Shown: piece by piece, positions 1-64,000 of the stretch
How positions within the stretch are numbered: position 1 is the first letter of the stretch
Layout of the letters: every line of letters begins with the position of its first letter
Assembly: GCF_003018255.1 (NCBI RefSeq)
Contig: NZ_CP027440.1
Direction: 5' to 3' (one strand)
From: Escherichia coli
Lineage (GTDB): Bacteria; Pseudomonadota; Gammaproteobacteria; Enterobacterales; Enterobacteriaceae
Length of the DNA stretch: 64,000 nucleotides
Position numbers and translations under genes: made by a program
Notes under the pieces: generated by a model
Told to the model about the DNA's origin: nothing
Databases searched by the model: none
What the model saw: the letters and a program-made list of their open reading frames with translations, nothing else

Positions 1-275
1 CCGTCGCGAGTGTCACACATATCATGCAGGAAATTGCCGCCGCCTCGGATGAGCAAAGTAGGGGTATAACGCAGGTTAGCCAGGCGATATCTGAAATGGA
101 TAAGGTGACGCAACAGAATGCTTCTCTGGTAGAAGAGGCCTCAGCAGCGGCAGTGTCCCTTGAAGAACAGGCGGCACGATTAACTGAGGCGGTGGACGTA
201 TTCCGTCTGAACAAACATTCTGTGTCGGCAGAACCTCGCGGAGCTGGTGAACCAGTTAGTTTCGCTACAGTGTGA
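1..275 (+). CDS. trg: Methyl-accepting chemotaxis protein III, 3' partial (5' end lies outside window)
   Basis: ORF open to window edge; translated C-terminus (signalling-domain sequence ...[16 protein letters not shown]...) recognised as MCP C-terminus; ORF track 24..275 is an internal Met. Confidence 0.8.
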
Positions 276-285
276 AAATGTTAAA

Positions 286-307
286 GGAGGGATCGACAGA
301 TCCCTTC
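286..307. terminator. Stem-loop (gggatc-gaca-gatccc) between convergent trg and ydcI; candidate bidirectional terminator
   Basis: Inverted repeat read directly in sequence; weak T-run. Confidence 0.35.
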
Positions 308-312
308 ACCTT

Positions 313-1236
313 TCAGAACGGCATTGATTTTCGAATAGCGTTAATCATCAACTGGCAACCAGAAGAGAACGTCGCATCTACGCGGGTCAGTATTCCAATC
401 GGTTCGCCTGCACCATGACCCGGAACAGGCAGGGCCACCAGCGTGGCATGACGCAGGTCGTCTTTTACAGCGCCAGAAGGGACAAACCACACGTAATCGT
501 ATTCAACCGTAAGTTGACGAGATAGCGAAGCAGACAGCGTTTCGATACAACCCGAAGGAATTTTACATCCCTGGCTCTGCACTAATGCATCTGAATGCTG
601 GCGTGGCGCAGTGCCTTCTGGTGATACAACGACCGGCCATTCCAGCACCCGGCTTAGCGTTACGTTCTCCTGAAGTAGCGGATGATTAGGGCGGACAACC
701 AGCTTCAGCGATTCAAGAAACAGCAGTTCGTAATTAAGTCCGGTCATCAGTTCAGGATCTGACATCCGACCAATGCCGATATCGATTTCCCCGGTTTTTA
801 AACCCGCAAGAATCATAGGGTTACTCATTGTCGCAACTTGCAAGGTCGTCTCTTTTTGTTGCTGATGAAACTGACCTATAACCGAAGGTAATATCCCCAG
901 TGCCGCAGTCGGTAGTGCACCAACCCTGACGACATCATTATTAAGACCTTCTTTACGATGAAGCGACTGTCCAGCAGTGTTGATGGCGTCAAGCACTCTG
1001 ACTGCATGCGTTAAAAATTGTTCGCCGGGTAAGGTAAGTTGCGCCCCCTGACGACCACGCTCAAACAAGCGAGCGCCCGTCAGCTGCTCCAGTTCATTCA
1101 ATGTCTTAGAGAGCGCAGGTTGACTCAAATTAAGGGTTTCAGCCGCGCGCCCCAAAGTTCCTTGTTGTGCGACAGCTACGAATGTATGAAGGTGGCGCAA
1201 ACGGATGCGCTGACTAAACAGACTATTTTTTTCCAT
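313..1236 (-). CDS. ydcI: LysR-family transcriptional regulator
   Basis: ORF 313..1386; N-terminal HTH (LRHLHTFVAVAQQGTLGRAAETLNLSQPALSKTLNELE) typical of LysR regulators; start set at Met51 (ATG at 1236) giving 307 aa. Confidence 0.85.
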   Translation of the reverse strand: MEKNSLFSQRIRLRHLHTFVAVAQQGTLGRAAETLNLSQPALSKTLNELEQLTGARLFERGRQGAQLTLPGEQFLTHAVRVLDAINTAGQSLHRKEGLNNDVVRVGALPTAALGILPSVIGQFHQQQKETTLQVATMSNPMILAGLKTGEIDIGIGRMSDPELMTGLNYELLFLESLKLVVRPNHPLLQENVTLSRVLEWPVVVSPEGTAPRQHSDALVQSQGCKIPSGCIETLSASLSRQLTVEYDYVWFVPSGAVKDDLRHATLVALPVPGHGAGEPIGILTRVDATFSSGCQLMINAIRKSMPF

Positions 1237-1452
1237 AAGCGATGTTAAAAACGAAGCGGTGTCGCTGACAAGTGAAGTTGTTTGATTATGATAACTTGAT
1301 TGCAAAATATTATTAACAATTAAAGCAATTATGTTACAGCGAAATGGATAATATTGATGTTTTCGCGGCGAGATCACAGTTTGCAAATTCTTCCCGCCAG
1401 AGTGAATGCGGTTACCTACACTCCAGATTACTGACCACTGGAGGCAGACATT

Positions 1453-2796
1453 ATGGCGAACAGCATCACGGCGGATGAGATTCGGGAACAGTTTTCGCAG
1501 GCAATGTCAGCCATGTACCAGCAAGAAGTTCCGCAGTACGGTACGCTGCTGGAACTGGTAGCTGATGTGAATCTGGCTGTGCTGGAAAACAATCCTCAAC
1601 TGCACGAAAAAATGGTAAATGCAGACGAGCTGGCGCGACTGAATGTTGAACGTCATGGGGCGATTCGTGTTGGGACTGCACAAGAGCTTGCTACTCTTCG
1701 GCGGATGTTTGCCATTATGGGGATGTACCCGGTGAGCTATTACGATCTCTCGCAGGCGGGGGTGCCGGTACATTCCACAGCATTTCGGCCCATTGATGAT
1801 GCTTCTCTGGCGCGTAATCCCTTCCGCGTTTTTACTTCATTACTCCGCCTTGAGCTTATCGAGAACGAAATTTTGCGCCAGAAAGCGGCGGAGATTCTGC
1901 GTCAGCGCGATATCTTCACCCCACGTTGTCGACAACTGTTAGAGGAATATGAGCAGCGGGGCGGTTTTAACGAAACACAGGCACAGGAGTTTGTGCAGGA
2001 AGCCCTGGAAACGTTTCGTTGGCACCAGTCAGCAACGGTAGATGAAGAAACCTATCGCGCCTTGCACAACGAACATCGGTTGATTGCTGATGTGGTCTGT
2101 TTTCCTGGATGCCATATCAACCACCTGACGCCACGCACGCTGGATATTGACCGGGTGCAGTCGATGATGCCTGAATGCGGAATTGAACCCAAAATTCTGA
2201 TCGAAGGGCCGCCGCGCCGCGAGGTACCGATTTTACTACGCCAGACTAGCTTTAAAGCACTGGAAGAGACGGTGTTGTTTGCAGGGCAGAAACAGGGCAC
2301 GCATACCGCGCGCTTTGGTGAAATAGAACAGCGTGGCGTGGCATTAACGCCGAAAGGACGACAACTGTATGATGATCTACTGCGGAACGCTGGAACCGGG
2401 CAGGATAATCTCACTCACCAAATGCATTTACAGGAAACCTTCCGCACTTTTCCTGACAGTGAGTTTTTAATGCGTCAGCAAGGGTTGGCATGGTTCCGGT
2501 ACCGTCTGACGCCTTCAGGTGAGACGCATCGTCAGGCGATTCATCCCGGAGACGATCCACAGCCCTTAATTGAACGTGGTTGGGTAGTGGCGCAACCCAT
2601 TACCTATGAAGATTTCTTGCCTGTTAGCGCGGCGGGGATCTTCCAGTCAAATCTGGGTAATGAAACGCAGGCACGCAGTCACGGTAATGCCAGTCGCGAA
2701 GCATTTGAGCAGGCGTTGGGCTGCCCGGTTTTGGATGAGTTCCAGCTTTATCAGGAAGCGGAAGAACGCAGTAAACGTCGCTGTGGTTTGCTTTAA
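1453..2796 (+). CDS. ydcJ: DUF1338-family putative metalloenzyme (2-oxoadipate dioxygenase/decarboxylase-like)
   Basis: 447-aa ORF with GGAGG ribosome-binding site; divergent from ydcI; sequence recognised as YdcJ. Confidence 0.85.
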   Translation: MANSITADEIREQFSQAMSAMYQQEVPQYGTLLELVADVNLAVLENNPQLHEKMVNADELARLNVERHGAIRVGTAQELATLRRMFAIMGMYPVSYYDLSQAGVPVHSTAFRPIDDASLARNPFRVFTSLLRLELIENEILRQKAAEILRQRDIFTPRCRQLLEEYEQRGGFNETQAQEFVQEALETFRWHQSATVDEETYRALHNEHRLIADVVCFPGCHINHLTPRTLDIDRVQSMMPECGIEPKILIEGPPRREVPILLRQTSFKALEETVLFAGQKQGTHTARFGEIEQRGVALTPKGRQLYDDLLRNAGTGQDNLTHQMHLQETFRTFPDSEFLMRQQGLAWFRYRLTPSGETHRQAIHPGDDPQPLIERGWVVAQPITYEDFLPVSAAGIFQSNLGNETQARSHGNASREAFEQALGCPVLDEFQLYQEAEERSKRRCGLL

Positions 2797-3020
2797 ATTC
2801 TGACCATCCGCCTTTGCAAAAATTTGCCTGATTTTACAAACGAATCAGGCTCATCCCATCGACATAAAAAAATTGCCGATTTATGCATATTCTCTCAGTT
2901 CAACAATTGGATTATTAATAAATATTGTCTAGAGTGAGCGGTCATAAATAAGCACTTTCTTGCCGCTGAAAACGATCAGCGCGGGACCATTCACAACACC
3001 AGAAGGACTCACTTTCAGGT

Positions 3021-4676
3021 ATGGATCGTAGACGATTTATTAAAGGTTCAATGGCTATGGCCGCCGTGTGCGGTACCAGCGGCATTGCTTCTCTTTTTTC
3101 TCAGGCGGCATTCGCGGCAGATTCTGATATTGCCGACGGGCAAACCCAACGTTTTGACTTCTCCATTCTACAGTCAATGGCGCACGACTTAGCGCAAACA
3201 GCGTGGCGTGGTGCGCCGCGTCCGTTACCTGACACTCTGGCGACAATGACGCCGCAGGCTTATAACAGTATTCAATACGACGCCGAAAAATCGCTCTGGC
3301 ATAACGTTGAGAACCGTCAACTGGACGCTCAGTTCTTCCATATGGGAATGGGATTCCGTCGCCGCGTTCGTATGTTTTCTGTAGATCCAGCAACACATCT
3401 GGCGCGTGAAATTCACTTTCGCCCGGAGTTGTTCAAATACAACGATGCGGGTGTTGATACCAAACAATTAGAAGGGCAAAGTGATCTCGGTTTTGCCGGT
3501 TTTCGCGTGTTTAAAGCCCCCGAACTGGCGCGCCGTGATGTCGTATCATTCCTCGGCGCGAGTTATTTCCGCGCGGTTGATGATACATATCAATACGGTT
3601 TGTCGGCCCGCGGCCTGGCGATCGACACTTACACCGACAGTAAAGAAGAGTTCCCCGACTTTACTGACTTCTGGTTTGATACGGTAAAACCGGGGGCAAC
3701 CACCTTTACCGTTTATGCGTTGCTCGATAGCGCCAGCATTACTGGTGCCTATAAGTTCACTATCCATTGTGAGAAAAGTCAGGTGATTATGGATGTGGAA
3801 AATCACCTGTATGCGCGCAAAGACATTAAACAGCTGGGCATTGCGCCGATGACCAGCATGTTCAGCTGCGGTACTAATGAACGTCGGATGTGCGACACCA
3901 TTCATCCGCAAATCCATGACTCTGATCGTTTGTCCATGTGGCGGGGCAATGGCGAGTGGATTTGTCGTCCGCTGAATAATCCGCAAAAATTGCAGTTCAA
4001 TGCTTACACCGACAACAACCCGAAAGGGTTTGGTTTATTGCAACTGGATCGTGATTTCTCCCATTATCAGGACATTATGGGCTGGTATAACAAACGCCCA
4101 AGTCTGTGGGTGGAGCCGCGTAACAAGTGGGGTAAGGGCACCATCGGCCTGATGGAAATCCCAACAACGGGCGAAACGCTGGATAACATTGTCTGCTTCT
4201 GGCAGCCAGAAAAAGCGGTAAAAGCGGGTGATGAGTTTGCATTCCAGTATCGTCTGTACTGGAGTGCGCAACCGCCTGTTCATTGCCCATTAGCGCGCGT
4301 TATGGCGACGCGTACCGGCATGGGCGGTTTCCCGGAAGGTTGGGCGCCAGGTGAACACTATCCCGAAAAATGGGCGCGACGTTTTGCCGTCGATTTCGTT
4401 GGTGGTGATCTGAAAGCTGCCGCGCCAAAAGGCATTGAGCCGGTGATTACGCTTTCCAGTGGGGAAGCGAAACAAATCGAAATTCTCTATATTGAACCCA
4501 TTGATGGTTATCGTATTCAGTTTGACTGGTATCCGACTTCGGACTCCACTGATCCGGTCGATATGCGGATGTATCTGCGTTGTCAGGGCGACGCTATCAG
4601 TGAAACATGGCTGTATCAGTATTTCCCGCCAGCGCCGGATAAACGTCAGTATGTTGATGACCGCGTGATGAGTTAA
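3021..4676 (+). CDS. opgD: Glucans biosynthesis protein D (periplasmic, Tat-exported)
   Basis: 551-aa ORF; N-terminal twin-arginine signal [10 protein letters not shown]...AFA; recognised as OpgD/MdoD. Confidence 0.9.
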
Positions 4677-4815
4677 TCGTTTTTTCTTCGGCATCTTCTT
4701 CGGGAGGTGCCGTCTGGTTAAACACGATCCCGCTCGCATTTTTCCCTAAGTTAAATGAGTAATCTGATGGTGTGTATTTCAGATACACCTTGTCAGCCAC
4801 TAACAGGGAGTGCGT

Positions 4816-5040
4816 ATGTTTCCAGAATACCGAGATTTAATATCCCGTCTGAAAAACGAAAATCCTCGCTTTATGTCCTTGTTCGATAAACACAATAAAC
4901 TTGATCATGAAATTGCCAGAAAGGAAGGTTCCGACGGTCGAGGGTACAATGCGGAAGTGGTCCGCATGAAAAAACAAAAGCTACAGTTAAAAGATGAGAT
5001 GCTCAAAATCCTGCAGCAGGTGAGCGTCAAAGAGGTGTAA
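4816..5040 (+). CDS. ydcH: DUF465-family small protein
   Basis: ORF 4810..5040 (GTG); ATG at 4816 preceded by GGGAG gives 74 aa. Confidence 0.7.
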   Translation: MFPEYRDLISRLKNENPRFMSLFDKHNKLDHEIARKEGSDGRGYNAEVVRMKKQKLQLKDEMLKILQQVSVKEV

Positions 5041-5048
5041 ACTTTCCT

Positions 5049-5073
5049 AAGCCGCCAGCCAGGCGGCTTTTTT
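5049..5073 (+). terminator. Rho-independent terminator downstream of ydcH
   Basis: Hairpin aagccgcc-agcc-aggcggctt followed by T-run. Confidence 0.5.
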
Positions 5074-5102
5074 AACAACTGCATGGATTGACTGGAGATA
5101 AG

Positions 5103-5642
5103 ATGACTGAAACGATAAAAGTAAGTGAATCACTTGAATTACATGCTGTTGCAGAAAGTCATGTCACACCTCTTTATCAGTTAATCTGTAAAAATAGAAC
5201 CTGGTTACAGCAGTCGCTAAACTGGCCGCAGTTTGTTCAAAGTGAAGAGGACACGCGAAAAACGGTGCAGGGTAATGTGATGTTGCATCAACGCGGCTAT
5301 GCCAAAATGTTCATGATTTTCAAAGAAGATGAACTTATCGGCGTTATCTCGTTTAATCGTATTGAACCACTGAATAAAACCGCTGAAATCGGCTACTGGC
5401 TGGACGAATCTCATCAGGGGCAGGGGATCATTTCTCAGGCGCTGCAGGCATTGATTCATCATTACGCTCAGTCTGGTGAACTTAGACGCTTCGTGATCAA
5501 ATGTCGGGTGGACAATGCGCAAAGCAACCAGGTCGCTTTGCGCAATGGTTTTATCCTTGAAGGTTGTCTGAAACAGGCTGAGTTCCTGAATGATGCCTAT
5601 GATGATGTGAACTTATACGCGCGTATTATCGATTCACAATAA
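5103..5642 (+). CDS. rimL: Ribosomal protein L7/L12 serine N-acetyltransferase (GNAT)
   Basis: ORF 5088..5642 (TTG); ATG at 5103 with GGAG 5 nt upstream gives 179 aa; GNAT motifs. Confidence 0.8.
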
Positions 5643-6614
5643 CCCTGCCAGCGGCGTTCGCGTAATGCGCTCCTCGCCGTTAATGACTTTTGGACCACGG
5701 ACATGAACCGTGTCGCCATCAAAGGCTTCAACGACGGCGTGGTCGGTTAACTCCACATGTTTTTCAATTATCACCGCACCTGTAATACGGCTCTCACCTT
5801 GTATTACAACGTGCTCGTCGAGCAGAATCGGTCCGCCACGTACCACGGCATTTCCGCCAATCAAGACATGATGTTTTAACACACAATTACCTTCCACAAT
5901 GGCATATTCCGCCACCTGCGAACTGTAATGAATCGTCGGAATGGCATCTTCTTCTATGCCAGCTTTCACCTGCGCGTGACCGTAGACTTTAGCACAATCG
6001 CATAGCCAGACGTTGTTCTCTTCATTACCTTCAACGCTGGCAAAATCAAAAACTTCGGCGCGATGTTCAATAAAAGCATACCGGACGACGGCATCGCCAT
6101 AAATTTGTGCCTGGTGAACAATACGCGAGGCGCTAACCCTTGCGCGATCATAAATTTGTAGCAGGAGTTGATGGTCGGGCGTTAAGCCTTGTGCGGCGAC
6201 GATCATAGAATGTTGATCAATTAAGGCGTGACCAAATATTCTACATTGCCCGCAAACTAATGAGTCACGAATGGTGACACTGTCACTTATATATGCACCC
6301 TGACTGATTTCACTATTATCGATCCAGACGTTATCCGTTGCGTAAACCTCTCCCCACAGTACGCTGGTGCCGGTGATGCGCGTATTACCGGAAATCACCG
6401 CTCCGCCGAACGCAATAGCATTCTGGTCGTAAATCCAGCAATTTCCTTCCTGTGCTAACACCGTTTCGCAATCGATCCAGCCGCCAGCGGTTCCTGCTAT
6501 CACATCGTTAAAATCGCTCATGGCGATAATCTGCCGTAATAACACACTTTTTTTAGTGCCATCATCCTGATAACTAAAGGCTCGCTGTTCTTCACTTAGA
6601 CGATATTTGCGCAT
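5634..6614 (-). CDS. ydcK: Hexapeptide-repeat (left-handed beta-helix) protein of unknown function
   Basis: 326-aa ORF; repetitive hexapeptide-like pattern; recognised as YdcK. Confidence 0.8.
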
Positions 6615-6737
6615 AGCGTTTTCCCACAGGTGACTTACTATAACCGTAGCAAATTCTGCGGCTCTGGCTATGCTCGAGAAAATTCCATAAAATGCATTTC
6701 AAATATACTTTATAAATTAAACAAAATGAGTAAGAAG

Positions 6738-7730
6738 ATGCAGAGCGATAAAGTGCTCAATTTGCCGGCAGGCTACTTTGGTATTGTGTTGGGGACGATA
6801 GGGATGGGATTTGCCTGGCGCTATGCCAGCCAGGTTTGGCAGGTCAGCCACTGGTTAGGGGATGGGCTGGTGATTCTGGCGATGATCATCTGGGGATTAT
6901 TAACTAGCGCATTTATTACCCGACTCATACGCTTTCCGCATAGCGTGCTGGCGGAAGTGCGCCATCCAGTGCTGAGCAGTTTTGTGAGTTTGTTTCCGGC
7001 AACGACGATGCTGGTGGCGATTGGTTTTGTTCCGTGGTTTCGCCCACTGGCGGTGTGCCTGTTCAGTTTTGGCGTCGTGGTTCAGTTGGCTTATGCCGCC
7101 TGGCAAACTGCGGGATTATGGCGCGGATCTCACCCTGAAGAAGCTACCACGCCTGGACTGTATCTGCCGACAGTTGCCAACAACTTTATCAGCGCAATGG
7201 CCTGTGGTGCGTTGGGCTACACCGACGCCGGTCTGGTGTTTTTAGGCGCAGGCGTTTTCTCATGGCTAAGCCTTGAACCTGTGATCTTGCAGCGTCTGCG
7301 CAGTTCGGGAGAATTACCCACGGCGCTGCGGACATCACTCGGCATTCAGCTCGCTCCTGCGCTGGTGGCCTGTAGTGCCTGGCTGAGCGTCAACGGCGGC
7401 GAGGGTGACACGCTGGCGAAAATGCTTTTCGGTTATGGACTGCTGCAACTGCTGTTTATGCTACGTCTGATGCCATGGTATCTCTCCCAGCCATTTAATG
7501 CTTCATTCTGGAGTTTCTCGTTCGGCGTATCTGCACTGGCAACCACCGGTTTGCATCTGGGGAGTGGCAGCGATAATGGATTTTTCCATACGCTGGCGGT
7601 GCCGCTGTTTATCTTTACCAATTTTATTATTGCAATACTGCTCATCCGTACTTTTGCGCTTCTGATGCAGGGAAAATTGTTAATCAGAACCGAGCGCGCC
7701 GTTTTAATGAAAGCAGAGGACAAAGAATGA
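6738..7730 (+). CDS. tehA: Tellurite resistance protein TehA (C4-dicarboxylate/SLAC-family membrane protein)
   Basis: ORF 6630..7730; ATG at 6738 ([15 protein letters not shown]...) gives 330 aa; polytopic membrane protein. Confidence 0.85.
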
Positions 7731-8320
7731 TCATTCGTGACGAAAACTATTTTACTGATAAATATGAATTAACTCGCACACACTCTGAAGTGCTGGAAGC
7801 GGTGAAAGTGGTTAAACCGGGTAAAACGCTGGATCTGGGCTGTGGCAATGGTCGTAACAGTCTTTACCTGGCAGCCAATGGTTATGATGTTGACGCATGG
7901 GATAAAAATGCCATGAGTATCGCCAACGTCGAGCGGATTAAATCCATTGAAAATCTGGAGAATTTACACACCCGGGTCGTTGATCTGAATAACCTCACAT
8001 TTGATGGACAGTATGATTTTATTCTTTCGACTGTGGTGCTGATGTTCCTTGAGGCTAAAACCATCCCAGGGCTGATTGCCAATATGCAACGTTGCACTAA
8101 ACCTGGCGGTTACAACCTGATTGTGGCGGCGATGGATACCGCTGATTATCCATGTACCGTCGGCTTCCCGTTTGCCTTCAAAGAGGGGGAATTACGTCGA
8201 TATTACGAAGGCTGGGAGATGGTGAAATACAATGAAGACGTCGGCGAGCTGCACCGCACCGACGCCAACGGTAATCGTATTAAACTGCGTTTCGCCACGA
8301 TGCTGGCACGTAAAAAATGA
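7727..8320 (+). CDS. tehB: Tellurite methyltransferase (SAM-dependent)
   Basis: 197-aa ORF overlapping tehA stop by 4 nt (ATGA); SAM-binding motif [15 protein letters not shown]. Confidence 0.9.
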
Positions 8321-8482
8321 CCCGCTAGGAACAAGGCGCGTGAAAATTCCCCACGCTGAGATGGTTTACTGTTCTTCTTTTCGGTAAGCATATTTTTTAT
8401 CGAATGGATGTGAAATTAATCACAGTAGTCGAAATTTTTTAGCAGCTTAACTTACTGAAATTTAACTACTGATGATTGACTT

Positions 8483-8581
8483 AGCCCCTTTTTCGGCAGC
8501 CCCTTTTTCGGCATTGACTATGTCTTTTTCGGCATTGACTATGTCTTTTTCGGCATTGACTATGTCGTCTGAAAAGGGGCT
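8483..8581. repeat. Three perfect tandem copies of 21-bp unit ctttttcggcattgactatgt (8503-8565), preceded by two copies of gcccctttttcggca, flanked by inverted repeat agcccctttt / aaaaggggct
   Basis: Read directly from sequence in tehB-ydcL intergenic region. Confidence 0.7.
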
Positions 8582-8679
8582 AAAAAATTTATTTTCACCA
8601 ACACTTTTTTTGCCACAACACGAAGCGGCGCTTTTTGCTATAACTTAGAAAGTAATATAATCATCTCAGGAAACTATTC

Positions 8680-9348
8680 ATGCGTACCACATCAATTGCG
8701 AAAGTTGCAGCTTTATGCGGCTTGTTGGCTCTGTCTGGTTGTGCCTCTAAAATCACCCAGCCAGATAAATATTCTGGTTTTTTAAACAATTACTCTGATT
8801 TAAAAGAAACAACCTCAGCAACAGGTAAACCTGTTTTACGTTGGGTAGACCCGAGTTTTGATCAAAGCAAATATGACAGCATCGTCTGGAACCCAGTCAC
8901 TTATTATCCGGTACCGAAACCATCTACCCAGGTAGGGCAGAAAGTTCTGGATAAAATTTTGAGTTATACCAACACCGAAATGAAAGAAGCGATTGCGCAG
9001 CGTAAACCACTGGTTACCACCGCTGGGCCGCGTAGTCTGATTTTCCGTGGGGCCATTACCGGTGTAGATACCAGCAAAGAAGGGCTGCAATTCTATGAAG
9101 TGGTTCCTGTTGCATTAGTGGTTGCGGGGACGCAAATGGCGACGGGCCACCGTACCATGGATACTCGCCTGTATTTTGAAGGTGAGCTGATTGATGCAGC
9201 GACTAATAAACCGGTTATCAAAGTCGTTCGTCAGGGCGAAGGTAAAGACCTGAATAACGAAAGTACGCCAATGGCTTTCGAAAATATTAAACAAGTTATT
9301 GATGACATGGCGACCGATGCCACCATGTTTGACGTTAACAAAAAGTAA
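8680..9348 (+). CDS. ydcL: Lipoprotein (DUF3313 family)
   Basis: 222-aa ORF; signal peptide with lipobox LSGC. Confidence 0.85.
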   Translation: MRTTSIAKVAALCGLLALSGCASKITQPDKYSGFLNNYSDLKETTSATGKPVLRWVDPSFDQSKYDSIVWNPVTYYPVPKPSTQVGQKVLDKILSYTNTEMKEAIAQRKPLVTTAGPRSLIFRGAITGVDTSKEGLQFYEVVPVALVVAGTQMATGHRTMDTRLYFEGELIDAATNKPVIKVVRQGEGKDLNNESTPMAFENIKQVIDDMATDATMFDVNKK

Positions 9349-9356
9349 TACCAGTT

Positions 9357-9382
9357 GCGCCATCGTTAGATGGCGCTTTTTA
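9357..9382 (+). terminator. Rho-independent terminator downstream of ydcL
   Basis: Hairpin gcgccatc-gtta-gatggcgc followed by TTTTT. Confidence 0.55.
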
Positions 9383-10555
9383 TTATCGGTTTCTGTTAGC
9401 GATTAAATTCAACACCACGTAACAAACGCCTCCGGCAATTAATCCCCAGAACGCAGAACCAATCCCGACCAGCGTCAATCCACTTGCCGTTACCAGAAAT
9501 GCCACCACCGCCGCGTCGCGCTCACGCTCATTATGCAGCGCCTGATACAAACTGCCGCCAATGGTACTCAACAGCGCAAGACCTGCCAGCATCTGGATCC
9601 AACTTACGGGCAGGGCAGCCATCATCCCGGTAATGGCACTACCAAACAGACCTGCGATCAAATAAAAAATGCCGGCAACGGCAGCGGCCAGCCAACGTTG
9701 ATCTTTATCCGGATGCGCTTCCGGGCTTTGGCAAATAGCCGCGGTGATTGCCGCAATACCGACGGAATAAACGCCGAAAGGGGAAAAAAACAGTGCCAGC
9801 AATCCAGTAAACACAATTAATGGCGAAACAGGAGCCGAATATCCAGCTGCTTTCATTGCTGCGATACCCGGTGCGTTTTGCGATGCCATCGTCACCAGAA
9901 AAAGGGGGAGTGCAACGCTCAGGCTGTGAGCAAACGAAAAATCAGGGCTAATATAAGTGGGGAGAACGGGTTTAAAGACAACATCAGTTGTGACAACGTC
10001 ACCTTGCGCGATAACGATCACGACCCCAATAATCATCGCGGCAATTACCGCATAGCGCGGTGCAACGGCCTTGGTTGCCAGCCATACCAGCAACATACTG
10101 CCACACAACGTAAATTGATCATCCAGACTGGCAAACGCCTGTAAACCAAAGCGTAATAAAATCCCGGCAAGCATTGCCGCCGCAAGCGAGTGCGGAATAA
10201 TGCGCATCAGACGAGCAAAGAGTCCCGTTATGCCGCAGAGGACTATTAACGCGTTGGTGACAATAAAAACGCCGATGGCTTCGTTAAGTGTTAGTCCCTG
10301 TAATCCGGTGACCAACAAAGCCGCGCCAGGCGTTGACCATGCGGTGAGAACAGGTACGCGATACCATAATGTCAGAGCCAGCGTACTGACGCCCATTGCC
10401 AGCCCCAGCGCCGTCATCCAGCCAGAGATTTGTGCAGTGGTGGCTCCGGCGACAATCGCTGCTTGCCAGATTATTGCCGCTGAACTGGCGTAGCCAATTA
10501 ATACCGCCAGAAACCCCGCCAGTAGCGTGGGTGGAGGAATAGAAAACAGACGCAT
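9383..10555 (-). CDS. ydcO: BenE-family (benzoate transporter-like) inner membrane protein
   Basis: ORF 9383..10678; start set at ATG 10555 (MRLFSIPPPTLLAGF...); highly hydrophobic. Confidence 0.8.
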   Translation of the reverse strand: MRLFSIPPPTLLAGFLAVLIGYASSAAIIWQAAIVAGATTAQISGWMTALGLAMGVSTLALTLWYRVPVLTAWSTPGAALLVTGLQGLTLNEAIGVFIVTNALIVLCGITGLFARLMRIIPHSLAAAMLAGILLRFGLQAFASLDDQFTLCGSMLLVWLATKAVAPRYAVIAAMIIGVVIVIAQGDVVTTDVVFKPVLPTYISPDFSFAHSLSVALPLFLVTMASQNAPGIAAMKAAGYSAPVSPLIVFTGLLALFFSPFGVYSVGIAAITAAICQSPEAHPDKDQRWLAAAVAGIFYLIAGLFGSAITGMMAALPVSWIQMLAGLALLSTIGGSLYQALHNERERDAAVVAFLVTASGLTLVGIGSAFWGLIAGGVCYVVLNLIANRNR

Positions 10556-10646
10556 GGTCACCTCGTGCGTTATAGCATACAGGTACCGTAGCATTTGTCC
10601 GTTATAACGCACAAGTGATAAACTTCCGTTTTGCCGGAGGAGTCGC

Positions 10647-11183
10647 ATGGAAAATCTCACTCGCTTTTTATCCACCACACTTAAACAACTACGTCAGCAG
10701 CGCGGCTGGAGTCTTTCGCGACTGGCAGAAGCGACGGGCGTTTCTAAAGCGATGTTAGGGCAGATTGAGCGTAATGAGTCCAGCCCGACGGTCGCGACAT
10801 TATGGAAAATTGCCACCGGGTTGAATGTGCCATTTTCGACATTTATTTCTCCGCCGCAGTCCGCTACGCCTTCAGTTTATGATCCGCAACAGCAGGTGAT
10901 GGTGATCACTTCGCTGTTTCCTTATGATCCACAACTCTGCTTTGAACACTTCTCGATTCAGATGGCACCTGGTGCAATAAGTGAATCGACGCCCCATGAG
11001 AAGGGAGTAATCGAACATGTTGTCGTCATTGATGGGCAACTTGATCTGTGCGTTGATGGTGAATGGCAGAGCCTTAATTGTGGAGAAGGCGCTCGATTTG
11101 CTGCAGACGTTACGCATGTCTATCGTAATGGTGGGGAGCAAATCGTACATTTTCATTCCCTCATCCATTACCCACGCAGTTAA
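10647..11183 (+). CDS. sutR: XRE-family HTH plus cupin-domain transcriptional regulator
   Basis: 178-aa ORF; N-terminal HTH (LSRLAEATGVSKAMLGQIERNESSPT), C-terminal cupin; divergent from ydcO. Confidence 0.85.
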   Translation: MENLTRFLSTTLKQLRQQRGWSLSRLAEATGVSKAMLGQIERNESSPTVATLWKIATGLNVPFSTFISPPQSATPSVYDPQQQVMVITSLFPYDPQLCFEHFSIQMAPGAISESTPHEKGVIEHVVVIDGQLDLCVDGEWQSLNCGEGARFAADVTHVYRNGGEQIVHFHSLIHYPRS

Positions 11184-11255
11184 GCGGGAAAACTATTTCG
11201 CAACGTCGCGCTTGTGGCTAAAATAGCCGCCATTTTTCAGCTACTGGATAAGAAT

Positions 11256-13217
11256 GTGACCGTATCTTCTCATCGACTTGAACTGTTAAGCCCGGCACGC
11301 GATGCCGCCATTGCCCGCGAAGCTATTTTGCACGGTGCCGATGCTGTTTATATCGGCGGCCCTGGTTTTGGTGCCCGTCATAATGCCAGTAATAGCCTGA
11401 AAGATATTGCCGAACTGGTGCCATTTGCCCATCGTTATGGTGCAAAAATTTTCGTCACGCTTAACACCATTTTGCATGATGATGAGCTGGAACCTGCGCA
11501 ACGGCTGATTACCGACCTCTACCAGACCGGCGTCGACGCGCTGATTGTTCAGGATATGGGGATTCTGGAACTTGATATTCCGCCGATTGAACTGCACGCC
11601 AGTACGCAGTGCGACATTCGTACAGTAGAAAAAGCGAAGTTCCTCTCTGATGTTGGCTTCACGCAGATTGTGCTGGCGCGAGAGCTGAATCTTGAGCAGA
11701 TCCGCGCGATTCACCAGGCCACGGACGCGACCATTGAATTCTTTATTCATGGCGCACTGTGCGTGGCCTATTCGGGTCAGTGCTACATTTCTCATGCGCA
11801 AACAGGGCGTAGCGCCAACCGTGGCGATTGCTCGCAGGCGTGCCGTTTACCATACACATTGAAAGACGATCAGGGGCGGGTGGTTTCCTATGAAAAACAT
11901 CTGCTGTCGATGAAAGATAACGATCAGACTGCCAACCTCGGCGCGCTGATTGATGCTGGCGTACGCTCCTTCAAGATTGAAGGGCGTTACAAAGATATGA
12001 GCTACGTGAAGAATATCACCGCCCATTATCGCCAGATGCTGGATGCCATTATTGAAGAACGTGGCGATCTGACGCGTGCTTCATCAGGTCGTACTGAACA
12101 TTTCTTTGTTCCATCGACGGAAAAGACTTTCCACCGTGGTAGCACAGATTATTTTGTGAATGCCCGTAAAGGCGATATTGGCGCGTTCGATTCGCCGAAA
12201 TTTATCGGCCTGCCGGTGGGTGAAGTATTGAAAGTGGCGAAAGATCATCTCGATGTTGCCGTTACCGAGCCACTGGCAAATGGCGATGGCCTGAACGTGA
12301 TGATTAAACGTGAAGTCGTCGGCTTTCGTGCCAATACGGTCGAGAAAACCGGAGAAAATCAGTACCGCGTCTGGCCCAATGAAATGCCAGCAGAGTTGCA
12401 CAAAATTCGCCCGCATCACCCACTAAACCGTAATCTTGATCATAACTGGCAGCAGGCACTGACAAAAACCTCCAGCGAACGTCGGGTGGCGGTAGACATT
12501 GAACTGGGCGGCTGGCAGGAACAACTGATTCTGACCCTCACCAGTGAAGAGGGTGTCAGCATCACGCATACGCTGGACGGGCAGTTCGACGAAGCCAATA
12601 ACGCCGAAAAAGCAATGAACAATCTAAAGGATGGTCTGGCAAAACTGGGGCAAACCATCTATTACGCCCGCGATGTGCAAATTAATTTGCCGGGTGCGCT
12701 GTTTGTACCAAACAGTCTGTTAAACCAGTTCCGCCGTGAAGCCGCCGACATGCTAGATGCTGCGCGTCTTGCCAGTTACCAGCGCGGCAGCCGTAAACCG
12801 GTTGCTGATCCTGCGCCGGTTTATCCGCAAACGCATTTGAGTTTCCTCGCGAACGTTTACAACCAGAAAGCGCGTGAATTTTATCATCGCTATGGTGTGC
12901 AACTGATTGATGCGGCGTATGAAGCGCATGAAGAGAAGGGCGAAGTCCCGGTGATGATCACTAAGCATTGTCTGCGCTTTGCCTTCAATCTGTGCCCGAA
13001 ACAGGCGAAAGGCAATATCAAAAGCTGGAAGGCGACGCCAATGCAACTGGTTAACGGCGATGAAGTATTAACGCTAAAGTTTGATTGCCGCCCATGCGAG
13101 ATGCACGTCATTGGCAAAATCAAAAATCACATACTGAAAATGCCGTTACCGGGAAGCGTAGTGGCATCCGTAAGTCCGGATGAGCTGCTGAAAACTTTAC
13201 CGAAGCGAAAAGGGTAA
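11256..13217 (+). CDS. rlhA: Peptidase U32-family protein; 23S rRNA 5-hydroxycytidine synthase RlhA (YdcP)
   Basis: ORF 11214..13217 (GTG); start set at GTG 11256 to give 653 aa; alternative start 11214 possible. Confidence 0.8.
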   Translation: MTVSSHRLELLSPARDAAIAREAILHGADAVYIGGPGFGARHNASNSLKDIAELVPFAHRYGAKIFVTLNTILHDDELEPAQRLITDLYQTGVDALIVQDMGILELDIPPIELHASTQCDIRTVEKAKFLSDVGFTQIVLARELNLEQIRAIHQATDATIEFFIHGALCVAYSGQCYISHAQTGRSANRGDCSQACRLPYTLKDDQGRVVSYEKHLLSMKDNDQTANLGALIDAGVRSFKIEGRYKDMSYVKNITAHYRQMLDAIIEERGDLTRASSGRTEHFFVPSTEKTFHRGSTDYFVNARKGDIGAFDSPKFIGLPVGEVLKVAKDHLDVAVTEPLANGDGLNVMIKREVVGFRANTVEKTGENQYRVWPNEMPAELHKIRPHHPLNRNLDHNWQQALTKTSSERRVAVDIELGGWQEQLILTLTSEEGVSITHTLDGQFDEANNAEKAMNNLKDGLAKLGQTIYYARDVQINLPGALFVPNSLLNQFRREAADMLDAARLASYQRGSRKPVADPAPVYPQTHLSFLANVYNQKAREFYHRYGVQLIDAAYEAHEEKGEVPVMITKHCLRFAFNLCPKQAKGNIKSWKATPMQLVNGDEVLTLKFDCRPCEMHVIGKIKNHILKMPLPGSVVASVSPDELLKTLPKRKG

Positions 13218-13308
13218 AACGCCAGTTTTCTGGTTACTCACAACTCATCAAATCTGCATGATATTGCCTGCCGGGTAAGGCGTCATGCCGCATCCGGCAA
13301 CAAATGAC

Positions 13309-13539
13309 TCAACGATGTCCCGCTTCTGGTTTGCGCGATTTTTGCCAGTAAAAATGCTCGCGCAAACCTTCCGCCGACTCTTCCGCCACAGCACGCAATT
13401 CATCGCTGTCCGCTTCATGACGCAGCTGATGATCCACATTCTTTACCCACATAAATTCATGTCCTTTGTGCCCTGCCATGAGTTGTCCTGAGAACAGTGC
13501 ACACGTTAATAAGACAACCGATAACGCCTTCGTAAACAT
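13309..13539 (-). CDS. yncJ: Small secreted protein (DUF2554)
   Basis: 76-aa ORF with N-terminal signal peptide; convergent with rlhA. Confidence 0.75.
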   Translation of the reverse strand: MFTKALSVVLLTCALFSGQLMAGHKGHEFMWVKNVDHQLRHEADSDELRAVAEESAEGLREHFYWQKSRKPEAGHR

Positions 13540-13760
13540 CCTGCCACCTTTTTCTTACCTTTTGTCGCTATGATGCCGATCGTTTCTTGAGGTTATTATT
13601 CAGTTTTGCAAATTAGCGCAAAGAAATTCTGGAATCTTCCTTCCTGATTTTGCATTGCATTCTGCCGTTGCGGCGATTTAGTGCTATTTTCGAGCAAATT
13701 ACACACGGAGGTAAACACTAATGTTTACTTTGTTGATATACTCAGCGGCAGGGAGGCGAT

Positions 13761-13937
13761 GTGAAACAAAGCGAGTTCAGACGTTGGCTCGAATCTCAGG
13801 GCGTCGATGTGGCGAATGGCAGCAACCATTTGAAACTCAGGTTTCAAGGGCGACGCAGTGTCATGCCGCGTCACCCCAGTGATGAGATAAAAGAACCATT
13901 GCGTAAAGCAATCCTGAAGCAACTCGGTTTAAATTAA
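13761..13937 (+). CDS. hicA: HicA mRNA interferase toxin (type II TA)
   Basis: 58-aa GTG-initiated ORF (VKQSEFRRWLESQGV...LKQLGLN) translated by hand; below ORF-track length cutoff; immediately upstream of hicB. Confidence 0.8.
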   Translation: MKQSEFRRWLESQGVDVANGSNHLKLRFQGRRSVMPRHPSDEIKEPLRKAILKQLGLN

Positions 13938-13959
13938 TCGCCATAAGAAGGTTAATGAC

Positions 13960-14397
13960 ATGCGAGAGACAGTCAAAATTATGCGTTATCCCGTCACTCT
14001 TACTCCTGCGCCGGAAGGCGGTTATGTGGTTTCTTTTGTAGATATCCCTGAAGCGTTGACGCAGGGAGAAACTGTTGCTGAAGCGATGGAAGCAGCAAAA
14101 GATGCCTTACTCACCGCATTTGATTTTTATTTTGAAGATAATGAGCTAATCCCGTTGCCTTCGCCATTAACTAACAACGATCACTTTATTGAAGTGCCTT
14201 TAAGTATCGCCTCTAAAGTATTGCTGTTAAATGCTTTTTTACAGTCAGAAATCACTCAGCAAGAGTTAGCCAGACGAATTGGCAAACCTAAACAGGAGAT
14301 TACTCGCTTATTTAACTTGCACCATGCTACAAAAATCGACGCCGTCCAGCTTGCGGCTAAGGCGCTTGGCAAAGAGTTATCACTGGTGATGGTTTGA
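13960..14397 (+). CDS. hicB: HicB antitoxin (N-terminal RNase H-like fold, C-terminal HTH)
   Basis: 145-aa ORF 23 nt downstream of hicA; alternative start at 13981 (138 aa). Confidence 0.85.
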   Translation: MRETVKIMRYPVTLTPAPEGGYVVSFVDIPEALTQGETVAEAMEAAKDALLTAFDFYFEDNELIPLPSPLTNNDHFIEVPLSIASKVLLLNAFLQSEITQQELARRIGKPKQEITRLFNLHHATKIDAVQLAAKALGKELSLVMV

Positions 14398-14475
14398 TAA
14401 CAGTTAATGAAAAGTTGTCATTTTTAACAACTGATATAGACTGCCGAATCATCTGCACATAATTACGATTCGATA

Positions 14476-15882
14476 ATGAAAAAATACCAGCAGCTTGCAG
14501 AACAATTACGCGAGCAGATTGCGTCGGGTATCTGGCAACCTGGCGATCGTTTGCCTTCGTTGCGTGACCAGGTGGCGCTTTCTGGCATGAGCTTTATGAC
14601 TGTCAGCCATGCCTATCAGTTGCTCGAAAGTCAGGGACATATTATCGCGCGACCGCAGTCGGGTTATTACGTTGCGACACAGGCAATAAAAATGCCGAAA
14701 GCGCCAGTCATTCCAGTCACTCGAGATGAAGCAGTCGATATCAACACCTATATTTTTGATATGTTGCAGGCCAGTCGCGATCCGTCGGTAGTTCCGTTTG
14801 CCTCGGCCTTTCCCGACCCGCGACTTTTCCCCCTCCAACAACTCAACCGCTCGCTGGCACAGGTAAGCAAAACCGCCACGGCGATGAGCGTGATTGAAAA
14901 CTTACCGCCAGGAAACGCTGAACTGCGTCAGGCTATAGCTCGTCGCTATGCCTTACAGGGCATCACCATTTCACCCGATGAAATTGTCATTACTGCCGGG
15001 GCGTTAGAGGCATTAAACCTCAGTTTACAAGCGGTCACTGAACCGGGCGATTGGGTGATAGTAGAGAATCCTTGTTTCTACGGTGCGTTGCAGGCGCTGG
15101 AGCGGTTACGGCTGAAGGCGTTATCGGTGGCGACGGACGTTAAAGAAGGGATTGATCTCAAGGCGCTGGAACTGGCGTTGCAGGAGTATCCGGTGAAAGC
15201 GTGCTGGCTGATGACTAATAGCCAGAATCCACTCGGATTTACCTTAACGCCGCAGAAAAAAGCGCGGCTGGTAGCGTTGCTCAATCAGTACAACGTAACG
15301 CTGATTGAAGATGACGTTTACAGCGAACTTTATTTTGGACGGGAAAAACCGCTGCCTGCGAAAGCGTGGGATCGCCACGATGGTGTTTTGCATTGCTCTT
15401 CGTTTTCGAAATGTCTGGTGCCTGGTTTTCGTATTGGTTGGGTCGCCGCCGGAAAACATGCACGTAAAATTCAACGCTTGCAGTTGATGAGTACGCTTTC
15501 CACCAGCTCACCGATGCAGCTTGCGCTGGTGGATTACCTTTCCACGCGCCGATACGACGCCCATCTTCGTCGCCTGCGTCGCCAGCTTGCGGAACGTAAA
15601 CAACGTGCCTGGCAAGCACTGCTGCGTTATCTGCCTGCGGAAGTGAAAATTCATCATAATGACAGCGGTTATTTTCTCTGGCTGGAGCTCCCCGAGCCGT
15701 TAGATGCGGGCGAATTAAGCCTGGCAGCACTGACGCATCATATCAGTATTGCGCCGGGTAAAATGTTTTCTACCGGTGAAAACTGGTCACGTTTTTTCCG
15801 TTTTAATACCGCGTGGCAGTGGGGAGAACGTGAAGAACAGGCGGTTAAACAATTAGGCAAACTTATTCAAGAACGGCTGTAA
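14476..15882 (+). CDS. ydcR: MocR/GntR-family regulator with fused aminotransferase (PLP) domain
   Basis: 468-aa ORF; N-terminal winged HTH plus class-I aminotransferase-like domain. Confidence 0.85.
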   Translation: MKKYQQLAEQLREQIASGIWQPGDRLPSLRDQVALSGMSFMTVSHAYQLLESQGHIIARPQSGYYVATQAIKMPKAPVIPVTRDEAVDINTYIFDMLQASRDPSVVPFASAFPDPRLFPLQQLNRSLAQVSKTATAMSVIENLPPGNAELRQAIARRYALQGITISPDEIVITAGALEALNLSLQAVTEPGDWVIVENPCFYGALQALERLRLKALSVATDVKEGIDLKALELALQEYPVKACWLMTNSQNPLGFTLTPQKKARLVALLNQYNVTLIEDDVYSELYFGREKPLPAKAWDRHDGVLHCSSFSKCLVPGFRIGWVAAGKHARKIQRLQLMSTLSTSSPMQLALVDYLSTRRYDAHLRRLRRQLAERKQRAWQALLRYLPAEVKIHHNDSGYFLWLELPEPLDAGELSLAALTHHISIAPGKMFSTGENWSRFFRFNTAWQWGEREEQAVKQLGKLIQERL

Positions 15883-16126
15883 TAGCGTTTAATTAAATTC
15901 CTCTCAGGTTGGGTAATATGAATTTCGAATAGCAGTCATATTTCCTAACTCCTTGTCTATACTCCAGAAGATAACCTTACATACGGCATAATGCGCGGTA
16001 GCTCACAACCTGATTAAATTTTCTCAGGGGCGAAGGTGTGCCTGCTAGCCGCCGTCTATGGTTAAACAAGGAGATATTTTTACGGCACGGCGGCTGAACA
16101 ATTAATTACGACAGGAGTAAGACTTT

Positions 16127-17272
16127 ATGAGCAAGACATTTGCCCGCAGCAGCCTGTGTGCGCTCACCATGACAATAATGACCGCTCACGCCGCCGAACC
16201 ACCTACCAATTTAGATAAACCGGAAGGGCGACTGGATATTATCGCCTGGCCGGGATACATCGAACGCGGACAAACTGATAAACAATACGACTGGGTAACG
16301 CAATTCGAAAAAGAGACAGGCTGCGCGGTGAATGTTAAAACCGCCGCGACTTCCGATGAAATGGTCAGTCTGATGGCCAAAGGGGGTTACGATCTGGTTA
16401 CGGCATCCGGCGATGCCTCGCTGCGTTTGATTATGGGTAAACGCGTGCAGCCAATTAATACCGCCTTGATTCCCAACTGGAAAGCGCTCGATCCGCGCGT
16501 GGTTAAAGGCGACTGGTTTAACGTTGGCGGCAAAGTTTACGGCACACCTTACCAATGGGGGCCGAACCTGCTGATGTACAACACTAAAACCTTCCCGACG
16601 CCGCCGGATAGCTGGCAAGTGGTTTTTGTTGAGCAGAATCTGCCGGACGGCAAGAGCAATAAAGGCCGCGTTCAGGCTTATGATGGCCCTATCTACATTG
16701 CGGACGCTGCGTTGTTCGTTAAAGCCACTCAGCCGCAGTTGGGCATCCGCGATCCGTATCAACTCACCGAAGAACAGTATCAGGCGGTACTGAAAGTGAT
16801 GCGCGATCAACATAGTTTGATCCATCGCTACTGGCATGACACTACCGTGCAAATGAGCGATTTCAAAAACGAGGGTGTGGTTGCTTCCAGTGCATGGCCC
16901 TATCAGGCCAACGCCCTGAAAGCCGAAGGCCAGCCTGTCGCTACCGTTTTCCCGAAGGAGGGCGTTACCGGTTGGGCTGACACCACCATGCTACATAGCG
17001 AAGCGAAACATCCGGTTTGCGCCTACAAATGGATGAGCTGGTCATTAACGCCAAAAGTGCAGGGTGATGTGGCGGCCTGGTTTGGCTCGTTACCAGTAGT
17101 GCCGCAAGGGTGTAAAGCCAGTCCGTTATTAGGTGAAAAAGGTTGTGAAACCAACGGTTTTAACTATTTCGATAAAATCGCCTTCTGGAAAACGCCTATA
17201 GCAGAAGGGGGCAAGTTTGTTCCCTACAGTCGCTGGACGCAGGATTACATTGCCATTATGGGCGGTCGCTAA
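16127..17272 (+). CDS. ydcS: ABC transporter periplasmic substrate-binding protein (polyamine-type)
   Basis: 381-aa ORF with signal peptide; first gene of ydcSTUV-patD cluster. Confidence 0.85.
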   Translation: MSKTFARSSLCALTMTIMTAHAAEPPTNLDKPEGRLDIIAWPGYIERGQTDKQYDWVTQFEKETGCAVNVKTAATSDEMVSLMAKGGYDLVTASGDASLRLIMGKRVQPINTALIPNWKALDPRVVKGDWFNVGGKVYGTPYQWGPNLLMYNTKTFPTPPDSWQVVFVEQNLPDGKSNKGRVQAYDGPIYIADAALFVKATQPQLGIRDPYQLTEEQYQAVLKVMRDQHSLIHRYWHDTTVQMSDFKNEGVVASSAWPYQANALKAEGQPVATVFPKEGVTGWADTTMLHSEAKHPVCAYKWMSWSLTPKVQGDVAAWFGSLPVVPQGCKASPLLGEKGCETNGFNYFDKIAFWKTPIAEGGKFVPYSRWTQDYIAIMGGR

Positions 17273-17289
17273 CTTCGCTGGGGTGTTTT

Positions 17290-18303
17290 ATGACGTACGC
17301 AGTGGAGTTTGACAACGTCTCACGGTTGTACGGTGACGTGCGCGCAGTAGATGGCGTCAGTATTGCGATAAAAGATGGTGAGTTCTTCTCTATGCTGGGG
17401 CCGTCCGGCTCCGGCAAAACCACCTGCCTGCGCCTGATTGCTGGCTTCGAACAGCTTTCCGGCGGGGCTATCTCTATCTTTGGTAAATCCGCCAGCAATC
17501 TGCCACCGTGGGAGCGGGATGTTAATACCGTCTTCCAGGACTACGCACTTTTTCCGCATATGTCGATTCTTGACAACGTGGCCTATGGGCTGATGGTCAA
17601 AGGCGTGGATAAAAAACAGCGATATGCTATGGCGCAAGAAGCGCTGGAGAAAGTGGCGCTTGGTTTTGTTCAGCAACGTAAGCCGTCACAGCTTTCTGGT
17701 GGTCAGCGCCAGCGGGTTGCTATCGCCAGAGCATTGGTGAATGAACCGCGCGTATTGCTGTTGGATGAACCGCTCGGCGCACTGGATCTCAAATTGCGTG
17801 AGCAGATGCAGCTGGAACTGAAAAAACTGCAACAGTCTCTCGGTATCACTTTTATCTTCGTTACCCACGATCAGGGCGAAGCGTTATCGATGTCCGATCG
17901 TGTGGCGGTTTTCAATAATGGACGCATTGAGCAGGTCGATTCCCCTCGTGATCTCTATATGCGCCCGCGCACGCCGTTTGTTGCCGGGTTCGTCGGGACA
18001 TCGAATGTTTTTGATGCACTGATGGCAGACAAACTTTGTGGCATGACGGGAAGCTTCGCCCTGCGACCGGAACATATCCGCTTCAACATCCCCGGCGAAG
18101 TGCAGGCTAATGGCACGATCCAGGCGGTGCAGTATCAGGGCGCGGCGACCCGTTTTGAACTGAGACTGAACGGCGGTGAAAAACTGCTGGTGAGTCAGGC
18201 CAATATGACAGGCGAAGAACTGCCCGCCACGCTCACGCCCGGACAACAGGTGATGGTTTCCTGGTCGCGTGATGTGATGGTACCGCTGGTTGAGGAGAGG
18301 TGA
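17290..18303 (+). CDS. ydcT: ABC transporter ATP-binding protein
   Basis: 337-aa ORF; Walker A GPSGSGKTT, signature LSGGQRQR, Walker B LLLDEP. Confidence 0.9.
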   Translation: MTYAVEFDNVSRLYGDVRAVDGVSIAIKDGEFFSMLGPSGSGKTTCLRLIAGFEQLSGGAISIFGKSASNLPPWERDVNTVFQDYALFPHMSILDNVAYGLMVKGVDKKQRYAMAQEALEKVALGFVQQRKPSQLSGGQRQRVAIARALVNEPRVLLLDEPLGALDLKLREQMQLELKKLQQSLGITFIFVTHDQGEALSMSDRVAVFNNGRIEQVDSPRDLYMRPRTPFVAGFVGTSNVFDALMADKLCGMTGSFALRPEHIRFNIPGEVQANGTIQAVQYQGAATRFELRLNGGEKLLVSQANMTGEELPATLTPGQQVMVSWSRDVMVPLVEER

Positions 18304-19245
18304 ATGGCGATGAACGTATTGCAATCACCTTCACGTCCAGGTCTGGGTAAGGTGTCCGGTTTCTTCTGGGGTAATCCGGGGCTGGGGCTGTTTTTACTGC
18401 TGCTTGGCCCGCTAATGTGGTTTGGCATTGTCTATTTCGGCTCGCTGCTGACACTGTTATGGCAGGGATTTTATACCTTTGACGATTTCACCATGTCGGT
18501 AACGCCGGAACTGACGCTGGCGAATATCCGTGCGCTGTTTAATCCGGCGAATTACGACATCATTCTCCGCACGCTGATTATGGCTGTGGCAGTCACTATC
18601 GCCAGCGCCATTCTGGCTTTTCCAATGGCGTGGTATATGGCGCGCTATACCAGCGGGAAAATGAAAGCGTTTTTTTATATCGCGGTAATGTTGCCGATGT
18701 GGGCGAGCTACATTGTGAAAGCCTATGCCTGGACGTTATTGCTGGCAAAAGATGGCGTGGCGCAGTGGTTTTTACAACATCTGGGGCTGGAACCACTGCT
18801 GACTGCGTTCCTAACGCTACCGGCGGTGGGAGGTAATACGCTGTCAACTTCCGGGCTGGGGCGCTTTCTGGTGTTTCTCTATATCTGGTTGCCGTTCATG
18901 ATCCTCCCGGTGCAGGCGGCGCTTGAGCGTTTGCCGCCGTCATTGTTGCAGGCGTCAGCTGATCTCGGCGCACGTCCACGACAAACCTTTCGCTATGTGG
19001 TGCTGCCGCTGGCAATCCCGGGTATTGCCGCTGGCTCTATCTTTACCTTCTCACTCACGCTGGGCGATTTTATTGTCCCGCAGCTGGTTGGCCCTCCAGG
19101 ATATTTTATCGGCAATATGGTTTATTCCCAGCAGGGGGCGATTGGCAATATGCCGATGGCGGCGGCATTCACCCTAGTGCCGATTGTACTCATCGCACTT
19201 TACCTGGCGTTCGTGAAACGTCTGGGAGCGTTCGATGCACTCTGA
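18304..19245 (+). CDS. ydcU: ABC transporter permease
   Basis: 313-aa hydrophobic ORF starting immediately after ydcT stop. Confidence 0.85.
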
Positions 19246-20029
19246 ACGCGCACCGTTTTTCCTCAAACTGGCGGCCTGGGGCGGCGTGGTTTTCTTACAT
19301 TTTCCCATTCTGATTATCGCCGTTTATGCGTTTAACACTGAAGATGCGGCGTTTAGTTTTCCACCGCAAGGCCTGACGCTGCGCTGGTTTAGCGTGGCAG
19401 CACAGCGTAGTGATATTCTTGATGCCGTGACACTGTCACTTAAAGTGGCGGCGCTGGCGACATTAATCGCGCTGGTGTTAGGGACGCTGGCCGCTGCCGC
19501 GCTGTGGCGACGAGACTTTTTCGGCAAAAACGCCATTTCGCTGTTACTGCTGCTGCCCATTGCGCTGCCGGGCATTGTCACTGGTCTGGCGTTATTAACC
19601 GCCTTTAAAACCATCAATCTGGAGCCGGGATTTTTCACCATCGTGGTCGGTCATGCGACTTTTTGTGTAGTGGTGGTCTTTAACAATGTCATCGCCCGTT
19701 TTCGCCGCACCTCGTGGAGTCTGGTTGAGGCGTCAATGGATCTTGGGGCTAATGGCTGGCAAACCTTCCGCTACGTAGTGTTGCCGAATCTCAGTTCGGC
19801 GTTACTGGCAGGAGGAATGCTGGCGTTTGCCTTGTCGTTCGATGAAATCATCGTTACGACCTTTACGGCAGGTCATGAACGAACGTTACCGTTGTGGTTG
19901 CTCAATCAGCTTGGGCGACCGCGTGATGTACCGGTAACTAACGTGGTGGCACTGCTGGTTATGTTGGTAACAACCTTGCCGATCCTGGGGGCCTGGTGGC
20001 TAACCCGCGAAGGCGACAATGGTCAATAA
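19235..20029 (+). CDS. ydcV: ABC transporter permease
   Basis: 264-aa hydrophobic ORF overlapping ydcU by 11 nt. Confidence 0.85.
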
Positions 20030-20050
20030 CCACTGATACAGGAATATGCT

Positions 20051-21475
20051 ATGCAACATAAGTTACTGATTAACGGAGAACTGGTTAGCGGCGAAGGGGA
20101 AAAACAGCCTGTCTATAATCCGGCAACGGGGGACGTTTTACTGGAGATTGCCGAGGCATCCGCAGAGCAGGTCGATGCTGCTGTTCGCGCGGCAGATGCA
20201 GCATTTGCCGAATGGGGGCAAACCACGCCGAAAGTGCGTGCGGAATGTCTGCTGAAACTGGCTGATGTTATCGAAGAAAATGGTCAGGTTTTTGCCGAAC
20301 TGGAGTCCCGTAATTGTGGCAAACCGCTGCATAGTGCGTTCAATGATGAAATCCCGGCGATTGTCGATGTTTTTCGCTTTTTCGCTGGTGCGGCGCGCTG
20401 TCTGAATGGTCTGGCGGCAGGTGAATATCTTGAAGGTCATACTTCGATGATCCGTCGCGATCCGTTGGGGGTCGTGGCTTCTATCGCACCGTGGAATTAT
20501 CCGCTGATGATGGCTGCGTGGAAACTGGCTCCGGCGCTGGCGGCAGGGAACTGCGTAGTGCTTAAACCATCAGAAATTACCCCGCTGACAGCGTTGAAGT
20601 TGGCAGAGTTGGCGAAAGATATCTTCCCGGCTGGCGTGATTAATGTACTGTTTGGCAGAGGCAAAACGGTGGGCGATCCGCTGACCGGTCATCCCAAAGT
20701 GCGGATGGTGTCGCTGACGGGCTCTATCGCCACTGGGGAACACATCATCAGCCATACCGCGCCGTCCATAAAGCGTACTCATATGGAACTTGGTGGCAAA
20801 GCGCCAGTGATTGTTTTTGATGATGCGGATATTGAGGCAGTGGTCGAAGGTGTACGTACATTTGGCTATTACAATGCCGGACAGGATTGTACTGCGGCTT
20901 GTCGGATCTACGCGCAAAAAGGCATTTACGATACGCTGGTGGAAAAACTGGGTGCTGCGGTGGCAACGTTAAAATCTGGTGCGCCGGATGACGAGTCTAC
21001 GGAGCTTGGACCTTTAAGCTCGCTGGCGCATCTCGAACGCGTCAGCAAGGCAGTAGAAGAGGCGAAAGCGACAGGGCACATCAAAGTGATCACTGGCGGT
21101 GAAAAGCGCAAGGGTAATGGCTATTACTATGCGCCGACGCTGCTGGCTGGCGCATTACAGGACGATGCCATCGTGCAAAAAGAGGTATTTGGTCCAGTAG
21201 TGAGTGTTACACTCTTCGACAACGAAGAACAGGTGGTAAACTGGGCGAATGACAGCCAGTACGGACTTGCATCTTCGGTATGGACGAAAGATGTGGGCAG
21301 GGCGCATCGCGTCAGCGCACGGCTGCAATATGGTTGTACCTGGGTCAATACCCATTTCATGCTGGTAAGTGAAATGCCGCACGGTGGGCAGAAACTTTCT
21401 GGTTACGGCAAGGATATGTCACTTTATGGGCTGGAGGATTACACCGTCGTCCGCCACGTCATGGTTAAACATTAA
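20051..21475 (+). CDS. patD: Gamma-aminobutyraldehyde dehydrogenase (aldehyde dehydrogenase family)
   Basis: 474-aa ORF; ALDH catalytic motifs (ELGGKAP, ...GQDCTAA...). Confidence 0.9.
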
Positions 21476-21515
21476 GGATAATATTGCAGATCGTAAGAGT
21501 ATGAGATGATCTTGC

Positions 21516-21548
21516 GTACTGTCAGAGCACTGATTTCTCTGACAGTAC
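21516..21548. terminator. Perfect 12-bp inverted repeat gtactgtcagag / ctctgacagtac with 9-nt loop between convergent patD and yncL
   Basis: Read directly from sequence; no strong U-run. Confidence 0.4.
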
Positions 21549-21571
21549 GTGCTGCGTGCAAAATCACTACA

Positions 21572-21667
21572 TCAAATAAACCAGCCAAATCTCATAGAGA
21601 TAAGAGTAAACAAACCAACAGCAGCAAAGACATTTATCAGTACTACAGTTCTACTGGAAACATTCAT
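21572..21667 (-). CDS. yncL: Small membrane protein YncL (31 aa)
   Basis: Hand-translated minus-strand ORF MNVSSRTVVLINVFAAVGLFTLISMRFGWFI; below ORF-track cutoff; the overlapping plus-strand ORF 21506..21703 is rejected. Confidence 0.65.
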   Translation of the reverse strand: MNVSSRTVVLINVFAAVGLFTLISMRFGWFI

Positions 21668-21861
21668 TTTTGCCACCTTTTATCATTGCCCCTATGTGTA
21701 TAGTACGGGTTAAGAAAATCCGCAATAATACTCATTCTGAAGATGGATAAGGGCAAGTTGCTGTTTGATGTTTTTTTCTCAAACCGGTTAAAAAACTTGA
21801 TGTACGTCAAAAAATGACGCATATTTGCGCGCGTTTTATTCATCTGGCTGGACGCCCGTAC

Positions 21862-22035
21862 ATGTCTCTCTATCAACACATGCTTGTTTTTTATGCGGTT
21901 ATGGCAGCAATCGCATTTCTTATCACCTGGTTTCTTTCTCACGATAAGAAACGCATCCGTTTCTTAAGCGCCTTTCTGGTGGGGGCAACATGGCCGATGA
22001 GTTTCCCGGTGGCGCTGTTGTTTTCACTGTTTTAA
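21862..22035 (+). CDS. ortT: Small inner-membrane protein OrtT (YdcX)
   Basis: ORF 21814..22035; ATG at 21862 gives 57 aa hydrophobic protein. Confidence 0.7.
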   Translation: MSLYQHMLVFYAVMAAIAFLITWFLSHDKKRIRFLSAFLVGATWPMSFPVALLFSLF

Positions 22036-22120
22036 ATCTTACTCACTGGCTTGACGGCACCACGCAGACTTATATCATTTGGATGAATCGATAAATTTCA
22101 CAAGTGGCTAAGGAGAAAGT

Positions 22121-22354
22121 ATGTCGCATCTGGATGAAGTCATCGCGCGCGTGGATGCCGCGATTGAAGAGAGCGTCATTGCCCATATGAACGAATTATT
22201 AATCGCCCTGAGCGATGATGCGGAGTTAAGTCGGGAAGAACGCTATACCCAGCAGCAGCGTCTTCGCACAGCGATCGCCCATCACGGTCGCAAACATAAA
22301 GAAGATATGGAAGCGCGCCACGAACAGTTAACCAAAGGTGGCACCATCCTCTGA
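22121..22354 (+). CDS. ydcY: Small protein of unknown function
   Basis: 77-aa ORF with GGAG ribosome-binding site. Confidence 0.8.
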   Translation: MSHLDEVIARVDAAIEESVIAHMNELLIALSDDAELSREERYTQQQRLRTAIAHHGRKHKEDMEARHEQLTKGGTIL

Positions 22355-22804
22355 TTAAAATGTGCGCCTGGCCACCAGCCAGGCACCAACCACAAGTAAA
22401 ATTGCGCCACAAATTGGGCCGATCAACGCCCGTAGTGGTACGCCATGGCTGCGGAAGATATCCAGCACCAGACCGCCAATCAGCTGGCTGGCGACCAGTA
22501 CCGCAATAGTTGTCGCCGCTCCCACATTCTGATATCCGCTGATACTGGCGAAGACAAAAAACGATCCCAGCAAGCCAGGTATAAGTGTCCACCAGCGCAC
22601 GTTGGACACCAGTTCGCCAAACCCCGCCATACCTTGTTTAAACCATAAAATAGAAACAAAGAGCACAATTCCTACCAAAGAGTTCAGCAACATGGCGATG
22701 AGAATGGTAGAGGAGGTCTGGGTGATGCGCACCATCAGCGTGTTCTGGACTACCAGACCAATCCCGGCGGCAATCAAAAAAGCAAGGGTGAGCGACTGAT
22801 TCAT
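22355..22804 (-). CDS. ydcZ: DUF606 inner membrane protein
   Basis: 149-aa hydrophobic ORF, stop overlaps mnaT start region. Confidence 0.8.
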   Translation of the reverse strand: MNQSLTLAFLIAAGIGLVVQNTLMVRITQTSSTILIAMLLNSLVGIVLFVSILWFKQGMAGFGELVSNVRWWTLIPGLLGSFFVFASISGYQNVGAATTIAVLVASQLIGGLVLDIFRSHGVPLRALIGPICGAILLVVGAWLVARRTF

Positions 22805-23319
22805 CAGATTGCGTCCGGTTCACTGCGTTCGTCGAGTTGCAACTGCATAAATGTCAGGTCCAGCCAGCGCCCAAATTTAGTGCCCACCTGCGGCATTTGC
22901 GCGGTGACGACAAATCCCAGCGACTGGTGCAGATGCAAAGACGCCTGATTTTGCGATTCGATCCCGGCGACCATGACATGCTTCCCGCAATCCCGCGCTT
23001 CATCAATCAATCGGCTTAACAATTTACGCCCCAGACCTTTGCCCTGATGATCGGGATGGACATAAACCGAATGTTCCACGGTATGGCGAAAACCATCGAA
23101 ACTACGCCAGTCGCCAAACGAGGCATATCCCGTCACTACGCCATCTTCTTCGCTCACCAGCACTGGATAACCTGCTATGGTCCGCGCTTCAAACCAGGCA
23201 ATGCGGTTATCTGCATCCACCGTTTGGTCATTCCAGATAGCCGCCGTATACAACACGGCGTGGTTATAAATTTCCGCAATGGCAGCACAGTCGGCTTTGC
23301 GGGCAAAACGGATGGACAT
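22804..23319 (-). CDS. mnaT: L-amino acid N-acyltransferase (methionine sulfoximine/sulfone N-acetyltransferase, GNAT)
   Basis: 171-aa ORF with GNAT motifs. Confidence 0.85.
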   Translation of the reverse strand: MSIRFARKADCAAIAEIYNHAVLYTAAIWNDQTVDADNRIAWFEARTIAGYPVLVSEEDGVVTGYASFGDWRSFDGFRHTVEHSVYVHPDHQGKGLGRKLLSRLIDEARDCGKHVMVAGIESQNQASLHLHQSLGFVVTAQMPQVGTKFGRWLDLTFMQLQLDERSEPDAI

Positions 23320-23397
23320 GTTTGGCCTCGATTAAATAATGATGATGACGTTATCAATACTATCGAAAACAGCCCGAAGCAACGGATTCCTCGATGA

Positions 23398-24538
<1,141 letters not shown>

Positions 24539-24735
24539 AGTTTCAACGGCGGCGTAAGCCGCCATAAAAATCCAGGCAAAAAGCTTATTTTCAGCTTTAA
24601 TTAACTAACCACGTCATTGTTCTGCTGCTAATAACAACAAAGGTGAGTGGTTTATGATTATTCACTTTAATACACCAGGTGAACTCCTTCTGCCATGCAG
24701 GCAGGGTTGGACAGAAAACACGCGAAGGAATTAAA

Positions 24736-25401
24736 ATGCCTGGAACGGAAAAAATGAAACATGTCAGTTTGACTCTGCAGGTTGAGAACGACCTGAAACA
24801 TCAGCTTAGTATTGGCGCATTAAAACCTGGCGCACGCCTGATTACTAAAAATCTGGCGGAGCAATTAGGTATGAGTATTACACCTGTGCGTGAAGCATTA
24901 TTACGTCTGGTTTCGGTGAATGCGCTTTCTGTCGCACCAGCGCAAGCATTTACAGTTCCGGAAGTGGGGAAACGTCAATTAGACGAAATCAATCGGATCC
25001 GCTACGAGCTGGAATTAATGGCAGTTACTCTGGCTGTTGAAAACCTCACCCCGCAAGACCTGGCGGAACTCGAGGAATTGCTCGAGAAATTACAGCAGGC
25101 GCAAGAAAAGGGCGACATGGAACAAATCATTAATGCGAACAGGCTATTTCGCTTAGCGATTTATCATCGTTCAAATATGCCCATCCTGTGTGAGATGATT
25201 GAGCAACTGTGGGTCAGGATGGGACCTGGTTTACATTATCTCTATGAAGCGATTAATCCAGCGGAATTACGGGAGCGTATAGAAAACTATCGTCTATTAC
25301 TCGCCGCGTTAAAAGCAAAAGACAAAGAGGGATGCAGACATTGTCTTGCTGAAATTATGCAACAAAATATTGCTATTTTATACCAGCAATACAATCGTTA
25401 A
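24736..25401 (+). CDS. mcbR: GntR/FadR-family transcriptional regulator
   Basis: ORF 24679..25401; ATG 24736 with AAGGAA site gives 221 aa; N-terminal GntR HTH. Confidence 0.8.
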   Translation: MPGTEKMKHVSLTLQVENDLKHQLSIGALKPGARLITKNLAEQLGMSITPVREALLRLVSVNALSVAPAQAFTVPEVGKRQLDEINRIRYELELMAVTLAVENLTPQDLAELEELLEKLQQAQEKGDMEQIINANRLFRLAIYHRSNMPILCEMIEQLWVRMGPGLHYLYEAINPAELRERIENYRLLLAALKAKDKEGCRHCLAEIMQQNIAILYQQYNR

Positions 25402-25406
25402 ATTAA

Positions 25407-25428
25407 ATGCCCGGCAAATACCGGGCAT
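25407..25428. terminator. Hairpin atgcccgg-caaata-ccgggcat between convergent mcbR and yncD
   Basis: Inverted repeat read from sequence. Confidence 0.45.
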
Positions 25429-25436
25429 CAAGGTAA

Positions 25437-27539
25437 TTACTCAAATCGCCACGCAATATTCATGCCGACACCATAATTTCGCCCGGGCGCAGGTTCGTAA
25501 TATCGCCCGTTTGACTCATTGACAATGACAGAGCCAACGTATTCTTTATCGAATAAATTATCGACACGACCAAATAAATCCACAGTTAAATTGTGGTAAT
25601 TGTATTTATACCCGGTGAATAAGCCGACGAGAGTATAAGACGGCGCTTTGGCCGTATTTTCATCATCTGCCATAATATCGCCCATATAACGCGCTTCCGT
25701 ACCTGCATACCAGCCATCTTCCGGTACATAACCTATCGACGCAAAGCCCATATTACGGGCGATCCCTGGCATCCGGTTACCGTTACAATCCTGTTCATTG
25801 CAAACATTGCTGCGATAGGTCGCATCAAGCCAGGTCCAGGACGCTTTTACGCGAAAATCTCCCGCGAAACGTTGATCCCATGCCAGTTCAGCGCCTTGAC
25901 GACGGGTCTTTCCGGCATTTTTGTAAGTCGTACGCCCACCGCTACTGCTATCGACAACAATTTCATCATCGGTGTCGGTCTGGAACAATGCGAGACTAAG
26001 CAGCCCATCACCAATACGCGTTTTACTGCCGATCTCAATTGTATCGTTGGTGGAGGGTTTTAAACCAAAGTTCATACCGCTTTGCCCATCAGCGCGATAA
26101 GACAGCTCATTAATCGTCGGCGTTTCAAAACCGCGCCCGGCTGCCAGATAGACATTCCAGGCATCGGTCATTGCATATTTTAACGATCCGGCTGGTAGCC
26201 ATTTGTGATAACTGGCATCACCGCTGTCGTCGCCGTTACCCGGAGTAACGTAATGATCATTGGAATCAAACCACACAGAGCTGTAGCGCACGCCAGCATC
26301 CAGCGAAAGTTTGTCGGTCAGTTGCCACTGGGTTTGTAAATAGGGATCGACGTTCCACATCAAATTGCGTTCGTCGCGGCGCAACTCACCTTTTTGCCCG
26401 TATTCCGGCACGCCGCGATTCAGGCGGAAGTTATTGTAACCCTTGCGGTTTTCACTCATGTTTTCGTAGTTCAGGCCGGTTGTGAACGTGACTGGAACGC
26501 CCAATTCACCACGGTGTGTCCAGCGGCTGTCTATCCCCTGGTAATGGCGTTGCAGGGTAATCACGCCGCCCGCATGTGACGGGTTAAGTTGCGGGGACAT
26601 GGGGATTGACTGGTACTGGGTCGTTTCTCGCTCTCCGGCATACATCATTACACTCATATCATCTTGCGCGCTCAGGCTACGTTCATAGCGCAACCCAGCC
26701 TGAGTTTGCTTGATGGTTTTTCGCGTGTCGTACTGTTCTGCACGGGGCGCTTGTTGTGGATTCGCCTTCCATTCTGCTTCGGTTAGCCCACCTGGGTCAT
26801 CTGCTTTGATATCCACACTATTGAAAATCAGGCTTAATTTGCTGGCGTCATCAATGCGAACGCCCAGTTTGGCATTGGCTAAATTTTTCTGTGCGCCACT
26901 ATGATCACGATAGCCGTGGGTCGTAAAGCGCGTGGTTGAGACGGTGTAATCGACATCGCCTGGCTGTGTGCCGTCTCCCGTTGCGCCCGTTGCTTTCAGC
27001 CCATAGCGCCAGCTGCCAAAACTGCCGTAGTAACTACTGGCTTCAATGGTTGGTGGCTGTTGTCCGGTCTGGGTGATGACATTCATTACACCGCCAGACG
27101 CGTTGCCATACAGAGCAGAGAAGGGGCCACGCAGCACTTCCACATTTTGCACACTGCTTAAATCGATATTGGATGTCTGCCCTTGTCCGTCGGGCATGGT
27201 AGCGGGAATACCGTCAACATACAGGCGAATACCGCGAATTCCGTAAGTGGAGCGGGAGCCAAATCCGCGAATCGACAGCTGTAAATCTTGCGCATAGTTC
27301 TGCCGGTTTTGTACCTGCAAACCAGGCACGCCAGTCAGTGATTCAGACAAGTTAATGCGCGGTGTTGCCAGGCGCATCTCCTCGCCATCCACCACGCTCA
27401 CGGCTGCTGGGGTATCCAGTTCTGAAATCACCTGCGGCGCGGCACTGACAATCATGGTCTGTTCATCAGCGGCAAAAACGGTGGGGGAAAGGACAAGCAG
27501 CGCGGGAAAAACGGTCTGTCGGACGGAAAAAATCTTCAT
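25437..27539 (-). CDS. yncD: TonB-dependent outer membrane receptor
   Basis: 700-aa ORF; signal peptide, C-terminal terminal aromatic (…AWRFE); beta-barrel receptor. Confidence 0.9.
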   Translation of the reverse strand: MKIFSVRQTVFPALLVLSPTVFAADEQTMIVSAAPQVISELDTPAAVSVVDGEEMRLATPRINLSESLTGVPGLQVQNRQNYAQDLQLSIRGFGSRSTYGIRGIRLYVDGIPATMPDGQGQTSNIDLSSVQNVEVLRGPFSALYGNASGGVMNVITQTGQQPPTIEASSYYGSFGSWRYGLKATGATGDGTQPGDVDYTVSTTRFTTHGYRDHSGAQKNLANAKLGVRIDDASKLSLIFNSVDIKADDPGGLTEAEWKANPQQAPRAEQYDTRKTIKQTQAGLRYERSLSAQDDMSVMMYAGERETTQYQSIPMSPQLNPSHAGGVITLQRHYQGIDSRWTHRGELGVPVTFTTGLNYENMSENRKGYNNFRLNRGVPEYGQKGELRRDERNLMWNVDPYLQTQWQLTDKLSLDAGVRYSSVWFDSNDHYVTPGNGDDSGDASYHKWLPAGSLKYAMTDAWNVYLAAGRGFETPTINELSYRADGQSGMNFGLKPSTNDTIEIGSKTRIGDGLLSLALFQTDTDDEIVVDSSSGGRTTYKNAGKTRRQGAELAWDQRFAGDFRVKASWTWLDATYRSNVCNEQDCNGNRMPGIARNMGFASIGYVPEDGWYAGTEARYMGDIMADDENTAKAPSYTLVGLFTGYKYNYHNLTVDLFGRVDNLFDKEYVGSVIVNESNGRYYEPAPGRNYGVGMNIAWRFE

Positions 27540-27674
27540 GAAAAAAGCCAGGTTAAGAATGGGAAAACACCGTCATGGTAATAAAATTGTAAATTTATGG
27601 AAAACGAAACGGCACGATATGTTAAGTAATTGAGAAAATTGTAGTCGTAACGGCAAGAAATGCTCCACATTTGA

Positions 27675-27695
27675 GAAAATAATGATTACCATTCC
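27675..27695. promoter_or_regulatory. Candidate Fur box (aaaataatgattaccattc) in the yncD/yncE divergent promoter region
   Basis: Match to GATAATGATAATCATTATC-type consensus read from sequence; about 90 bp upstream of yncE start. Confidence 0.4.
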
Positions 27696-27780
27696 CATTT
27701 ATAACAAGAGCGTAACGATGATTACGCTTAGCGAAGCATTGTGAAGCAGCAAAAATATCGGTTCATCAAAGGGAGTCGTC

Positions 27781-28842
27781 ATGCATTTACGTCATCTGTT
27801 TTCATCGCGCCTGCGTGGTTCATTACTGTTAGGTTCATTGCTTGTTGCTTCATCATTCAGTACGCAGGCCGCAGAAGAAATGCTGCGTAAAGCGGTAGGT
27901 AAAGGTGCCTACGAAATGGCTTATAGCCAGCAAGAAAACGCGCTGTGGCTCGCCACTTCGCAAAGCCGCAAACTGGATAAAGGCGGCGTGGTTTATCGTC
28001 TTGATCCGGTTACTCTGGAAGTGACGCAGGCGATCCATAACGATCTCAAGCCGTTTGGTGCTACCATCAATAACACGACTCAGACGTTGTGGTTTGGTAA
28101 CACTGTAAACAGCGCGGTCACGGCGATAGATGCCAAAACGGGCGAAGTGAAAGGCCGTCTGGTGCTGGATGATCGTAAGCGCACTGAAGAGGTGCGCCCG
28201 CTGCAACCGCGTGAGCTGGTGGCAGACGATGCCACGAACACCGTTTACATCAGTGGTATTGGTAAAGAGAGCGTGATTTGGGTCGTTGATGGCGAGAATA
28301 TCAAACTGAAAACCGCCATCCAGAACACCGGTAAAATGAGTACCGGTTTAGCGCTGGATAGCAAAGGCAAACGTCTTTACACCACTAACGCTGACGGCGA
28401 ATTGATTACCATCGACACCGCCGACAATAAAATCCTCAGCCGTAAAAAGCTGCTGGATGACGGCAAAGAGCACTTCTTTATCAACATCAGCCTTGATACC
28501 GCAAGGCAGCGTGCATTTATCACCGACTCTAAAGCGGCAGAAGTGTTAGTGGTCGATACCCGTAATGGCAATATTCTGGCGAAGGTTGCGGCACCGGAAT
28601 CACTGGCTGTGCTGTTTAACCCCGCGCGTAATGAAGCCTACGTGACGCATCGTCAGGCAGGTAAAGTCAGTGTGATTGACGCGAAAAGCTATAAAGTGGT
28701 GAAAACGTTCGATACGCCGACTCATCCGAACAGCCTGGCACTGTCTGCCGATGGCAAAACGCTGTATGTCAGTGTGAAACAAAAATCCACTAAACAGCAG
28801 GAAGCTACCCAGCCGGACGATGTGATTCGTATTGCGCTGTAA
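27781..28842 (+). CDS. yncE: Periplasmic beta-propeller protein
   Basis: 353-aa ORF with signal peptide; recognised as YncE. Confidence 0.85.
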   Translation: MHLRHLFSSRLRGSLLLGSLLVASSFSTQAAEEMLRKAVGKGAYEMAYSQQENALWLATSQSRKLDKGGVVYRLDPVTLEVTQAIHNDLKPFGATINNTTQTLWFGNTVNSAVTAIDAKTGEVKGRLVLDDRKRTEEVRPLQPRELVADDATNTVYISGIGKESVIWVVDGENIKLKTAIQNTGKMSTGLALDSKGKRLYTTNADGELITIDTADNKILSRKKLLDDGKEHFFINISLDTARQRAFITDSKAAEVLVVDTRNGNILAKVAAPESLAVLFNPARNEAYVTHRQAGKVSVIDAKSYKVVKTFDTPTHPNSLALSADGKTLYVSVKQKSTKQQEATQPDDVIRIAL

Positions 28843-28922
28843 TAGATATGGCGAGGGTGAAAATGGAGAGACTTGCCTGACTTTTATCACGCCGTATCCG
28901 GCACCTTCGTCAGTAATTTGAA

Positions 28923-28950
28923 TTTGCCCGGCACGTAGCCGGGCAATTTT
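28923..28950. terminator. Hairpin ttgcccggc-acgt-agccgggcaa + TTTT between convergent yncE and ansP
   Basis: Inverted repeat plus T-run read from sequence. Confidence 0.5.
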
Positions 28951-28954
28951 GCAA

Positions 28955-30454
28955 TTAGCTCGCCGTTTCAGGCTTAAACACAATTTCCTGTTTTTCTTCA
29001 TCTTCCTCGACGACTGGCGCAGTGCTGTGAATTTCAGCAACGCGTTTGCGCACACCAAACCAGCCTATAACCAGCAGAATACCGATAATCGGCAGCGCCG
29101 CGATAGTATAAGTCCCGTTCGGGTAATCGAACGCCATCAGCACAAGGACGCTCAGCAAAAACAGTAATGTCAGCCAGGAAGTGAAGGGCGCGCCAGGCAG
29201 TTTAAAACTGACATCCGCTGCTTTGCCTTCTTTAATCGCTTTACGCAGGCGCATCTGGCACACGATGATAAACGCCCATGAAGCGATGATTCCCAGCGAC
29301 GCGAAGTTCAACACAATCTCAAATACGCGCGACGGCACCAGATAGTTGAGGAATACGCCGACGACATACACAACCAGTGTCGCCAGAATCCCGGCATACG
29401 GCACATGCTGACGACTCATTTTCGCCATAAAACTCGGTGCGGAACCGCCCATCGCCATCGAGCGCAGAATACGTCCGGTGCAGTACAGACCTGAGTTCAG
29501 GCTGGAGAGGGCAGCGGTCAGCACCACAATGTTCATAATGCTGCCGATGTACGGCACACCCAGTTTAGAGAAAAACGTCACGAACGGACTTTGCCCCGCC
29601 TGATACGCGCTCCACGGCAATAACATAACCAGCAACACCACGGAGCCGACGTAAAACAGGCCAATACGCCAAATCACACTGTTAATCGCTTTAGGCACCA
29701 TGGTCTGCGGATCTTTACATTCTCCGGCAGCTGTACCCACCATTTCAATGGAGGCAAAAGCAAACACTACGCCCTGAATCAACACCAGCGCAGGTAGCAA
29801 ACCGTGGGGGAAGAAGCCGCCGTTATCGGTAATTAAATGAAAGCCAGTGGTGTTGCCATCCAGCGGCTGACCACTACCGAGGAACACTGTACCCACGACC
29901 AAAAAGGTCACAATGGCGAGCACTTTAATAAGCGCAAACCAGAACTCCATCTCGGCAAACCATTTCACACCAATCATATTCATGGTGCCAACGATGGTCA
30001 GCGCAGCGAGCGCAAAGACCCACTGCGGTACACCACCAAATGCGCCCCAGTAATGCATATACAGTGCAACGGCGGTAATATCGACAATCCCCGTCATCGC
30101 CCAGTTGATGAAGTACATCCAGCCTGCAACATAAGCGGCTTTCTCACCCAAAAACTCACGGGCATAAGAGACAAAACTGCCACTGGAAGGGCGGTGTAGC
30201 ACCAGCTCACCCAATGCACGCAGAATAAAAAACGAAAACAAGCCGCAGATTAAATAGACCAGTGCCAGTGCTGGCCCCGCCATTTGCAGTCGGGCTCCCG
30301 CGCCTAAAAACAAACCCGTACCAATCGCGCCGCCAATGGCGATCATCTGCACCTGGCGATTGCCCATCGCTTTGTGATACCCCTCTTCGTGGGCATTAAG
30401 CCAGCGGCGTTTCGCGGCGTGCTGATCTGAAGTGTCGGTGTCGTGTTTACTCAT
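28955..30454 (-). CDS. ansP: L-asparagine permease (APC family amino acid transporter)
   Basis: ORF 28955..30505; start set at ATG 30454 (MSKHDTDTSDQHAAKRRWLNAHEEGYHKAMGNRQVQMIAIGG) giving 499 aa. Confidence 0.9.
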   Translation of the reverse strand: MSKHDTDTSDQHAAKRRWLNAHEEGYHKAMGNRQVQMIAIGGAIGTGLFLGAGARLQMAGPALALVYLICGLFSFFILRALGELVLHRPSSGSFVSYAREFLGEKAAYVAGWMYFINWAMTGIVDITAVALYMHYWGAFGGVPQWVFALAALTIVGTMNMIGVKWFAEMEFWFALIKVLAIVTFLVVGTVFLGSGQPLDGNTTGFHLITDNGGFFPHGLLPALVLIQGVVFAFASIEMVGTAAGECKDPQTMVPKAINSVIWRIGLFYVGSVVLLVMLLPWSAYQAGQSPFVTFFSKLGVPYIGSIMNIVVLTAALSSLNSGLYCTGRILRSMAMGGSAPSFMAKMSRQHVPYAGILATLVVYVVGVFLNYLVPSRVFEIVLNFASLGIIASWAFIIVCQMRLRKAIKEGKAADVSFKLPGAPFTSWLTLLFLLSVLVLMAFDYPNGTYTIAALPIIGILLVIGWFGVRKRVAEIHSTAPVVEEDEEKQEIVFKPETAS

Positions 30455-30720
30455 TGCTCTCCCTGATTGCTTTAATGAAAAAGTCATATAAGTTGCCATG
30501 AACAATGTTTATTCATCCTGGCGATGATAGTTATCACCATTATTCTTTATGGGTATAAAACTATCGGCGCAGCATCCTACCCGTTATCGATAAACGATGC
30601 AAAACATCCCCTTACAATTCTGAAGGGGATTCATACAACTGACGAAAAAATGACAAATACTTTTGCTGGTTAACCTGTGTGCTGTCCTAGACTTAATCTT
30701 TAAAAGATTGTGAGGGGCAT

Positions 30721-31338
30721 ATGATTAAGGTGCATGGCGTACCCGGATGGGGCACTACAATCAGTGAGATGATGCTAACACTGGCTGATATTCCTTATCA
30801 GTTCGTTGATGTCAGTGGTTTTGACCACGAGGGAACTTCACGCGAGTTATTGAAAACCCTGAACCCGTTGTGTCAGATTCCGACACTGGCGCTGGAAAAT
30901 GACGAGATTATGACGGAGACAGCGGCGATTGCATTGATGGTTCTCGATCGTCGCCCGGACCTTGCGCCACCGGTTGGGCGCGCCGAACGTCAGCAGTTTC
31001 AACGGCTATTGGTCTGGCTGGTTGCTAATGTCTATCCAACATTCACTTTCGCCGATTACCCTGAGCGTTGGGCTCCTGACGCACCCGAACAGTTAAAGAA
31101 TAATGTTATTGAATATCGTAAATCGCTTTATATCTGGCTGAATTCACAATTGACCGCTGAACCTTATGCGTTTGGTGAGCAACTAACGCTGGTGGACTGT
31201 TATCTTTGCACCATGCGCACATGGGGGCCGGGGCATGAATGGTTTCACGATAATGCGCAGAATATCAGCTCGATCGCTGAAGCTGTATGTCAGTTACCGA
31301 AATTACAAGAAGTATTAAAAAGGAATGAAATTATTTGA
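30721..31338 (+). CDS. yncG: Glutathione S-transferase-like protein
   Basis: 205-aa ORF; GST N- and C-domain-like. Confidence 0.8.
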   Translation: MIKVHGVPGWGTTISEMMLTLADIPYQFVDVSGFDHEGTSRELLKTLNPLCQIPTLALENDEIMTETAAIALMVLDRRPDLAPPVGRAERQQFQRLLVWLVANVYPTFTFADYPERWAPDAPEQLKNNVIEYRKSLYIWLNSQLTAEPYAFGEQLTLVDCYLCTMRTWGPGHEWFHDNAQNISSIAEAVCQLPKLQEVLKRNEII

Positions 31339-31413
31339 ATGGGATACCAGAAGATTATGTTATTTATTATTCAGTAACTTTATCCACAATGATGGACGTA
31401 ATTAATTAGATTC

Positions 31414-31626
31414 ATGTTATGTTTTTTAATTTATATCACTCTCCCTTTCATTCAGCTTGTTTATTTCATTTCCTCTGAAAAGAAACTAACTATTCACATT
31501 GTGCAGATGTTTCAGTTGTTATCACAGGCATTCTATAATCTCAAAATGTTTTTAATGATGGATATGCTCGGAGTTGGAGATGCAATTAATATTAATACAA
31601 ATAAAAATATCCGGCAGGTATGCTAA
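31414..31626 (+). CDS. yncH: Small hydrophobic protein of unknown function
   Basis: 70-aa AT-rich ORF; recognised as YncH. Confidence 0.65.
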   Translation: MLCFLIYITLPFIQLVYFISSEKKLTIHIVQMFQLLSQAFYNLKMFLMMDMLGVGDAININTNKNIRQVC

Positions 31627-32461
31627 AAGGATAAATGGCGTTCTCTGTATTTATTCGCGATTATCTGTAGGACAAATATGGAGCGCTTGATGAGTCAGAG
31701 CTAAAACAGCAATTGATAAATAAACATGTTGATTTATTCAAGAAAATGGATGTATTTCAAATATTGATTCTTAATATAACCTAATCAATAGATTATCACG
31801 TGAGAGCTGCACATTATTGGAGGGGCAGGGGAAAACACCATTTTGGGAACAATGAATCAGGTACTCTTACCACTGAAGCAAGATCATCCGGGCACCAGGT
31901 GGTGGTGCAGTGCTTTGGAAATGGTCCCCTCGGGGGAGTTGTCATTATTTTCTATGCTATTTGCTTATGATATTCATCAGGTGAATTTAATAAATTCCTA
32001 ATTTTAAATATCCACTATTAAGCCAGTGTTTAACGGCGTTAAGATGGCAATGTGCAGATCATGTTATCAGAGTGGGGCGGTAGCGTATATTCCTTATACA
32101 AACCATCATTCATTTCAATGATTGTTATTGAATTATTTATTGTTGTGAATAAAAAGACATTATGAATATTGGTTTGACTTTGCATATCAGGTTTTTTATT
32201 ATTCGCTCTAATGTACGAGCCTGTCGTGAATAACGTCGAGAACCCATCCGTTGCGTTTGTGATTATTTTGTTGACTAAACAGACACCCGTTTCTCTGAAG
32301 TAAAATCCCATACTAAATCATCACATAACCATGACATTTTTCTGATATTCCCCGGTAACGCCAGATGTCGACTCGCTTATCTCATCCGCCCGACATGTTG
32401 TACATGCAATATGTGCGGATTATTATTCATTTTCACGGAGGTTGCTATGTCAACCGGATTA

Positions 32462-33753
32462 CCAGGGAAAGATCACGTAACGCTGCTTTTTTGCACTAAA
32501 TAATTCGCATTTTATGTTTAAAAATTGAGATATTCCTCATTACCTGAAGCTGTTTTTTATTGCGTATACATGTTCAAATACTCCTTACATAATTAAGGAG
32601 AACAAAATGGAACTTAAAAAATTGATGGAACATATTTCTGTTATCCCCGATTACAGACAAGCCTGGAAAGTGGAACATAAATTGTCGGATATTCTACTGT
32701 TGACTATTTGTGCCGTTATTTCTGGTGCAGAAGGCTGGGAAGATATAGAGGATTTTGGGGAAACACATCTCGATTTTTTGAAGCAATATGGTGATTTTGA
32801 AAATGGTATTCCTGTTCACGATACCATTGCCAGAGTTGTATCCTGTATCAGTCCTGCAAAATTTCACGAGTGCTTTATTAACTGGATGCGTGACTGCCAT
32901 TCTTCAGATGATAAAGACGTTATTGCAATTGATGGAAAAACGCTCCGGCATTCTTATGACAAGAGTCGCCGCAGGGGAGCGATTCATGTCATTAGTGCGT
33001 TCTCAACAATGCACAGTCTGGTCATCGGACAGATCAGGACGGATGAGAAATCCAATGAGATCACAGCTATCCCAGAACTTCTTAACATGATGGATATTAA
33101 AGGAAAAATCATCACAACTGATGCGATGGGTTGCCAGAAAGATATCGCAGATAAGATACAAAAACAGGGCGGTGATTATTTATTCGCTGTAAAAGGAAAT
33201 CAGGGGCGGCTTAATAAAGCCTTTGAGGAAAATTTCCCACTGAAAGAATTAAATAATCCAGAGCATGACAGTTACGCAATTAGTGAAAAAAGTCACGGCA
33301 GAGAAGAAATCCGTCTTCATATTGTTTGCGATGTCCCTGATGAACTTATTGATTTCATGTTTGAATGGAAAGGTCTGAAGAAATTATGCGTGGCAGTCTC
33401 CTTTCGGTCAATAATAGCAGAACAAAAGAAAGAGCCAGAAATGACGGTCAGATATTATATCAGTTCTGCTGATTTAACCGCAGAGAAGTTCGCCACAGCA
33501 ATCCGAAACCACTGGCACGTGGAGAATAAGCTGCACTGGCGTCTGGACGTGGTAATGAATGAAGACGACTGCAAAATAAGAAGAGGAAATGCAGCAGAAT
33601 TATTTTCAGGGATACGGCACATCGCTATTAATATTTTAACGAATGATAATGTATTCAAGGCAGGGTTAAGACGTAAGATGCGAAAAGCAGCCATGGACAG
33701 AAACTACCTGGCGTCAGTCCTTGCGGGGAGCGGGCTTTCGTAATCTTTCCCTG
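32462..33753 (+). mobile_element. H-repeat element (ISAs1-family insertion sequence), copy 1, about 1292 bp with imperfect terminal inverted repeats cagggaaagatca ... taatctttccctg
   Basis: Near-identical to copy 2 at 39125..40415; ends defined by where the two copies lose similarity to each other; IRs read from sequence. Confidence 0.8.
32607..33743 (+). CDS. H-repeat-associated protein / ISAs1-family transposase (378 aa)
   Basis: 378-aa ORF with AAGGAG site; about 97 percent identical to the ORF at 39269..40405; recognised as YdcC/YhhI-type H-rpt protein. Confidence 0.85.
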
Positions 33754-34359
33754 AACACCGAGGTGCTGAATAACCGCACCACGGATGTGATAAACAACCA
33801 TGCTGAGACCATCGGCAACAATCAGGTGATTGCGGTTACCAACAATCAGATACAGACGGTGGGCGTTAACCAGATAGAGACGGTGGGCAGTAACCAGATC
33901 ATTAAAGTGGGCTCTGTTCAGGTGGAAACGATTGGACTTGTTCGTGCGCTGACCGTGGGCGTGGCGTATCAGACGACGGTAGGTGGCATTATGAACACCT
34001 CGGTGGCCCTGATGCAGTCCTCGCAGATCGGTTTGCATAAATCGTTGATGGTCGGGCTGGGTTATGACGTCAAAGTCGGAAATAACGTTACCTTCACCGT
34101 TGGTAAAACGAAAAAGGATGATACCGGACAGACCGCGATTTACTCCGCCGGTGAGCATCTGGAACTCTGCTGTGGTAAGGCAAGGCTGGTGCTGACTAAG
34201 GACGGACAAATTTTTCTCAACGGCACAAAAATTCATTTGCAGGGTAAGGAGCAGGTTAATGGTGACTCACTGTTGATTAACTGGAACTGTGCAGCCTCGA
34301 AATCCCCACCGAAGACCCCTGATGAAAAGCAGGATACGCCGGATATGAGAGAGTACTGA
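33754..34359 (+). pseudogene. VgrG (T6SS spike protein) C-terminal fragment, 5'-truncated at the H-repeat boundary
   Basis: Reading frame open from the H-rpt right end; product carries VgrG C-terminal repeat motifs (VINNHAETIGNNQVIAVTNNQIQTVGVNQIETVGSNQ...). Confidence 0.7.
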
Positions 34360-34425
34360 TCCCGTACCTGTTCGGTATTCAGTAACAAACAAGCATTAAA
34401 AATAAACAGAAGAAGGAATTGAATC

Positions 34426-37400
34426 ATGAGCGGAAAACCAGCGGCGCGTCAGGGAGATATGACTCAGTATGGCGGTCCCATTGTCCAGGGTTCGGCAGGT
34501 GTAAGAATTGGCGCGCCCACCGGCGTGGCGTGCTCGGTGTGTCCGGGCGGGATGACTTCGGGCAACCCGGTAAATCCGCTGCTGGGGGCGAAGGTGCTGC
34601 CCGGCGAGACGGACCTTGCGCTGCCCGGCCCGCTGCCGTTCATTCTCTCCCGCACCTACAGCAGCTACCGGACGAAGACGCCTGCGCCGGTGGGGATTTT
34701 TGGCCCCGGCTGGAAAGCGCCTTCTGATATCCGCTTACAGATACGCGATGATGCACTGGTACTCAACGACAACGGCGGACGGAGCATTCACTTTGAGCCG
34801 CTGCTGCCGGGTGAGGCGGTGTACAGCCGCAGCGAGTCAATGTGGCTGGTGCGCGGTGGTAAGGCAGCGCAGCCGGACGGCCACACGCTGGGGCGGCTGT
34901 GGGGGGCGCTGCCGCCGGATATCCGGTTAAGCCCGCATCTTTACCTGGCGACCAGCAGCGCACAGGGACCGTGGTGGATACTGGGGTGGTCAGAGCGGGT
35001 GCCGGGTGCTGAGGACGTACTGCCAGCGCCGCTGCCGCCGTACCGGGTGCTGACGGGGCTGGCGGACCGCTTCGGGCGGACGCTGACGTACCGGCGTGAG
35101 GCCGCCGGCGACCTGGCCGGGGAAATCACCGGCGTGACGGACGGTGCCGGGCGTGAGTTCCGTCTGGTGCTGACCACGCAGGCGCAGCGTGCGGAAGAGG
35201 CCCGCACCTCTTCGCTATCTTCTTCTGACCGTCCCCGCCCTCTCTCAGTCTCAGCGTTCCCCGACACACTGCCCGGTACCGAATACGGCCCCGACAGGGG
35301 TATCCGCCTTTCGGCGGTGTGGCTGATGCACGACCCGGCATACCCGGAGAGCCTGCCCGGTGCGCCACTGGTGCGGTACACGTATACGGAAGCCGGTGAA
35401 CTGCTGGCGGTATATGACCGCAGCAATACGCAGGTGCGCGCTTTCACGTATGACGCGCAGCACCCGGGCCGGATGGTGGCGCACCGTTACGCGGGAAGGC
35501 CGGAGATGCGCTACCGCTACGACGATGCGGGGCGGGTGGTGGAGCAGCTGAACCCGGCAGGCCTGAGTTACCGCTACCAGTATGAGCAGGACCGCATCAC
35601 CGTCACCGACAGCCTGAACCGGCGTGAGGTGCTGCATACAGAAGGCGGGGCCGGGCTGAAGCGGGTGGTGAAAAAAGAACTGGCGGACGGCAGCGTCACG
35701 CACAGCGGGTATGACGCGGCAGGAAGGCTCACGGCACAGACGGACGCGGCGGGACGGCGGACAGAGTACGGCCTGAATGTGGTGTCCGGCGATATCACGG
35801 ATATCACCACGCCGGACGGGCGGGAGACGAAATTTTACTATAACGACGGGAACCAGTTAACGGCGGTGGTGTACCCGGACGGGCTGGAGAGCAGCCGGGC
35901 ATATGATGAGCTGGACAGACTGGTATCGGAGACATCGCGCAGCGGGGAGACAGTACGCTACCGCTACGATGACGTGCACAGTGAGTTACCGGCGACGACA
36001 ACGGATGCGACGGGCAGCACCCGGCAGATGACCTGGAGCCGCTACGGGCAGTTGCTGGCCTTCACCGACTGCTCGGGCTACCAGACCCGCTATGAATACG
36101 ACCGCTTCGGCCAGATGACGGCGGTTCACCGCGAGGAAGGTATCAGCCTTTACCGCCACTATGACAACCGTGGCCGGTTAACCTCGGTGAAAGACGCACA
36201 GGGCCGTGAAACGCAGTATGAGTACAACGCCGCAGGCGACCTGACTGCCGTTATCACCCCGGACGGCAACCGGAGCGAGACACAGTACGATGCGTGGGGA
36301 AAGGCGGTCAGCACCACGCAGGGCGGGCTGACGCGCAGTATGGAGTACGATGCTGCCGGACGTGTCATCAGCCTGACCAACGAGAACGGCAGTCACAGCG
36401 ACTTCAGCTACGATGCGCTGGACCGCCTGGTACAGCAGGGCGGCTTTGACGGGCGGACGCAACGTTATCATTATGACCTGACCGGAAAACTCACGCAGAG
36501 TGAAGATGAGGGGCTTGTCATCCTCTGGTACTACGATGAATCGGACCGTATCACTCACCGCACGGTGAACGGCGAACCGGCAGAGCAGTGGCAGTATGAT
36601 GGCCACGGCTGGCTGAGAGAAATCAGCCACCTGAGCGAAGGCCACCGTGTTGCCGTCCACTATGGCTACGACGATAAGGGCCGTCTGACCGGGGAGCGCC
36701 AGACGGTGGAGAACCCGGAGACGGGGGAACTGCTGTGGCAGCATGAGACGAAACAGGCATACAACGAACAGGGGCTGGCAAACCGCGTCACGCCGGACAG
36801 CCTGCCGCCGGTGGAGTGGCTGGCCTATGGCAGCGGTTATCTGGCGGGCATGAAGCTGGGCGGGACGCCGCTGCTGGAGTACATGCGGGACAGACTGCAC
36901 CGGGAGACGGTGCGCAGCTTCGGCAGCATGGCAGGCAATACAGCCGCATATGAACTGACCAGCACTTACACCCCCGCAGGCCAGTTACAGAGCCGGCACC
37001 TGAACAGCCTGGTGTTTGATTGTGACTATAACTGGAATGACAACGGCGACCTGATGCGCATCAGCGGCCCGCGACAGACGCGGGAATACGGCTACAGCGC
37101 CACGGGCAGGCTGGAGAGCGTGCGCACCCTCGCACCGGACCTGGACATCCGCATCCCGTATGCCACCGACCCGGCGGGCAACCGGCTGCCGGACCCGGAG
37201 CTGCACCCGGACAGTACACTCACAGTGTGGCCGGATAACCGAATCACCGAAGACGCGCACTACCTGTACCGTTACGATGAATACGGCAGGCTGGCGGAGA
37301 AGACGGACCGCATCCCGGCGGGTGTGATACGGACGGACGACGAGCGGACCCACCACTACCACTACGACAGCCAGCACCGCCTGGTGTTCTATACGCGGAT

Positions 37401-38586
37401 ACAGCATGGCGAGCCACTGGTCGAGAGCCGCTACCTTTACGACCCGCTGGGCCGCCGGACGGGTAAACGGGTATGGCGGCGGGAGCGTGACCTGACGGGG
37501 TGGATGTCGCTGTCGCGTAAACCGGAGGTGACGTGGTACGGCTGGGACGGCGACCACCTGACGACGGTGCAGACCGACACCACGCGTATCCAGACGGTAT
37601 ATCAGCCGGGGAGCTTCGCGCCGCTCATCCGCATCGAAACAGACAACGGTGAGCGGGAGAAAGCGCAGCGCCGCAGCCTGGCGGAGAAGCTGCAGCAGGA
37701 AGGGAGCGAGGACGGGCACGGCGTGGTATTTCCGGCTGAACTGGTGCGGCTGCTGGACAGACTGGAGGAAGAAATCCGGGCAGACCGCGTGAGCAGTGAA
37801 AGCCGGGCGTGGCTTGCGCAGTGCGGGCTGACGGTGGAGCAACTGGAAAAACAGGTGGAGCCGGAATACACACCGGCGCGAAAAGTTCATCTTTACCACT
37901 GCGACCACCGGGGACTGCCGCTGGCGCTTATCAGCGAAGACGGCAATACGGTGTGGAGCGCGGAGTATGATGAATGGGGAAACCTGCTTAATGAGGAGAA
38001 CCCGCATCATGTGTATCAGTCATACCGTCTGCCGGGGCAGCAGCATGATGAGGAGTCGGGGCTGTACTACAACCGGAACCGGTACTACGATCCGTTGCAG
38101 GGGCGGTATATCATCCAGGACCCGATAGGGCTGGCGGGGGGAATAAACCCGTACAGTTATGTTATGAACAATCCTGTGCAATGGATTGATCCATTGGGAT
38201 TAGCTCATACTTCAGGAAAATGGAAGGACTGTGGTAAAGGTTGTCGAATCCGAATAGATGGCGATGCTGTTGGTGACGGAAGACATTTGCATTGGGAGTG
38301 TAAAAATGGGAGTGGTGTAATGGGGGAATTTGGAGGTATGTCCCATGGTGAGGATTACTCATCAGCACCAAATAGCATTAAGAAATGTGCAAAAAAATAT
38401 GGTTTCGAGCCAGAACCAAGTAAAGATCTGTCATGCAAAACCTCCGGGCTATCAACTACTGATGCGGCTCTTGCAACTGGTGCTACAATTGGCGCAGGGT
38501 ATGTTATATATAGAGTGATTCGATTTATACCTTCACTTGCACCACCTCTTTGGTGGTCAATACCTGCAAACGTTGTTACTCCATGA
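34426..38586 (+). CDS. rhsE: Rhs-family polymorphic toxin with N-terminal PAAR motif, YD-repeat core and divergent C-terminal domain (1386 aa)
   Basis: Literal PAAR at residues 5-8 ([11 protein letters not shown]); numerous YD repeats; conserved core end DPIGLAGG...DPLGL at 38119-38202; sharp GC-rich to AT-rich switch after about 38160. Confidence 0.9.
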
Positions 38587-38612
38587 TTAAAACGGATAAT
38601 GGAGATTATATA

Positions 38613-38957
38613 ATGAGCGATTTTGACATTGTGAGTTCAATTGACTGGCATGATGGGGTTTTGTTAGAAGTAAAAACGACATTCAAAGAATCTCATTTTA
38701 ACATGACGTTATTTATTGACATTTATAAAAATGAGAACATTAGGGAAAAAATGATAGTTGAATTTTCTGATGTAGATGATTTAGTGTTCGCTATGGATTC
38801 TGCTGAGTTAATCGATAATCACAAGTCAGGTAATATAAGTAATGGGTATGTAAAGAAATTAAAAAACAAAAGGATATATAAATTTTTTCTTTATTTTTCT
38901 GATGGCTTATTAAGCATGACATTTAAAAATTTACAATTAATAAAACCATTAGAGTAA
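38613..38957 (+). CDS. Putative Rhs immunity protein (small AT-rich ORF downstream of the Rhs C-terminal domain)
   Basis: ORF 38550..38957; ATG 38613 preceded by GGAG at 8-nt spacing (114 aa); alternative ATG 38583 overlaps the rhsE stop as ATGA (124 aa); position and AT-richness typical of Rhs immunity genes. Confidence 0.55.
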   Translation: MSDFDIVSSIDWHDGVLLEVKTTFKESHFNMTLFIDIYKNENIREKMIVEFSDVDDLVFAMDSAELIDNHKSGNISNGYVKKLKNKRIYKFFLYFSDGLLSMTFKNLQLIKPLE

Positions 38958-39124
38958 CCAAATAAAAGGACTGGAGGAATCAGGGGAAGATCATTAAAGT
39001 TGTGATTATCATCACAACTTTAATCTTGGTTTCACCTTGTTGATTTGATTAAAATTTAATCGCCAAATAATTAAATATATTAGAAAAGGACGTCTGGTGA
39101 ACATTCAAAGTCTTCTTGAGCATA

Positions 39125-40415
39125 CAGGGAAAGATCATCAGAAGTACACTTTTTGTACTAAATAATTCGCATTTTATGTTTAAAAATTGAGATATTCCTC
39201 ATTACCTAAAGCTGTTTTTTATTGCTTATACATGATCAAATACTCCTTACATAATTAAGGAGAACAAAATGGAACTTAAAAAATTGATGGGACATATTTC
39301 TATTATCCCCGATTACAGACAAACCTGGAAAGTGGAACATAAATTGTCAGATATTCTACTGTTGATTATTAGTGCCGTTATTTCTGGTGCAGAAGGCTGG
39401 GAAGATATAGAGGATTTTGGGGAAACACATCTCGATTTTTTAAAGCAATATGGTGATTTTAAAAATGGTATTCCTGTTCACGATACCATTGCCAGAGTTG
39501 TATCCTGTATCAGTCCTGCAAAATTTCACGAGTGCTTTATTAACTGGATGCGTGACTGCCATTCTTCAGATGATAAAGACGTCATTGCAATTGATGGAAA
39601 AACGCTCCGGCATTCTTATGACAAGAGTCGTCGCAGGGGAGCGATTCATGTCATTAGTGCATTCTCAACAATGCACAGTCTGGTCATCGGACAGATCAGG
39701 ACGGATGAGAAATCTAATGAGATTACAGCTATCCCTGAACTTCTTAACATGCTGGACATTAAAGGAAAAATTATCACAACTGATGCGATGGGTTGCCAGA
39801 AAGATATTGCAGAGAAGATACAAAAACAGGGAGGTGATTATTTATTCTCTGTAAAAGGAAACCCGGGGCGGCTGAATAAAGCTTTTGAGGAAAAATTTCC
39901 ACTGAAAGAATTAAATAATCCAGAGCATGACAGTTACGCAATTAGTGAAAAGAGTCACGGCAGAGAAGAAATCCGTCTTCACATTGTTTGCGATGTCCCT
40001 GATGAACTTATTGATTTCACGTTTGAATGGAAAGGTCTGAAGAAATTATGCGTGGCAGTCTCCTTTCGGTCAATAATAGCAGAACAAAAGAAAGAGCCAG
40101 AAATGACGGTCAGATATTATATCAGTTCTGCTGATTTAACCGCAGAGATGTTCGCCACAGCAATCCGAAACCACTGGCACGTGGAGAATAAGCTGCACTG
40201 GCGTCTGGACGTGGTAATGAATGAAGACGACTGCAAAATAAGAAGAGGAAACGCCGCAGAATTATTTTCAGGGATACGGCACATCGCTATTAATATTTTA
40301 ACGAATGATAAGGTATTCAAGGCAGGGTTAAGACGTAAGATGCGAAAAGCAGCCATGGACAAAAACTATCTGGCGTCAGTCCTTGCGGGGAGCGGGCTTT
40401 CGTAATCTTTCCCTG
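39125..40415 (+). mobile_element. H-repeat element (ISAs1-family insertion sequence), copy 2, about 1291 bp, same orientation as copy 1
   Basis: Near-identical to 32462..33753 including terminal inverted repeats. Confidence 0.8.
39269..40405 (+). CDS. H-repeat-associated protein / ISAs1-family transposase (378 aa)
   Basis: 378-aa ORF with AAGGAG site; paralogue of 32607..33743. Confidence 0.85.
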
Positions 40416-40419
40416 TATT

Positions 40420-40707
40420 GTGAAATCATCAAGAGTACATATAGATCATGATAAAGATATTTTTGATGGCCTTGACAAAATCTTGGCTTTTTCCGATAAA
40501 AATAAGCATGAGTATTTTTTATATATAAAGGCATATTGGCTCAGTTTATACTTTTGTGAAATTTCTCAGAAAGTGAGAGAAAGAGATAAGTTGTCATTTT
40601 ATTATGATGAATTTTCTGTCCGATTTCCTAATGTTGTCCTATATCCGACATACTTCCAATTGCATGGTTTAGCATCTGAAAAGTCATTGTTAATTCGAGA
40701 CGCTTGA
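40420..40707 (+). other. AT-rich reading frame open from the H-repeat right boundary (95 codons); probable 3' remnant of a gene truncated by the insertion
   Basis: Frame is open right at the element end; no recognisable product. Confidence 0.3.
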
Positions 40708-40986
40708 TTGTCCACTATATCAAAATAGTCATGCCCCGGAATTTTCTCACATTAGTCCATAAGGGATTCAATTTTTGTAATTGCACCCTGAAAAAACCGC
40801 AAAAGTGCTTTGTCGTGTCCTGTCGCAATGAAGTCTGGTGTTAATGTTATACTTTAATTGATATTTAAAGAGATGGCTTCTTTGCTTATATAAATACCCA
40901 TCTATTCTTTCTCAAAAATATTGGCTCAGATTAACCATGTTCCACGCAAACAATTTTCAAACATTCATCAATAGATAAGGAATTCC

Positions 40987-41454
40987 ATGATTATACGACC
41001 AGTCAAACCTTCAGATGTTGAACCATTACTGGATATGCTGCTTGCCAGTGGACAATTTAATCAAGATGGCCTTCATCATGTACAAAAAACACTAACACAT
41101 TATTTCTCAGGTCAATCTGCCGATTTATGGTTTAGTGCAGAACACTTAGGACTGGCAGGGATTGCCTATTGCGCTCCTGAAGTGATGACAAATGATGTCT
41201 GGAATTTATTAATGCACTGGATCAGTCCTTCCCATCAGCGCCAGGGAGTGGGACATCTGCTGATTAACGAAATAGAAAAGGAGCTCACAATTAAACAGGC
41301 AAGACTACTTTTAGTAGAGACCTCCAGCTATGTCGATTTTAGTGCCGCCCGCGCATTTTATACATAACAGGGCTTTATCAATGAAGCTATAATACGCAAT
41401 TACTATGATGTTGGTGAGGATAAATTAATCTTCACTAAAAATATGCAATCGTGA
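40987..41454 (+). pseudogene. GNAT-family N-acetyltransferase interrupted by an in-frame TAA at 41365-41367
   Basis: ORF 40987..41367 (126 aa) continues in the same frame for 28 more codons to TGA 41452-41454; sequence around the stop reads AFYT*QGF versus the GNAT consensus FY.K.GF. Confidence 0.6.
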
Positions 41455-41520
41455 GATAAAATATGCTTTTAACTCATATTGAAACATTGCTTAAGCAACT
41501 TGGTTGCTGCATATGATTCT

Positions 41521-42090
41521 TTAGCCCGCGGTGACTCGCTTGCCGCTGGTAACAAACGTGCCAGCGCCTAAATGATGCAACGTATTGAGCTTATCATCAT
41601 CAAACTGCCAGCGGCCTTCGACAAATACCCGTGCGTCTGCCGCTGCTGATACCACTTCGCCAAACAGCGTGTCGTATTTCTCTTGCGCGGAAGTCGCTGG
41701 TAGCAATCGGCACTCCATCCACGCCAGACATTTCTCTTCAACAAGTGGCAAACCAAGCACCGGACCTTTCACCACCGGAATGCCATAGCAATAAAATTTA
41801 TCCTCTTCACGCCCAGATACACTTCCCACTGCCCACGTCCAGTTAGTCGCTGCAACGCCTGGGATAACGATGCCAAATTTACCGTTACGCTCAATCAACT
41901 CCCTGGTCCATGTCGACTTATCTACCACAATCGCCACGCGTGGAGGTTCAAACTCCACCGGCATTGACCAGGCTGCAGCCATAATGTTACGCCGCTGGGA
42001 TTGCTCATCGAAACTGGTGATCAAGACAGTTGGGCCATGATTTAACAGACGGCTGGCATGGTGTAATTCGACGGGAATGAATTGGCTCAC
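41521..42090 (-). CDS. yddH: Flavin reductase-like domain protein
   Basis: 189-aa ORF; recognised as YddH. Confidence 0.8.
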   Translation of the reverse strand: MSQFIPVELHHASRLLNHGPTVLITSFDEQSQRRNIMAAAWSMPVEFEPPRVAIVVDKSTWTRELIERNGKFGIVIPGVAATNWTWAVGSVSGREEDKFYCYGIPVVKGPVLGLPLVEEKCLAWMECRLLPATSAQEKYDTLFGEVVSAAADARVFVEGRWQFDDDKLNTLHHLGAGTFVTSGKRVTAG

Positions 42091-42264
42091 GATATCGCCT
42101 CGCTATGAAGGGTGTTTTAAAAGCGTAGCTCGTAACGCAATAAGTAACGAAATTAACGGGATTGGCGATTTGCGAACGTGATGCATGTCCGCGATCGCAC
42201 AAAATAGCCGGTGCGGCGTCTATTCCAGGTTATAAGTTGAGAAAACCACTAAGGGAAACGCCTG

Positions 42265-43110
42265 ATGACGCCCATTCTGAATCATTATTTTGCCCGTATT
42301 AACTGGTCGGGAGCTGCTGCGGCCAATATTGATACGCTTCGTGCATTGCACCTGAAACACAATTGCACCATTCCGTTTGAAAACCTCGACGTTTTGCTGC
42401 CGAGGGAAATACAGCTTGATGATCAATCGCTGGAAGAGAAACTGGTGATAGCCCGTCGTGGTGGTTACTGTTTTGAGCAGAATGGCGTGTTTGAGCGGGT
42501 GTTACGCGAGCTGGGGTTTAACGTTCGCAGCTTGTTAGGGCGCGTAGTGTTATCAAATCCGCCAGCATTACCGCCGCGCACCCATCGTTTGCTGTTGGTG
42601 GAACTGGAAGGGGAAAAATGGATTGCTGATGTCGGTTTCGGTGGGCAGACGCTAACCGCGCCGATTCGTTTAATGCCGGATATCATGCAAACCACGCCAC
42701 ACGGAGAGTATCGGTTGTTGCAAGAGGGTGATGATTGGGTGTTGCAGTTTAATCATCATCAGCACTGGCAGTCGATGTACCGTTTTGATCTCTGCGAGCA
42801 GCAACAAAGCGATTATGTGATGGGCAATTTCTGGTCGGCGCACTGGCCGCAGTCGCATTTTCGCCATCATTTGCTGATGTGTCGCCATTTGCCGGACGGT
42901 GGCAAGCTAACGCTGACCAATTTTCATTTTACCCATTATGAAAATGGGCACGCAGTTGAGCAGCGAAATCTACCAGATGTGGCGTCGTTATATGCCGTGA
43001 TGCAGGAACAGTTTGGTCTGGGCGTAGATGATGCGAAACATGGCTTTACTGTGGATGAGTTAGCGCTGGTGATGGCGGCGTTTGATACGCACCCGGAGGC
43101 GGGAAAATAA
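42265..43110 (+). CDS. nhoA: Arylamine N-acetyltransferase (N-hydroxyarylamine O-acetyltransferase)
   Basis: 281-aa ORF; NAT-family catalytic Cys in RRGGYCFEQN. Confidence 0.9.
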   Translation: MTPILNHYFARINWSGAAAANIDTLRALHLKHNCTIPFENLDVLLPREIQLDDQSLEEKLVIARRGGYCFEQNGVFERVLRELGFNVRSLLGRVVLSNPPALPPRTHRLLLVELEGEKWIADVGFGGQTLTAPIRLMPDIMQTTPHGEYRLLQEGDDWVLQFNHHQHWQSMYRFDLCEQQQSDYVMGNFWSAHWPQSHFRHHLLMCRHLPDGGKLTLTNFHFTHYENGHAVEQRNLPDVASLYAVMQEQFGLGVDDAKHGFTVDELALVMAAFDTHPEAGK

Positions 43111-43123
43111 TTTATGTCAGGTT

Positions 43124-43200
43124 GCCGGATGTGGCGTAAACGCCTTATCCGGCCTACATTAGCCCGGTTGTAGACCTGATAAGCGAAGCGCATCAGGCAA
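43124..43200. repeat. REP pair (BIME-like): gccggatgtggcgtaaacgccttatccggcctaca and inverted partner
   Basis: Matches the canonical E. coli REP consensus; between convergent nhoA and yddE. Confidence 0.7.
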
Positions 43201-43205
43201 CGGTT

Positions 43206-44099
43206 TCAGAGTTCAATTGCCCATTCGGCATGAAACAAAATCACCGCCACGCCAGAAATGGTGACTTTCTCCGGTTGGTTATCACGAATTGTCACCGTCA
43301 CTTCAATCACGCCGTCACGCCCTAATGCGCGCCCCTGATGGCCTTTAACACGCAACACGTTGCCATCGTGGGGCAATACGTTGTGATGTACTAACCATGC
43401 ACCCATCGGGCCATTGGCATTGCCAGTCACCGGATCTTCCACAATACCAATGGCAGGCGAGAACATACGACCGTCGGTTTCGTTTTTGTCTGGGCGGATC
43501 TGGAACGGGAAGAAACCATTGCAGCCAATCTGTTTGCTGATAGCGGTCAGCGCATTAAGGTCAGGCGAAAGGGCGTCGATATCCACTTCCGGTTTCAGTG
43601 GGATCATCACTTTTGAGTGTCCTGTGGTTGCCACCTGAATTGGCAAGCCTGGCAGAATATCGTCTTCAGTGAGATGAAGCGCGTTGATAATCGCCGCACG
43701 TGTTTCACCTTCCAGCGGTGACTCAAAGCCCGGCGTACCTTGTTCCAGCGAAATACGATAATCATCGTTGTGCTTTTCGATAGTCACGCGATGTTTTCCT
43801 GCCAGCGATGTTTGCCAGACCGTGCAATTTCCTAAACCTAACACCTTTGCACGTACATAGTGCGCAGCTACTGTCGCGTGACCACAAATCGGAACTTCAA
43901 CCGTTGGCGTAAAGTAGCGGATGCGCACATCGCTGTCGTCGCTGTGCAGCAGAAAAGCAGTTTCCGAATGACCTAACTCGCGGGCGATAAGCTGCATTTG
44001 CGCTTCACTGAGATTATCGGCGGGGAAAACAACACCGGCAGAATTGCCGCGAAACGGTTGAGAGGTAAAAGCATCGACGTGGTAAACCTGCGGTTTCAT
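43206..44099 (-). CDS. yddE: PhzF-family isomerase-like protein
   Basis: 297-aa ORF; recognised as YddE. Confidence 0.85.
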   Translation of the reverse strand: MKPQVYHVDAFTSQPFRGNSAGVVFPADNLSEAQMQLIARELGHSETAFLLHSDDSDVRIRYFTPTVEVPICGHATVAAHYVRAKVLGLGNCTVWQTSLAGKHRVTIEKHNDDYRISLEQGTPGFESPLEGETRAAIINALHLTEDDILPGLPIQVATTGHSKVMIPLKPEVDIDALSPDLNALTAISKQIGCNGFFPFQIRPDKNETDGRMFSPAIGIVEDPVTGNANGPMGAWLVHHNVLPHDGNVLRVKGHQGRALGRDGVIEVTVTIRDNQPEKVTISGVAVILFHAEWAIEL

Positions 44100-44178
44100 T
44101 AATGTTCTCCTGTGGCTGGAGAACTATCATAGCCTGCAAGTGGCCGGAGAGCGAAGGGCTGTCCGGCCCGCGTGAGAA

Positions 44179-44859
44179 TTAACGCCGCGAACGCACAATC
44201 TGATACCGACGAGTAAAGTACTCAAACGGCGCGCTCCAGACATGCACCAGTCGGGTGAACGGGAAGAGCAGGAAGATGGTCATTCCAAGCACCAGATGAA
44301 CGCGGAATATAAAGGCGACACCATCAAGATGCGTAGATGCACCGCCCTGGAAAGTGACAATGCTTTGCGCCCAGCCCACCAGCTTCATCATTTCACTGCC
44401 GTCCGGATGTTGTGCTGAAAAAGGAATGGTGGTTAACCCAAGAATGCACTGAATTAACAAAATGGCGAGGATCAGGATATCCGCACCAGAAGACGTCGCC
44501 CTGATACGCGGATTTGTTAAACGACGCACCAGTAGCCCCGCACCGCCAATCAGCGTCAATACCCCGCATATTCCGCCGAGGATCATCGCCATCTGCTGTT
44601 TTACCGCCACCGGCAGAAACCACGCGTACATCCAGTGCGGCGTTAACATGCCGAACAGATGACCGAAGAAGATCCCCAGAATGCCGATATGGAACAAGTT
44701 CGACCATAGCACCATCCCGCGTTTATCCAGCATCTGGCTGGAGGCGGCACGCCAGGTATACTGCCCGTAATCGTAGCGCAGCCAGCTTCCAAGGATAAAA
44801 ACCGTGCCACACAAGTACGGGTAGATATCGTAAAAAAAGACGTTCAGATACTGAATCAT
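44179..44859 (-). CDS. narV: Nitrate reductase Z gamma subunit (cytochrome b)
   Basis: 226-aa hydrophobic ORF at the end of the narZYWV operon. Confidence 0.9.
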
Positions 44860-45551
44860 TTCCCACCTCCCGCACTGATGTCGACATACTGCGGCGCGAC
44901 ATCCTGGCTAAAGCGTCGCTGATATTGATTAAGCGGCGAGCTGTCACACGCCGTGGCGTTATCTTCAATAAACTTCACCTGTTCTTCTTCCCACACCGCA
45001 TCCAGCGCCTGGCGGGTGTCGTCACGCTCTTCACTGCGAATCTGTTTTGTGACACTGTCACTTGATAGAGGGCTTCCTGCCAGTTGCAACAGGGCGTCAA
45101 ATAACGCGTACCACGGTGCCTCGCGTTGTTTTAAGCGTCCGCCAAGCAGGGCGAGGATCGGCGCAACGTTGAGTAATCCTTCTTTCGCCTGATCGTCCGG
45201 AAGTATGCTTAAATACTCCAGATACAGCGGTAGATAATCGGGCAGTTCCCTACAATTCAGTTGCAGACCGACCTTTTCATACTCCGCCAGCAGGTCCACC
45301 ATTGCCTGGCCGCGATCGCGGGACTCGGCATGAACATGTTCAAACAGCAGCAGCGACGTGGTGCGCCCGCGGTCAAACACTTCACACCATTCGGCCTGTT
45401 TATCCAGCAGCGGCGCGTTGAGCAGGTCGAGTGCAAAATCGGTGAGCATCGGTGCGTCGCGGCGGATCAACGCCAGCGCGTCCTCCTTACATTCCCACAA
45501 CAGCTCGTCCGGATACTCCATCAACAGGCCGATCACTTTGAGGATCTGCAT
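44856..45551 (-). CDS. narW: Nitrate reductase Z assembly chaperone (delta)
   Basis: 231-aa ORF overlapping narV by 4 nt. Confidence 0.9.
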
Positions 45552-47095
45552 TATTCGCCCTCCGCTTTGTCGCGCACTTCGGTGATGTTGATGGCATCGA
45601 TACGGCTACTGTTGAACAGGTTGAATTTGCTGTCCGAGCCGTGGCAACCGTCGCCAAAGGTAAAACCGCAGCCATTGCGTTCTGCGAAGGCATCGCCCGC
45701 CATTTCCCGATGACTGGTTGGAATGACAAAACGGTCTTCATAGTTGGCAATGGCGAGGTAGCGATACATCTCTTCGACCTGGGCGACGCTCAGGCCTACT
45801 TCGTCAATGGCGCGGGTATCGGTAACGCCTTCCACGGTTTGTGAACGCATATAGTGGCGCATCGCCATCATCCGTTTTAGCGCCCGCAGTACCGGACCGG
45901 TATCGCCAGCACTTAACATATTGGCGAGATATTGCACAGGAATACGCAGGCTTTCGATGGCGGGCAGCACGCCTTCGCTTTTCGGCAAGCCGCCCGCATC
46001 AGCGTAGGACTGAATCGGTGACAGCGGAGGAACGTACCAGACCATCGGCAGGGTGCGATATTCAGGGTGCAGCGGTAGCGCCAGTTTCCAGTCCATCGCC
46101 ATTTTGTAGACTGGCGAACGCTGGGCAGCTTCAATCACGTTTTGTGGAATACCTTGTTTCAGGGCTTCTTCGATCACTGAGGGATCGTGCGGATCGAGGA
46201 ACACTTCGCACTGGCGTTCATAGAGGTCAACTTCGCGCTCGGTGCTCGCCGCTTCCTCGATGCGGTCGGCGTCGTAAAGCAGCACGCCCAGATACCGGAT
46301 GCGACCCACGCAGGTTTCTGAGCACACGGTGGGTTGGCCTGACTCAATTCGTGGGTAACAGAAGATGCATTTTTCTGACTTGCCGCTTTTCCAGTTGAAG
46401 TAGATTTTTTTGTACGGACAACCGCTAATGCACAAACGCCAGCCACGGCATTTATCCTGATCGATCAGCACAATGCCGTCTTCTTCGCGTTTGTAGATAG
46501 CGCCGCTTGGGCAGGTCGCCACGCAGCTGGGATTGAGGCAGTGTTCGCACAAGCGCGGTAGGTACATCATGAAGGTGTTTTCAAACTGCCCGTACATCTC
46601 CTTTTGCATGGCCTCGAAGTTGCGGTCACGGGCGCGTTTTTCGAATTCGCCGCCCAACAATTCTTCCCAGTTTGGCCCCCAGATCACTTTGTCCATCCGT
46701 TTGCCGTCAATCAGTGAACGCGGGCGAGCAGTAGGGATATGTTTGCCTTCCGGTGCGCTATGCAAATGTTCGTAGTCGAAGGTGAAAGGTTCGTAGTAAT
46801 CATCAATCTGCGGCACCACCGGGTTGGCGAAGATTTTGGTTATTACGCCCATCTTGCTGCCCAGACGCGGGCGGATCTTGCCATTCACATCACGCACCCA
46901 GCCGCCTTGCCACTCTTCCTGATCTTCCCAGTTTTTCGGATAACCAATGCCCGGTTTGGTTTCGACGTTGTTAAACCATGCGTACTCCATGCCTTCGCGT
47001 CCGGTCCAGACGTTTTTACAGGTCACCGAACAGGTATGGCAGCCGATACATTTATCGAGGTTAAGCACCATGCCGACTTGCGAACGTATTTTCAT
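45551..47095 (-). CDS. narY: Nitrate reductase Z beta subunit (Fe-S)
   Basis: 514-aa ORF with multiple Cys clusters (CIGCHTCSVTCK, CEHCLNPSCVATCP...). Confidence 0.9.
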   Translation of the reverse strand: MKIRSQVGMVLNLDKCIGCHTCSVTCKNVWTGREGMEYAWFNNVETKPGIGYPKNWEDQEEWQGGWVRDVNGKIRPRLGSKMGVITKIFANPVVPQIDDYYEPFTFDYEHLHSAPEGKHIPTARPRSLIDGKRMDKVIWGPNWEELLGGEFEKRARDRNFEAMQKEMYGQFENTFMMYLPRLCEHCLNPSCVATCPSGAIYKREEDGIVLIDQDKCRGWRLCISGCPYKKIYFNWKSGKSEKCIFCYPRIESGQPTVCSETCVGRIRYLGVLLYDADRIEEAASTEREVDLYERQCEVFLDPHDPSVIEEALKQGIPQNVIEAAQRSPVYKMAMDWKLALPLHPEYRTLPMVWYVPPLSPIQSYADAGGLPKSEGVLPAIESLRIPVQYLANMLSAGDTGPVLRALKRMMAMRHYMRSQTVEGVTDTRAIDEVGLSVAQVEEMYRYLAIANYEDRFVIPTSHREMAGDAFAERNGCGFTFGDGCHGSDSKFNLFNSSRIDAINITEVRDKAEGE

Positions 47096-50000
47096 TTTTT
47101 CGCCTCCTGTACCTGATCGCGACCTTCATCATCCAGCCAGTTAACGTTCTTCATCTTGCGGATCATGATGAATTCGTCACGGTTCGAGCCGACGGTGCCG
47201 TAGTAATTAAAGCCCCAGGCCAGCTGCGCGTAACCGCCAATCATATGCGTTGGTTTCGGACAAACGCGGGTGACCGAGTTATGAATGCCGCCGCGCATGC
47301 CAGTTACTTCCGAACCAGGAATATTCATAATGCGTTCCTGGGCGTGATACATCATGGTCATACCCGGCGGTACACGTTGGCTGACCACCGCGCGGGCAGT
47401 CAGCGCGCCGTTGGCGTTAAACACTTCCACCCAGTCGTTATCGACAATGGTCAGTTCACGGGCATCGGTTTCGCTAATCCAGACAATCGGTCCACCGCGA
47501 GAGAGCGTCAGCATTAGCAGGTTTTCACTGTAGGTTGAGTGAATGCCCCATTTCTGATGCGGCGTCAGGAAGTTAAGTGCTTTTTCCGGGAAGCCGTTTG
47601 GCGGTATCTGGCGCATTTCACTGACGCTACGGGTGTCGATAGGCGGGCGATAAGCCACCAGGCTTTCACCAAAAGCACGCATCCACGGATGATCCTGATA
47701 GAGCTGCTGGCGTCCCGACAGCGTGCGCCACGGAATTAACTCATGAACGTTGGTGTACCCCGCGTTATAGGAAACGTGATCGCTTTCCAGACCGGACCAT
47801 GTGGGGCTGGAGATAATTTTACGTGGCTGCGCCTGAATATCGCGAAAGCGAATCTTCTCGTCCTCTTTGTGCAGCGCCAGATGGGTATGTTCGCGTCCGG
47901 TGATCTCGCCCAGCGCCTGCCACGCTTTGACTGCAACATGACCATTGGTTTCCGGTGCAAGAGCCAGAATCACTTCTGATGCGTCAATGGCGGTGTCAAT
48001 CAGCGGACGCCCCTGTGCCGGGCCTTCACGCTTGGTGTAGTTGAGTTTGCCGAGGAAATCGATTTCATCCTGGGTATTCCACGAAATCCCTTTACCGCCG
48101 TTGCCAAGTTTGTCCATCAATGGCCCGAGCGAGGTAAAGCGTTCATAGGTAGCAGGGTAGTCGCGTTCCACCGCTACAATATTCGGCGCGGTTTTACCCG
48201 GGATCAGATCGCATTCGCCTTTGCGCCAGTCGAGCACTTCACACGGCTGGGAGAGTTCTGCCGGAGAGTCATGCAGCAGTGGTTGTAATACCACGTCGGT
48301 TTCTTTGCCAAGATGGCCCACGCACACTTGCGAAAATGCTTTGGCAATACCTTTGTAGATTTCCCAGTCGCTGCGTGATTCCCAGGCCGGATCGACCGCC
48401 GCAGAAAGCGGATGAATAAATGGATGCATATCCGAGGTGTTCATATCGTCTTTTTCATACCAGGTGGCGGTGGGCAGAACGATATCGGAGAACAGGCAGG
48501 TACTGGACATACGGAAGTCGAGCGTCACCAGCAGGTCGAGCTTGCCTTCAATCGCCGCAGTTTGCCACTCGACTTCTTCTGGTTTGATCCCGTCGCTGGC
48601 ACCGAGTTCCTCACCCTGAATCCCACTTTCGGTTCCCAGCAGATACTTCTGCATATACTCGTGACCTTTGCCGGAGGAGCCAAGCAGGTTAGAACGCCAG
48701 ACAAACAAATTACGCGGATGATTGCTGCCCCTATCTGGTTGTTCGCAGGCCATGCGTAAATCGCCCGATTTCAGCGCCTGGGCGGTGAATTCTGTGGGGG
48801 ATAATCCGGCCTTGTCGGCTTCAGCTTTAATCCCGAGCGGGTTACACCCCAGCTGCGGCGCAGAAGGTAGCCAGCCCATACGTTCGGCACGAACGTTGAA
48901 ATCAATCAGATGACCGCTGTACTTACTGGCATCGGCGAGCGGTGAAAGTAACTCCTGAGCAGAGACTTTTTCATAGCGCCATTGACTGGAATGATTGTAG
49001 AAAAACGAGGTGCTGTTCATCTGGCGCGGTGGGCGGTTCCAGTCGAGCGCAAAGGCCAGCGGCAACCAGCCAGTTTGTGGGCGCAGTTTTTCCTGACCGA
49101 CATAGTGTGCCCATCCGCCACCGCTTTGCCCGACACAACCGCAGAAGATCAGCATATTGATCATTCCCCGGTAGTTCATGTCCATGTGGTACCAGTGGTT
49201 AACACCTGCGCCGAGGATAATCATCGAGCGCCCATGCGTTTTATGGGCAGTATCGGCAAATTCACGAGCGATGGTTTCAATATACTGGCGCGGCACACCG
49301 GTAATTTGCTCACCCCAGGCTGGGGTGTACGGTTTGATTTCAGCGTAATCTTTCGCGCTGTTTTCATCTTCCAGCCCGCGATCGAGGCCGTAATTCGCCA
49401 GTACCAAATCATAAACGCTGACCACCGGACAGGTGTTGCCATCGGCTAATGTCAGGTTTTTAACGGGCAATTGGCGCACCAGGACCGGATTGTGTTTTAC
49501 GCTGCGAAAATGCGGATTTTCAATGCCGCCAAAGTAGGGGAAGGCCACGCCTGCAACGGCATCATGTTGACCGAGCAGAGTTAACGACAATTCGGTTTCC
49601 GTACCGGCGGCAATGGATTCCAGATTCCATTTGCCTTTTTCTCCCCAGCGAAAACCAATCGAACCGTTCGGCACCACCAGTTCGCCTGCTGTATTAACTG
49701 CTACGGTTTTCCACTGCGGATTGTTGCTTTCGCCCAGTCCATCTACCAGGTCAGACGCGCGGATCATGCGCCCGGGTACGTAGCTGCCATCGTCGCGAGG
49801 TTCCAGCATTACCAGCATCGGCATGTCGCTGTAGCGGCGGCAGTAGTTGATAAAGTAGTCGCTGGGATTATCGAGATGAAACTCTTTTAAAATCACATGG
49901 CCCATTGCCATCGCCAGGGCGCTATCAGTGCCTTGTTTTGGTGCCAGCCACTGGTCGCACAATTTGGCCACTTCAGAGTAGTCAGGGGTAATTGCGATGG

Positions 50001-50832
50001 TTTTAGTGCCTTTGTAGCGTACTTCGGTAAAGAAATGGGCGTCCGGCGTACGTGTCTGCGGTACGTTAGACCCCCAGGCGATGATGTAACTGGAGTTATA
50101 CCAGTCGGCAGATTCTGGCACGTCGGTTTGCTCACCCCAGGTCATCGGCGAGGCGGGCGGCAGGTCGCAATACCAGTCGTAGAAGCTTAAACAGGTGCCA
50201 CCTAACAGCGACAGATAGCGTGTTCCGGCGGCGTAAGAAACCATCGACATCGCCGGAATCGGCGAGAACCCGGCAACGCGATCCGGGCCGTAAGTTTTGA
50301 TGGTCCAGACGTTAGCGGCGGCAATCAGCTGATTTAGCTCCTGCCAGTTGGAGCGGATAAAGCCACCGCGTCCACGCACTTGTTTATAGCTCAGGCACTT
50401 TTGCGGATCGTTCATAATCGATGCCCACGCCAGTACCGGATCGCTGTGTTGCTTGAGGGCTTCGCGCCACAGTTCAATCAGTCGTTTACGAATGAGCGGG
50501 TATTTCAGGCGGTTAGCGCTGTAGAGATACCAGGAGTAACTTGCGCCACGCGGGCAGCCGCGAGGTTCATGATTTGGCAGGTCAGGGCGAGTGCGCGGGT
50601 AGTCGGTCTGTTGGATTTCCCAGGTCACCAGACCATTTTTAACGTAGATTTTCCAGCTACAGGAGCCTGTACAGTTAACACCGTGGGTGGAACGCACGAT
50701 TTTGTCGAACTGCCAACGCTGGCGATAGCTGTCCTCCCAGTCGCGGTTGCTGTGCATCACCTGTCCGTGACCATCGGCAAAGGTTTCGCCCTTTTGTTTA
50801 AAGTAGCGAAAGCGATCCAAAAGTTTACTCAT
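47092..50832 (-). CDS. narZ: Nitrate reductase Z alpha subunit (molybdopterin catalytic subunit)
   Basis: ORF 47092..50955; start set at ATG 50832 (MSKLLDRFRYFKQ...) giving 1246 aa; overlaps narY by 4 nt. Confidence 0.9.
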   Translation of the reverse strand: MSKLLDRFRYFKQKGETFADGHGQVMHSNRDWEDSYRQRWQFDKIVRSTHGVNCTGSCSWKIYVKNGLVTWEIQQTDYPRTRPDLPNHEPRGCPRGASYSWYLYSANRLKYPLIRKRLIELWREALKQHSDPVLAWASIMNDPQKCLSYKQVRGRGGFIRSNWQELNQLIAAANVWTIKTYGPDRVAGFSPIPAMSMVSYAAGTRYLSLLGGTCLSFYDWYCDLPPASPMTWGEQTDVPESADWYNSSYIIAWGSNVPQTRTPDAHFFTEVRYKGTKTIAITPDYSEVAKLCDQWLAPKQGTDSALAMAMGHVILKEFHLDNPSDYFINYCRRYSDMPMLVMLEPRDDGSYVPGRMIRASDLVDGLGESNNPQWKTVAVNTAGELVVPNGSIGFRWGEKGKWNLESIAAGTETELSLTLLGQHDAVAGVAFPYFGGIENPHFRSVKHNPVLVRQLPVKNLTLADGNTCPVVSVYDLVLANYGLDRGLEDENSAKDYAEIKPYTPAWGEQITGVPRQYIETIAREFADTAHKTHGRSMIILGAGVNHWYHMDMNYRGMINMLIFCGCVGQSGGGWAHYVGQEKLRPQTGWLPLAFALDWNRPPRQMNSTSFFYNHSSQWRYEKVSAQELLSPLADASKYSGHLIDFNVRAERMGWLPSAPQLGCNPLGIKAEADKAGLSPTEFTAQALKSGDLRMACEQPDRGSNHPRNLFVWRSNLLGSSGKGHEYMQKYLLGTESGIQGEELGASDGIKPEEVEWQTAAIEGKLDLLVTLDFRMSSTCLFSDIVLPTATWYEKDDMNTSDMHPFIHPLSAAVDPAWESRSDWEIYKGIAKAFSQVCVGHLGKETDVVLQPLLHDSPAELSQPCEVLDWRKGECDLIPGKTAPNIVAVERDYPATYERFTSLGPLMDKLGNGGKGISWNTQDEIDFLGKLNYTKREGPAQGRPLIDTAIDASEVILALAPETNGHVAVKAWQALGEITGREHTHLALHKEDEKIRFRDIQAQPRKIISSPTWSGLESDHVSYNAGYTNVHELIPWRTLSGRQQLYQDHPWMRAFGESLVAYRPPIDTRSVSEMRQIPPNGFPEKALNFLTPHQKWGIHSTYSENLLMLTLSRGGPIVWISETDARELTIVDNDWVEVFNANGALTARAVVSQRVPPGMTMMYHAQERIMNIPGSEVTGMRGGIHNSVTRVCPKPTHMIGGYAQLAWGFNYYGTVGSNRDEFIMIRKMKNVNWLDDEGRDQVQEAKK

Positions 50833-50868
50833 GACATAACTCCTGCTCCAGGAATGAATTGGGATCTG

Positions 50869-50920
50869 ATGCCTTGTCGGATGCGACACGGTTGTAGCCT
50901 GATAAGACGTGTCAGGCATC
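50869..50920. repeat. REP-like palindromic element between narU and narZ
   Basis: gtagcctgataagacgtgtcaggcatc resembles the REP consensus. Confidence 0.45.
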
Positions 50921-50926
50921 GATCTC

Positions 50927-52315
50927 TTATTTTTGGCTGAACTTCCGCCGACCATAAACCAGCCAGGTCAGTAGCACACAAACGATGTAGAAGATTAAAA
51001 ACACTTTCATCGCGCCCACCGGAGAGCCGGTCATATTGAGCGACATGCCAAACGCCTGCGGAATAAAAAAGCCGCCCACTGCGCCAATGGCTGAGATAAA
51101 GCCCAGAGCGGCTGCCGTTTCGGTGATGGCTTCTCTTTGAGCTTGCTCATCACTACCGCCTTTCATCTTCACCCGATAAATTGTTATCTGGCGAAAGATG
51201 ACGGCGATCATCTGGAAAGTAGAACCACTTCCCAGACCCGCGGTCAGAAACAGCCCCATAAATACGGCGTAAAATGCGATGAAATTACCGGAGCCTGTGC
51301 CCGGTAAGGTAAGGAACAGCAGGGCGCTGAAAATCGCCATAAAAATGAAGTTGATCAACGTCACCCGCACGCCGCCGAATTTATCGGAAATAGCACCACC
51401 AACCGATCGCGCGATGGCACCGATAAATGGGCCAAAGAACGCCAGGCGCAGAATATTCACATCCGGGAACTGGGTTTTTGCCAGCATGGCAAAACCCGCA
51501 GAAAAACCGATAAACGAACCGAAGGTGGCAAGGTAAAGCAGGCTCAGCAGCCAGAGATGCAGGCGTTGTAAGACAGGGAGCTGGTCGGCAATTGAGGCGC
51601 GTGAACTGGCGATATCATTCATCCCTGACCAGGCGGCGATCGTGGCAATCGCCAGTAATGGCACCCAAATCCATGCGGCATTCGCCAGCGACATCACCGA
51701 ACCGTCGGCCTGCGGTACGCCATTGACGCCGAGAAAGGCAAATACGGGGACAAAAATGACCAGCGGTGCAACCAGCTGCATCACACTTACACCTAAGTTT
51801 CCTAATCCGCCATTAATCCCAAGAGCGCTCCCTTGTTTGGCTTTTGGAAAGAAGAAACTGATATTGCCCATGCTCGAAGCAAAGTTCGCACCTGCAAAAC
51901 CGCATAGCAAAGCGATAACGATAAATATCCCAAAAGGAGTATTCGGATTCTGCACGGCAATTCCGAGCCAGACGCAAGGAATAATCAGGATTGCAGTACT
52001 AAAAACCGTCCATCGGCGTCCACCGAATATAGGCACCATAAAGGAGTAGGGGACACGCAATAATGCGCCAGAAACGGAGGGTAATGCGGTTAATAAAAAG
52101 AGTTGATCGGTAGTGAAATTAAAACCGATTTTATTGAGATTAACAGTAACTGCGCTAAATAGCATCCAGACACAGAAGGCAAGAAGTAGGCAACTGACTG
52201 ATATCCAGAGGTTTCTTCGTGCAATATGCTTTCCTTTATTTTCCCAGAAGGCCGGATTTTCTGGTTTCCAGTCGCGTAAAAGATAACGACTATTTTTCTC
52301 ATTTTGCAGTGCCAT
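50927..52315 (-). CDS. narU: Nitrate/nitrite transporter (MFS)
   Basis: ORF 50927..52357; start set at ATG 52315 (MALQNEKNSRYLLRDW...) giving 462 aa. Confidence 0.85.
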   Translation of the reverse strand: MALQNEKNSRYLLRDWKPENPAFWENKGKHIARRNLWISVSCLLLAFCVWMLFSAVTVNLNKIGFNFTTDQLFLLTALPSVSGALLRVPYSFMVPIFGGRRWTVFSTAILIIPCVWLGIAVQNPNTPFGIFIVIALLCGFAGANFASSMGNISFFFPKAKQGSALGINGGLGNLGVSVMQLVAPLVIFVPVFAFLGVNGVPQADGSVMSLANAAWIWVPLLAIATIAAWSGMNDIASSRASIADQLPVLQRLHLWLLSLLYLATFGSFIGFSAGFAMLAKTQFPDVNILRLAFFGPFIGAIARSVGGAISDKFGGVRVTLINFIFMAIFSALLFLTLPGTGSGNFIAFYAVFMGLFLTAGLGSGSTFQMIAVIFRQITIYRVKMKGGSDEQAQREAITETAAALGFISAIGAVGGFFIPQAFGMSLNMTGSPVGAMKVFLIFYIVCVLLTWLVYGRRKFSQK

Positions 52316-52587
52316 ATTGTTCCTCACATGCACACATTGGTAATGAAAAAAAGACAAAACAGGAGGTAAGGCGCAATAGCCAGTTATTAGAATTAAGGAT
52401 GAATCAGGTGAAGTGCTGATTAGAAGAATAGATAAGAAAGCGTAACTGCGGGGGCAGAATGTGGATTAAACAGACAGATATGTGTTACTAAATGTAACTA
52501 AAATGGCTTTCTGGTATTTGAAATTTATTTTTTAATATTGTCAGAATTTATCTGATTAACTGCCGGGCCGTAGACCCGACAATTATT

Positions 52588-53469
52588 TTAGCCACGACGT
52601 GTCGCCAGCCAGCAGAGCAGGGAACCGCCGCAGACCATTAGCGCGCCTTGCCAGAACGAGAACGACAGCGGGGCGCTGAGCAGCACGGCTGCAAGCGCTG
52701 AGGAAAGGACGGGCGTAAAATACGAACCTACCGCCATAATGGTGACGTTGCCATGTAATATACCGACGTTCCATGCAGCATAAGCAAATCCTAAGGTAAA
52801 TGCCGCAGAGATGAGTTTAATCATGACTGGCGTGCTAAATACCATTTCTGGTTGTGGCGTGAGAAAATAGTAAACCCACAGACTTGCTCCCGTTAGCAGG
52901 ACAAAAACGGTAATTCCGTTAAATCCGCGTGCGTATTTATTCGTTACTGTGCAGTAGGCTGCCCAGATAAACGCACCAATAAACGACAGGAAATAACTCA
53001 ATGGGCTGGTGGTGATATTATTGATGATTTCATCATAATGTAACCCATTGTCACCACCTAACACCCAGCAGACGCCGACCAGGGCTAATAATAATCCTGG
53101 TACAATCAGCCAGTTGGTTTTCTGACCATTAAACAGAATGGCAAAGAGAATTGTCAGGCTGGGCCATAGATAGTTCACCATCCCCACTTCAATCGCCTGA
53201 TGACGGGTCGCCGCATACCCTAAGGAAAGCGCCAGACAGATTTCATAGCTGACGAATAACAGACTCCCGGCGAGTAAATAGCCTTTCGGGATCTGCCGAA
53301 TACGCGGAAATCCAACCGTGAAGATTAACAGCAGCCCGCTTAATGAATAGATAGCAGCTGCGCCGCCGACCGGGCCGAGCCCCTCACTGACACCGCGAAT
53401 CAATCCTACCATCGTGCTCCACAGGACGATCGCTATTAGCCCTATGAGCGTTGCTTTTTGTCGTGTCAT
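52588..53469 (-). CDS. yddG: Aromatic amino acid exporter (DMT/EamA family)
   Basis: 293-aa hydrophobic ORF; divergent from fdnG. Confidence 0.85.
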   Translation of the reverse strand: MTRQKATLIGLIAIVLWSTMVGLIRGVSEGLGPVGGAAAIYSLSGLLLIFTVGFPRIRQIPKGYLLAGSLLFVSYEICLALSLGYAATRHQAIEVGMVNYLWPSLTILFAILFNGQKTNWLIVPGLLLALVGVCWVLGGDNGLHYDEIINNITTSPLSYFLSFIGAFIWAAYCTVTNKYARGFNGITVFVLLTGASLWVYYFLTPQPEMVFSTPVMIKLISAAFTLGFAYAAWNVGILHGNVTIMAVGSYFTPVLSSALAAVLLSAPLSFSFWQGALMVCGGSLLCWLATRRG

Positions 53470-53559
53470 GCTCGCTGTTTTGTCTCTCTTGCCGTTAAAA
53501 ATTAAGCTGAATTTTATAGCATTTTTTTAACTGGCCTGTCAGGCAGTGGTGCGTTTTTC

Positions 53560-53636
53560 TACCGCTATTGAGGTAGGTCAATTTGCGCAGGCGGATTATT
53601 TTGTGGCAAACACGTGTTCTTTTTGATTTCGCGCAA
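53560..53636 (+). promoter_or_regulatory. fdnG anaerobic promoter region: NarL 7-2-7 heptamer pair (taccgct-at-tgaggta, 53560-53575) and FNR-like site (ttgatttcgcgcaa, about 53623-53636)
   Basis: Motifs read from sequence, spaced about 62 bp apart as expected for NarL around -105 and FNR around -42; fdnG is a known FNR/NarL target. Confidence 0.45.
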
Positions 53637-53700
53637 AAAGATTCAGAATTTTACTGTTAGTTTCCTCGCGCAGTAATACCCCTGAAAAAAGAGGAAAGCA

Positions 53701-56700
53701 ATGGACGTCAGTCGCAGACAATTTTTTAAAATCTGCGCGGGCGGTATGGCTGGAACAACGGTAGCGGCATTGGGCTTTGCCCCGAAGCAAGCACTGGCTC
53801 AGGCGCGAAACTACAAATTATTACGCGCGAAAGAGATCCGTAACACCTGCACATACTGTTCCGTAGGTTGCGGGCTATTGATGTATAGCCTGGGTGATGG
53901 CGCGAAAAACGCCAGAGAAGCGATTTATCACATTGAAGGTGACCCGGATCATCCGGTAAGCCGTGGTGCGCTGTGCCCGAAAGGGGCCGGTTTGCTGGAT
54001 TACGTCAACAGCGAAAACCGTCTGCGCTACCCGGAATATCGTGCGCCAGGTTCTGACAAATGGCAGCGCATTAGCTGGGAAGAAGCATTCTCCCGTATTG
54101 CGAAGCTGATGAAAGCTGACCGTGACGCTAACTTTATTGAAAAGAACGAGCAGGGCGTAACGGTAAACCGTTGGCTTTCTACCGGTATGCTGTGTGCCTC
54201 CGGTGCCAGCAACGAAACCGGGATGCTGACTCAAAAATTTGCCCGCTCCCTCGGGATGCTGGCAGTAGACAACCAGGCGCGCGTCTGACACGGACCAACG
54301 GTAGCAAGTCTTGCTCCAACATTTGGTCGCGGTGCGATGACCAACCACTGGGTGGATATCAAAAACGCTAACGTCGTAATGGTGATGGGCGGTAACGCTG
54401 CTGAAGCGCATCCCGTCGGTTTCCGCTGGGCGATGGAAGCGAAAAACAACAACGATGCAACCTTGATCGTTGTCGATCCCCGTTTTACGCGTACCGCTTC
54501 TGTAGCGGATATTTACGCACCTATTCGTTCCGGTACGGACATTACGTTCCTGTCTGGCGTTTTGCGCTACCTGATCGAAAACAACAAAATCAATGCCGAA
54601 TACGTTAAGCATTACACCAATGCCAGCCTGCTGGTGCGTGATGATTTTGCTTTCGAAGACGGTCTGTTCAGCGGCTACGACGCTGAAAAACGGCAATACG
54701 ATAAATCGTCCTGGAACTATCAGTTCGATGAAAACGGCTATGCGAAACGCGATGAAACACTGACTCATCCGCGCTGTGTGTGGAACCTGCTGAAAGCGCA
54801 CGTTTCCCGCTACACGCCGGACGTTGTTGAAAACATCTGCGGTACGCCAAAAGCCGACTTCCTGAAAGTGTGTGAAGTGCTGGCCTCCACCAGCGCACCG
54901 GATCGCACAACCACCTTCCTGTACGCGCTGGGCTGGACGCAGCACACCGTGGGTGCGCAGAACATCCGTACTATGGCGATGATCCAGTTGCTGCTCGGTA
55001 ACATGGGTATGGCCGGTGGCGGCGTGAACGCATTGCGTGGTCACTCCAACATTCAGGGCCTGACCGACTTAGGTCTGCTCTCAACCAGCCTGCCGGGTTA
55101 TCTGACGCTGCCGTCAGAAAAACAGGTTGATTTGCAGTCGTATCTGGAAGCGAATACGCCGAAAGCGACGCTGGCTGATCAGGTGAACTACTGGAGCAAC
55201 TATCCGAAGTTCTTCGTTAGCCTGATGAAATCTTTCTACGGCGATGCCGCGCAAAAAGAGAACAACTGGGGCTACGACTGGCTGCCGAAGTGGGACCAGA
55301 CCTACGACGTCATCAAGTATTTCAACATGATGGACGAAGGCAAAGTCACCGGTTATTTCTGCCAGGGCTTTAACCCGGTTGCGTCCTTCCCGGACAAAAA
55401 CAAAGTGGTGAGCTGCCTGAGCAAGCTGAAGTACATGGTGGTTATCGATCCGCTGGTGACTGAAACCTCTACCTTCTGGCAGAACCACGGCGAGTCGAAC
55501 GATGTCGATCCGGCGTCCATTCAGACTGAAGTATTCCGTCTGCCTTCGACCTGCTTTGCTGAAGAAGATGGTTCTATTGCTAACTCCGGTCGCTGGTTGC
55601 AGTGGCACTGGAAAGGTCAGGACGCGCCGGGCGAAGCACGTAACGACGGCGAAATTCTGGCGGGTATCTACCATCATCTGCGCGAGCTGTACCAGGCCGA
55701 GGGTGGTAAAGGCGTAGAACCGCTGATGAAGATGAGCTGGAACTACAAGCAGCCGCACGAACCGCAATCTGACGAAGTGGCGAAAGAGAACAACGGCTAT
55801 GCGCTGGAAGATCTCTATGACGCTAATGGCGTGCTGATTGCGAAGAAAGGTCAGTTGCTGAGTAGCTTTGCGCATCTGCGTGATGATGGTACAACCGCAT
55901 CTTCTTGCTGGATCTACACCGGTAGCTGGACAGAGCAGGGCAACCAGATGGCTAACCGCGATAACTCCGACCCGTCCGGTCTGGGGAATACGCTGGGATG
56001 GGCCTGGGCGTGGCCGCTCAACCGTCGCGTGCTGTACAACCGTGCTTCGGCGGATATCAACGGTAAACCGTGGGATCCGAAACGGATGCTGATCCAGTGG
56101 AACGGCAGCAAGTGGACGGGTAACGATATTCCGGACTTCGGCAATGCCGCACCGGGTACGCCAACCGGGCCGTTTATCATGCAGCCGGAAGGGATGGGAC
56201 GCCTGTTTGCCATCAACAAAATGGCGGAAGGTCCGTTCCCGGAACACTACGAGCCAATCGAAACGCCGCTGGGCACTAACCCGCTGCATCCGAACGTGGT
56301 GTCTAACCCGGTTGTTCGTCTGTATGAACAAGACGCGCTGCGGATGGGTAAAAAAGAGCAGTTCCCGTATGTGGGTACGACCTATCGTCTGACCGAGCAC
56401 TTCCACACCTGGACCAAGCACGCATTGCTCAACGCAATTGCTCAGCCGGAACAGTTTGTGGAAATCAGCGAAACGCTGGCGGCGGCGAAAGGCATTGCCA
56501 ATGGCGATCGTGTCACTGTCTCCAGCAAGCGTGGCTTTATCCGCGCGGTGGCTGTGGTAACGCGCCGTCTGAAACCGCTGAATGTAAACGGTCAGCAGGT
56601 TGAAACGGTGGGTATTCCAATCCACTGGGGCTTTGAGGGTGTCGCGCGTAAAGGTTATATCGCTAACACTCTGACGCCGAATGTCGGTGATGCAAACTCG

Positions 56701-56748
56701 CAAACGCCGGAATATAAAGCGTTCTTAGTCAACATCGAGAAGGCGTAA
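53701..56748 (+). CDS. fdnG: Formate dehydrogenase-N alpha subunit, selenoprotein (in-frame UGA = selenocysteine at 54286-54288), Tat-exported
   Basis: ORF-track ORFs 53701..54288 and 54337..56748 are in the same frame and separated only by TGA; total 1015 aa; Tat signal MDVSRRQFFK; recognised as FdnG. Confidence 0.9.
54289..54330 (+). other. Putative SECIS element directing selenocysteine insertion at the fdnG UGA
   Basis: Located immediately 3' of the in-frame TGA as in bacterial selenoprotein mRNAs; contains short inverted repeat gcaag-tc-ttgc; structure not folded. Confidence 0.45.
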
Positions 56749-56760
56749 GGGGGCGAACAG

Positions 56761-57645
56761 ATGGCTATGGAAACGCAGGACATTATCAAAAGGTCCGCAA
56801 CTAACTCCATCACGCCGCCTTCTCAGGTGCGTGATTACAAAGCAGAAGTCGCAAAACTTATCGACGTTTCCACCTGTATCGGCTGTAAAGCCTGTCAGGT
56901 GGCGTGTTCGGAGTGGAACGACATCCGTGATGAAGTGGGGCACTGCGTCGGGGTTTACGATAACCCCGCCGATCTGAGCGCCAAGTCCTGGACGGTGATG
57001 CGCTTTAGCGAAACCGAACAGAACGGCAAGCTGGAGTGGCTGATCCGTAAAGACGGCTGTATGCACTGTGAAGATCCGGGCTGCCTGAAGGCGTGCCCGT
57101 CTGCTGGTGCAATCATTCAGTACGCTAACGGGATTGTCGATTTCCAGTCGGAAAACTGCATCGGCTGTGGTTACTGCATTGCCGGGTGTCCGTTTAATAT
57201 TCCGCGCCTCAACAAAGAGGATAACCGGGTATATAAATGCACGCTCTGCGTCGATCGCGTCAGCGTCGGCCAGGAACCGGCTTGTGTGAAAACCTGTCCG
57301 ACCGGGGCTATCCACTTCGGCACCAAGAAGGAGATGCTGGAGCTGGCGGAACAGCGCGTGGCGAAACTGAAAGCGCGTGGTTACGAACATGCTGGCGTCT
57401 ACAACCCGGAAGGGGTCGGTGGTACGCACGTTATGTACGTGCTGCATCACGCCGATCAGCCGGAGCTGTATCACGGTCTGCCGAAAGATCCGAAGATCGA
57501 CACCTCGGTAAGCCTGTGGAAAGGCGCGTTGAAACCGCTGGCAGCGGCTGGCTTTATTGCCACTTTTGCCGGGTTGATTTTCCACTACATCGGTATTGGC
57601 CCGAATAAGGAAGTGGACGATGACGAGGAGGATCATCATGAGTAA
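56761..57645 (+). CDS. fdnH: Formate dehydrogenase-N beta subunit (4x[4Fe-4S])
   Basis: 294-aa ORF with four ferredoxin-type Cys clusters and C-terminal TM segment. Confidence 0.9.
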
Positions 57646-58291
57646 GTCGAAAATGATTGTGCGCACCAAATTTATTGATCGCGCCTGTCACTGGACCGTG
57701 GTGATTTGCTTCTTCCTGGTGGCGCTGTCCGGGATTTCGTTCTTCTTCCCGACGCTGCAATGGCTGACGCAAACCTTCGGTACGCCGCAGATGGGACGCA
57801 TTTTGCACCCGTTCTTCGGCATTGCGATTTTCGTCGCGCTGATGTTTATGTTTGTGCGTTTTGTACATCACAATATCCCGGATAAGAAGGATATTCCGTG
57901 GCTGTTGAACATTGTCGAAGTATTAAAAGGCAATGAGCACAAAGTGGCGGATGTTGGTAAGTACAACGCCGGGCAGAAGATGATGTTCTGGTCGATCATG
58001 AGCATGATTTTCGTGCTGCTGGTGACCGGGGTGATTATCTGGCGTCCGTACTTTGCGCAGTACTTCCCGATGCAGGTTGTTCGCTACAGCCTGCTGATTC
58101 ACGCGGCTGCGGGTATCATCCTGATCCACGCCATCCTGATCCATATGTATATGGCATTCTGGGTGAAAGGATCGATTAAAGGGATGATCGAAGGGAAGGT
58201 GAGCCGTCGCTGGGCGAAGAAACACCATCCGCGCTGGTATCGTGAAATCGAGAAGGCGGAAGCGAAAAAAGAGAGTGAAGAAGGGATATAA
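57638..58291 (+). CDS. fdnI: Formate dehydrogenase-N gamma subunit (cytochrome b556)
   Basis: ORF 57596..58291; ATG 57638 with GAGGAGGA site gives 217 aa; overlaps fdnH by 8 nt. Confidence 0.85.
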
Positions 58292-58313
58292 TCTCTTTTG
58301 AACTTTAAGCTGA

Positions 58314-58344
58314 AAATGGCGCTTTAAGAAGCGCCATTTTTTTA
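58314..58344. terminator. Rho-independent terminator after fdnI (aaatggcgc-tttaagaa-gcgccattt + TTTTT); overlaps the 3' end of convergent yddM
   Basis: Hairpin plus T-run read from sequence. Confidence 0.6.
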
Positions 58345-58626
58345 TTGCGTAACCAGACGGCGCAGTCGCGACACATCCACCGTTTTTTCAGCCTCTGCCA
58401 GGCTCCAGGCGTTTTGCAGATTCAGCCACATTTGCGGCGAACTGCCGATCACCACGGAAAGTTTAATCGCCATTTCCGGAGTGAGCGCCGCTTTTCCGGT
58501 CAGCAATCGGCTTGCCGTTGAGGGCGCAATTTCCATTGCTCTGGCAAACTCGCGCAGGCTGACATTAAGTTCGTCCAGTGATTCCTGAATAATGTCCCCC
58601 GGGCGGGGATGATTGGCCATTTTCAT
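58342..58626 (-). CDS. yddM: HigA-family antitoxin (XRE-type HTH)
   Basis: 94-aa ORF; HTH ([22 protein letters not shown]); immediately downstream of and overlapping a HigB-like ORF. Confidence 0.8.
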
Positions 58627-58904
58627 CAGTGATAGTCCTCGTAATCCAGTATGTATGCATCGCCATTGACGAATTCAAATGTGATTCGCCAGTTGCCCGA
58701 GACAGATATCGCCCAAATTCCATCGCGATCGCCGCTTAACGGGTGTAGTCGGTAACCGGGCATATCGATATCAGCAAGACAGCTTGCTGCATCAATCACA
58801 GCGAGTCGGTGGCGTAATCGTTTGACTTGCGTCGGTATAACGCCGGAGGTTTTGCCGAGAAGAAACAAGTCACGCAATCCCTTGTGTCTGAAATTCATTA
58901 TCAT
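58626..58904 (-). CDS. HigB-like toxin (RelE/ParE superfamily mRNA interferase)
   Basis: 92-aa ORF; resembles Proteus HigB as recalled from memory (…HKGL…LHPL.GDR.G.W.I.V..NWRITF.F.NGDAYIL.YEDYH); 1-nt overlap with yddM; likely true start a few codons in (MNFRHKGL). Confidence 0.8.
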
Positions 58905-59089
58905 CTCTTCATCCTTGTTCCTTCAAAAGGAACACTATCACTATTGTTCCGTGCAGCGCAACAAATTTCGCTACGTTTTTGCGAATTGTGAGGGGAAATA
59001 TGGGGGAGGAAAAGAAGAAGAGTGAAATTGCGGAAAGCGTCTCGCAAAACAGGCTGCGACCCGAACATGGCAGTCGCAGCAAAGGCCTC

Positions 59090-60100
59090 TTAGCGGCGGA
59101 AATCAATCACCATACGGCCACGGATTTTGCCTTCTTCCATCTCGGTAAAGATGGTGTTGATGTCCGCTAACGGACGCAGGGCGACTTTCGGCACCACTTT
59201 GCCTTCGGCGGCAAACTGGAAGGCTTCGGTTAGATCCTGGCGCGTGCCGACCAGCGAACCGACCACTTCAATACCATCCAGCACAAGGCGTGGGATGTCC
59301 AGGCTCATAGACTCCGGCGGCAGACCGACAGCCACAACACGACCGCCTGCTCGTACAGCATCAACCGCCGAGTTAAACGCAGCTTTAGCTACCGCTGTCA
59401 CCACCGCGGCGTGAGCGCCACCGGTTTTTTCTTGCACAATTTTGGCGGCGTCTTCAGTGCGTGAGTTAATCGCTAAATCAGCGCCCATTTCGGTTGCCAG
59501 TTTTAACTGCTCATCATTGACATCAATGGCGATCACTTTGGCGTTAAAGACATTCTTCGCGTATTGCAGGGCGAGGTTACCCAGACCGCCAAGACCGTAG
59601 ATAGCAATCCACTGACCGGGACGAATTTTTGACAGTTTCACCGCTTTATAGGTGGTGACCCCCGCACAGGTAATGCTGCTGGCCGCCGCCGAGTCCAGGC
59701 CATCTGGCACTTTTACCGCGTAATCGGCGACCACGATGCACTCTTCCGCCATCCCGCCATCAACGCTGTATCCGGCATTTTTAACTGAACGGCAGAGCGT
59801 TTCGTTACCACTGTTACAGTATTCGCAATGACCGCATCCTTCGTAAAACCACGCCACGCTGGCACGATCGCCTGGTTTTAATGAGGTGACACCTGGGCCA
59901 ACTTCTGCCACCACACCGATGCCTTCATGGCCCAGAATTACGCCGGTTTTGTCACCAAAATCGCCATTCTTAACATGAAGATCGGTATGACATACACCAC
60001 AACACTCCATTTTCAGCAGGGCTTCGCCATGTTTCAGTGAGCGCAGTGTTTTATCCGTAACGTCAACATGATGATCCTTCGTAACAACTGCAGCCTTCAT
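59090..60100 (-). CDS. adhP: Zn-dependent alcohol dehydrogenase, propanol-preferring
   Basis: ORF 59090..60130; ATG 60100 with AGGAGGAACT site gives 336 aa; MDR Zn-ADH motifs (GHEGIG, GLGGLG). Confidence 0.9.
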
Positions 60101-60233
60101 AGTTCCTCCTTTTCGGATGATGTTCTGCATAGCAGGTGAGGCAAATGAGATTTATTCGCCACTACCCAGTATGGATGAGATCTGAAAAAGGGAGAGGAAA
60201 ATTGCCCGGCAGCTTTCACCACCGGGCGCAGGC

Positions 60234-61931
60234 TTAGATGGAGGTACGGCGGTAGTCGCGGTATTCGGCGTGCCAGAAATTATCATCAATGGCCTGTTGC
60301 AGAGCTTCGGCAGACGTTTTCACCGCCACGCCTTGCTGCTGCGCCATTTTGCCAACCGCAAAGGCAATTGCGCGGGAGACTTTCTGAATATCTTTCAGTT
60401 CCGGTAGTACCAGACCTTCGCCGTTCAGGACCAGCGGCGAATACTGAGCAAGCGTTTCACTTGCCGACATCAGCATCTCATCGGTGATACGTGACGCGCC
60501 GGAAGCAATAACGCCCAGCCCGATGCCCGGGAAAATAAAGGCGTTGTTACACTGGGCGATAGGGTAGATTTTATCTTTCCATACCACTGGGTTAAACGGA
60601 CTGCCAGTGGCGACCAGCGCGTTACCTTCAGTCCAGGCGATAATGTCCTGCGGTGTGGCTTCCACGCGTGAAGTCGGGTTAGACAGCGGCATCACGATCG
60701 GACGCGGACAGTGTTTATGCATCTCACGGATAATCTCTTCCGTAAACAGCCCGGTCTGTCCTGAGACGCCAATCAGAATATCTGGTTTTACATTACGCAC
60801 CACATCCAGCAGTGACAGCACATCGCTGTCGGTATCCCAGTCACTGAGGTTTTCGCGCTTCTGCACCAGTTTGGTCTGGAAAGGCAGCAGGTTCGGCATC
60901 TTGTCGGTCAGCAGGCCAAAGCGATCAACCATAAAGACTTTCTGCCGCGCCGCTTCCTCGCTTAATCCTTCACGCTGAGTCTGGGCGATGATCATTTCGG
61001 CAATGCCGCACCCCGCAGAGCCTGCGCCGAGGAAGACAATCTTTTTCTCGCTCAGTTGACCACCTGCCGCGCGGCTGGCTGCGATCAGTGTGCCGACCGT
61101 TACCGCCGCGGTGCCCTGAATGTCATCGTTAAAAGAACAAATTTCATTGCGATAGCGGTTAAGTAACGGCATCGCATTTTTTTGTGCGAAGTCTTCAAAC
61201 TGCAACAGTACGTCCGGCCAGCGTTGTTTCACAGCCTGGATAAATTCATCAACGAATTCATAGTATTCGTCGTCAGTGATACGCGGATTACGCCAGCCCA
61301 TATACAGCGGATCGTTAAGCAGCTGTTGGTTGTTCGTCCCGACATCCAGCACCACCGGAAGGGTATACGCCGGGCTGATGCCGCCACAGGCGGTATAGAG
61401 CGACAGTTTACCGATCGGAATGCCCATCCCGCCGATGCCCTGGTCACCAAGCCCCAGAATACGTTCACCGTCAGTCACCACAATCACTTTAATATTATGG
61501 TTCGGCACGTTTTGCAGAATATCGTCCATATTGTGGCGGTTCTGGTAAGAGATAAACACGCCGCGTGAACGGCGGTAGATCTCAGAAAAACGCTCACAGG
61601 CTGCGCCGACGGTTGGGGTATAAATAACAGGCATCATCTCATCAAGATGATTGTTTACCAGACGGTAGAAGAGGGTTTCGTTAGTGTCCTGGATGTTACG
61701 CAGGTAGATGTGTTTGTCGATTTCGGTTTTGAATCCCTGATACTGGATCCATGCTCGTTCCGCTTGTTCTTCGATGGTTTCGACCACTTCCGGCAGTAAC
61801 CCCAGCAGGTTGAAGTTACGGCGTTCTTCCATGCTGAAGGCGCTGCCTTTATTCAACAACGGAAATTCCAGCAGTACAGGGCCAGCGTAAGGAATATAAA
61901 GCGAACGCTGTCTTTTTGTTTTTGGTTCCAT
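60234..61931 (-). CDS. maeA: NAD-dependent malic enzyme
   Basis: ORF 60234..61967; start set at ATG 61931 ([18 protein letters not shown]...) giving 565 aa. Confidence 0.9.
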
Positions 61932-62020
61932 GTCACTCACTCTTTTTTGAATATCCATCCCTGGCACGCTTTTATCGTCTTTGCTTTACCGCCAGGGCGT
62001 CGGCCCCAAGTATAAAGCAG

Positions 62021-62057
62021 ATAAAAACAAAAACACCATTGCGCAGGCAATGGTGTT
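62021..62057 (-). terminator. Rho-independent terminator downstream of sra
   Basis: Hairpin aacaccattgc-gcag-gcaatggtgtt with U-run on the minus-strand transcript. Confidence 0.45.
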
Positions 62058-62087
62058 TAATCGTCATTGAGGACTGATGGTTATGAA

Positions 62088-62225
62088 TTACTTTTCAGCG
62101 GGGCGTTTTCTGCCTGTTGGGTTATTTACCACGCTGGATTTGTCACCTTCGGTAACTATTTTGCGCTGGTTAGAAATTTTATGGTCCAGTCCAAGAATAT
62201 GACGTGCCTGACGGTTCGATTTCAT
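62088..62225 (-). CDS. sra: Stationary-phase ribosome-associated protein SRA (30S protein S22), 45 aa
   Basis: Hand-translated minus-strand ORF ending ...GRKRPAEK; below ORF-track cutoff. Confidence 0.8.
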
Positions 62226-62326
62226 TTTAACTCCTCAATCCTGTTACTAGTTTTAAGGACAACATCGCCGTAGCGAAGAAACACGTGCTAAACCCCTAAA
62301 TTAGGTTGCCGATCAAGCATAGCACC

Positions 62327-62542
62327 TTAAAGCGTAGGGTGCTGACCACTGACCACATAATTGATCGTTTGCTGGTAGATATCACTGAGGATGTCGTTAT
62401 CAGATGCTTCCACCCATTTGGTCAGCTCCATGAGAATGTCATCTTCAGTGACAACACCGTGCTCTGCCCGAAGGCCTTGCTCAATGGCATTAACCAGAGC
62501 GGGTTCTGCTGTTGAATTTTCTGCCTGATAATAAGTAAACAT
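62327..62542 (-). CDS. bdm: Biofilm-dependent modulation protein
   Basis: ORF 62327..62605; start set at ATG 62542 (MFTYYQAENSTAEPALV...) giving 71 aa. Confidence 0.8.
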   Translation of the reverse strand: MFTYYQAENSTAEPALVNAIEQGLRAEHGVVTEDDILMELTKWVEASDNDILSDIYQQTINYVVSGQHPTL

Positions 62543-62886
62543 AGTGATTCTCCGTGTCTGTGTATTTATGGTGTCTGCTACGGATCGCAGATTTATAAAG
62601 CACATTCAGCATGGCAAATATTTGCCGCTTCGTTGTTAAGATTAGTCCTGGTTGATGATTTTTATATTTTAACTCCATGATATTGATAGGTATTATTATT
62701 GTGATGAGTTGATTGATATTGATGCAATATCTCTTGAGTTATATATTTCCGGTTATCTATTGTGGAAATTTAATTTAAGTGCAGGAATTATATTTTCGCC
62801 GGATTTTATTCGGATTATCCTGCTTATCCTCGTGCTGTTTCTCACGTAGTCTATAATTTCCTTTTTAAGCCCACAGGAGAGCAACA

Positions 62887-63318
62887 ATGACAATCCATAA
62901 GAAAGGTCAGGCACACTGGGAAGGCGATATCAAACGCGGGAAGGGAACAGTATCTACTGAGAGCGGCGTGCTGAACCAACAGCCGTATGGATTTAACACG
63001 CGTTTTGAAGGCGAAAAAGGAACCAACCCTGAAGAACTGATTGGCGCAGCGCATGCCGCATGTTTCTCAATGGCGCTTTCATTAATGCTGGGGGAAGCGG
63101 GATTCACGCCAACATCGATTGATACCACCGCAGATGTGTCGCTGGATAAAGTGGATGCCGGTTTTGCGATTACTAAAATCGCACTGAAAAGCGAAGTTGC
63201 GGTGCCGGGTATTGATGCCTCCACCTTTGACGGCATTATCCAGAAAGCAAAAGCAGGATGCCCGGTTTCTCAGGTACTGAAAGCGGAAATTACGCTGGAT
63301 TACCAGTTGAAATCGTAA
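62887..63318 (+). CDS. osmC: Osmotically inducible peroxiredoxin OsmC
   Basis: 143-aa ORF; OsmC/Ohr family; divergent from bdm. Confidence 0.9.
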   Translation: MTIHKKGQAHWEGDIKRGKGTVSTESGVLNQQPYGFNTRFEGEKGTNPEELIGAAHAACFSMALSLMLGEAGFTPTSIDTTADVSLDKVDAGFAITKIALKSEVAVPGIDASTFDGIIQKAKAGCPVSQVLKAEITLDYQLKS

Positions 63319-63373
63319 AGCGTTGCCGGATGACGCGTCAGGCGTGTGATTGCCTGATGCGTTGTTAGCGTCT

Positions 63374-64000
63374 CTACAGCGCCCGCCAGCACCGGATCTC
63401 ACGTTCGTCCTCCCTTATTGTTAATGATTGCCGGACTTCACATCCGTGGGTTGTCAGAGGGCAGCGTTCGCGGAAAAAACAGCCTTGTGGCAACGTGCGG
63501 TTTCCTGGTAGATCCGTTTTACGTAATGCCCATTCTTCCTCCAGCGGTTTATCAATGGCGGGGAGGGAATCCAGCAATAATCGGGTGTATGGATGTGCCG
63601 GAGCTGTCAGCACCTGTTGCGCGTCTCCTAGTTCCACAATCTGTCCGAGATACATCACCGCCACCCGATCGCTCATATGACGTATCACCGAGACATTGTG
63701 TGAAATCAGCACATAAGTCAGCTCGCGATTTTCCTGTAGCGTTACCAGTAAATTGAGGATCTGCGCCTGCACGGAGATATCCAGCGCCGAGGTTGGTTCA
63801 TCAAGCACAATCACGTCAGGCTGCGAAGAGAGTGCTCTGGCAATGGCGATACGTTGCCGCTGCCCGCCGGAAAACGCATGAGGCAAGCGGTCGAGATACT
63901 CCGGACGAATACCCACCTGCACAGCCAGCTCCTCTGCCAACGCTCGCCGCTGTTGTTCACTACTACGCTTAGCAATCCAGAGCGGTTCCGTGATGATGCG
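63374..64000 (-). CDS. ddpF: ABC transporter ATP-binding protein, 3' part (5' end beyond window); D-Ala-D-Ala dipeptide transporter DdpF
   Basis: Frame open to window edge; Walker B/signature region (LSGGQRQRIAIARAL, IVLDEPTSALD) and C-terminal oligopeptide-ABC domain. Confidence 0.8.
   Translation of the reverse strand, partial: RIITEPLWIAKRSSEQQRRALAEELAVQVGIRPEYLDRLPHAFSGGQRQRIAIARALSSQPDVIVLDEPTSALDISVQAQILNLLVTLQENRELTYVLISHNVSVIRHMSDRVAVMYLGQIVELGDAQQVLTAPAHPYTRLLLDSLPAIDKPLEEEWALRKTDLPGNRTLPQGCFFRERCPLTTHGCEVRQSLTIREDEREIRCWRAL

Follow-up and report, generated by a model that had tools for sequence, protein, structure and literature searches.

The tehB–ydcL spacer and its tandem repeats

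The stretch of DNA analysed here, called the window in what follows, is 64,000 nucleotides of Escherichia coli (contig NZ_CP027440.1 of assembly GCF_003018255.1), and in it tehB, the last gene of tehAB, is followed on the same strand by ydcL, which encodes a DUF3313 lipoprotein (Table 1). Within the spacer between these genes lies a perfect 21-mer, CTTTTTCGGCATTGACTATGT, in three head-to-tail copies, and before it a 15-mer, AGCCCCTTTTTCGGC, in two tandem copies. Both arrays had been described in a first-pass annotation made from the letters alone, and both are real: reading of the sequence, Tandem Repeats Finder and a repeat search agree on the three 21-mers at 8503-8565, which Tandem Repeats Finder delimits as 8503-8566 with a period of 21, 3.0 copies and 100% matches, and the same program gives the pair of 15-mers (8483-8512) as 8483-8513 with a period of 15, 2.1 copies and 100% matches. 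Read along the strand, the order of elements is ...gattgactt AGCCCCTTTTTCGGC AGCCCCTTTTTCGGC ATTGACTATGT CTTTTTCGGCATTGACTATGT CTTTTTCGGCATTGACTATGT CGTCTG AAAAGGGGCT aaaaaatttattttc... The 21-mers are placed between tehB and ydcL as first described, starting 183 bp past the tehB stop codon and ending 115 bp before the ydcL ATG. As to the inverted repeat that was said to frame the array, it exists, and its arms turn out to be slightly longer than was thought, 12 nt each (8481-8492 and 8572-8583). A second copy of the left arm is found at 8498-8507 by the repeat search, and the triplicated 21-mer covers the inner part of the left arm together with an inner mini-hairpin, GGCAT-TGACT-ATGTC.

Table 1. 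Features of the tehB–ydcL region of the window
Feature	Position	Strand	Remarks
tehB coding sequence, last gene of tehAB	7727-8320	+	ORF list; RefSeq annotation of identical or near-identical loci
58-aa open reading frame through the repeats	8472-8648	+	39 aa in K-12; spurious, not considered a gene
Hairpin left arm, first copy, TTAGCCCCTTTT	8481-8492	+	12 nt, 100% complementary to 8572-8583
15-mer AGCCCCTTTTTCGGC, two tandem copies	8483-8497, 8498-8512	+	duplicates the left arm; single-copy in most E. coli
21-mer CTTTTTCGGCATTGACTATGT, three tandem copies	8503-8523, 8524-8544, 8545-8565	+	single-copy in most E. coli
Hairpin right arm, AAAAGGGGCTAA	8572-8583	+	never duplicated in any allele
T-rich tract, TTTATTTT	8588-8595	+	starts 6 nt past the stem
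Candidate extended -10 or sigma-S-like -10 for ydcL, TGCTATAAC	8636-8644	+	conserved columns; putative promoter role
ydcL coding sequence (DUF3313 lipoprotein)	8680-9348	+	ORF list; RefSeq annotation of matching loci

Repeats of this kind are far beyond chance. Elsewhere in the 64-kb window the 21-mer has no match even when 3 mismatches are allowed, and 0 are expected from shuffles. An assembly artefact is ruled out, since 71-72 complete genomes, all independent, and one contig from a metagenome have the same duplication junctions.

How is ydcL itself transcribed? The TTTGCTA columns of the candidate -10 element are invariant in the alignment from Escherichia through Salmonella and Citrobacter, and the repeats are located approximately 85-170 bp upstream of the ydcL start or -10 that this element would provide, so placed that they would fall outside the usual activator positions for the candidate promoter. 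A scan of the window for sigma-70 promoter-like sites on the plus strand found none created by the repeats. From published screens, a peak of the RpoS holoenzyme has been mapped, at low resolution, to the spacer between tehB and ydcL by genomic SELEX (PMC5493296), and ydcL expression falls about 5-fold when rob is deleted (PMC7537768). A second candidate for the ydcL -10, a perfect TATAAT at 8656-8661, is seen in Escherichia only.

The spacer also contains a perfect CRP-core palindrome, TGTGA-AATTAA-TCACA, at 8409-8424, which is conserved across E. coli, the cryptic clades and E. albertii. Its distance from the likely ydcL start downstream, about 175 bp in K-12 and 235 bp in the window, exceeds what classical activation allows. 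Escherichia sp. MOD1-EC7003, Salmonella and Citrobacter lack a segment of approximately 130 bp (8325-8450) that carries this core, and in the genomes without it the end of tehB is found 0-35 nt before the hairpin. The segment may be either an insertion in the line of E. coli and E. albertii or a deletion elsewhere.

One copy is the norm in E. coli

When the 359-bp spacer of the window was compared by megablast with 5,426 complete E. coli genomes, 5,412 of them matched it, in one place each, and the aligned length was 301-303 bp in nearly all. Alignment with K-12, O157:H7 and three other strains gives one clean gap of 57 bp against the window. Apart from 75, the approximately 5,400 spacer-bearing genomes, K-12 and O157 among them, have each unit once, and the 15-mer and the 21-mer overlap; the region then amounts to one hairpin, AGCCCCTTTTTCGGCATTGACTATGTCGTCTGAAAAGGGGCT. 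The single-copy state is thus that of about 98.6% of E. coli genomes and of all the other Escherichia species examined. Five of the spacer matches are on plasmid-labelled records, which could represent stretches of chromosome on large plasmids or contigs that were assigned wrongly.

Expanded alleles were collected with a query of 181 bp that had the repeats at its centre and by extraction from representative loci, and were counted with junction-specific megablast queries of 36-41 nt, which cannot seed on single-copy alleles. Alleles are written here as the number of 15-mers followed by that of 21-mers, so that (1,1) is the norm in E. coli. At least two 21-mers are carried by 71 of the 5,426 genomes and at least two 15-mers by 72, and these junction totals reconcile to 75 genomes with an expanded allele (1.4%): 67 with (2,2), which is the common expanded form, three with (1,2), three with (2,1), one with (3,1), strain 104, and one with (2,3), strain MDR_56, which shares this allele with the window. 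Among 241 million metagenome records scanned for the 21-mer junction, one contig matched, again with (2,2). More than three copies of either unit were found in none of the complete E. coli genomes or metagenome records scanned. It had been suggested at first sight that the tract might be expandable and variable in copy number, and that this could be checked by comparing E. coli genomes; the comparison, with six alleles and one to three copies per unit, bears this out, and the expansion is confined to one lineage.

A hairpin behind tehB

What is the element in which these units reside? In single-copy form it is predicted to fold as RNA with -26.7 kcal/mol over 91 nt (z = -4.9), and the fold as single-stranded DNA has the same shape and the same z of -4.9. 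The predicted structure consists of an outer stem of 10-13 bp, a UCU bulge of 3 nt, an inner stem of 5-6 bp and a 5-nt loop, UGACU. For the window, the RNA fold pairs the first left arm (8481-8492) with the right arm at P = 0.97, and when all six alleles were modelled thermodynamically, the summed probability that the right arm pairs with some copy of the left arm was about 1 in each; the closing stem is therefore predicted to survive every expansion, the 15-57 nt that the expansions add being accommodated inside the hairpin.

The hairpin sequence is specific to Escherichia, where it occurs in E. coli, the cryptic clades and E. albertii. Among eight Escherichia hairpins compared by RNAalifold the stem is kept, with changes that are one-sided or consistent and with no compensatory double change. 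Since compensatory covariation is lacking, conservation of the stem could reflect the DNA sequence instead of the structure. Two ATTGACT motifs, one in the loop and another 23 bp upstream, are invariant across Escherichia, and this could mean a protein site whose dosage is changed by the triplication. A scan of 7700-9400 against Rfam 15 (E <= 1) brought no family at its gathering score; the sole hit, to a Tetrahymena snoRNA model whose gathering score is 70, had 17.8 bits and E = 0.41 and is irrelevant.

The position of the hairpin is shared far more broadly than its sequence, as a survey of 80 genus-level ydcL loci of Enterobacteriaceae shows. In 45 of the 80, tehB is directly upstream of ydcL, and nearly all of these 45 have a strong hairpin that starts 0-35 nt past the tehB stop and ends approximately 80-105 nt before the ydcL ATG. 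That of E. coli lies 163 nt past the stop, further than in other genera, and ends 98 nt before the ATG; the same hairpin in Escherichia sp. MOD1-EC7003 begins 35 nt past the stop. Under a strict terminator rule, which was reimplemented for this purpose, nine of the 45 spacers contain a site, about seven of them at the post-tehB position. Trabulsiella is among the genera with a canonical terminator there, and three of the nine, those of Yokenella (GTGCCGCTCTGCCAGAGCGGCAC followed by TTATTTTT), Atlantibacter (GCTGGC...GCCAGC followed by TATTTATTTT) and Enterobacter sp. ENT03, were confirmed by the original terminator scan. The T-rich tract of E. coli, TTTATTTT, matches the tail TATTTATTTT of the Atlantibacter terminator at the corresponding place. 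The terminator scan itself reports no terminator-like site on the plus strand of the window or of K-12, and in E. coli, Salmonella, Citrobacter and Kluyvera the canonical test fails on the distance of the U run, which is not within 2 nt of the stem.

Because a hairpin is conserved at the post-tehB position and is a canonical terminator in some genera, we infer from its position that the E. coli hairpin would be a terminator-derived stem-loop at the 3′ end of the tehAB transcript. With intrinsic terminators it shares the stable, G+C-closed stem past the last gene, about 100 nt before the ydcL promoter and ATG, and the T-rich tract that follows; it differs from them in the GAAAAA or AAAAAA that separates the stem from the T tract and in its long, bulged interior. 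A stable hairpin past a stop codon and without an adjacent U tract is also reminiscent, by analogy only, of the protective 3′-end stem-loops of Rho-terminated transcripts (Dar and Sorek, 2018; PMC6061677). In what was covered of Term-seq, transcription start and operon-map data (Adams, 2021; TERMITe, 2025; Dar and Sorek, 2018; Choe, 2022; Conway, 2014; Thomason, 2015), no entry for tehB or ydcL and no 3′-end or transcription start record for the spacer was found.

Lineage and origin of the expanded alleles

The expanded alleles belong together. All sampled (2,x) and (3,1) carriers show 0 mismatches to the window over 1,461 nt of left flank and 2 over 1,400 nt of right flank. Every expanded genome inspected has a common TehB protein allele, and also a common TehA allele except for the (1,2) strain, in which tehA is frameshifted. 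This sampled (1,2) carrier has the tehB and ydcL protein alleles of the lineage and a differing pattern of SNPs in ydcO; it is to be noted that its frameshift offsets the left-flank comparison. When 24 kb of flanking sequence was used as a query, 73 genomes were at least 99% identical, approximately the number of expanded carriers, and all the others were below 99%. With a synthetic (1,1) query that carries the SNPs of the lineage, 69 genomes were at least 99% identical, and among the 40 matches listed of these 69 there was no single-copy member of the lineage, all being expanded alleles that split into two pieces. One of the carriers, the avian-pathogenic strain APEC O2-211, is ST117 (PMC6256689), and many others are avian or O78:H4 isolates. 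The near-identical flanks, the 73 genomes that are at least 99% identical over 24 kb and the sequence type of APEC O2-211 together place the origin of the duplication at the base of an ST117-type lineage or close to it.

Within this lineage the number of copies has not stayed still. Eight of the 75 genomes (approximately 11%) deviate from the modal allele, which is the behaviour of a low-copy VNTR. The flanks of the window are identical over 2.85 kb to those of JNE23-011, a (2,2) strain, and MDR_56, which is (2,3) as the window is, differs from the window at 12 sites in ydcL and ydcO. Since (2,3) thus occurs on two flank backgrounds, the third 21-mer must have been gained at least twice or have been moved by recombination. 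In ydcO (9894-10127), approximately 10 SNPs set the window, JNE23-011 and JNE112863 apart from the other genomes of the lineage, MDR_56 among them, and this cluster looks like a small recombination patch.

We therefore regard the tract, with a probability of about 0.7, as a lineage-specific and slippage-prone mini-VNTR that arose inside a single, older hairpin between tehB and ydcL. The local sequence of single-copy strains, TTAGCCCCTTTTTCGGCATTGACTATGTCGTCTGAAAAGGGGCT, is one imperfect hairpin, and this is the ancestral state. In the ancestor of the ST117-type lineage, the overlapping 15-mer and 21-mer of the left arm and loop were duplicated in tandem to give the modal (2,2); the primary junctions have only 1 nt of microhomology each, a C where the 21-mer was duplicated and an A where the 15-mer was, and the perfect identity of the copies indicates that the duplication is recent. 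Once perfect direct repeats of 15-21 bp were present, a minority of the descendants gained or lost units, leading to (2,1), (3,1), (1,2) and the (2,3) of the window, probably driven by replication slippage with slipped-strand mispairing or by unequal recombination. The hairpin would stop or stabilise the tehAB mRNA and insulate the ydcL promoter. Since the insertions are interior and the closing stem is not lost in the models, the expansions are most likely selectively near-neutral.

Like the VNTR or minisatellite loci used for MLVA in bacteria, the tract has perfect head-to-tail copies of 15-21 bp whose number varies among strains, and outgroups with a single copy. Gains and losses may recur here as in such loci, the (2,3) allele being on the two flank backgrounds of the window and MDR_56, or recombination may have moved it. 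Unlike VNTR loci, it has only one to three copies, is limited to one lineage and consists of two overlapping, nested units. A literature search found neither this locus in an MLVA scheme nor a repeat described for ydcL or tehB. The classical contingency loci of phase variation have units of 1-8 nt in many copies, situated in a promoter spacer or a reading frame, and units of 15 and 21 nt in one to three copies, about 85-170 bp upstream of the likely ydcL -10, do not belong there. An intergenic imperfect palindrome between co-directional genes is a trait in common with REP/BIME and ERIC elements; dispersed repeats of these kinds and boxC are nevertheless rejected, since the median is one place per genome across 5,400 genomes and similarity to the REP consensus is absent. 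RefSeq annotates nothing in the tract, and the REP/RIP-type identity that the first-pass annotation had named as a challenge to its proposal is not borne out. A REP-like or IS200/IS605-end-like hairpin was rejected as well, the hairpin being single-locus and present with or without an IS. In K-12, IS609 remnants are found downstream of ydcL.

Alternative explanations

The repeats had been proposed to be a phased array of regulator binding sites, and such an array could be imagined as follows: a transcription factor or RNA polymerase binds the ATTGACT unit, and its triplication at a 21-bp spacing changes the expression of ydcL or tehAB in an adaptive way. ATTGACT does resemble a -35 element or the half-site of a direct repeat and is invariant in all Escherichia, in the loop as well as 23 bp upstream; the repeats precede the likely ydcL promoter by approximately 85-150 bp, a successful lineage with ST117 strains among its members is fixed for the expanded state, and ydcL responds to RpoS and Rob in the published screens. 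Against this, one copy is present in about 98.6% of genomes and in every outgroup, the copy number is not constant even inside the lineage, the repeats lie much further upstream than activator sites typically do, and no known motif has been assigned to the unit. Because the repeats are upstream of the usual activator positions and create no sigma-70 promoter-like site, it is on the invariance of ATTGACT that this explanation depends, and we consider it unlikely. An iteron or regulator-site array is recognised by copies that are conserved across strains and species, and here they are not. The 21-bp period, which had been equated with two helical turns, is set by how long a single duplicated segment was and does not speak for helical phasing. 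Judged by the genome comparison, the tract is a copy-number polymorphism of an ordinary kind rather than a conserved set of regulator sites. A gene can be preceded by perfect, seemingly phased repeats that are a very recent mutational accident, and comparing genomes shows this at once.

It might also be imagined that the repeats are of the mini-VNTR kind and yet not neutral, so that an insert of 36-57 bp with up to three extra ATTGACT or mini-hairpin modules, placed inside the hairpin and upstream of the ydcL promoter, alters termination or read-through of tehAB or the expression of ydcL, which encodes an outer-membrane lipoprotein. We think this quite unlikely. If it were true, fixation at the base of the ST117-type lineage would reflect selection and the later copy changes would tune expression; should expression of a reporter prove to depend on copy number, the locus would be a small natural case of regulatory tuning by a minisatellite. 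Very unlikely, too, is a separate transcript, be it a small RNA or an extended 5′ leader of ydcL, from a CRP-dependent promoter near 8409-8424, in which case the expansions would alter the structure of the RNA. A perfect TGTGA-N6-TCACA, which is conserved between E. coli and E. albertii, precedes the hairpin by 59 bp; this and the T-rich tract after the hairpin are in favour of such a transcript, but the region matches no Rfam family, no promoter-like site is seen on the plus strand from the CRP core to the hairpin, and the hairpin is still present in MOD1-EC7003, Salmonella and Citrobacter, from which the CRP segment is absent. That the repeats are an in-frame expansion within a small protein gene, the 58-aa open reading frame of Table 1, is hardly credible. 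Both units are multiples of three that keep the frame and add repeats of 5 and 7 residues, and PGAP calls a 'hypothetical protein' there in one genome; the call, however, is found in one of nine expanded genomes inspected, with no feature under the other listed carrier matches. The coding reading was rejected because two members of Escherichia have lost the ATG (E. albertii has ATA there, Escherichia sp. E1V33 has ACG), O157 has a 1-nt insertion that shifts the frame, and a Shine-Dalgarno sequence is absent.

The mini-VNTR reading leaves a locus that is otherwise routine, with tandem duplication and slippage in an intergenic hairpin, and that may still be of practical use: the 36-bp insertion of (2,2) is a clean, PCR-sized marker of an ST117-type lineage with many poultry isolates, and the rarer alleles subdivide this lineage. 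Users of annotated genomes should also be aware that spurious open reading frames across such repeats are occasionally called by PGAP. The one call seen here, a protein of 51 aa (WP_462074326.1) across the (2,2) repeat, is on NZ_CM142764.1 only (locus 1495-1650) and is likely to be a false gene call.

Other observations in the spacer

In strain E66 (NZ_CM173951.1, locus 1556-3055), IS1 copies interrupt the spacer after 55 bp, and ydcL was not found in this locus. On the minus strand of the window, a promoter-like site, TTCACA-16-TATGCT, at 8387-8414 overlaps the CRP core. About 30-45 nt downstream of this site, K-12 has a terminator-like hairpin on the same strand, GCGTGGGGAATTTTCACGC followed by GTTTTGTGCT (8338-8356 in the window, 1518-1536 in the K-12 locus), whose T tail has no conserved counterpart in the window strain. 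This minus-strand pair may specify an RNA at the 3′ end of tehB, either an antisense or a small RNA, that would be very short and CRP-dependent.

Follow-up and report, generated by a model that had tools for sequence, protein, structure and literature searches.

Positions 13761-14397 of the window, the 64,000-nucleotide stretch of Escherichia coli DNA that was analysed, almost certainly hold an intact copy of chromosomal hicAB, a type II toxin-antitoxin operon in which the toxin gene comes first. In E. coli this is an already known, textbook system, and the copy in the window is a normal one. The start of its antitoxin gene, hicB, is inconsistent among resources (138 vs 145 aa), and the upstream of the two ATG codons concerned merits an experimental check. 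K-12 HicA, a small mRNA interferase, is an RNase that acts independently of the ribosome and requires His23. The folded N-terminal domain of K-12 HicB binds HicA, covering this catalytic residue, and its C-terminal helix-turn-helix domain binds an operator, repressing the downstream promoter P2; when HicA is in excess, HicB comes off the operator, and a rise in toxin thereby leads to more antitoxin. RNase activity, neutralisation and operator binding would be expected of the pair in the window by analogy with this K-12 literature.

Identity and chromosomal context of the locus

In the ORF listing, hicA (13761-13937, + strand) and hicB (13960 or 13981 to 14397, + strand) are adjacent, with the toxin gene first and with a gap from the hicA stop codon (13935-13937) of 22 nt to ATG 13960 and of 43 nt to ATG 13981. 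The hicA ORF comprises 58 codons from a GTG start to a TAA stop and appears only when the ORF size floor is lowered to 30 aa, at which setting the original prediction of a GTG-initiated toxin of 58 aa, below a cut-off of 60 aa, was reproduced; the coordinates predicted for the pair were also exact, stop codon included. ORF filters that demand at least 60 aa readily overlook a toxin gene of this size and start codon. Its translation, MKQSEFRRWLESQGVDVANGSNHLKLRFQGRRSVMPRHPSDEIKEPLRKAILKQLGLN, matched Pfam PF07927 HicA_toxin (34.5 bits, cut-off 27) over profile positions 3-58 of 58 and the PDB chain 6hpb_A, 'mRNA interferase toxin HicA' (E 1.7e-33, 55 of 58 residues identical), and the ORF is therefore not a product of chance. 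The window HicA has kept His23 (GSNH23LKL; codon CAT at 13827-13829), the one known catalytic residue of E. coli HicA (PMC8138530).

HicB showed two domains, an N-terminal PF15919 HicB_lk_antitox domain (32.8 bits, cut-off 27, residues 10-72) and a C-terminal PF01381 HTH_3 domain (31.4 bits, cut-off 23, residues 95-141), which place the toxin-binding region at about 13987-14175 and the DNA-binding region at about 14242-14382. Among PDB chains named 'Antitoxin HicB' it matched 6u0i_A (E 1e-87) and 6hpb_B (E 1e-83), with 96% identity to 6U0I/6HPB (139/145). The PDB matches to the window HicB were all E. coli chains (6u0i, 6hpb/6hpc), with none from Yersinia pestis or Burkholderia pseudomallei; no NCBIfam model matched HicA or HicB of the window, and an Rfam search returned nothing within the hicAB region. 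The alignment to K-12 hicA and hicB proposed with the original prediction gave these same identities, 55/58 for HicA and 139/145 for HicB.

The gene order rlhA-yncJ-hicA-hicB-ydcR is common to the window, K-12 MG1655, NEB10-beta and strain G12. A 941-nt query matched 5414 of the 5426 complete E. coli genomes, in which the genes are annotated hicA and hicB, with 94.9% identity to a K-12 derivative and 100% to strain G12; these genome matches, together with the family matches and the K-12 neighbours, identify the locus as the native chromosomal hicAB. The assignment to hicAB made in the original prediction thus stands on Pfam and PDB matches and on native K-12 gene context, and its description as a known system agrees with the solved structures and the published regulatory model for E. 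coli hicAB. An origin from a plasmid or phage was considered and rejected, as the window copy is chromosomal, plasmid-borne HicB relatives are below 60% identical to the window HicB once mislabelled chromosomes are set aside, and phage relatives are at most 57% identical. The K-12 operon (b4532/b1438; 6HPB, 6HPC, 6U0I) occupies the same locus with the same neighbours, order and gene lengths, and shares with the window His23, the GTG start, both hicB ATGs and the operator palindrome. However, the hicA-hicB spacer is 2 nt shorter in the window, and the Shine-Dalgarno sequence ahead of the upstream hicB ATG is stronger there (AAGAAGG, -6.0 kcal/mol) than in K-12 (AAAAAGG, -3.4 kcal/mol).

Some minor features of the neighbourhood were also observed. 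Between hicB and ydcR, strain G12 has an additional gene, a partial 'HicB family antitoxin' (117 aa; positions 3943-4296 of the retrieved locus), which looks like a tandem duplication beginning inside hicB and which the window lacks. In the rlhA-yncJ spacer, the flanking segment most divergent from K-12 (6.6%), positions 13269-13308 resemble Rfam naRNA4 only weakly (24.9 bits, E 0.096, where the gathering score is 59.5), and this stretch is probably a REP-like palindromic element. The mechanically called rlhA (ydcP) ORF at 11214-13217 begins at GTG 11214 and encodes 667 aa, which is a longest-ORF artefact, the RefSeq gene being 1962 nt (653 aa) with its start 42 nt downstream of that GTG.

The toxin start codon and the upstream regulatory region

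A HicB scan restricted to one genome per species gave 14 full-length orthologous loci spanning seven genera (Escherichia, Citrobacter, Raoultella, Superficieibacter, Pantoea, Serratia and Brenneria). The hicA GTG is found at the same aligned position, 58 codons from the stop, in all 14. The Shine-Dalgarno sequence of the window, GGGAGG (13751-13756, + strand), lies 4 nt 5' of the GTG, and a GG.GG motif is likewise kept before hicA in every aligned locus, as GGAGG in 12 and as GGGGG in Citrobacter Awk 4 and NCU1. Conservation of the HicA protein begins at residue 1, and nucleotide conservation collapses 5' of that point with the exception of the operator. The window hicA has no alternative in-frame start upstream, and the next start downstream would cost 16 conserved residues. 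The frame that had been translated by hand in the original prediction is conserved in the orthologues of all seven genera, and that translation is sound because the GTG and a GGAGG Shine-Dalgarno sequence are kept across them.

Two other ORFs overlapping hicA were set aside. The first, of 53 codons, begins at ATG 13721 with a GGAGG 9 nt upstream and runs off-frame to hicA; it was rejected, since this ATG belongs to the operator palindrome and two Citrobacter loci have lost it, and in other genera the frame stays open for only 6-23 codons. The other, an antisense ORF at 13725-13922 (65 aa, TTG start), lies wholly inside the upstream region and hicA, where the + strand is already accounted for. 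In addition, a minimal ATG-TGA ORF (gATGTGAaa) at 13759-13764 overlaps the hicA GTG and uses the same Shine-Dalgarno sequence. It is present in Escherichia loci and absent from the other genera, where sequences such as GCAGTGA and GTAGTGA stand instead; that it might compete with initiation at the GTG and so lower toxin translation is pure speculation.

In the K-12 model of Turnbull & Gerdes 2017, as summarised in PMC11594946, PMC8138530 and PMC6957337, promoter P1 has a CRP-S site, needs CRP and Sxy and makes both proteins, and promoter P2, which HicB represses via the operator, is freed by excess HicA and gives HicB alone. The intergenic regulatory region between yncJ and hicA in the window (13540-13760, + strand) differs from K-12 at one of 221 positions (0.45%; at 13565), and the published P1/P2 architecture should therefore apply to it. 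Within this region lies a perfect 7+4+7 palindrome (GTAAACA-CTAA-TGTTTAC) at 13711-13728, which is likely to be the HicB operator (hicO), judging by its motif, GTAAnCAnnnATGnTTAC, which occurs at the same place in 13 of the 14 aligned loci from seven genera. It was missed by a repeat finder because its arms are only 7 nt long, the output of that search being limited to short, chance-like direct repeats inside hicA.

The putative -10 element of P2, the extended -10 sequence TGATATACT at 13734-13742 (+ strand), lies 19 nt 5' of the hicA GTG and was identified by eye and by alignment, in which it coincides with the TATAAT of Citrobacter and Raoultella orthologues. A transcription start about 7 nt past this element, predicted near 13749-13750, would leave the hicA Shine-Dalgarno sequence right at the beginning of the transcript, which would fit a P2 transcript yielding HicB only. 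A consensus promoter and terminator scan found no terminator and did not report P2, which was missed because it has no good -35 element.

The CRP-S site of P1 was less readily located. A search with the 16-mer core at up to three mismatches gave nothing in 13558-13760, and across the window gave fewer hits than shuffled sequences; the best score for the 22-mer consensus was 12/20, at 13604-13625. The hicAB locus is also unmentioned in Cameron & Redfield 2006. As the region is one base off K-12, any CRP-S site of K-12 is nevertheless present in the window.

Two candidate starts of hicB

Both starts named as plausible in the original prediction are in frame and both are used in public records. 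The long form (13960-14397, + strand, 145 aa) corresponds to the ORF listing, the Pfam match and PDB 6u0i, in which the protein is 145 aa plus a tag, and to many metagenome gene calls. The short form, MRYP... (13981-14397, + strand, 138 aa), is that of RefSeq PGAP, the curated K-12 MG1655 record NP_415955.2 and PDB 6hpb/6hpc. A search of the literature, retapamulin start-site mapping included, found no experimental mapping of the hicB start.

The upstream ATG is clade-specific, occurring in all Escherichia, Citrobacter and Raoultella loci at exactly 21 nt before the MRYP ATG (18 nt in one variant), and every locus that has it also has a purine-rich Shine-Dalgarno sequence 6-7 nt away, with a predicted free energy of -3.4 to -6.5 kcal/mol. 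More than ten distinct extension peptides were found across the loci, every one in frame and free of stops, including MRETVKI, MRGTVEI, MRESQII, MRALPET, MRDFTEI, MRDFENP, MRGVPKI, MRDLEKI, MRDFEKI and the six-residue MREFEI, and the changes among their codons include the synonymous pairs CGA/AGA (Arg2) and ATT/ATC (Ile7). On these comparisons the seven-codon extension behaves like coding sequence.

The main alternative is that HicB is made solely from ATG 13981, as annotated, and that the upstream ATG and its purine tract have been kept for some other reason, for instance as a standby site or through chance retention in close genera. All 14 orthologous loci have ATG 13981, which is moreover the sole option in Pantoea, where an in-frame stop lies two codons 5' of it, and in a Salmonella prophage copy, where an in-frame TGA lies 9 nt 5' of it; since the MRYP ATG is universal and these stops block an upstream start, 13981 is the ancestral start. 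Its use by both the curated K-12 record and PGAP speaks for the alternative, as does the ability of 138-aa HicB to form the HicAB complex crystallised with HicA (6hpb), and in the more distant orthologues the MRYP start suffices with hardly any Shine-Dalgarno sequence. The seven-residue extension is, moreover, variable in sequence and predicted to be disordered. In an AlphaFold2 model of the 145-aa protein (pLDDT 87.5), residues 1-5 scored below 50, and the strands at 9-16, 22-26 and 34-36, the helix at 39-60 and the strand at 75-78 scored above 90; with the first strand beginning at residue 9, the extension is placed by the model outside the HicB fold, which accounts for the 138-aa construct working structurally.

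The initiation signals point the other way. ATG 13981 is preceded only by GAGA, 13 nt away (-3.0 kcal/mol), whereas ATG 13960 is preceded at a spacing of 6-8 nt by AAGAAGG (13945-13951, + strand), whose predicted duplex with the 16S 3' end reaches -6.0 kcal/mol, and in the stretch that includes both starts the RNA has less predicted structure than shuffled sequences (z +1.6). A ribosome initiating at 13960 would read straight through 13981, and the upstream ATG, its 21-nt distance, the open frame and the Shine-Dalgarno sequence have persisted through protein divergence of about 25-30%. Initiation from 13981 alone is, on this balance, a somewhat doubtful explanation. Since P2 transcripts would leave hicA untranslated, hicB needs a ribosome-binding site of its own, and the sole good one, AAGAAGG, serves ATG 13960, so that the 145-aa form is probably made in vivo. 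That 13960 is used as a start at all in the Escherichia, Citrobacter and Raoultella clade is judged reasonably probable from the sequence comparisons, and the chances that it is the main hicB start appear about even; the 138-aa form is possibly made alongside the longer one. If the 145-aa form is native, the K-12 annotation and the residue numbering of the structural work would need a small correction.

Comparison with more distant orthologues suggests how the upstream start may have arisen. The Pantoea, Serratia, Brenneria, Superficieibacter and Salmonella prophage copies resemble the window in having a 58-aa, GTG-initiated HicA, a two-domain HicB (135-138 aa) and the operator motif. What sets them apart from the window is a pair of tandem operators around a near-consensus promoter, which in the Salmonella copy takes the form TTGACA ... 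TATAAT flanked by two tandem operator palindromes, and the lack of the upstream hicB ATG. The Salmonella enterica contig (retrieved locus L025, positions 1-1017) carries hicAB just downstream of a phage antiterminator-Q gene, and this adjoining gene marks that copy as prophage-borne. Between hicA and hicB these same five groups have a conserved, stable GC-rich hairpin, (A)ACCAGCCC-TCCG-GGGCTGGTT (CCAGCCC-TCCG-GGGCTGG), with a predicted free energy of -25.6 kcal/mol (z -2.0), located in retrieved-locus numbering at 1455-1476 of L014 and 554-575 of the Salmonella locus L025 and found also in L010 and L015-L018. The hairpin is absent from Escherichia, Citrobacter and Raoultella, and at its position the window has instead the Shine-Dalgarno sequence and ATG of the seven-codon extension, in unstructured RNA.

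The outgroup hairpin resembles the internal terminator hairpin of hicA(T)B on the IncI2 plasmid p45, a toxin-first operon with a HicB-repressed promoter and an internal intrinsic terminator, in which a GC-rich hairpin immediately 5' of the ribosome-binding site of hicB reduces the amount of HicB compared with HicA (PMC11878559). The window, by contrast, has no such hairpin and no terminator-like site, and the opposite effect, favouring antitoxin, would be expected. A possible explanation for these differences is that the lineage of Escherichia, Citrobacter and Raoultella exchanged the GC-rich hairpin for a Shine-Dalgarno sequence and a new in-frame ATG 21 nt before the ancestral start, a 'taming' step by which antitoxin translation would have been raised independently of hicA and which fits the HicB-only P2 transcript. 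The analogy with p45 suggests that the chromosomal locus of the Escherichia type may have shifted in favour of making antitoxin. The joint reading, in which the hairpin was replaced in the clade, this was a taming step and E. coli natively makes HicB mainly in its 145-aa form, is held to be evenly poised; if it is true, the 138-aa annotation and the constructs made from it lack the native N-terminus of HicB. Among other toxin-first systems, HicB of Yersinia pestis HicA3B3 and of Burkholderia pseudomallei HicAB represses via palindromic operators that overlap the promoter, the Burkholderia protein (BpsHicB) having RHH DNA-binding domains as against the HTH of E. coli HicB, and only for E. coli has a double promoter been demonstrated in detail (PMC11594946).

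Allele divergence and loss of the toxin gene

The divergence of the window from K-12 is uneven along the locus. At the nucleotide level it reaches 5.65% in hicA and 7.3% in hicB, as against 1.7-2.6% in the flanking yncJ, rlhA and ydcR and 0.45% in the promoter spacer, a distribution suggesting that the hicAB allele was imported or diverged long ago, whereas the regulatory region ahead of it is strongly conserved. The window allele was matched at 99% or above by only 75 of the 5414 matching genomes. The protein differences from K-12 amount to H29Q, C40S and S58N in HicA and six residues in HicB.

Loss of hicA is common in the species and beyond it, and the window operon was therefore also weighed as a possible decaying, non-functional remnant, its HicA carrying three substitutions. 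Among the complete E. coli genomes, about 1185 of 5414 (~22%), including ST131, match about half of the query or less, and those sampled (compare E. coli HS13-1) have a deletion of about 443 bp, from about 13716 to 14158 in window coordinates, which runs from inside the operator palindrome to mid-hicB and takes out the P2 -10 element, the entire hicA gene and the 5' half of hicB, with the HicA-binding domain of HicB. Other E. coli (compare Ec-042-T5-ESBL; H17-H19) have a 22-bp deletion at about 13877-13898 that frameshifts hicA and leaves hicB intact. In the window, however, the reading frames, His23, the GTG, the Shine-Dalgarno sequence, the operator and the promoter region are all intact, and the three HicA substitutions sit at positions that vary among intact orthologues (Q/H/R/N/K at 29, G/S/C/A at 40 and N/S/K/R at 58). 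Further, the 42 coding nucleotide differences from K-12 result in only nine amino-acid changes, which indicates purifying selection. Decay of the window copy is accordingly considered very improbable. At the species level, a broken hicA beside an intact hicB was found in four of the 14 loci (L006, L007, L011 and L018): hicA is frameshifted in Escherichia sp. E1V33 and Citrobacter sp. Cu233, E. coli SCPM-O-B-8794 has a stop at W9 of hicA and a 16-bp deletion of the P2 -10 element, and in Brenneria roseae HicA has the change H23Y and the operator has been lost.

Follow-up and report, generated by a model that had tools for sequence, protein, structure and literature searches.

The 31-codon frame on the minus strand between patD and ortT is almost certainly yncL, which is already known and belongs to the core genome of E. 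coli. The perfect inverted repeat that separates it from patD, which an earlier note on this DNA had left uninterpreted, is most likely a conserved 3′ stem-loop, as judged from related sequences. We examined both in a window of 64,000 nucleotides (the whole stretch of DNA that was analyzed; contig NZ_CP027440.1). The window is part of the E. coli chromosome and aligns to K-12 MG1655 at positions ∼1,493,836–1,557,738, save for a variable Rhs/ISAs1 segment.

Identification of yncL

The ATG-initiated ORF at positions 21572–21667 (minus strand) comprises 31 amino acids plus stop and translates to MNVSSRTVVLINVFAAVGLFTLISMRFGWFI. This is exactly the hydrophobic peptide that the earlier note had written down and assigned to the small membrane protein YncL, and the RefSeq and K-12 annotations as well as the NCBIfam family NF000537 agree with the assignment. 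The note had also proposed an alignment with the annotated small proteins of E. coli. When so aligned, the ORF is 100% identical to RefSeq WP_001303494.1 (“stress response membrane protein YncL”), which has the same coordinates, and 30/31 residues are identical to K-12 YncL (b4598), the sole change being F13V. K-12 YncL is encoded at the same locus, has the same neighbors (patD and ortT), and is of the same length. The equivalog model NF000537 is matched with 72.5 bits (cut-off 35, E value 1.8e-20), residues 1–30 of the peptide corresponding to positions 1–30 of the 30 in the profile. The Pfam copy that we searched returned nothing for YncL. Precomputed labels, which differ from this copy, give PF28073:YncL for the 31-aa gene of Salmonella (locus L048, 1207–1302).

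A 901-base query around yncL finds matches in 5415 of 5426 complete E. coli genomes. The best of these are 100% identical and carry the annotations patD, yncL, ortT, and ydcY in this order. A bare ORF of 31–34 codons would not be beyond chance, because the window contains 109 intergenic ORFs of 20–74 amino acids. We judge yncL to be real because the family match, the conservation of the frame, and published experiments coincide. As to translation, for which the earlier note had looked to ribosome occupancy, native YncL has already been detected by top-down mass spectrometry (PMC12529367).

Tagged versions of this membrane protein have been studied as well, and its location is the inner membrane (PMC12542507, PMC10470546). 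It is induced in minimal medium, in stationary phase, and upon heat shock (PMC12542507). Production of YncL, achieved by expression from a plasmid, leads to a sublethal, partial depolarization of the membrane, which in turn causes the nucleoid to condense, and to sensitivity to pore-forming peptides (PMC12542507). Cleavage of the protein depends on RseP in vivo, which was not reproduced in vitro (PMC10470546).

The peptide carries one hydrophobic helix together with the motifs MxVSS[RK]TV.LIN and RFGWF, which are conserved in 38 species. Residues 7–25 have a mean Kyte-Doolittle hydropathy of 2.2. YncL probably forms a single transmembrane helix (residues ∼7–25) with one basic residue at either flank, and it may act simply through insertion into the membrane. 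To our knowledge, there is no loss-of-function phenotype for yncL.

In phenotype, YncL resembles YohP of E. coli (27 amino acids), another single-helix peptide of stress and stationary phase, which is RpoS-dependent in Salmonella (PMC12542507, PMC5437024). Cells that produce YohP have, as with YncL, a depolarized membrane and a condensed nucleoid (PMC12542507). However, YohP is encoded at another locus, and it responds to oxygen limitation, whereas yncL responds to heat shock.

Conservation of the reading frame

For comparison, we scanned GTDB genomes with a degenerate DNA pattern, which yielded 37 other species-level loci (38 sequences with the query). These loci are from Escherichia, Citrobacter, Salmonella, the Klebsiella oxytoca group, Raoultella, Enterobacter, Pluralibacter, and Intestinirhabdus. 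The search pattern fixes 11 residues, at which conservation is therefore circular; statistics calculated from the 19 codons that the pattern leaves unconstrained avoid this circularity.

The frame is 30–31 codons long in 37/37 of the other enterobacterial species. For the whole frame, the pN/pS ratio is 0.22. For the 19 unconstrained codons it is 0.32, and 17 of these codons vary at the third position and seven at the second. Eight residues (Ser-4, Ser-5, Thr-7, Ala-16, Leu-19, Leu-22, Ser-24, and Phe-30) are invariant in all 38 sequences without being forced by the pattern. Other frames over yncL have pN/pS values >1, with the exception of an antisense frame that shares the wobble positions. 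By these comparative measures, we show here that the 31-codon frame of yncL is under purifying selection.

An exhaustive search among 1.84 billion representative proteins returned only nine clusters, all of which are evidently the same peptide as YncL. Judged by these matches, the YncL family is a narrow, enterobacterial one. A public 82-aa protein (P0002) has the unchanged YncL sequence at its N terminus and continues past the stop position across the hairpin described below. It seems to have arisen by stop loss or a frameshift, or to have been miscalled.

Expression signals of yncL

A Shine-Dalgarno motif, AAGGTGG, is located 5 nt upstream of the ATG of yncL (21673–21679, minus strand). It is conserved in nearly all 38 sequences, and its duplex with the anti-Shine-Dalgarno sequence has an energy of −7.2 kcal/mol. 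Further upstream, ∼30–60 nt from the ATG, the 38 species share the block GTACTATAC with hardly any variation. This block contains a predicted promoter (21697–21725, minus strand) with the −35 element TTGCGG (21725–21720), a 17-nt spacer, a cytosine at position −13 (21703), and the −10 element TATACA (21702–21697). The −13C and the TATACA hexamer lead us to predict a promoter of the sigma-S type. This prediction agrees with a peak of RpoS in genomic SELEX within the spacer between yncL and ydcX (ortT) (PMC5493296) and with the sigma-S dependence of the yncL ortholog in Salmonella (PMC4014581, PMC5437024).

From this promoter, yncL would be transcribed as a monocistronic mRNA of ∼180 nt that starts at ∼21690 and ends at the hairpin. 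STnc1110, the counterpart transcript of Salmonella, has a length of 195 nt (PMC4014581). In RIL-seq and TRIC-seq data, the yncL mRNA has been recovered in chimeras with the small RNAs RprA and KilS, as their partner.

A conserved stem-loop between yncL and patD

The inverted repeat between yncL and patD lies at 21515–21549 and consists of two perfect arms of 13 bp (21515–21527 and 21537–21549) around a 9-nt loop. The earlier note had placed a perfect 12-bp repeat at 21516–21548; the repeat and its position between the two genes proved to be real, and the arms described there are the inner part of longer ones. It lies 39 nt past the stop of patD (21475) and 22 nt past the stop of yncL. Such a repeat is beyond chance: perfect inverted repeats with arms of 12 bp or more and loops of 3–12 nt occur four times in the window, compared with 0.075 expected from first-order Markov simulations. 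The other three lie behind the small Rhs-associated gene (38993–39024), between the convergent genes fdnI and yddM (58313–58340), and at the canonical terminator of sra with its T-run (62031–62058).

The repeat folds with −22.9 kcal/mol (z −4.0) on the yncL strand and with −23.8 kcal/mol (z −2.8) on the patD strand. A stable hairpin is present ∼20–30 nt past the stop of yncL in every genus examined, although the sequences of the stems are specific to the genus. Where patD is 0.5–6 kb away, the hairpin remains directly behind yncL. In an alignment of 22 sequences from Escherichia, Citrobacter, and Salmonella, 84.8% of the cells are paired, compared with at most 53% in slid controls, and 9/15 pairs show changes on both sides. 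The covariation score of 0.263, compared with 0.127 in shuffled alignments, was reached by 0/500 shuffles. Within E. coli, the hairpin is found in 5411/5426 genomes, at a median of one place per genome, and is unannotated.

With a G+C-rich stem of 13–14 pairs between two convergent 3′ ends, the hairpin resembles intrinsic and bidirectional terminators located between convergent genes. It differs from them in that the hairpins of E. coli, other Escherichia, and Citrobacter are not followed by a U-tract on either side; in E. coli, none follows the stem on either strand. A terminator scan made no call at the yncL/patD hairpin. Moreover, patD and yncL are among the convergent gene pairs for which overlapping transcripts were reported (PMC12288877). 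Efficient intrinsic termination at the hairpin is therefore unlikely. The Salmonella hairpin has a stem sequence other than that of E. coli and is followed by a downstream T-run, and Klebsiella and Raoultella have a canonical bidirectional terminator with an A-tract, stem, and T-tract at this position. A search of Rfam in the region 21300–22100 gave no match to the yncL transcript or the hairpin at E values of up to 1.

A perfect, palindrome-like repeat that lacks a U-tract might also be an element of the DNA itself, such as a palindromic protein-binding site, a dispersed repeat of the REP or MITE type, or a recombination site; insertions of 0.5–6 kb have also occurred between yncL and patD in several genera. 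We consider such a DNA element very improbable. A dispersed repeat (REP, BIME, or MITE) was rejected on the copy number, as the sequence occurs in a median of one place across the 5411 genomes; a search of the window that allowed up to three mismatches matched the hairpin sequence only once. For a binding site, the arms behave in the wrong way: their sequence differs between genera, yet compensatory substitutions retain the pairing, and the loop varies freely, which points to selection on the folded strand and not on a recognition sequence. Operators are also unexpected between two convergent 3′ ends, and a canonical terminator replaces the repeat in Klebsiella and Raoultella.

The hairpin is thus most likely the 3′ stem-loop of the ∼180-nt yncL mRNA, which it has in common with the convergent patD. 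The 13-bp stem-loop would define or protect the 3′ end of the yncL mRNA. The missing U-tract and the reported overlap of the patD and yncL transcripts suggest that it is probably not a canonical intrinsic terminator but a leaky or factor-assisted one, which would also hold back 3′ exonucleases. In function, it may be nearer to the protective 3′ stem-loops that are left behind by Rho-dependent termination and exonuclease trimming.

Alternative frames and a regulatory RNA at the yncL locus

Two plus-strand ORFs of 65 and 54 amino acids overlap yncL, and both are longer than yncL itself; in addition, yncL appears in the mechanical ORF list as a 34-aa ORF that begins at an upstream GTG (21572–21676). 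In some genomes, Prokka picked another frame at this locus (PMC8954029). Still, it is hardly conceivable that any of these is the real gene. The 65-aa ORF (21506–21703, plus strand) covers yncL fully and had been called spurious in the earlier note. Our data bear this out and rule it out as a gene: the frame has in-frame stops in 16/38 orthologous sequences and a pN/pS of 1.13. The 54-aa ORF (21549–21713, plus strand) is open across its overlap with yncL in 38/38 species and has a pN/pS of 0.39. However, we rejected it as well, since its openness is an artifact of composition. It has its wobble positions in common with yncL, and a stop could arise in it only opposite a Tyr, His, or Gln codon of yncL; the hydrophobic helix has no such codons. 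Such a frame is always open and is a trap for claims of overlapping genes. Neither plus-strand ORF matched a family in NCBIfam or Pfam. The GTG start (21676) lies within the conserved Shine-Dalgarno motif and goes out of frame in several species (L012, L026, L029, and the Klebsiella/Raoultella group). We therefore rejected the 34-aa version and take the 31-aa frame with its ATG start to be correct.

It could also be argued that the yncL transcript is mainly a regulatory small RNA, in which the ORF is incidental or secondary. The ortholog in Salmonella was indeed first catalogued as the small RNA STnc1110, with bands of 195 and 120 nt (PMC4014581), and the FLAG-tagged Salmonella YncL protein was undetected (PMC5437024). 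The chimeras of yncL RNA with RprA and KilS, as well as the conserved hairpin at the end of the transcript, can be read in the same way. STnc1110 is the orthologous transcript, and the Salmonella locus (L048) has a patD-like gene, yncL (31 amino acids), and ortT in the same arrangement; STnc1110 differs in having originally been filed as non-coding. On the other hand, a translational lacZ fusion of yncL is expressed in Salmonella (PMC5437024), the native peptide of E. coli is seen by mass spectrometry (PMC12529367), and it has a phenotype of its own (PMC12542507). The selection on the frame, its variation at third positions, its fixed length in 38 species, and the conserved Shine-Dalgarno motif likewise speak for a translated mRNA. 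Furthermore, the transcript belongs to no Rfam family and lacks the U-tail typical of Hfq-dependent small RNAs. Taken together, a mainly regulatory role has only a slim chance of being correct, and we regard yncL as a protein-coding gene, the transcript of which may have a dual function as RNA and peptide template.

Association of yncL with ortT

Divergent from yncL, ortT (also ydcX; 21862–22035, plus strand) encodes a 57-aa membrane toxin of the GhoT/OrtT family. OrtT matches Pfam PF10753 with 96.9 bits (threshold 22.1), residues 4–57 corresponding to positions 1–55 of the 55 in the profile. As the earlier note had stated, the gene is buried in a longer ORF, namely one of 73 amino acids (21814–22035). 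We rejected the start of this longer version (ATG at 21814), which is not conserved outside Escherichia and abuts an FNR-type box. A 24-aa ORF at 21743–21817 was also discarded as a leader peptide of ortT, because its conservation within Escherichia is limited to the first three codons.

The FNR-type box, TTGATGTACGTCAA, is located upstream of ortT (21797–21810, plus strand). It is conserved in Escherichia, Citrobacter, Salmonella, and Kosakonia, and several species of the first two genera have it as a perfect TTGAT-N4-ATCAA. The same site was reported as the FNR ChIP-chip target “ydcX” (PMC1802558).

In 35/35 loci with enough flanking sequence, and in S. Typhimurium, ortT is situated 180–199 nt upstream of yncL and divergent from it. 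The outer flanks are less stable: patD lies between 93 nt and 6 kb from the pair, ydcY lies between 450 nt and 9 kb from it, and several genera carry insertions. Two genera possess ortT without yncL. In Kosakonia (L044, 1501–1943), ortT is tandemly duplicated and there is no yncL-like ORF. In Buttiauxella (L046, 1109–1674), ortT also occurs without a yncL-like ORF, and the position of yncL between patD and ortT is taken by a DUF1508 gene of 62 amino acids. We therefore rejected YncL as an obligate partner or antitoxin of OrtT.

Both peptides depolarize the membrane, and the pair is kept where its outer flanks are broken, which suggested to us that yncL and ortT might form a functional two-peptide unit. 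YncL could then modulate OrtT, or both could be part of a joint switch for metabolic silencing. Such a switch would be gated by stress and anaerobiosis; the spacer carries the predicted sigma-S-type promoter of yncL and the FNR box of ortT. The hairpin without a U-tract might in turn couple the expression of yncL to that of patD by convergent transcription. We put these ideas forward as speculative and consider them unlikely to hold.

Other small genes and features of the window

The earlier note had also named sra as a gene that is missed by an ORF track with a cut-off of 60 amino acids, and this is the case. The ORF at 62088–62225 (minus strand) encodes the 45-aa stationary-phase ribosome-associated protein (K-12 b1480), which matches NCBIfam NF007473 at 6.6e-21 and Pfam PF08136 at 2.6e-31. 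The gene is preceded by a strong Shine-Dalgarno motif and followed by a canonical intrinsic terminator (62031–62058, minus strand) with a 12-bp stem, a 4-nt loop, and a T-run. Sra was detected by all mass spectrometry workflows (PMC12529367).

A further gene, hicA (13761–13937, plus strand), was not listed in the note. It has a GTG start, encodes 58 amino acids, and matches Pfam PF07927 at 2.2e-08; the antitoxin gene hicB is located immediately downstream at 13981–14397. OrtT, Sra, and HicA all score above the thresholds of their families (PF10753, PF08136, and PF07927, respectively) and are annotated accordingly, and no differences from these families were found. The hicA gene is overlapped by a 53-aa ORF with a strong Shine-Dalgarno-like motif (13721–13882) and by a 65-aa antisense ORF (13725–13922), both of which look spurious.

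To search for small genes, we compared the 109 intergenic ORFs of 20–74 amino acids with NCBIfam and Pfam. Only yncL, ortT, sra, and hicA matched a curated family, whereas the other 105 did not. Neither the curated K-12 annotation (in the shared regions) nor PGAP (in the variable Rhs segment) contains further genes of less than 60 amino acids. The suggestion that other such genes may exist in the intergenic regions thus held in a trivial sense, with hicA, and not beyond it, as no more family matches were obtained among intergenic ORFs of at least 20 amino acids.

Several other features were observed in the window. The spacer between tehB and ydcL contains perfect tandem repeats at 8483–8566 (a 15-nt unit in 2.1 copies and a 21-nt unit in 3.0 copies). 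This site differs in length from K-12 and yields a repetitive 58-aa ORF (8472–8648). The sole match in the window at the gathering level of Rfam is SECIS_3 (RF01989, 84.3 bits) at 54283–54341 (plus strand) in fdnG, the expected selenocysteine signal of formate dehydrogenase N. The region ∼31700–41500 differs from K-12 and comprises an intact RHS core protein (34426–38586) with a small downstream gene (38613–38957), two copies of an ISAs1 transposase, and a truncated gp5/VgrG fragment. A GNAT gene (40987–41367) occupies the place of K-12 pptA.

Implications

The main value of this analysis is that of a method check. Within 64 kb, a cut-off of 60 amino acids hides four annotated genes: yncL, sra, and hicA are hidden outright, and ortT is visible only by way of a wrong, longer start. 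At yncL, such an ORF track displays the spurious antisense ORF instead of the gene. All four genes had been annotated previously, have curated family models, and are the subject of published experiments. The observation and the interpretation of the earlier note were correct for genes that were already known, and the biology of the organism is unchanged by them.

What our comparison adds is modest. The 31-aa frame with its ATG start is favored over the 34-aa frame with the GTG, and in the genomes examined yncL is always found beside ortT. The hairpin, which is kept by compensatory changes across genera, travels with yncL and not with patD.

Follow-up and report, generated by a model that had tools for sequence, protein, structure and literature searches.

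A conserved Fur operator at the promoter of yncE in Escherichia coli

Introduction

The closest described system to the site analysed here is the Fur box of yncE in E. coli K-12. It is the same locus with the same sequence, and the box itself shows no difference of any kind. A Fur site at yncE was first reported in 2003 (McHugh et al., cited via PMC8896160). ChIP-seq found Fur bound upstream of yncE (PMC4676285), and in strain CFT073 yncE is among the genes of the direct Fur regulon, with Fur sites stated to be conserved with MG1655 (PMC7157518). A fur mutant overproduces YncE protein, as seen by western blot (PMC5120174), and both Fur iModulons include yncE. The Fur operator of yncE is therefore already known, since 2003, and has been repeatedly confirmed by ChIP.

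YncE is a periplasmic beta-propeller protein and is not a known iron transporter. The protein is of practical interest as a vaccine and diagnostic antigen. Its divergent neighbour, YncD, has been renamed PqqU, a TonB-dependent importer of pyrroloquinoline quinone (PQQ) and not of iron (10.1101/2022.06.07.495086; PMC7193533). Two groups describe YncD as not Fur- or iron-regulated (10.1101/2022.06.07.495086; PMC7193533).

A preliminary description, made from the DNA letters, had pointed to a Fur-box-like sequence at 27675-27695 between these two genes. Here we follow up that site within the window, by which we mean the whole 64-kb stretch of DNA that was analysed. All coordinates without further label are positions in the window. 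The two genes that flank the site are as follows.

25437-27539, minus strand: pqqU (yncD) coding sequence, the divergent neighbour and not the primary target of the box (from the ORF list and annotation).
27781-28842, plus strand: yncE coding sequence, the regulated gene, encoding a 7-bladed beta-propeller periplasmic protein (from the ORF list and the RefSeq annotation of identical DNA).

Methods

All positions of the window were compared with the 19-bp Fur consensus, GATAATGATWATCATTATC. No position in the 64-kb window lies within three mismatches of this consensus and the yncE box has four, hence graded scoring was used. The calibration set consisted of 11 classic MG1655/K-12 Fur-controlled promoters: fepA-fes, fepD-entS, fepB-entC, fhuA, cirA, fiu, tonB, exbB, fecI, fecA, and ryhB. 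A weight matrix was trained on the 11 classic Fur sites, with yncE left out. Gene names (pqqU and yncE) were taken from the RefSeq annotation of identical E. coli DNA.

The data on Fur occupancy and on derepression are published, and the peaks were re-mapped here. In the copy of the MG1655 peak table that was used, the rows are shifted by one line. They were re-registered by means of the ydcM, adhP, and yddA positions, and the adhP position was verified. For conservation, one genome per species was scanned, giving 80 yncE loci from about 25 enterobacterial genera, 79 of them with usable upstream DNA.

For RyhB pairing, E. coli RyhB was used for all species, its core being taken as conserved across species. 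The informative test was the comparison restricted to the candidate leader block, set against shuffled RyhB cores.

Results

The best Fur match in the window lies between pqqU and yncE

The divergent intergenic region between pqqU and yncE spans 27540-27780 (241 bp) and is AT-rich, with 36.5% G+C. A 441-bp query across the site found matches in 5411 of 5426 complete E. coli genomes, annotated there as pqqU and yncE. Compared with MG1655, the intergenic region carries five substitutions, all of them pqqU-proximal, and is thus a non-K-12 allele. Between 27621 and the yncE ATG, the window and MG1655 agree at every base without indels, so that K-12 coordinates transfer exactly over this part. MG1655 and W3110 have identical intergenic DNA.

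The string aaaataatgattaccattc is present at 27676-27694, inside the interval that had been proposed as Fur-box-like. The best 19-bp register and its 5' arm are given below.

27678-27696, no strand assigned: Fur box, a 19-bp operator reading AATAATGATTACCATTCCC and spanning -23 to -5 of the yncE promoter.
27679-27686: 5' arm of the Fur box, TAATGATT.

This register shares 15 of its 19 letters with the consensus. No other position in the 64-kb window reaches 15/19, and six reach 14/19. Three of its four departures from the consensus fall in the 3' arm, which reads ATTCCC where the consensus has ATTATC. When the 241-bp intergenic region was shuffled 20,000 times by each method, 15 or more matches arose in 0.22% of the mononucleotide and 0.25% of the dinucleotide trials. 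The best matches at the 11 classic promoters range from 12 to 16 of 19 positions, and their matrix scores range from 11.4 to 20.8 bits. By the same matrix the yncE box scores 19.3 bits, ahead of eight of the 11 training sites, and the runner-up in the window scores 14.1 bits. The proposed likeness to a Fur box is thus borne out as the top match in the window. Judged by its letters, the site is a good natural Fur box, not a near-perfect one. Weaker overlapping Fur registers occur at +6 (27684) and -3 (27675), as they do at other Fur operators.

The surrounding DNA also carries a 10-bp direct repeat, TTGAGAAAAT, at 27630-27639 and 27671-27680, 41 bp apart, and one copy abuts the Fur box. The repeat is probably due to chance; neither copy is kept between genera.

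The runner-up, GCAAATGAGATTTATTCGC at 60141-60159, stands 41-59 bp before the start codon of adhP. Published ChIP-exo data for MG1655 list one other intergenic Fur peak in this part of the chromosome, at 1551898-1551925 (PMC10164565), and the runner-up falls on it, so that it serves as an internal positive control for the Fur scan. Three of the 14/19 matches (30526-30544, 31099-31117, and 31353-31371) are in AT-rich DNA upstream of ansP (start codon 30454, minus strand), adjoining strain-specific Rhs/type VI secretion genes. Expression of ansP is lower in the MG1655 fur mutant (log2 -1.39), and no ChIP peak is listed there (PMC10164565). The match at 62679-62697, GATATTGATAGGTATTATT (14/19, 13.7 bits), is in the bdm-osmC intergenic region, where no published Fur peak is listed.

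The box covers the spacer and -10 region of the yncE promoter

Start sites for both genes have been mapped in K-12 (PMC3415461, supplementary file 2, Kim et al., coordinates of U00096.2). The yncE start is at 1521251 (+), with 489 reads and an 80-nt leader. The yncD start is at 1521118 (-), with 11 reads and a 29-nt leader. The published -50 to +1 sequence of yncE, CGGCAAGAAATGCTCCACATTTGAGAAAATAATGATTACCATTCCCATTTA, is identical to the window. The following features describe the two promoters.

27701, plus strand: yncE transcription start site, mapped from PMC3415461.
27687-27692, plus strand: putative yncE -10 hexamer, TACCAT, inside the Fur box and ending 8 nt before the mapped start.
27664-27669, plus strand: putative yncE -35 hexamer, TCCACA, 17 bp upstream of the -10 hexamer and inside the conserved block CTCCAC.
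27568-27603, minus strand: pqqU core promoter, with its start at 27568, -10 TACCAT (reverse complement of 27575-27580), and -35 TTTCCA (reverse complement of 27598-27603).

The yncE hexamers were assigned from the start site together with conservation. They would form a sigma-70 promoter, yncEp, made up of TCCACA, a 17-bp spacer, TACCAT, and 8 nt to the start, with 8 of 12 matches to the promoter consensus. TACCAT is the only hexamer near the yncE start whose second letter is A and whose sixth is T, and other genera have TACTAT or TATTAT in its place. At 8/12 the promoter falls under the threshold of the promoter scanning tool (9/12), yet both hexamers are conserved. The sole call of that tool, at 27745-27718 on the minus strand, agrees with neither mapped start site. 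We also considered and rejected two other hexamers. TTGAGA (27671-27676) as the yncE -35 is not conserved, and if TATAAC (27700-27705) were the -10, the mapped start at 27701 would fall inside it.

With the yncE start at 27701, the Fur box spans -23 to -5. It therefore lies over the spacer and the -10 hexamer. A position of this kind points to an operator that occludes the promoter, and we consider 27678-27696 to be the operator through which Fur controls the sigma-70 promoter of yncE in this way, with a probability of roughly 93%.

Fur occupies the box in vivo and yncE responds to iron

A Fur ChIP-exo peak has been published both for MG1655 (1521238-1521250) and for W3110 (1524928-1524940) (PMC10164565 supplement, Gao et al.). 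Counted from the annotated yncE start of each genome, both peaks cover the bases 93 to 81 before the ATG. The peaks map onto the window as a single feature.

27688-27700, no strand assigned: published Fur ChIP-exo peak, on the 3' half of the box in both strains.

Changes in yncE expression have been reported as well. In fur mutants of eight strains yncE is up by log2 3.1 to 8.1, or 9- to 280-fold, with 3.10 in MG1655, 8.14 in W3110, and 3.6-5.5 in the six other strains (PMC10164565). Iron limitation raises the yncE transcript 16-fold, of which about 3-fold is credited to RyhB (PMC8896160). The proposal that yncE is iron-regulated is thus supported, with ChIP-exo peaks on the box itself. The preliminary description had named Fur ChIP, and expression under iron limitation or in a fur mutant, among the ways to check the site. 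The published data of both kinds show binding and regulation, and so contradict the two outcomes, no binding and no iron-dependent control, that were to count against it.

AT-rich DNA could also attract some other regulator, such as a nucleoid protein or another metalloregulator. Such a protein might be the main binder, with Fur a bystander, and the 36.5% G+C of the region is in keeping with this idea. Against it, yncE is strongly derepressed in fur mutants, consistently from strain to strain, and it belongs to the Fur iModulons. Our literature search found no other regulator of the yncE promoter. We regard a main binder other than Fur as barely credible, the least probable of the readings considered here.

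The box is conserved and travels with yncE

In most of the 80 loci the best Fur match lies at about -100 from yncE. Of the 79 loci with usable upstream DNA, 78 have the box core, TAATGATT[AG][CT][CT]ATT, at about 100 bp before yncE; in the remaining locus the upstream DNA is just 79 bp long. In 10 loci, mostly of Citrobacter, pqqU is not adjacent and the box is kept at the same distance from yncE. This retention in the absence of pqqU as a neighbour indicates that the box belongs to yncE. The loci without a divergent pqqU and with the core at about -100 are L010, L011, L013, L015, L018, L020, L021, L025, L047, and L079 (Citrobacter and Trabulsiella).

Within E. coli the promoter is also stable. 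A 61-bp promoter segment was found in 5410 of 5426 complete genomes and is identical in 3930 records. Three E. coli promoter variants that were sampled have changes only at 27675 and 27709, outside the box, and the W3110 box is likewise unchanged.

A column-wise profile across the genera shows two blocks at about 90% conservation or higher. One is CTCCAC(A/T)TT, in the -35 region. The other is ATAATGATTAC(C/T)ATTC.CAT, which takes in the box and the -10. These blocks are the most conserved parts of the intergenic region, and the 7-8 bp between the -35 block and the box vary freely. A further short conserved block, GTTAA at 27621-27625, lies between the two promoters and is part of neither core promoter.

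Because the -10 hexamer lies within the box, the needs of the promoter by themselves should conserve some of it. This raises the question of whether the likeness to a Fur box is incidental. The segment would then be conserved merely as the -10 and spacer of yncE, and iron control would be indirect, for example only through RyhB, which does increase yncE expression. The 5' arm speaks against this. It lies in the promoter spacer, and the arm, AATAATGATT, is conserved along its whole length while neighbouring spacer bases are free to vary, a pattern that promoter function alone would not predict. The matrix score of the box is above that of most classic Fur sites, and ChIP-exo puts Fur on the exact spot in two strains. 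RyhB gives only about 3-fold of the 16-fold induction. An incidental likeness is therefore very improbable in our judgement, and direct control of yncE by Fur at the box is the reading we retain.

The pqqU promoter lies outside the reach of simple occlusion

The site had also been described as lying between two plausibly iron-regulated genes. This stands for yncE and largely fails for yncD, which imports PQQ and not iron and changes by only log2 0.12 in the MG1655 fur mutant. The geometry of the region is in line with this outcome. The yncE and pqqU starts are 133 bp apart, and the centre of the box is about 119 bp upstream of the pqqU start. The box neither overlaps nor adjoins the pqqU core promoter, both hexamers of which fall within conserved blocks. 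No Fur-like site of note was found on the pqqU core promoter, where the best matrix score is 3.4 bits. One 10-bit Fur-like site at 27634 is not conserved.

Other published values are less simple. The yncD values in fur mutants are log2 0.12 in MG1655, 2.95 in W3110, and 2.0 in EC042, and the same study assigns the W3110 Fur peak to both yncD and yncE (PMC10164565). In the tables of that study, low yncD values (about 5) go only with full repression of yncE (about 18), and yncD is about 30 wherever yncE is partly or fully derepressed. These observations would suit a shared bidirectional operator through which Fur represses yncE and pqqU together, as at fepA-fes, fepD-entS, and fepB-entC, and which would make PQQ uptake iron-regulated. 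The distance between the promoters and the weak scores on the pqqU side argue the other way. So does the lack of change in MG1655, whose intergenic DNA is the same as in W3110. Regulation of YncD by Fur or iron is denied in two papers, and the box stays by yncE in the 10 loci without an adjacent pqqU. Taken together, these points make a shared operator rather improbable, though clearly less so than an incidental likeness or a different main binder.

An operator dedicated to yncE, our preferred reading, leaves one observation to be accounted for. Simple occlusion of the yncE promoter does not explain the derepression of pqqU in W3110 and EC042. The difference between strains could reflect a distance effect of full Fur occupancy, coupling of the divergent promoters, an indirect effect, or culture conditions. 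A conditional or indirect link between Fur and pqqU may thus exist. A distance effect on pqqU may have been missed in MG1655 because the wild-type cultures were already partly derepressed.

A second published Fur ChIP-exo peak of MG1655, at 1520944-1520980, maps to 27394-27430, within pqqU at its 5' end. This segment, ACGCTCACGGCTGCTGGGGTATCCAGTTCTGAAATCA, does not resemble a Fur box.

The yncE leader contains a conserved hairpin and a candidate RyhB pairing site

The yncE leader contains two conserved elements downstream of the box.

27709-27728, plus strand: conserved stem-loop, AGCGTAA-CGATGA-TTACGCT, at +9 to +28 of the yncE mRNA, with a 7-bp stem and a 6-nt loop.
27731-27750, plus strand: conserved leader block, GCGAAGCATTGTGAAGCAGC, a candidate RyhB pairing site complementary to the RyhB core (nt ~40-59).

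The hairpin is supported by covariation. Over 73 enterobacterial leaders, compensatory changes occur in all seven pairs (7/7), and 94.9% of cells are paired; sliding the partner by 1-3 columns lowers this to 34-53%. None of 500 shuffles reached the covariation score. RNAalifold yields the same helix, and the loop has the consensus C-N-A-N-G-A. An Rfam search of the region gave no family match, only chance-level hits with E of at least 2.2 and far under the gathering scores. Beyond this 5' hairpin we found no conserved helix in the leader, and no conserved structure that sequesters the ribosome-binding site.

We rejected three other readings of 27709-27728. The first is an upstream ORF that would begin with the ATG of the loop and encode MITLSEAL in E. 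coli; the ATG is absent in 13 of 75 leaders and the position of the stop varies. The second is a palindrome bound by protein as DNA. Here the stem bases change freely in compensating pairs and the loop bases are conserved, in keeping with an RNA helix. The third is a minus-strand terminator, for which the T-run is poor; the stem compensation and the conserved loop again fit an RNA helix.

RyhB raises both the translation and the mRNA level of yncE (PMC4666370), and activation is also reported in PMC8896160. Our literature search found no published RyhB pairing site or mechanism for yncE. For the duplex between the leader block and the single-stranded RyhB core, the predicted energy is -20.1 kcal/mol in E. 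coli, and across 75 leaders the median is -22. When the RyhB core was shuffled, the comparison gave a median of -9.1 and a best value of -14.4 kcal/mol. The nearly invariant GAAGC..TGT is inside the predicted duplex, and different genera keep the pairing with different sequences. This suggests that RyhB probably pairs with 27731-27750. Less restricted calculations gave no significance. Folding the full-length RyhB duplex gave P = 0.06 with unrealistic long-range pairings, and the 40-nt RyhB core against the whole leader gave P of 0.04-0.13. The CopraRNA rank of yncE as a RyhB target is 834th (PMC7154689). With the candidate site masked, neither the Shine-Dalgarno sequence nor the AUG was predicted to become more accessible.

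Discussion

The evidence assembled here suggests a simple mode of control for yncE. When iron is plentiful, Fe2+-Fur would bind the 19-bp box at 27678-27696. Bound Fur would cover the spacer and the -10 hexamer, RNA polymerase would be kept off, and yncE would be silent. When iron is scarce, Fur would leave and yncE would be transcribed from 27701 with its 80-nt leader. RyhB, itself repressed by Fur, raises yncE further at the post-transcriptional level, probably by pairing with the conserved leader block. Fur thus acts on yncE through two arms, direct repression of the promoter and repression of the activator RyhB. The pqqU promoter, with its start 133 bp away, is not occluded by the box.

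A more far-reaching proposal has two parts. Full Fur occupancy would lower pqqU about 6-fold at a distance, by spreading or coupling, and separately the leader hairpin and the RyhB-complementary block would form an undescribed post-transcriptional module of yncE. The two parts taken jointly are unlikely, though we find them less so than a shared operator. If true, the distance effect would tie PQQ scavenging to iron status.

As a discovery the site carries little weight. Its value lies in being a clean, well-calibrated positive example, in which a real operator was picked out from the letters of the DNA.

The yncE operator has clear relatives among known systems. At the classic operators fhuA, cirA, fiu, and ryhB, as at yncE, a 19-bp box with 12-16 of 19 matches lies over the core promoter, and loss of Fur derepresses the gene. 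The boxes of yncE orthologues share an AATAAT..ATTCTC flavour with those of ryhB and fhuA. In contrast to these operators, that of yncE serves a product that is not a known iron transporter. A second comparison is with fepA-fes, fepD-entS, and fepB-entC, where the box also lies between divergent genes, one of them encoding a TonB-dependent receptor. The yncE box differs in covering one promoter only, and the receptor gene beside it is not Fur-responsive in MG1655. Finally, cirA and shiA combine the same two layers as yncE: Fur represses transcription, and the Fur-repressed RyhB activates post-transcriptionally. For shiA a structure that sequesters the ribosome-binding site has been described, whereas the yncE leader shows no conserved counterpart.

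Follow-up and report, generated by a model that had tools for sequence, protein, structure and literature searches.

The 835-bp tract at positions 31627-32461 of the analysed 64,000-nt stretch of Escherichia coli DNA (the window) is, with a probability of about 70%, the native upstream non-coding region of a stand-alone vgrG-rhsE (vgrE/RhsE) T6SS effector island, serving as an H-NS-silenced promoter/leader. The tract is the intact native intergenic region between yncH and vgrG, and it is no deletion scar, pseudogene or RNA gene. Two parts can be distinguished, a locus-specific spacer (31627-31941) and a promoter/leader module that belongs to vgrG (31942-32446). Within the module, a conserved element of 118 bp (31972-32089, plus strand) is the sole segment for which constraint was detected. 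This reading is built on the synteny, the breakpoints of the deletion, the duplicated module, the constrained element and the lack of coding or RNA signals, all determined here, together with the binding of RNA polymerase, H-NS and PhoB that others have demonstrated in K-12.

The native region between yncH and vgrG

The initial annotation described the tract as AT-biased and poor in open reading frames, and both properties are confirmed. The GC content is 37.5%, compared to 50.3% in the whole window, only 4% of all 835-bp windows are equally or more AT-rich, and no credible reading frame is present. The base composition is uneven, since a patch with 50% GC (31800-31950) is flanked by DNA with 30-36% GC. 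The position given for the tract also holds, apart from the final 15 bases (32447-32461), which are the start of vgrG and not spacer. The longest reading frame, with 90 codons on the minus strand (32039-32311), was rightly suspected of being spurious. Its length is unremarkable, as frames of at least 90 aa occur in 6.8% of shuffled sequences. The ATG start codon (T at 32311) is found in two of 24 distinct tract sequences and replaced by CTG in the remainder, and the frame is disrupted by indels of 4 bp and 8 bp in a second copy of the module next to cusS. No Pfam or NCBIfam family matched the 90-aa product above noise, and a large protein database returned just a few Escherichia and Shigella entries ('hypothetical protein, partial'), all of them representing the same DNA. 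None of the genome records listed, including the curated MG1655 record, carries an annotated feature within the tract.

The full tract (at least 80% of its length) is present in 3,542 of 5,426 complete E. coli genomes with approximately 98% identity. A somewhat longer segment from the yncG stop codon to the insertion sequence junction (31339-32462) is likewise about 98% identical in approximately 3,540 genomes, and an annotated vgrG usually comes next. In some of the genomes without the full tract, other island types fill the same ansP locus. The comparison to O157, where an intact vgrG and then rhsE come after the tract, revealed collinearity over 31000-32462 without any break. K-12 retains 31627-32379 of the window at 97.7% identity; there, a deletion that extends from 32380 into rhsE has removed vgrG along with 67 bp at the 3' end of the tract. 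It had been proposed that the tract was horizontally acquired. This is likely, in view of its AT-richness, the H-NS binding reported in K-12 and its presence in 3,542 of the 5,426 genomes, and it gains further support from the fact that the 3' 505 bp accompany vgrG at a second chromosomal site.

The loss of the 5' portion of vgrG had also been placed in the tract. However, the suggested comparison with strains carrying an intact vgrG shows that the tract is collinear with theirs at approximately 98% identity, and therefore no loss occurred inside it. No breakpoint relative to the intact alleles was found within the tract; the breakpoint is 32462/32463, at the inverted repeat of an insertion sequence. 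The vgrG ribosome-binding site (GGAGG, 32437-32441), the ATG (32447) and the gene's initial 16 nt are all retained on the plus strand (32437-32462), as judged from collinearity with the annotated starts in O157 (L002, position 5108) and in the cusS copy (L004, position 6483), and the loss begins at 32463. Translation from this ATG stops after 18 codons, inside the end of the insertion sequence (reading frame 32411-32503).

The insertion sequence is an ISAs1-family element (H-repeat) of 1,291 bp (32463-33753, plus strand), which replaces nucleotides 17-1501 of vgrG, that is 1,485 bp or codons 6-500. With ISAs1 insertion sequences (H-repeats, ISEc1-like) it shares the transposase (378 aa, 32607-33743) and the terminal inverted repeats, which comprise 25 nt each (32463-32487 and 33729-33753) and are 80% complementary; it is not part of the tract. 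No target-site duplication was found around 32463-33753. This fits an adjacent deletion caused by the insertion sequence or a recombination between two copies, and it is no argument against membership in the ISAs1 family. Homology to the O157 vgrG ends at 32462 and restarts at 33752 (L002, position 6609). From there on, the surviving 3' fragment of vgrG (33752-34359, plus strand) is 98% identical to the O157 gene, and in an identical genome it is labelled 'gp5 trimerisation domain, missing N-terminus'. Behind the fragment and on the same strand lies rhsE (34426-38586), an intact PAAR-Rhs gene. The junction of tract and insertion sequence occurs in three to four of the 5,426 genomes; truncation of vgrG by ISAs1, as seen in this strain, is rare and lineage-specific.

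A duplicated module and its conserved element

The two parts of the tract differ in their history. The AT-rich spacer 3' of yncH (31627-31941), which includes most of the GC patch, is a single-copy sequence in 3,575 of 5,426 E. coli genomes with 97-99% identity and is never annotated. It cannot be aligned with the cusS copy (41% identity), and a second copy of the first 334 bp of the tract was not found in any E. coli genome. Within the GC patch, a 1-bp indel at 31890 divides the 24 distinct sequences 13 to 11, and the spacer shows no sign of constraint. The module (31942-32446, plus strand), on the other hand, was duplicated along with vgrG. It shares 78% identity with the 482 bp that precede the stand-alone vgrG linked to cusS (L004, positions 6001-6482). 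Counted from the ATG, the homology of both loci begins near -505 and ends near +1510, well inside the coding sequence.

This duplication provides a neutral reference, since the fourfold-degenerate sites of the two vgrG copies are 78% identical. The leader outside the 118-bp element has the same identity (22% difference) and contains indels, whereas the element itself (-475 to -358) differs at only 9 of 118 positions. This corresponds to 92.4% identity (binomial p ~2e-5 against the neutral 78%). Along the alignment with the cusS copy, identity amounts to 92% in the element, drops to 72-80% directly after it and does not recover before the coding sequence. Among the 24 distinct sequences, every other segment is more polymorphic than the element, which has 5.1 variable sites per 100 bp compared to 13.7 in the leader. 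In the remaining approximately 700 bp of the tract, no constraint beyond the neutral rate was found. Since the leader outside the element is neutral and bears indels, the greater part of the tract may have no specific function.

The element is also recognizable in more distant islands. Islands of the M8 type, Escherichia sp. E1V33 and E. whittamii retain it at approximately 75% identity, with flanks that cannot be aligned. The comparison across island types delimits an invariant core, GTGCAGAT-N7-TCAGrGTrGrGCGGTAGC (32052-32084, plus strand), which can also be written GTGCAGAT-N7-TCAGGGTGGGGCGGTAGCG and varies little or not at all between the four Escherichia island types and Superficieibacter electus. 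A scan of genome contigs with the core pattern found it in two other Escherichia species and, as the core only, in S. electus. The same scan gave two matches in unrelated phyla, one in a Verrucomicrobiia MAG and one in Rhodococcus. In metagenomes, at least 120 loci were detected, and among the matches listed all belong to the four known Escherichia types. In the plasmid collection, the element matched only mislabelled chromosomes.

The position of the element relative to the genes is rather uniform. Among the matches listed, 110 of 132 copies are followed by a same-strand vgrG at a distance of 340-1,430 bp; the copies without one are on short contigs or represent deletion alleles of the K-12 type. 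In the M8 type, the element precedes an effector-immunity pair and vgrG follows after that. The orientation is constant, the distance to the first gene of the island is 225-360 bp, and at ansP and cusS the element stands at the head of four different cassettes. The left edge of the shared module is no more than about 30 bp away from it, and remnants of ISAs1 adjoin it in strains of the KE47 type and in E. whittamii. A role as integration site was considered and rejected, as no second copy was found at the right end of the island. The sole weak match elsewhere in the window, at 46061, lies in a 514-aa reading frame that we take to be narY, and it is therefore treated as coincidental.

The element further contains a palindromic AT-rich site, GTGAATTTAATAAATTCC (GAATTTA-A-TAAATTC, 31981-31998), that was read from the sequence and is conserved across the types. 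It presumably resembles the H-NS nucleation motif tCGATAAATT, reportedly described by Lang et al. in 2007, and we regard it as a candidate nucleation site. Tentatively, and with more doubt than confidence, one could go further and assume that the 118-bp element is an undescribed cis-regulatory 'island head' of Escherichia and its close relatives, which co-activates all stand-alone vgrG-effector islands. An unknown regulator, or H-NS nucleation combined with an anti-silencer, may in this case act through the element. The 11-mer GGCGGTAGCGT, which is also located 93 bp upstream of vgrG3 in the main cluster of EHEC, could link the islands to the main T6SS cluster.

Candidate promoters and regulator binding

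Two candidate sigma-70 promoters are located in the module, both on the plus strand. P1 (TTATCA-16-TATATT, 32064-32091) was found by a consensus scan and overlaps the core motif. It occupies the same position in the yncH and cusS types but has no equivalent in those of M8, KE47 and Superficieibacter. P2 (TTGACT-17-TATTAT, 32174-32202) is the best consensus match in the region (10/12); its -10 hexamer reads TATTAC in K-12 and most strains. The site is not preserved in the cusS copy, where the alignment has an 8-bp gap. Neither of the two is thus conserved across all island types, and promoter-like sites are not enriched in the region, with six found and 6.9 expected from shuffled sequences. However, P2 is the same site as the promoter named by Shimada et al. 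for the yncH-rhsE spacer of K-12, where a genomic-SELEX peak of the RpoD holoenzyme was detected in vitro and the region is flagged as bound by H-NS (PMC3946193).

Other regulators have been reported as well. A weak PhoB ChIP-seq peak lies at position 1,527,862 of MG1655 in a region marked as H-NS-bound (PMC10294691), and the tract contains a PhoB box, TATCAGAAAAATGTCATG (32330-32347, minus strand), that matches the reported ChIP-seq motif exactly. A weak genomic-SELEX peak of FlhDC converts to approximately 31686 (PMC9962212). According to a secondary citation, rhsE is induced by chemical stress. All binding reports refer to K-12, a strain that lacks vgrG through the deletion and with it the final 67 bp of the tract. 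Since binding of RNA polymerase, H-NS and PhoB has been published for K-12, the tract is not the inert spacer DNA that the initial annotation had considered in case of neither transcription nor homology. An RpoN genomic-SELEX peak in K-12 (1,527,534 in older coordinates) converts to a position inside rhsE and not in the tract. A sigma-54 promoter was rejected, as the core has a bare GG-N10-GC spacing and matches the rest of the consensus poorly. A terminator-like hairpin with a weak T-run, TCCCCTCGGGGGA (31925-31937, plus strand), lies just upstream of the shared module. It is the only such site in 31300-32650, but it does not exceed chance expectation because shuffled sequences contain 0.8 sites on average.

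From these observations we infer which promoter may be in use and what the 118-bp element may do. In strains with the intact gene, transcription of vgrG and rhsE would start at a sigma-70 promoter in the module (32064-32091 or 32174-32202), and H-NS bound to the AT-rich DNA would normally silence this promoter. Control would be exerted at the element (31972-32089), as an operator or as a site of silencer nucleation overlapping the promoter, and by sharing it several stand-alone vgrG islands would come under common control. In the present strain, the module is still intact but now leads into the ISAs1 element in place of vgrG codons 6-500.

Alternative explanations and related systems

The strong conservation of the element could also stem from a role in DNA exchange and not in transcription. 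The tract might be mostly inert, drifting spacer in which the element is the homology anchor of exchangeable vgrG-effector cassettes and is kept alike by recombination or gene conversion. Several observations would agree with this: the leader outside the element evolves with indels and at the rate of fourfold-degenerate sites, 31627-31941 cannot be aligned between the loci, the element is no more than about 30 bp away from the left edge of the module and heads four cassettes at ansP and cusS, and remnants of ISAs1 abut it in KE47-type strains and E. whittamii. However, gene conversion should homogenise the adjacent leader too, and identity falls from 92% to 72-80% right past the element. Moreover, the core is invariant between types whose flanks cannot be aligned and even in another genus, which looks like selection on the sequence itself, and the element keeps its fixed orientation 225-360 bp before the first gene of the island. 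We therefore consider the anchor explanation unlikely, although not negligible. An action at the RNA level, by a small regulatory RNA or a structured 5' leader (similar to a riboswitch or thermosensor) that affects vgrG post-transcriptionally, appears less probable still. Transcription from either candidate promoter would produce a long leader of 240-350 nt, the terminator-like hairpin is present at 31925-31937, and a promoter swap at EHEC vgrG1 yielded no protein, for which the authors discuss a possible post-transcriptional repression (PMC13141884). Yet the leader is neutral and contains indels, the curated MG1655 record has no annotation here, and the small RNA that the initial annotation thought possible left no trace in our searches. 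Searching 30500-34500 against Rfam with cmscan gave no match at E-values up to 1, and the folding of the GC patch (both strands) and of a putative 386-nt leader did not differ from shuffled sequences (z = +0.53, -0.05 and -0.29). RNAalifold of nine sequences of the element resulted in -4.1 kcal/mol without a single compensatory pair.

The same annotation had also suggested degraded gene remnants. A tract that is a graveyard of decayed genes, including a scar of the vgrG 5' deletion, is the least probable of the explanations weighed here. The 150-bp patch of genome-typical GC content (31800-31950) amid AT-rich DNA might be taken for such a remnant, and a decayed yncG remnant in Escherichia sp. 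E1V33 indicates that gene decay does happen at this locus. However, the collinearity with intact-vgrG strains leaves no place for a loss inside the tract. The ten tract reading frames of at least 30 aa gave nothing but noise with Pfam and NCBIfam, including a match to agmatine deiminase that was rejected (16.6 bits against a cut-off of 483 bits), and the longest of them retrieves only the same DNA. The one patch with normal GC content carries the frameshift polymorphism at 31890 at intermediate frequency (13 vs 11), and the first 334 bp have no second copy in any E. coli genome.

Among related systems, the RhsE/vgrE locus (the yncH-rhsE spacer of K-12 and Z2262 'vgrE' of EDL933) is the same locus with the same DNA and has been named the vgrE orphan locus (PMC12981562), and in neither literature source on this locus is the upstream region itself described. 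The present strain differs from K-12 in that ISAs1 replaces vgrG codons 6-500 and rhsE is intact, whereas the K-12 deletion runs from 32380 into rhsE. A functional counterpart might be h3R, the hcp3-vgrG3 intergenic region of EHEC, which comprises a terminator, a promoter and a leader and was experimentally found to be regulatory and repressed by H-NS (PMC13141884). Like the tract, h3R is non-coding and directly upstream of vgrG, and by analogy it works in the way that our model would predict for the tract. However, the two are not homologous (209 bp in h3R, 820 bp in the tract); a comparison revealed only 27 nt around the ribosome-binding site and ATG and the isolated 11-mer GGCGGTAGCGT in common.

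The tract also shares the AT-richness, the variable presence and, in K-12, the reported H-NS binding with targets of xenogeneic silencing. Silencing alone leaves the conservation of the 118-bp element above the neutral rate unexplained. The scattered stand-alone vgrG islands of Pseudomonas aeruginosa, which are reported to be controlled by RpoN/Sfa2 and RsmA (PMC8855297), represent the same concept of a shared cis-element and a common regulator. The tract differs from these islands, as it has no convincing sigma-54 promoter.

For genome annotation, our results amount to a clean-up: the tract is neither a scar nor a pseudogene nor an RNA gene. According to recent papers on EHEC, the T6SS and the stand-alone vgrG/Rhs islands of E. 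coli are notoriously silent under laboratory conditions, and what activates them is not known. A short, sequence-defined element at the head of at least four types of vgrG islands offers a concrete handle for finding the regulator.

Intact vgrG upstream region and the position of the vgrG lesion

The tract at 31627-32461 (835 bp) of this E. coli chromosomal window lies directly behind yncH (31414-31626), which is preceded by ansP (28955-30505, minus strand) and yncG (30721-31338). [quoted passage not shown] The DETEC-S792 chromosome carries essentially the same sequence as the window (99.9% identity). In agreement with the initial annotation, the tract is AT-rich and poor in ORFs: its GC content is 37.5% versus 50.3% window-wide, equal AT-richness is reached in only 4% of 835-bp windows, and its longest ORF is no longer than expected. 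Nothing is annotated inside it in any genome record returned by our searches or in the curated MG1655 record. The composition is uneven, with 50% GC in a 150-bp patch at 31800-31950.

The tract had also been regarded as the probable place where the 5' portion of vgrG was lost, which the comparison with strains carrying an intact vgrG does not bear out. With 31339-32606 as megablast query against 5,426 complete E. coli genomes, at least 80% of the query was covered in 3,541 genomes at about 98% identity. Most of the genomes listed have a match that stops at query position 1124 (window 32462) and covers part of a gene annotated as 'type VI secretion system tip protein VgrG'. In the O157 strain 180-PT54, 820 bp without annotation separate yncH from a 2,109-bp vgrG, behind which rhsE follows. 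The window aligns to this strain over 31000-32462 and resumes at 33752, and the missing piece is nt 17-1501 of the O157 vgrG (1,485 bp). As the alignment stops at nt 16 of vgrG, the tract ends in the gene's own GGAGG (32437-32441), ATG (32447) and first 16 nt, and there is no loss within the tract itself. In place of the missing vgrG segment, an ISAs1-family element of 1,291 bp stands beyond the tract. Its terminal inverted repeats are 25 nt long (32463-32487 and 33729-33753), and it carries a gene for a 378-aa transposase (32607-33743). There is no target duplication at its flanks (…GGATTAC on the left and AACACCGAG… on the right), a pattern consistent with a deletion next to the IS or with recombination of two IS copies. 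The junction of tract and IS occurs in only 3 of the 5,426 genomes, plus one two-piece match. The K-12 lesion differs, with the tract kept to 32379 and a deletion from there into rhsE. The breakpoint of the vgrG loss falls at the IS, and the tract is the unaltered ancestral intergenic region.

The transposase gene has the same orientation as vgrG and, therefore, transcription from the vgrG promoter region may now enter the IS and continue to the intact rhsE. From the surviving vgrG ATG, an 18-residue peptide (MSTGLPGKDHVTLLFCTK, 32447-32503) can be read that ends inside the left end of ISAs1. A second H-repeat copy is present downstream of rhsE in direct orientation (39150-39449 versus 32488-32787, 96% identity over 300 nt), and recombination between the two copies would delete the vgrG fragment together with rhsE.

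Coding and RNA potential of the tract

The longest ORF of the tract (90 aa, minus strand) had been considered spurious, and our results confirm this. ORFs of at least 90 aa occur in 6.8% of shuffles, and the ATG, created by a T at 32311 that is a rare variant, is present in 2 of 24 distinct tract sequences, the others having CTG. In a second copy of the region beside cusS, indels of 4 and 8 bp break the frame. A search of the 90-aa ORF against 5.8 billion proteins retrieved only entries from the same DNA under the label 'hypothetical protein, partial', and none of ten tract ORFs of at least 30 aa matched a Pfam or NCBIfam family above noise. The GC-normal patch is incompatible with coding, since a 1-bp indel in it is split 13 to 11 among the distinct sequences.

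The initial annotation had further suggested a small RNA or degraded gene remnants, for which we found neither a protein-family match nor an Rfam match (E up to 1) nor a fold signal: the z-scores for the GC-normal patch (both strands) and the putative 386-nt leader were +0.53, -0.05 and -0.29.

A constrained element at the head of vgrG islands

A sensitive search revealed a second copy of 31942-32462 in many genomes (78% identity), directly upstream of another stand-alone vgrG beside cusS, where the gene order is vgrG, a DcrB-like gene and a Rhs/toxin gene. The first 334 bp of the tract have no second copy anywhere in E. coli. Counted from the ATG, homology between the two loci extends from about -505 to about +1510, and beyond this the vgrG 3' ends diverge. 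The first ~1,510 nt of the vgrG coding sequence are about 92% identical between the copies, the fourfold-degenerate sites 77.7% and the leader (-357 to -1) 78% with 24 gap columns. The 118-bp element at -475 to -358 (window 31972-32089) is 92.4% identical (9 differences in 118), a conservation with a binomial p of ~2e-5 against either neutral benchmark, fourfold sites or leader. Variable sites per 100 bp, counted over 24 distinct yncH-type sequences of genomic and metagenomic origin, are also fewest in the element (5.1); the yncH coding sequence has 6.1, the upstream spacer 10.7 and the leader 13.7. The remainder of the tract appears unconstrained. Since support at the RNA level is absent (RNAalifold -4 kcal/mol, no compensatory pair), the constraint is most simply one on the DNA sequence. 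The element holds an AT-rich palindrome, GAATTTA-A-TAAATTC (31982-31996), with a possible resemblance to the high-affinity motif of H-NS, tCGATAAATT. An A for G at 32071, inside the invariant core, is a rare variant of this lineage (2 of 24 distinct sequences).

The element is also found at the head of other islands. The M8 type (M8, LCP30S3_I5, Escherichia sp. E1V33) occupies the ansP locus and lacks yncH; its element is ~75% identical with flanks that are not alignable. Genes for an HExxH protein and a lipoprotein begin ~250 bp downstream of it, and behind them come vgrG, a DcrB-like gene and a Rhs gene. In the KE47 type, the order is yncG, element core, ISAs1 remnant, PAAR gene and vgrG. 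In E. whittamii, H-repeat remnants follow the element, and in Superficieibacter electus just the core is present, ahead of small ORFs without annotation. The invariant core reads GTGCAGAT-N7-(T/A/C)ATCAG(G/A)GT(G/A)G(G/A)GCGGTAGC(G/A)T. A metagenome scan gave at least 120 loci, and all matches listed belong to the four Escherichia island types. Given sufficient downstream sequence, a same-strand vgrG is nearly always present behind the element: it lies downstream in 110 of the 132 oriented copies, and the other 22 are on short contigs or in K-12-type deletion alleles. The distance from element to vgrG is 363 bp in the yncH (RhsE) type, 339 bp in the cusS type, about 610 bp in the KE47 type and about 1,430 bp in the M8 type.

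Some further features of these islands deserve mention. The M8-type pair ahead of vgrG (5366-6255 in M8 locus L005, 5403-6286 in L006, 6262-7145 in E1V33 locus L011) comprises a 176-aa zincin-like HEMMH protein and a 118-120-aa lipoprotein (MKRFFLFLFLSGC…). They look like an effector-immunity pair; neither M8 protein has a Pfam match. In E1V33, a 125-bp stretch between ansP and the element (L011 5491-5613) is 69% identical to yncG (window 30900-31023), which points to yncG as an ancestral gene of the ansP locus that was lost by decay in M8-type lineages. In three independent island types, ends or remnants of ISAs1/H-repeats are found 5-380 bp downstream of the element (KE47, L014 5043-5190; E. 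whittamii, L010 10575-10757 and 11831-11906; window 32463). This pattern suggests that H-repeats have inserted or recombined repeatedly at the heads of these vgrG islands.

Possible regulatory role of the tract

Published K-12 data were placed on the window by subtracting 1,495,526 from NC_000913.3 positions. In the list of Shimada et al., the yncH-to-rhsE spacer has a constitutive RpoD-holoenzyme site, flagged 'HNS', with TTGACT-17-TATTAC as the named promoter (PMC3946193). It corresponds to 32174-32202, with TATTAT as -10 hexamer in this strain; the responsible T at 32202 is a rare variant (1 of 24 distinct sequences). Fitzgerald et al. found a weak PhoB ChIP-seq peak at 1,527,862 in a region marked H-NS-bound, with the motif TATCAGAAAAATGTCATG (PMC10294691), which we located at 32330-32347 on the minus strand. 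For FlhDC, a weak genomic-SELEX peak (PMC9962212) converts to about 31686. The RpoN-holoenzyme peak 'yncH > ydcD' was rejected as a feature of the tract, as it converts to a site inside rhsE (older coordinate 1,527,534, about NC_000913.3 1,529,510), in the AT-rich 3' end of the K-12 pseudogene. With binding of RNA polymerase, H-NS and PhoB published for K-12, the tract is not the inert spacer that the initial annotation had named as its alternative.

We propose that the vgrG–rhsE operon has its promoter and leader in the 505-bp module (31942-32446), under silencing by H-NS. Of two candidate sigma-70 promoters, P1 (32064-32091, TTATCA-16-TATATT) lies partly within the conserved core (32052-32084) and its position is conserved in both vgrG-proximal copies, at yncH and cusS; P2 (32174-32202) is the site named in K-12 and is not conserved in the cusS copy. 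Promoter-like matches are not enriched over shuffles, and the promoter choice is thus inferred. The element is probably the control site, acting as an operator or as a nucleation site that overlaps the promoter.

yncH itself (DUF5445, 30% GC) is among the K-12 genes that seem 'essential' by TraDIS only, in a paper that does not mention H-NS (PMC5821084). Since H-NS binding is reported in the adjoining spacer, this call may stem from poor transposon access and not from essentiality.

The closest functional analogue of the tract is h3R, the hcp3–vgrG3 intergenic regulatory region of the main type VI secretion cluster of EHEC, which combines terminator, promoter and leader under repression by H-NS (PMC13141884). 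Homology of the two regions was rejected, as the sequence in common is limited to the 27-nt stretch with the ribosome-binding site and ATG and to an isolated 11-mer, GGCGGTAGCGT. The 11-mer occurs once in the 64-kb window (32076-32086, the invariant 3' end of the core) and once in the 50-kb type VI secretion region of O157:H7 Sakai (L135 24769-24779), 93 bp upstream of vgrG3; this could be chance (rough estimate 1e-3) or a common binding site. In EHEC, the two stand-alone vgrG islands are independent of the main promoter, and a vgrG1 promoter swap gave no protein (PMC13141884).

The tract is thus probably an ordinary upstream regulatory region that had partly been misread as a deletion scar. 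We found no published description of the 118-bp element in the literature examined, and this constrained, island-associated element is the sole feature worth carrying forward.

Follow-up and report, generated by a model that had tools for sequence, protein, structure and literature searches.

The two H-repeats around the rhs module of an Escherichia coli RhsE locus are very probably separate insertions and not a composite unit

The two H-repeats that lie in the same orientation on either side of a toxin module in the analyzed window (the whole stretch of 64,000 nucleotides from E. coli contig NZ_CP027440.1) very probably represent two separate insertions, and not a composite unit. The locus is E. 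coli RhsE, which extends from yncH to yddH. The elements appear to have been acquired at different times, since the downstream element (copy 2) stands without the upstream one (copy 1) in thousands of genomes. Both the H-repeat and its association with Rhs elements were described decades ago, and copy 2 corresponds to an already annotated K-12 gene, ydcC. An H-repeat downstream of the rhs tip and immunity gene is reportedly the classical Rhs-element layout (Hill and colleagues, 1990s), whereas copy 1 occupies an unusual place upstream of rhs, within vgrG, and belongs to a rare allele. The finding is thus real but ordinary, with little significance beyond annotation, and its useful points are local.

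Both elements are E. coli H-repeats, ISEc1-like members of the ISAs1 family. Copy 1 (32463–33753, plus strand) and copy 2 (39125–40415, plus strand) are each 1291 bp long and differ at 50 of 1291 positions in a base-by-base alignment containing no indels (96.1% identity). Ten of the 50 mismatches cluster within 12 nt of the element (positions 14–25), and the remainder of the alignment is 96.9% identical. According to ISfinder, members of the ISAs1 family are approximately 1.2–1.5 kb long and have terminal inverted repeats starting with CAGGG; both copies agree with this description in length and in their CAGGG ends. The terminal inverted repeats of both copies (CAGGGAAAGATCA / TAATCTTTCCCTG) are complementary at 12 of 13 positions, and in copy 1 the inverted repeat reaches 20/25. 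Each copy contains an intact transposase ORF of 378 aa on the plus strand (32607–33743 in copy 1, 39269–40405 in copy 2), and the two proteins differ at 15 residues. Both match the NCBIfam model of ISAs1 family transposases NF033564 far above its cutoff of 70 bits (413.5 bits, E = 5e-124, for copy 1; 405.6 bits, E = 1e-121, for copy 2), and the copy 1 protein also matches the Pfam domains DDE_Tnp_1_assoc (PF13808) and DDE_Tnp_1 (PF01609). The first-pass annotation, which had described two same-orientation elements of about 97% identity, each with a transposase-like ORF and imperfect inverted repeats, around a segment of about 5.4 kb, was therefore accurate in copies, sizes and arrangement, and only the start of copy 1 has to be moved, from 32462 to 32463.

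The K-12 H-repeats (ydcC, yhhI, and ybfL/ybfD) share with the window copies the length of 1291 bp, the CAGGGAAAGAT ends and a single 378-aa DDE transposase, and the window copies are 95.7–96.5% identical to K-12 ydcC, yhhI, and H-rptC. Two types of subterminal 12-mer, type 1 in copy 1 and type 2 in copy 2, are both present in K-12. The type-2 12-mer was considered as a mark of ydcC being an immobile relic and was rejected as such, as K-12 yhhI and one plasmid copy share this type.

Between the copies (33754–39124, 5371 bp) lie what is left of vgrG, a PAAR-Rhs toxin gene and a presumed immunity gene. The remnant (33754–34359, plus strand) retains the last 201 codons of vgrG in the original frame and lacks the N-terminal 501 codons; the equivalent stretch is annotated in RefSeq as a partial gp5 trimerisation-domain pseudogene. 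The rhs gene (34426–38586, plus strand) encodes a 1386-aa protein in which a Tox-WTIP toxin tip follows the RHS core at the C-terminus; the protein matches NCBIfam NF041261 (2705 bits) and carries the precomputed Pfam domains DUF6531, RHS_repeat, RHS, and Tox-WTIP. It is followed by a 114-aa ORF (38613–38957, plus strand; RefSeq WP_001279013.1 in sequences L001–L003), which has no NCBIfam match and is presumed to be the immunity gene from its position 3' of the toxin tip. The segment thus has the order characteristic of Rhs elements, namely an RHS core, a variable C-terminal tip and a small immunity ORF. An intact cognate vgrG is missing upstream, where all that is left of the gene is 16 nt from its start and 201 codons from its end. 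A scan of 31900–34500 for promoters and terminators gave counts that are not above those in shuffled sequence, which says nothing firm on rhs expression, and the same scan detected no plus-strand terminator within copy 1.

The junctions of copy 1 were resolved by comparison with sequence L003, in which vgrG is intact (702 codons). The window aligns with L003 up to position 32462 (L003 4337, vgrG nucleotide 16) and again from 33752/33754 (L003 5823/5825), copy 1 standing in place of 1485–1487 bp (approximately 1.49 kb) of the intact gene. The first 16 nt of vgrG (ATGTCAACCGGATTAC; 32447–32462, plus strand; L003 4322–4337) survive to the left of the element, a detail that extends the earlier reading of copy 1 as truncating vgrG. 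The element is flanked by ...ccggattac on the left and aacaccgag... on the right, with no direct repeat between these flanks, and the target-site duplication is absent because approximately 1.49 kb of vgrG was replaced. The left and right junctions occur together in the same three of 5,426 complete genomes, and the exact copy 1 transposase was found in at least 23 assemblies, in every one of them downstream of yncH; a metagenome scan with a 30-mer across the left junction returned 0 matches. Strains that carry the allele include DETEC-S792 and JNE112863. Beyond the three carriers, no potential donor at least 99% identical to copy 1 was found; the best copies there reach 98.8%. A precursor, that is, an H-repeat in vgrG with a duplication and no deletion, was found in none of the 5,426 complete genomes, so we infer the order of insertion followed by deletion.

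Copy 2 occupies the chromosomal position of K-12 ydcC and is present at the locus without copy 1 in at least 2,400 of 5,426 complete genomes. The junction of K-12 type between ydcC and pptA was found in 2,365 genomes, and the left junction of window type in 355. The flanks of copy 2 (...ttgagcata on the left, tattgtgaa... on the right) contain no direct repeat, and the first-pass statement that neither copy lies between matching repeats is borne out by the flanking bases. On the left side, L003 contains 35 bp that the window lacks, directly at the end of the element; on the right side, a contig of another strain (L009) contains 1,393 such bp, again flush with the end. Relative to these strains, the flanks of copy 2 read as deletion endpoints that coincide with its ends, and five different left flanks were observed among the window, L003, HS, EC596, and K-12. 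The right end abuts, as had been noticed, a truncated gene (40416–40707, plus strand; ORF 40420–40707); only its 3' portion remains here, and on L009 the longer gene stands complete, although frameshifted. An unoccupied copy 2 site, searched as 400 bp per side joined, was found in 0 of 5,426 genomes at coverage of at least 80%; copy 2 presumably arrived by simple insertion. Between copy 2 and K-12 ydcC there are 45 differences, H-repeat copies differ from one another by 2–5% with no clean orthology pattern, and it is possible that the resident copy was replaced or gene-converted.

A third H-repeat provides the duplication that both window copies lack. In two sister genomes (AP045072 and AP045067) it occupies a 10-bp target, GATCATGTTA, which is empty in the window (32057–32066) and is perfectly duplicated around the insertion. 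In the sister copy on L002, the 10-mer stands on both sides of a 1291-bp element, whose flanks match the window at 100% identity. This third copy implies that the H-repeat normally makes a target-site duplication (approximately 8–10 bp), and its lack in the window copies is explained by the deletions, flush with their ends, that comparison with L003 and L009 brings out. According to one genome paper (PMC3032704), transposition of the H-repeat "has not been observed", whereas in the sister genomes the third copy carries a clean 10-bp duplication; H-repeats are not discussed in a paper on Rhs evolution (PMC2935791). The occupied and unoccupied sites with identical flanks constitute clean comparative evidence, at the level of sequence, that the H-repeat appears to transpose still. 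Among 72,556 plasmid records, only 25 contain an H-repeat, and several of these are in fact chromosomes under a wrong label; three of the plasmid copies were examined for further duplications and proved either to lack a duplication or to be chromosomal fragments.

Taken together with the presumed order of events, separate insertion would give the following history. Copy 2 would have been resident at RhsE for a long time, and copy 1 would have arrived later, in one allele. Copy 1 would have entered vgrG, and the adjoining ~1.49 kb of this gene would have been lost either because the IS promoted an adjacent deletion or because another copy inserted nearby and the two then recombined; both routes would take away one of the two 10-bp target repeats. 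The original flanks of copy 2 would have been lost on both sides via deletions ending exactly at its termini. The outcome would be a toxin–immunity pair located between two direct 1.3-kb repeats, with the Rhs toxin probably deprived of its own VgrG spike. The allele has probably spread across E. coli lineages by ordinary homologous recombination in flanking core genes. In L014, L016, and L018, the core genes at 26000–31000 differ by approximately 2.7%, and the regions 31000–34500 and 38000–41500 are nearly identical; the recombined tract would extend from about 31000 to about 41500.

That the pair might mediate deletion, duplication or mobilisation of the enclosed segment, as the first-pass annotation had proposed, is plausible as a generic possibility and is not borne out for this particular pair, for which neither a recombinant nor a second location was found. 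A working composite transposon, in which the two outer ends (left in copy 1, right in copy 2) would be used together to move the truncated vgrG, rhs and immunity genes, is highly improbable. The window resembles Tn10- and Tn5-type transposons in that two copies of one IS surround cargo, with the outer ends and both transposase genes intact, and the sister copy indicates that the element family is currently mobile. However, the window copies are direct, not inverted, and 3.9% divergent; copy 2 occurs alone in thousands of genomes, pointing to acquisition at different times; and the left junction is an internal deletion in vgrG, not an insertion site. No duplication surrounds the whole unit, the left flank of which ends in ...ACCGGATTAC and the right flank of which begins with TATTGTGAAA. 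The 7,953-bp unit was found at the RhsE locus alone (3/5,426 complete genomes, at least 23 assemblies and 0 metagenome contigs), with no second location in any of these sets, and H-repeats are almost missing from real plasmids. Even less credible, to the point of being nearly negligible, is an origin of both copies from one resident H-repeat by unequal crossing-over or segmental duplication. Their shared orientation and spacing of 6.7 kb would suit such a local event, but the 50/1291 differences, the distinct subterminal 12-mers and the lack of any co-duplicated flanking sequence argue against it, as does the greater similarity of copy 1 to H-repeats elsewhere (98.8%) than to copy 2. Of the findings that the first-pass annotation had named as speaking against a unit, independent insertions are indicated by the genomes compared, duplications belonging to each copy are absent, and the enclosed segment is not invariant; it varies via mosaicism of the rhs core among carriers of the same allele, not via H-repeats.

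A different role for the pair, as an intermediate toward module loss, is possible but unlikely. Under this explanation, RecA-dependent recombination between the H-repeats deletes the 5.4-kb segment, leaves one hybrid element and so produces genomes that have no module. Such genomes exist: in approximately 53 of them (HS, ATCC 8739, PCN061, and others), the yncH-side flank runs straight into the left end of the ydcC H-repeat, and the whole vgrG–rhs–immunity module is gone. EC596 and a fragment of CP054253 provide further single-H-repeat variants, and three direct H-repeat copies have built up in the JNE genomes. The longest uninterrupted match between the window copies is 128 bp, a length sufficient for RecA, but their divergence of 3.9% weighs against the exchange, since it reduces recombination under active mismatch repair. 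The predicted product, with the left junction of copy 1 and without its right junction, was found in none of the 5,426 complete genomes, so these include no single-copy recombinant of this pair. Moreover, the HS-type deletion does not derive from copy 1: it starts at 32397/32398, 65 bp upstream of the copy 1 site, and the type-2 left end of ydcC is still in place, which a one-ended adjacent deletion explains equally well. Mosaic analysis of the single H-repeat of CP054253 as a hybrid of an upstream copy and ydcC revealed no clear breakpoint, the copies differing by 2–5% at scattered positions.

Separate insertion of the two copies thus remains the preferred reading, and at the RhsE locus H-repeats bound many independent deletions. 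One plausible route to the flush deletions is that another H-repeat inserts and the direct copies then recombine, and the window has the kind of layout predicted for an intermediate on this route. A broader proposal, in which the H-repeat is, rather than a fossil, a currently active IS whose repeated insertion in one orientation, together with flush deletions, drives turnover of vgrG–Rhs modules at RhsE (inactivation, loss and perhaps exchange), is doubtful and is put forward only tentatively; if true, the window would represent an intermediate stage of this process. The RhsE deletions resemble IS-associated adjacent deletions in that their endpoints are flush with IS termini. They also resemble the decay of T6SS in E. 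coli ST131 and ST410, where ISEc12 was inserted into tssM and deletions occurred in T6SS loci (PMC10711316), since in both cases an IS hits a T6SS component and adjoining DNA is lost. The RhsE case differs in involving an H-repeat of the ISAs1 family, an orphan vgrG–rhs island and not a core T6SS cluster, and a mechanism that is so far a proposed one.

Downstream of the immunity gene, the 13-mer CAGGGGAAGATCA (38981–38993, plus strand) resembles the left end of the H-repeat at 12 of 13 positions and, judged from this similarity, may be a relic of an older H-repeat end; by our estimate, approximately 0.08 such matches are expected by chance per whole window.

The gene order yncE, ansP, yncG, yncH, copy 1, truncated vgrG, rhs, immunity, copy 2, GNAT gene, yddH, nhoA identifies the site as the E. 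coli RhsE locus. Here two H-repeats of 1291 bp lie on the plus strand (copy 1, 32463-33753; copy 2, 39125-40415), and a repeat search together with a base-by-base alignment bore out the two-copy layout described in the first-pass annotation, its start coordinate alone being off by one base. The alignment, which that annotation had proposed, gave 96.1% identity with 50 mismatches and no indels, and the longest perfect runs common to the copies reach up to 128 bp. One-fifth of the mismatches (10/50) cluster in 12 nt at element positions 14-25, a patch that reads CGTAACGCTGCT in copy 1 and TCAGAAGTACAC in copy 2. The terminal inverted repeats of both copies are 13 bp long (CAGGGAAAGATCA / TAATCTTTCCCTG) and match at 12 of 13 positions, and the patch of copy 1 lengthens this complementarity to 20/25. 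Each copy encodes an intact 378-aa transposase recognized by the NCBIfam ISAs1 transposase model (32607-33743, E = 5e-124, and 39269-40405, E = 1e-121); there are 15 residue differences between the two, and the Pfam domains DDE_Tnp_1_assoc and DDE_Tnp_1 were also found in that of copy 1. Comparison of the flanks of each copy revealed no direct repeats.

Both copies are 95.7-96.5% identical to ydcC, yhhI, and H-rptC of K-12 and are ordinary members of the H-repeat/ISEc1 group of the ISAs1 family. The subterminal patch, located just inside the left inverted repeat (32476-32487 and 39138-39149), occurs in two forms: type 1 in copy 1, K-12 H-rptC, and a third copy carried by two sister genomes, and type 2 in all examined ydcC, K-12 yhhI, and one plasmid copy. 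K-12 thus already has both types. In the classical layout of Rhs elements, an H-repeat lies downstream of the rhs tip and the immunity gene. The two-copy arrangement is real and explained, but of a known kind.

Copy 1 is a rare insertion associated with a deletion in vgrG. In strain 19KM1776, which lacks copy 1, vgrG is intact (2109 bp), and its alignment with the window ends at 32462 (vgrG nt 16) and resumes at 33752/33754 (vgrG nt 1502/1504). Relative to this strain, copy 1 stands in place of 1485-1487 bp of vgrG (a shared TG makes the endpoint ambiguous by 2 bp) and leaves the start codon plus 13 bases on its left and codons 502-702 on its right. Since the junction replaces vgrG bases, and such junctions cannot carry a target duplication, the lack of one at copy 1 is accounted for. 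The junction could have arisen by insertion followed by an adjacent deletion, or by two insertions and subsequent recombination between them; these routes are indistinguishable, because the collection of 5,426 complete genomes contains no precursor. The exact left junction was found in 3 of these genomes (CP116067, AP045067, and AP045072), and the exact right junction in the same three, with copy 1 being 100% identical across them, whereas the closest other H-repeat in the collection is 98.8% identical. A transposase exactly matching that of copy 1 occurs in at least 23 assemblies, in every case at the RhsE locus.

The resident H-repeat is copy 2, whose flanks are secondary on both sides. At this position K-12 has ydcC, an H-repeat gene annotated as 'H repeat-associated putative transposase', and none of the 5,426 genomes has an unoccupied site. 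The K-12-type ydcC-pptA junction is present in 2,365 of these genomes, the window-type left junction in 355, and the window-type right junction in 48. The same left terminus is abutted by five different sequences (in the window, 19KM1776, HS, EC596, and K-12), and 19KM1776 has 35 extra bp flush against the IS end that the window lacks. On the right side, 1,393 bp separate the IS end from the sequence starting at 40416 in an SRA-derived contig; they include the 5' part of a gene whose 3' part is the window ORF 40420-40707, while in K-12 and EC596 pptA lies against the right end. Flush flank deletions would be expected to remove a target duplication, hence its lack at copy 2.

The third H-repeat (1291 bp), found in AP045072 and AP045067, lies 396 bp upstream of copy 1 (4068-5358 in the sister-genome sequence L002) and has the 10-mer GATCATGTTA (window 32057-32066) on either side, with flanks 100% identical to the window. 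Given these identical flanks and the duplicated 10-mer, the window shows the empty target of a recent transposition. Target duplications in the ISAs1 family are 8-10 bp long (ISfinder); the 10-bp duplication agrees with this range and makes the missing duplications of the window copies meaningful. The third copy thus provides comparative evidence of continuing H-repeat transposition, which is of small interest in itself, given that the E. coli W genome paper (PMC3032704) says of such transposition that it 'has not been observed'.

The pair does not qualify as a composite transposon: the unit has no flanking duplication, its copies were acquired separately, and it was found at no second location among chromosomes and metagenome contigs. 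The H-repeat itself, the sole plasmid query, matches 25 of 72,556 plasmid records. Among these are several chromosomes mislabelled as plasmids, and several of the matching PLSDB entries are 4.8-4.9 Mb long. A deletion between copies 1 and 2 is expected to retain the left junction of copy 1 without the right one, and such recombinants were absent from all 5,426 complete genomes; a search for single-copy recombinants had been proposed in the first-pass annotation. Its general idea that direct repeats can mediate deletion, duplication, or mobilisation is plausible for the locus, where H-repeat-bounded deletions occur, but finds no support in this pair, which has neither a recombinant nor a second site. 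The copy-1 allele itself has passed between lineages through homologous recombination: three compared sequences (L014, L016, and L018) show ~2.7% divergence from the window in the core genes at 26000-31000, and the region from ~31000 to ~41500 is nearly identical, save mosaic differences within the rhs core.

In ~53 complete genomes (HS, ATCC 8739, PCN061, and others) the yncH-side flank runs up to window position 32397 and then straight into the left end of ydcC (39125), and the entire vgrG-rhs-immunity module is missing. EC596 keeps vgrG nt 1-199 alone before ydcC, K-12 has a distinct deletion from 32379 into the rhs core with no IS boundary, and in CP054253 a single H-repeat separates a divergent ansP-side flank from the pptA end. 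The HS-type deletion does not derive from copy 1, because it keeps the type-2 left end of ydcC and starts 65 bp upstream of the copy 1 site. Either of two mechanisms fits these deletions: a one-ended deletion promoted by the IS, or insertion of a further copy and then recombination between copies in direct orientation. The latter needs intermediates with more than one direct copy, which is what the window (two copies) and the JNE genomes AP045072 and AP045067 (three) look like. Identical stretches as long as 128 bp suffice for RecA, although the 3.9% divergence would reduce the rate. The most far-reaching reading, in which the H-repeat actively drives turnover at vgrG-Rhs islands, seems unlikely.

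Several further variants were observed at the locus. In HS, the H-repeat next to the deletion junction (L004 5136) is itself truncated at position 921, where sequence from just upstream of pptA follows. The 252-kb CP054253.1 record, labelled 'plasmid pBone4_4', contains the chromosomal RhsE locus of a divergent lineage, with ansP, an H-repeat, yddH, and nhoA; the left end of this single type 1 H-repeat lies approximately at the third-copy site, and the right end is fused to the pptA 3' end. Directly upstream of ydcC, K-12 also carries yncI (L006 6587-7640; ~66% identical), the relic of a second and much older H-repeat, so direct-tandem H-repeats at RhsE also occur outside the window's allele.

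The segment between the copies (5371 bp) starts with the 3' remnant of vgrG (its last 201 codons, 33754-34359), followed by the gene for an RHS core protein of 1386 aa with a Tox-WTIP tip (34426-38586; NF041261, 2705 bits) and by a 114-aa ORF presumed from its position to encode immunity (38613-38957). Among genomes with the same copy-1 allele and near-identical flanks, differences concentrate in the rhs core at 34750-37750 (>100 mismatches; 1386 vs. 1389 aa), which suggests exchange with other rhs genes of the same genome. The 13-mer CAGGGGAAGATCA at 38981-38993, 24 nt past the immunity stop codon, agrees with the left end of the H-repeat in 12 of 13 bases and may be a relic of an older H-repeat end; it is followed by a hairpin (AAAGTTGTGAT / ATCACAACTTT). 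The interval between the H-repeat and yddH has alternative forms, with either pptA or a ~200-aa ORF with or without the small GNAT acetyltransferase gene (40987-41367), most of which lies in a 463-bp stretch (40830-41292) missing from 19KM1776, the SRA-derived contig, and L010.
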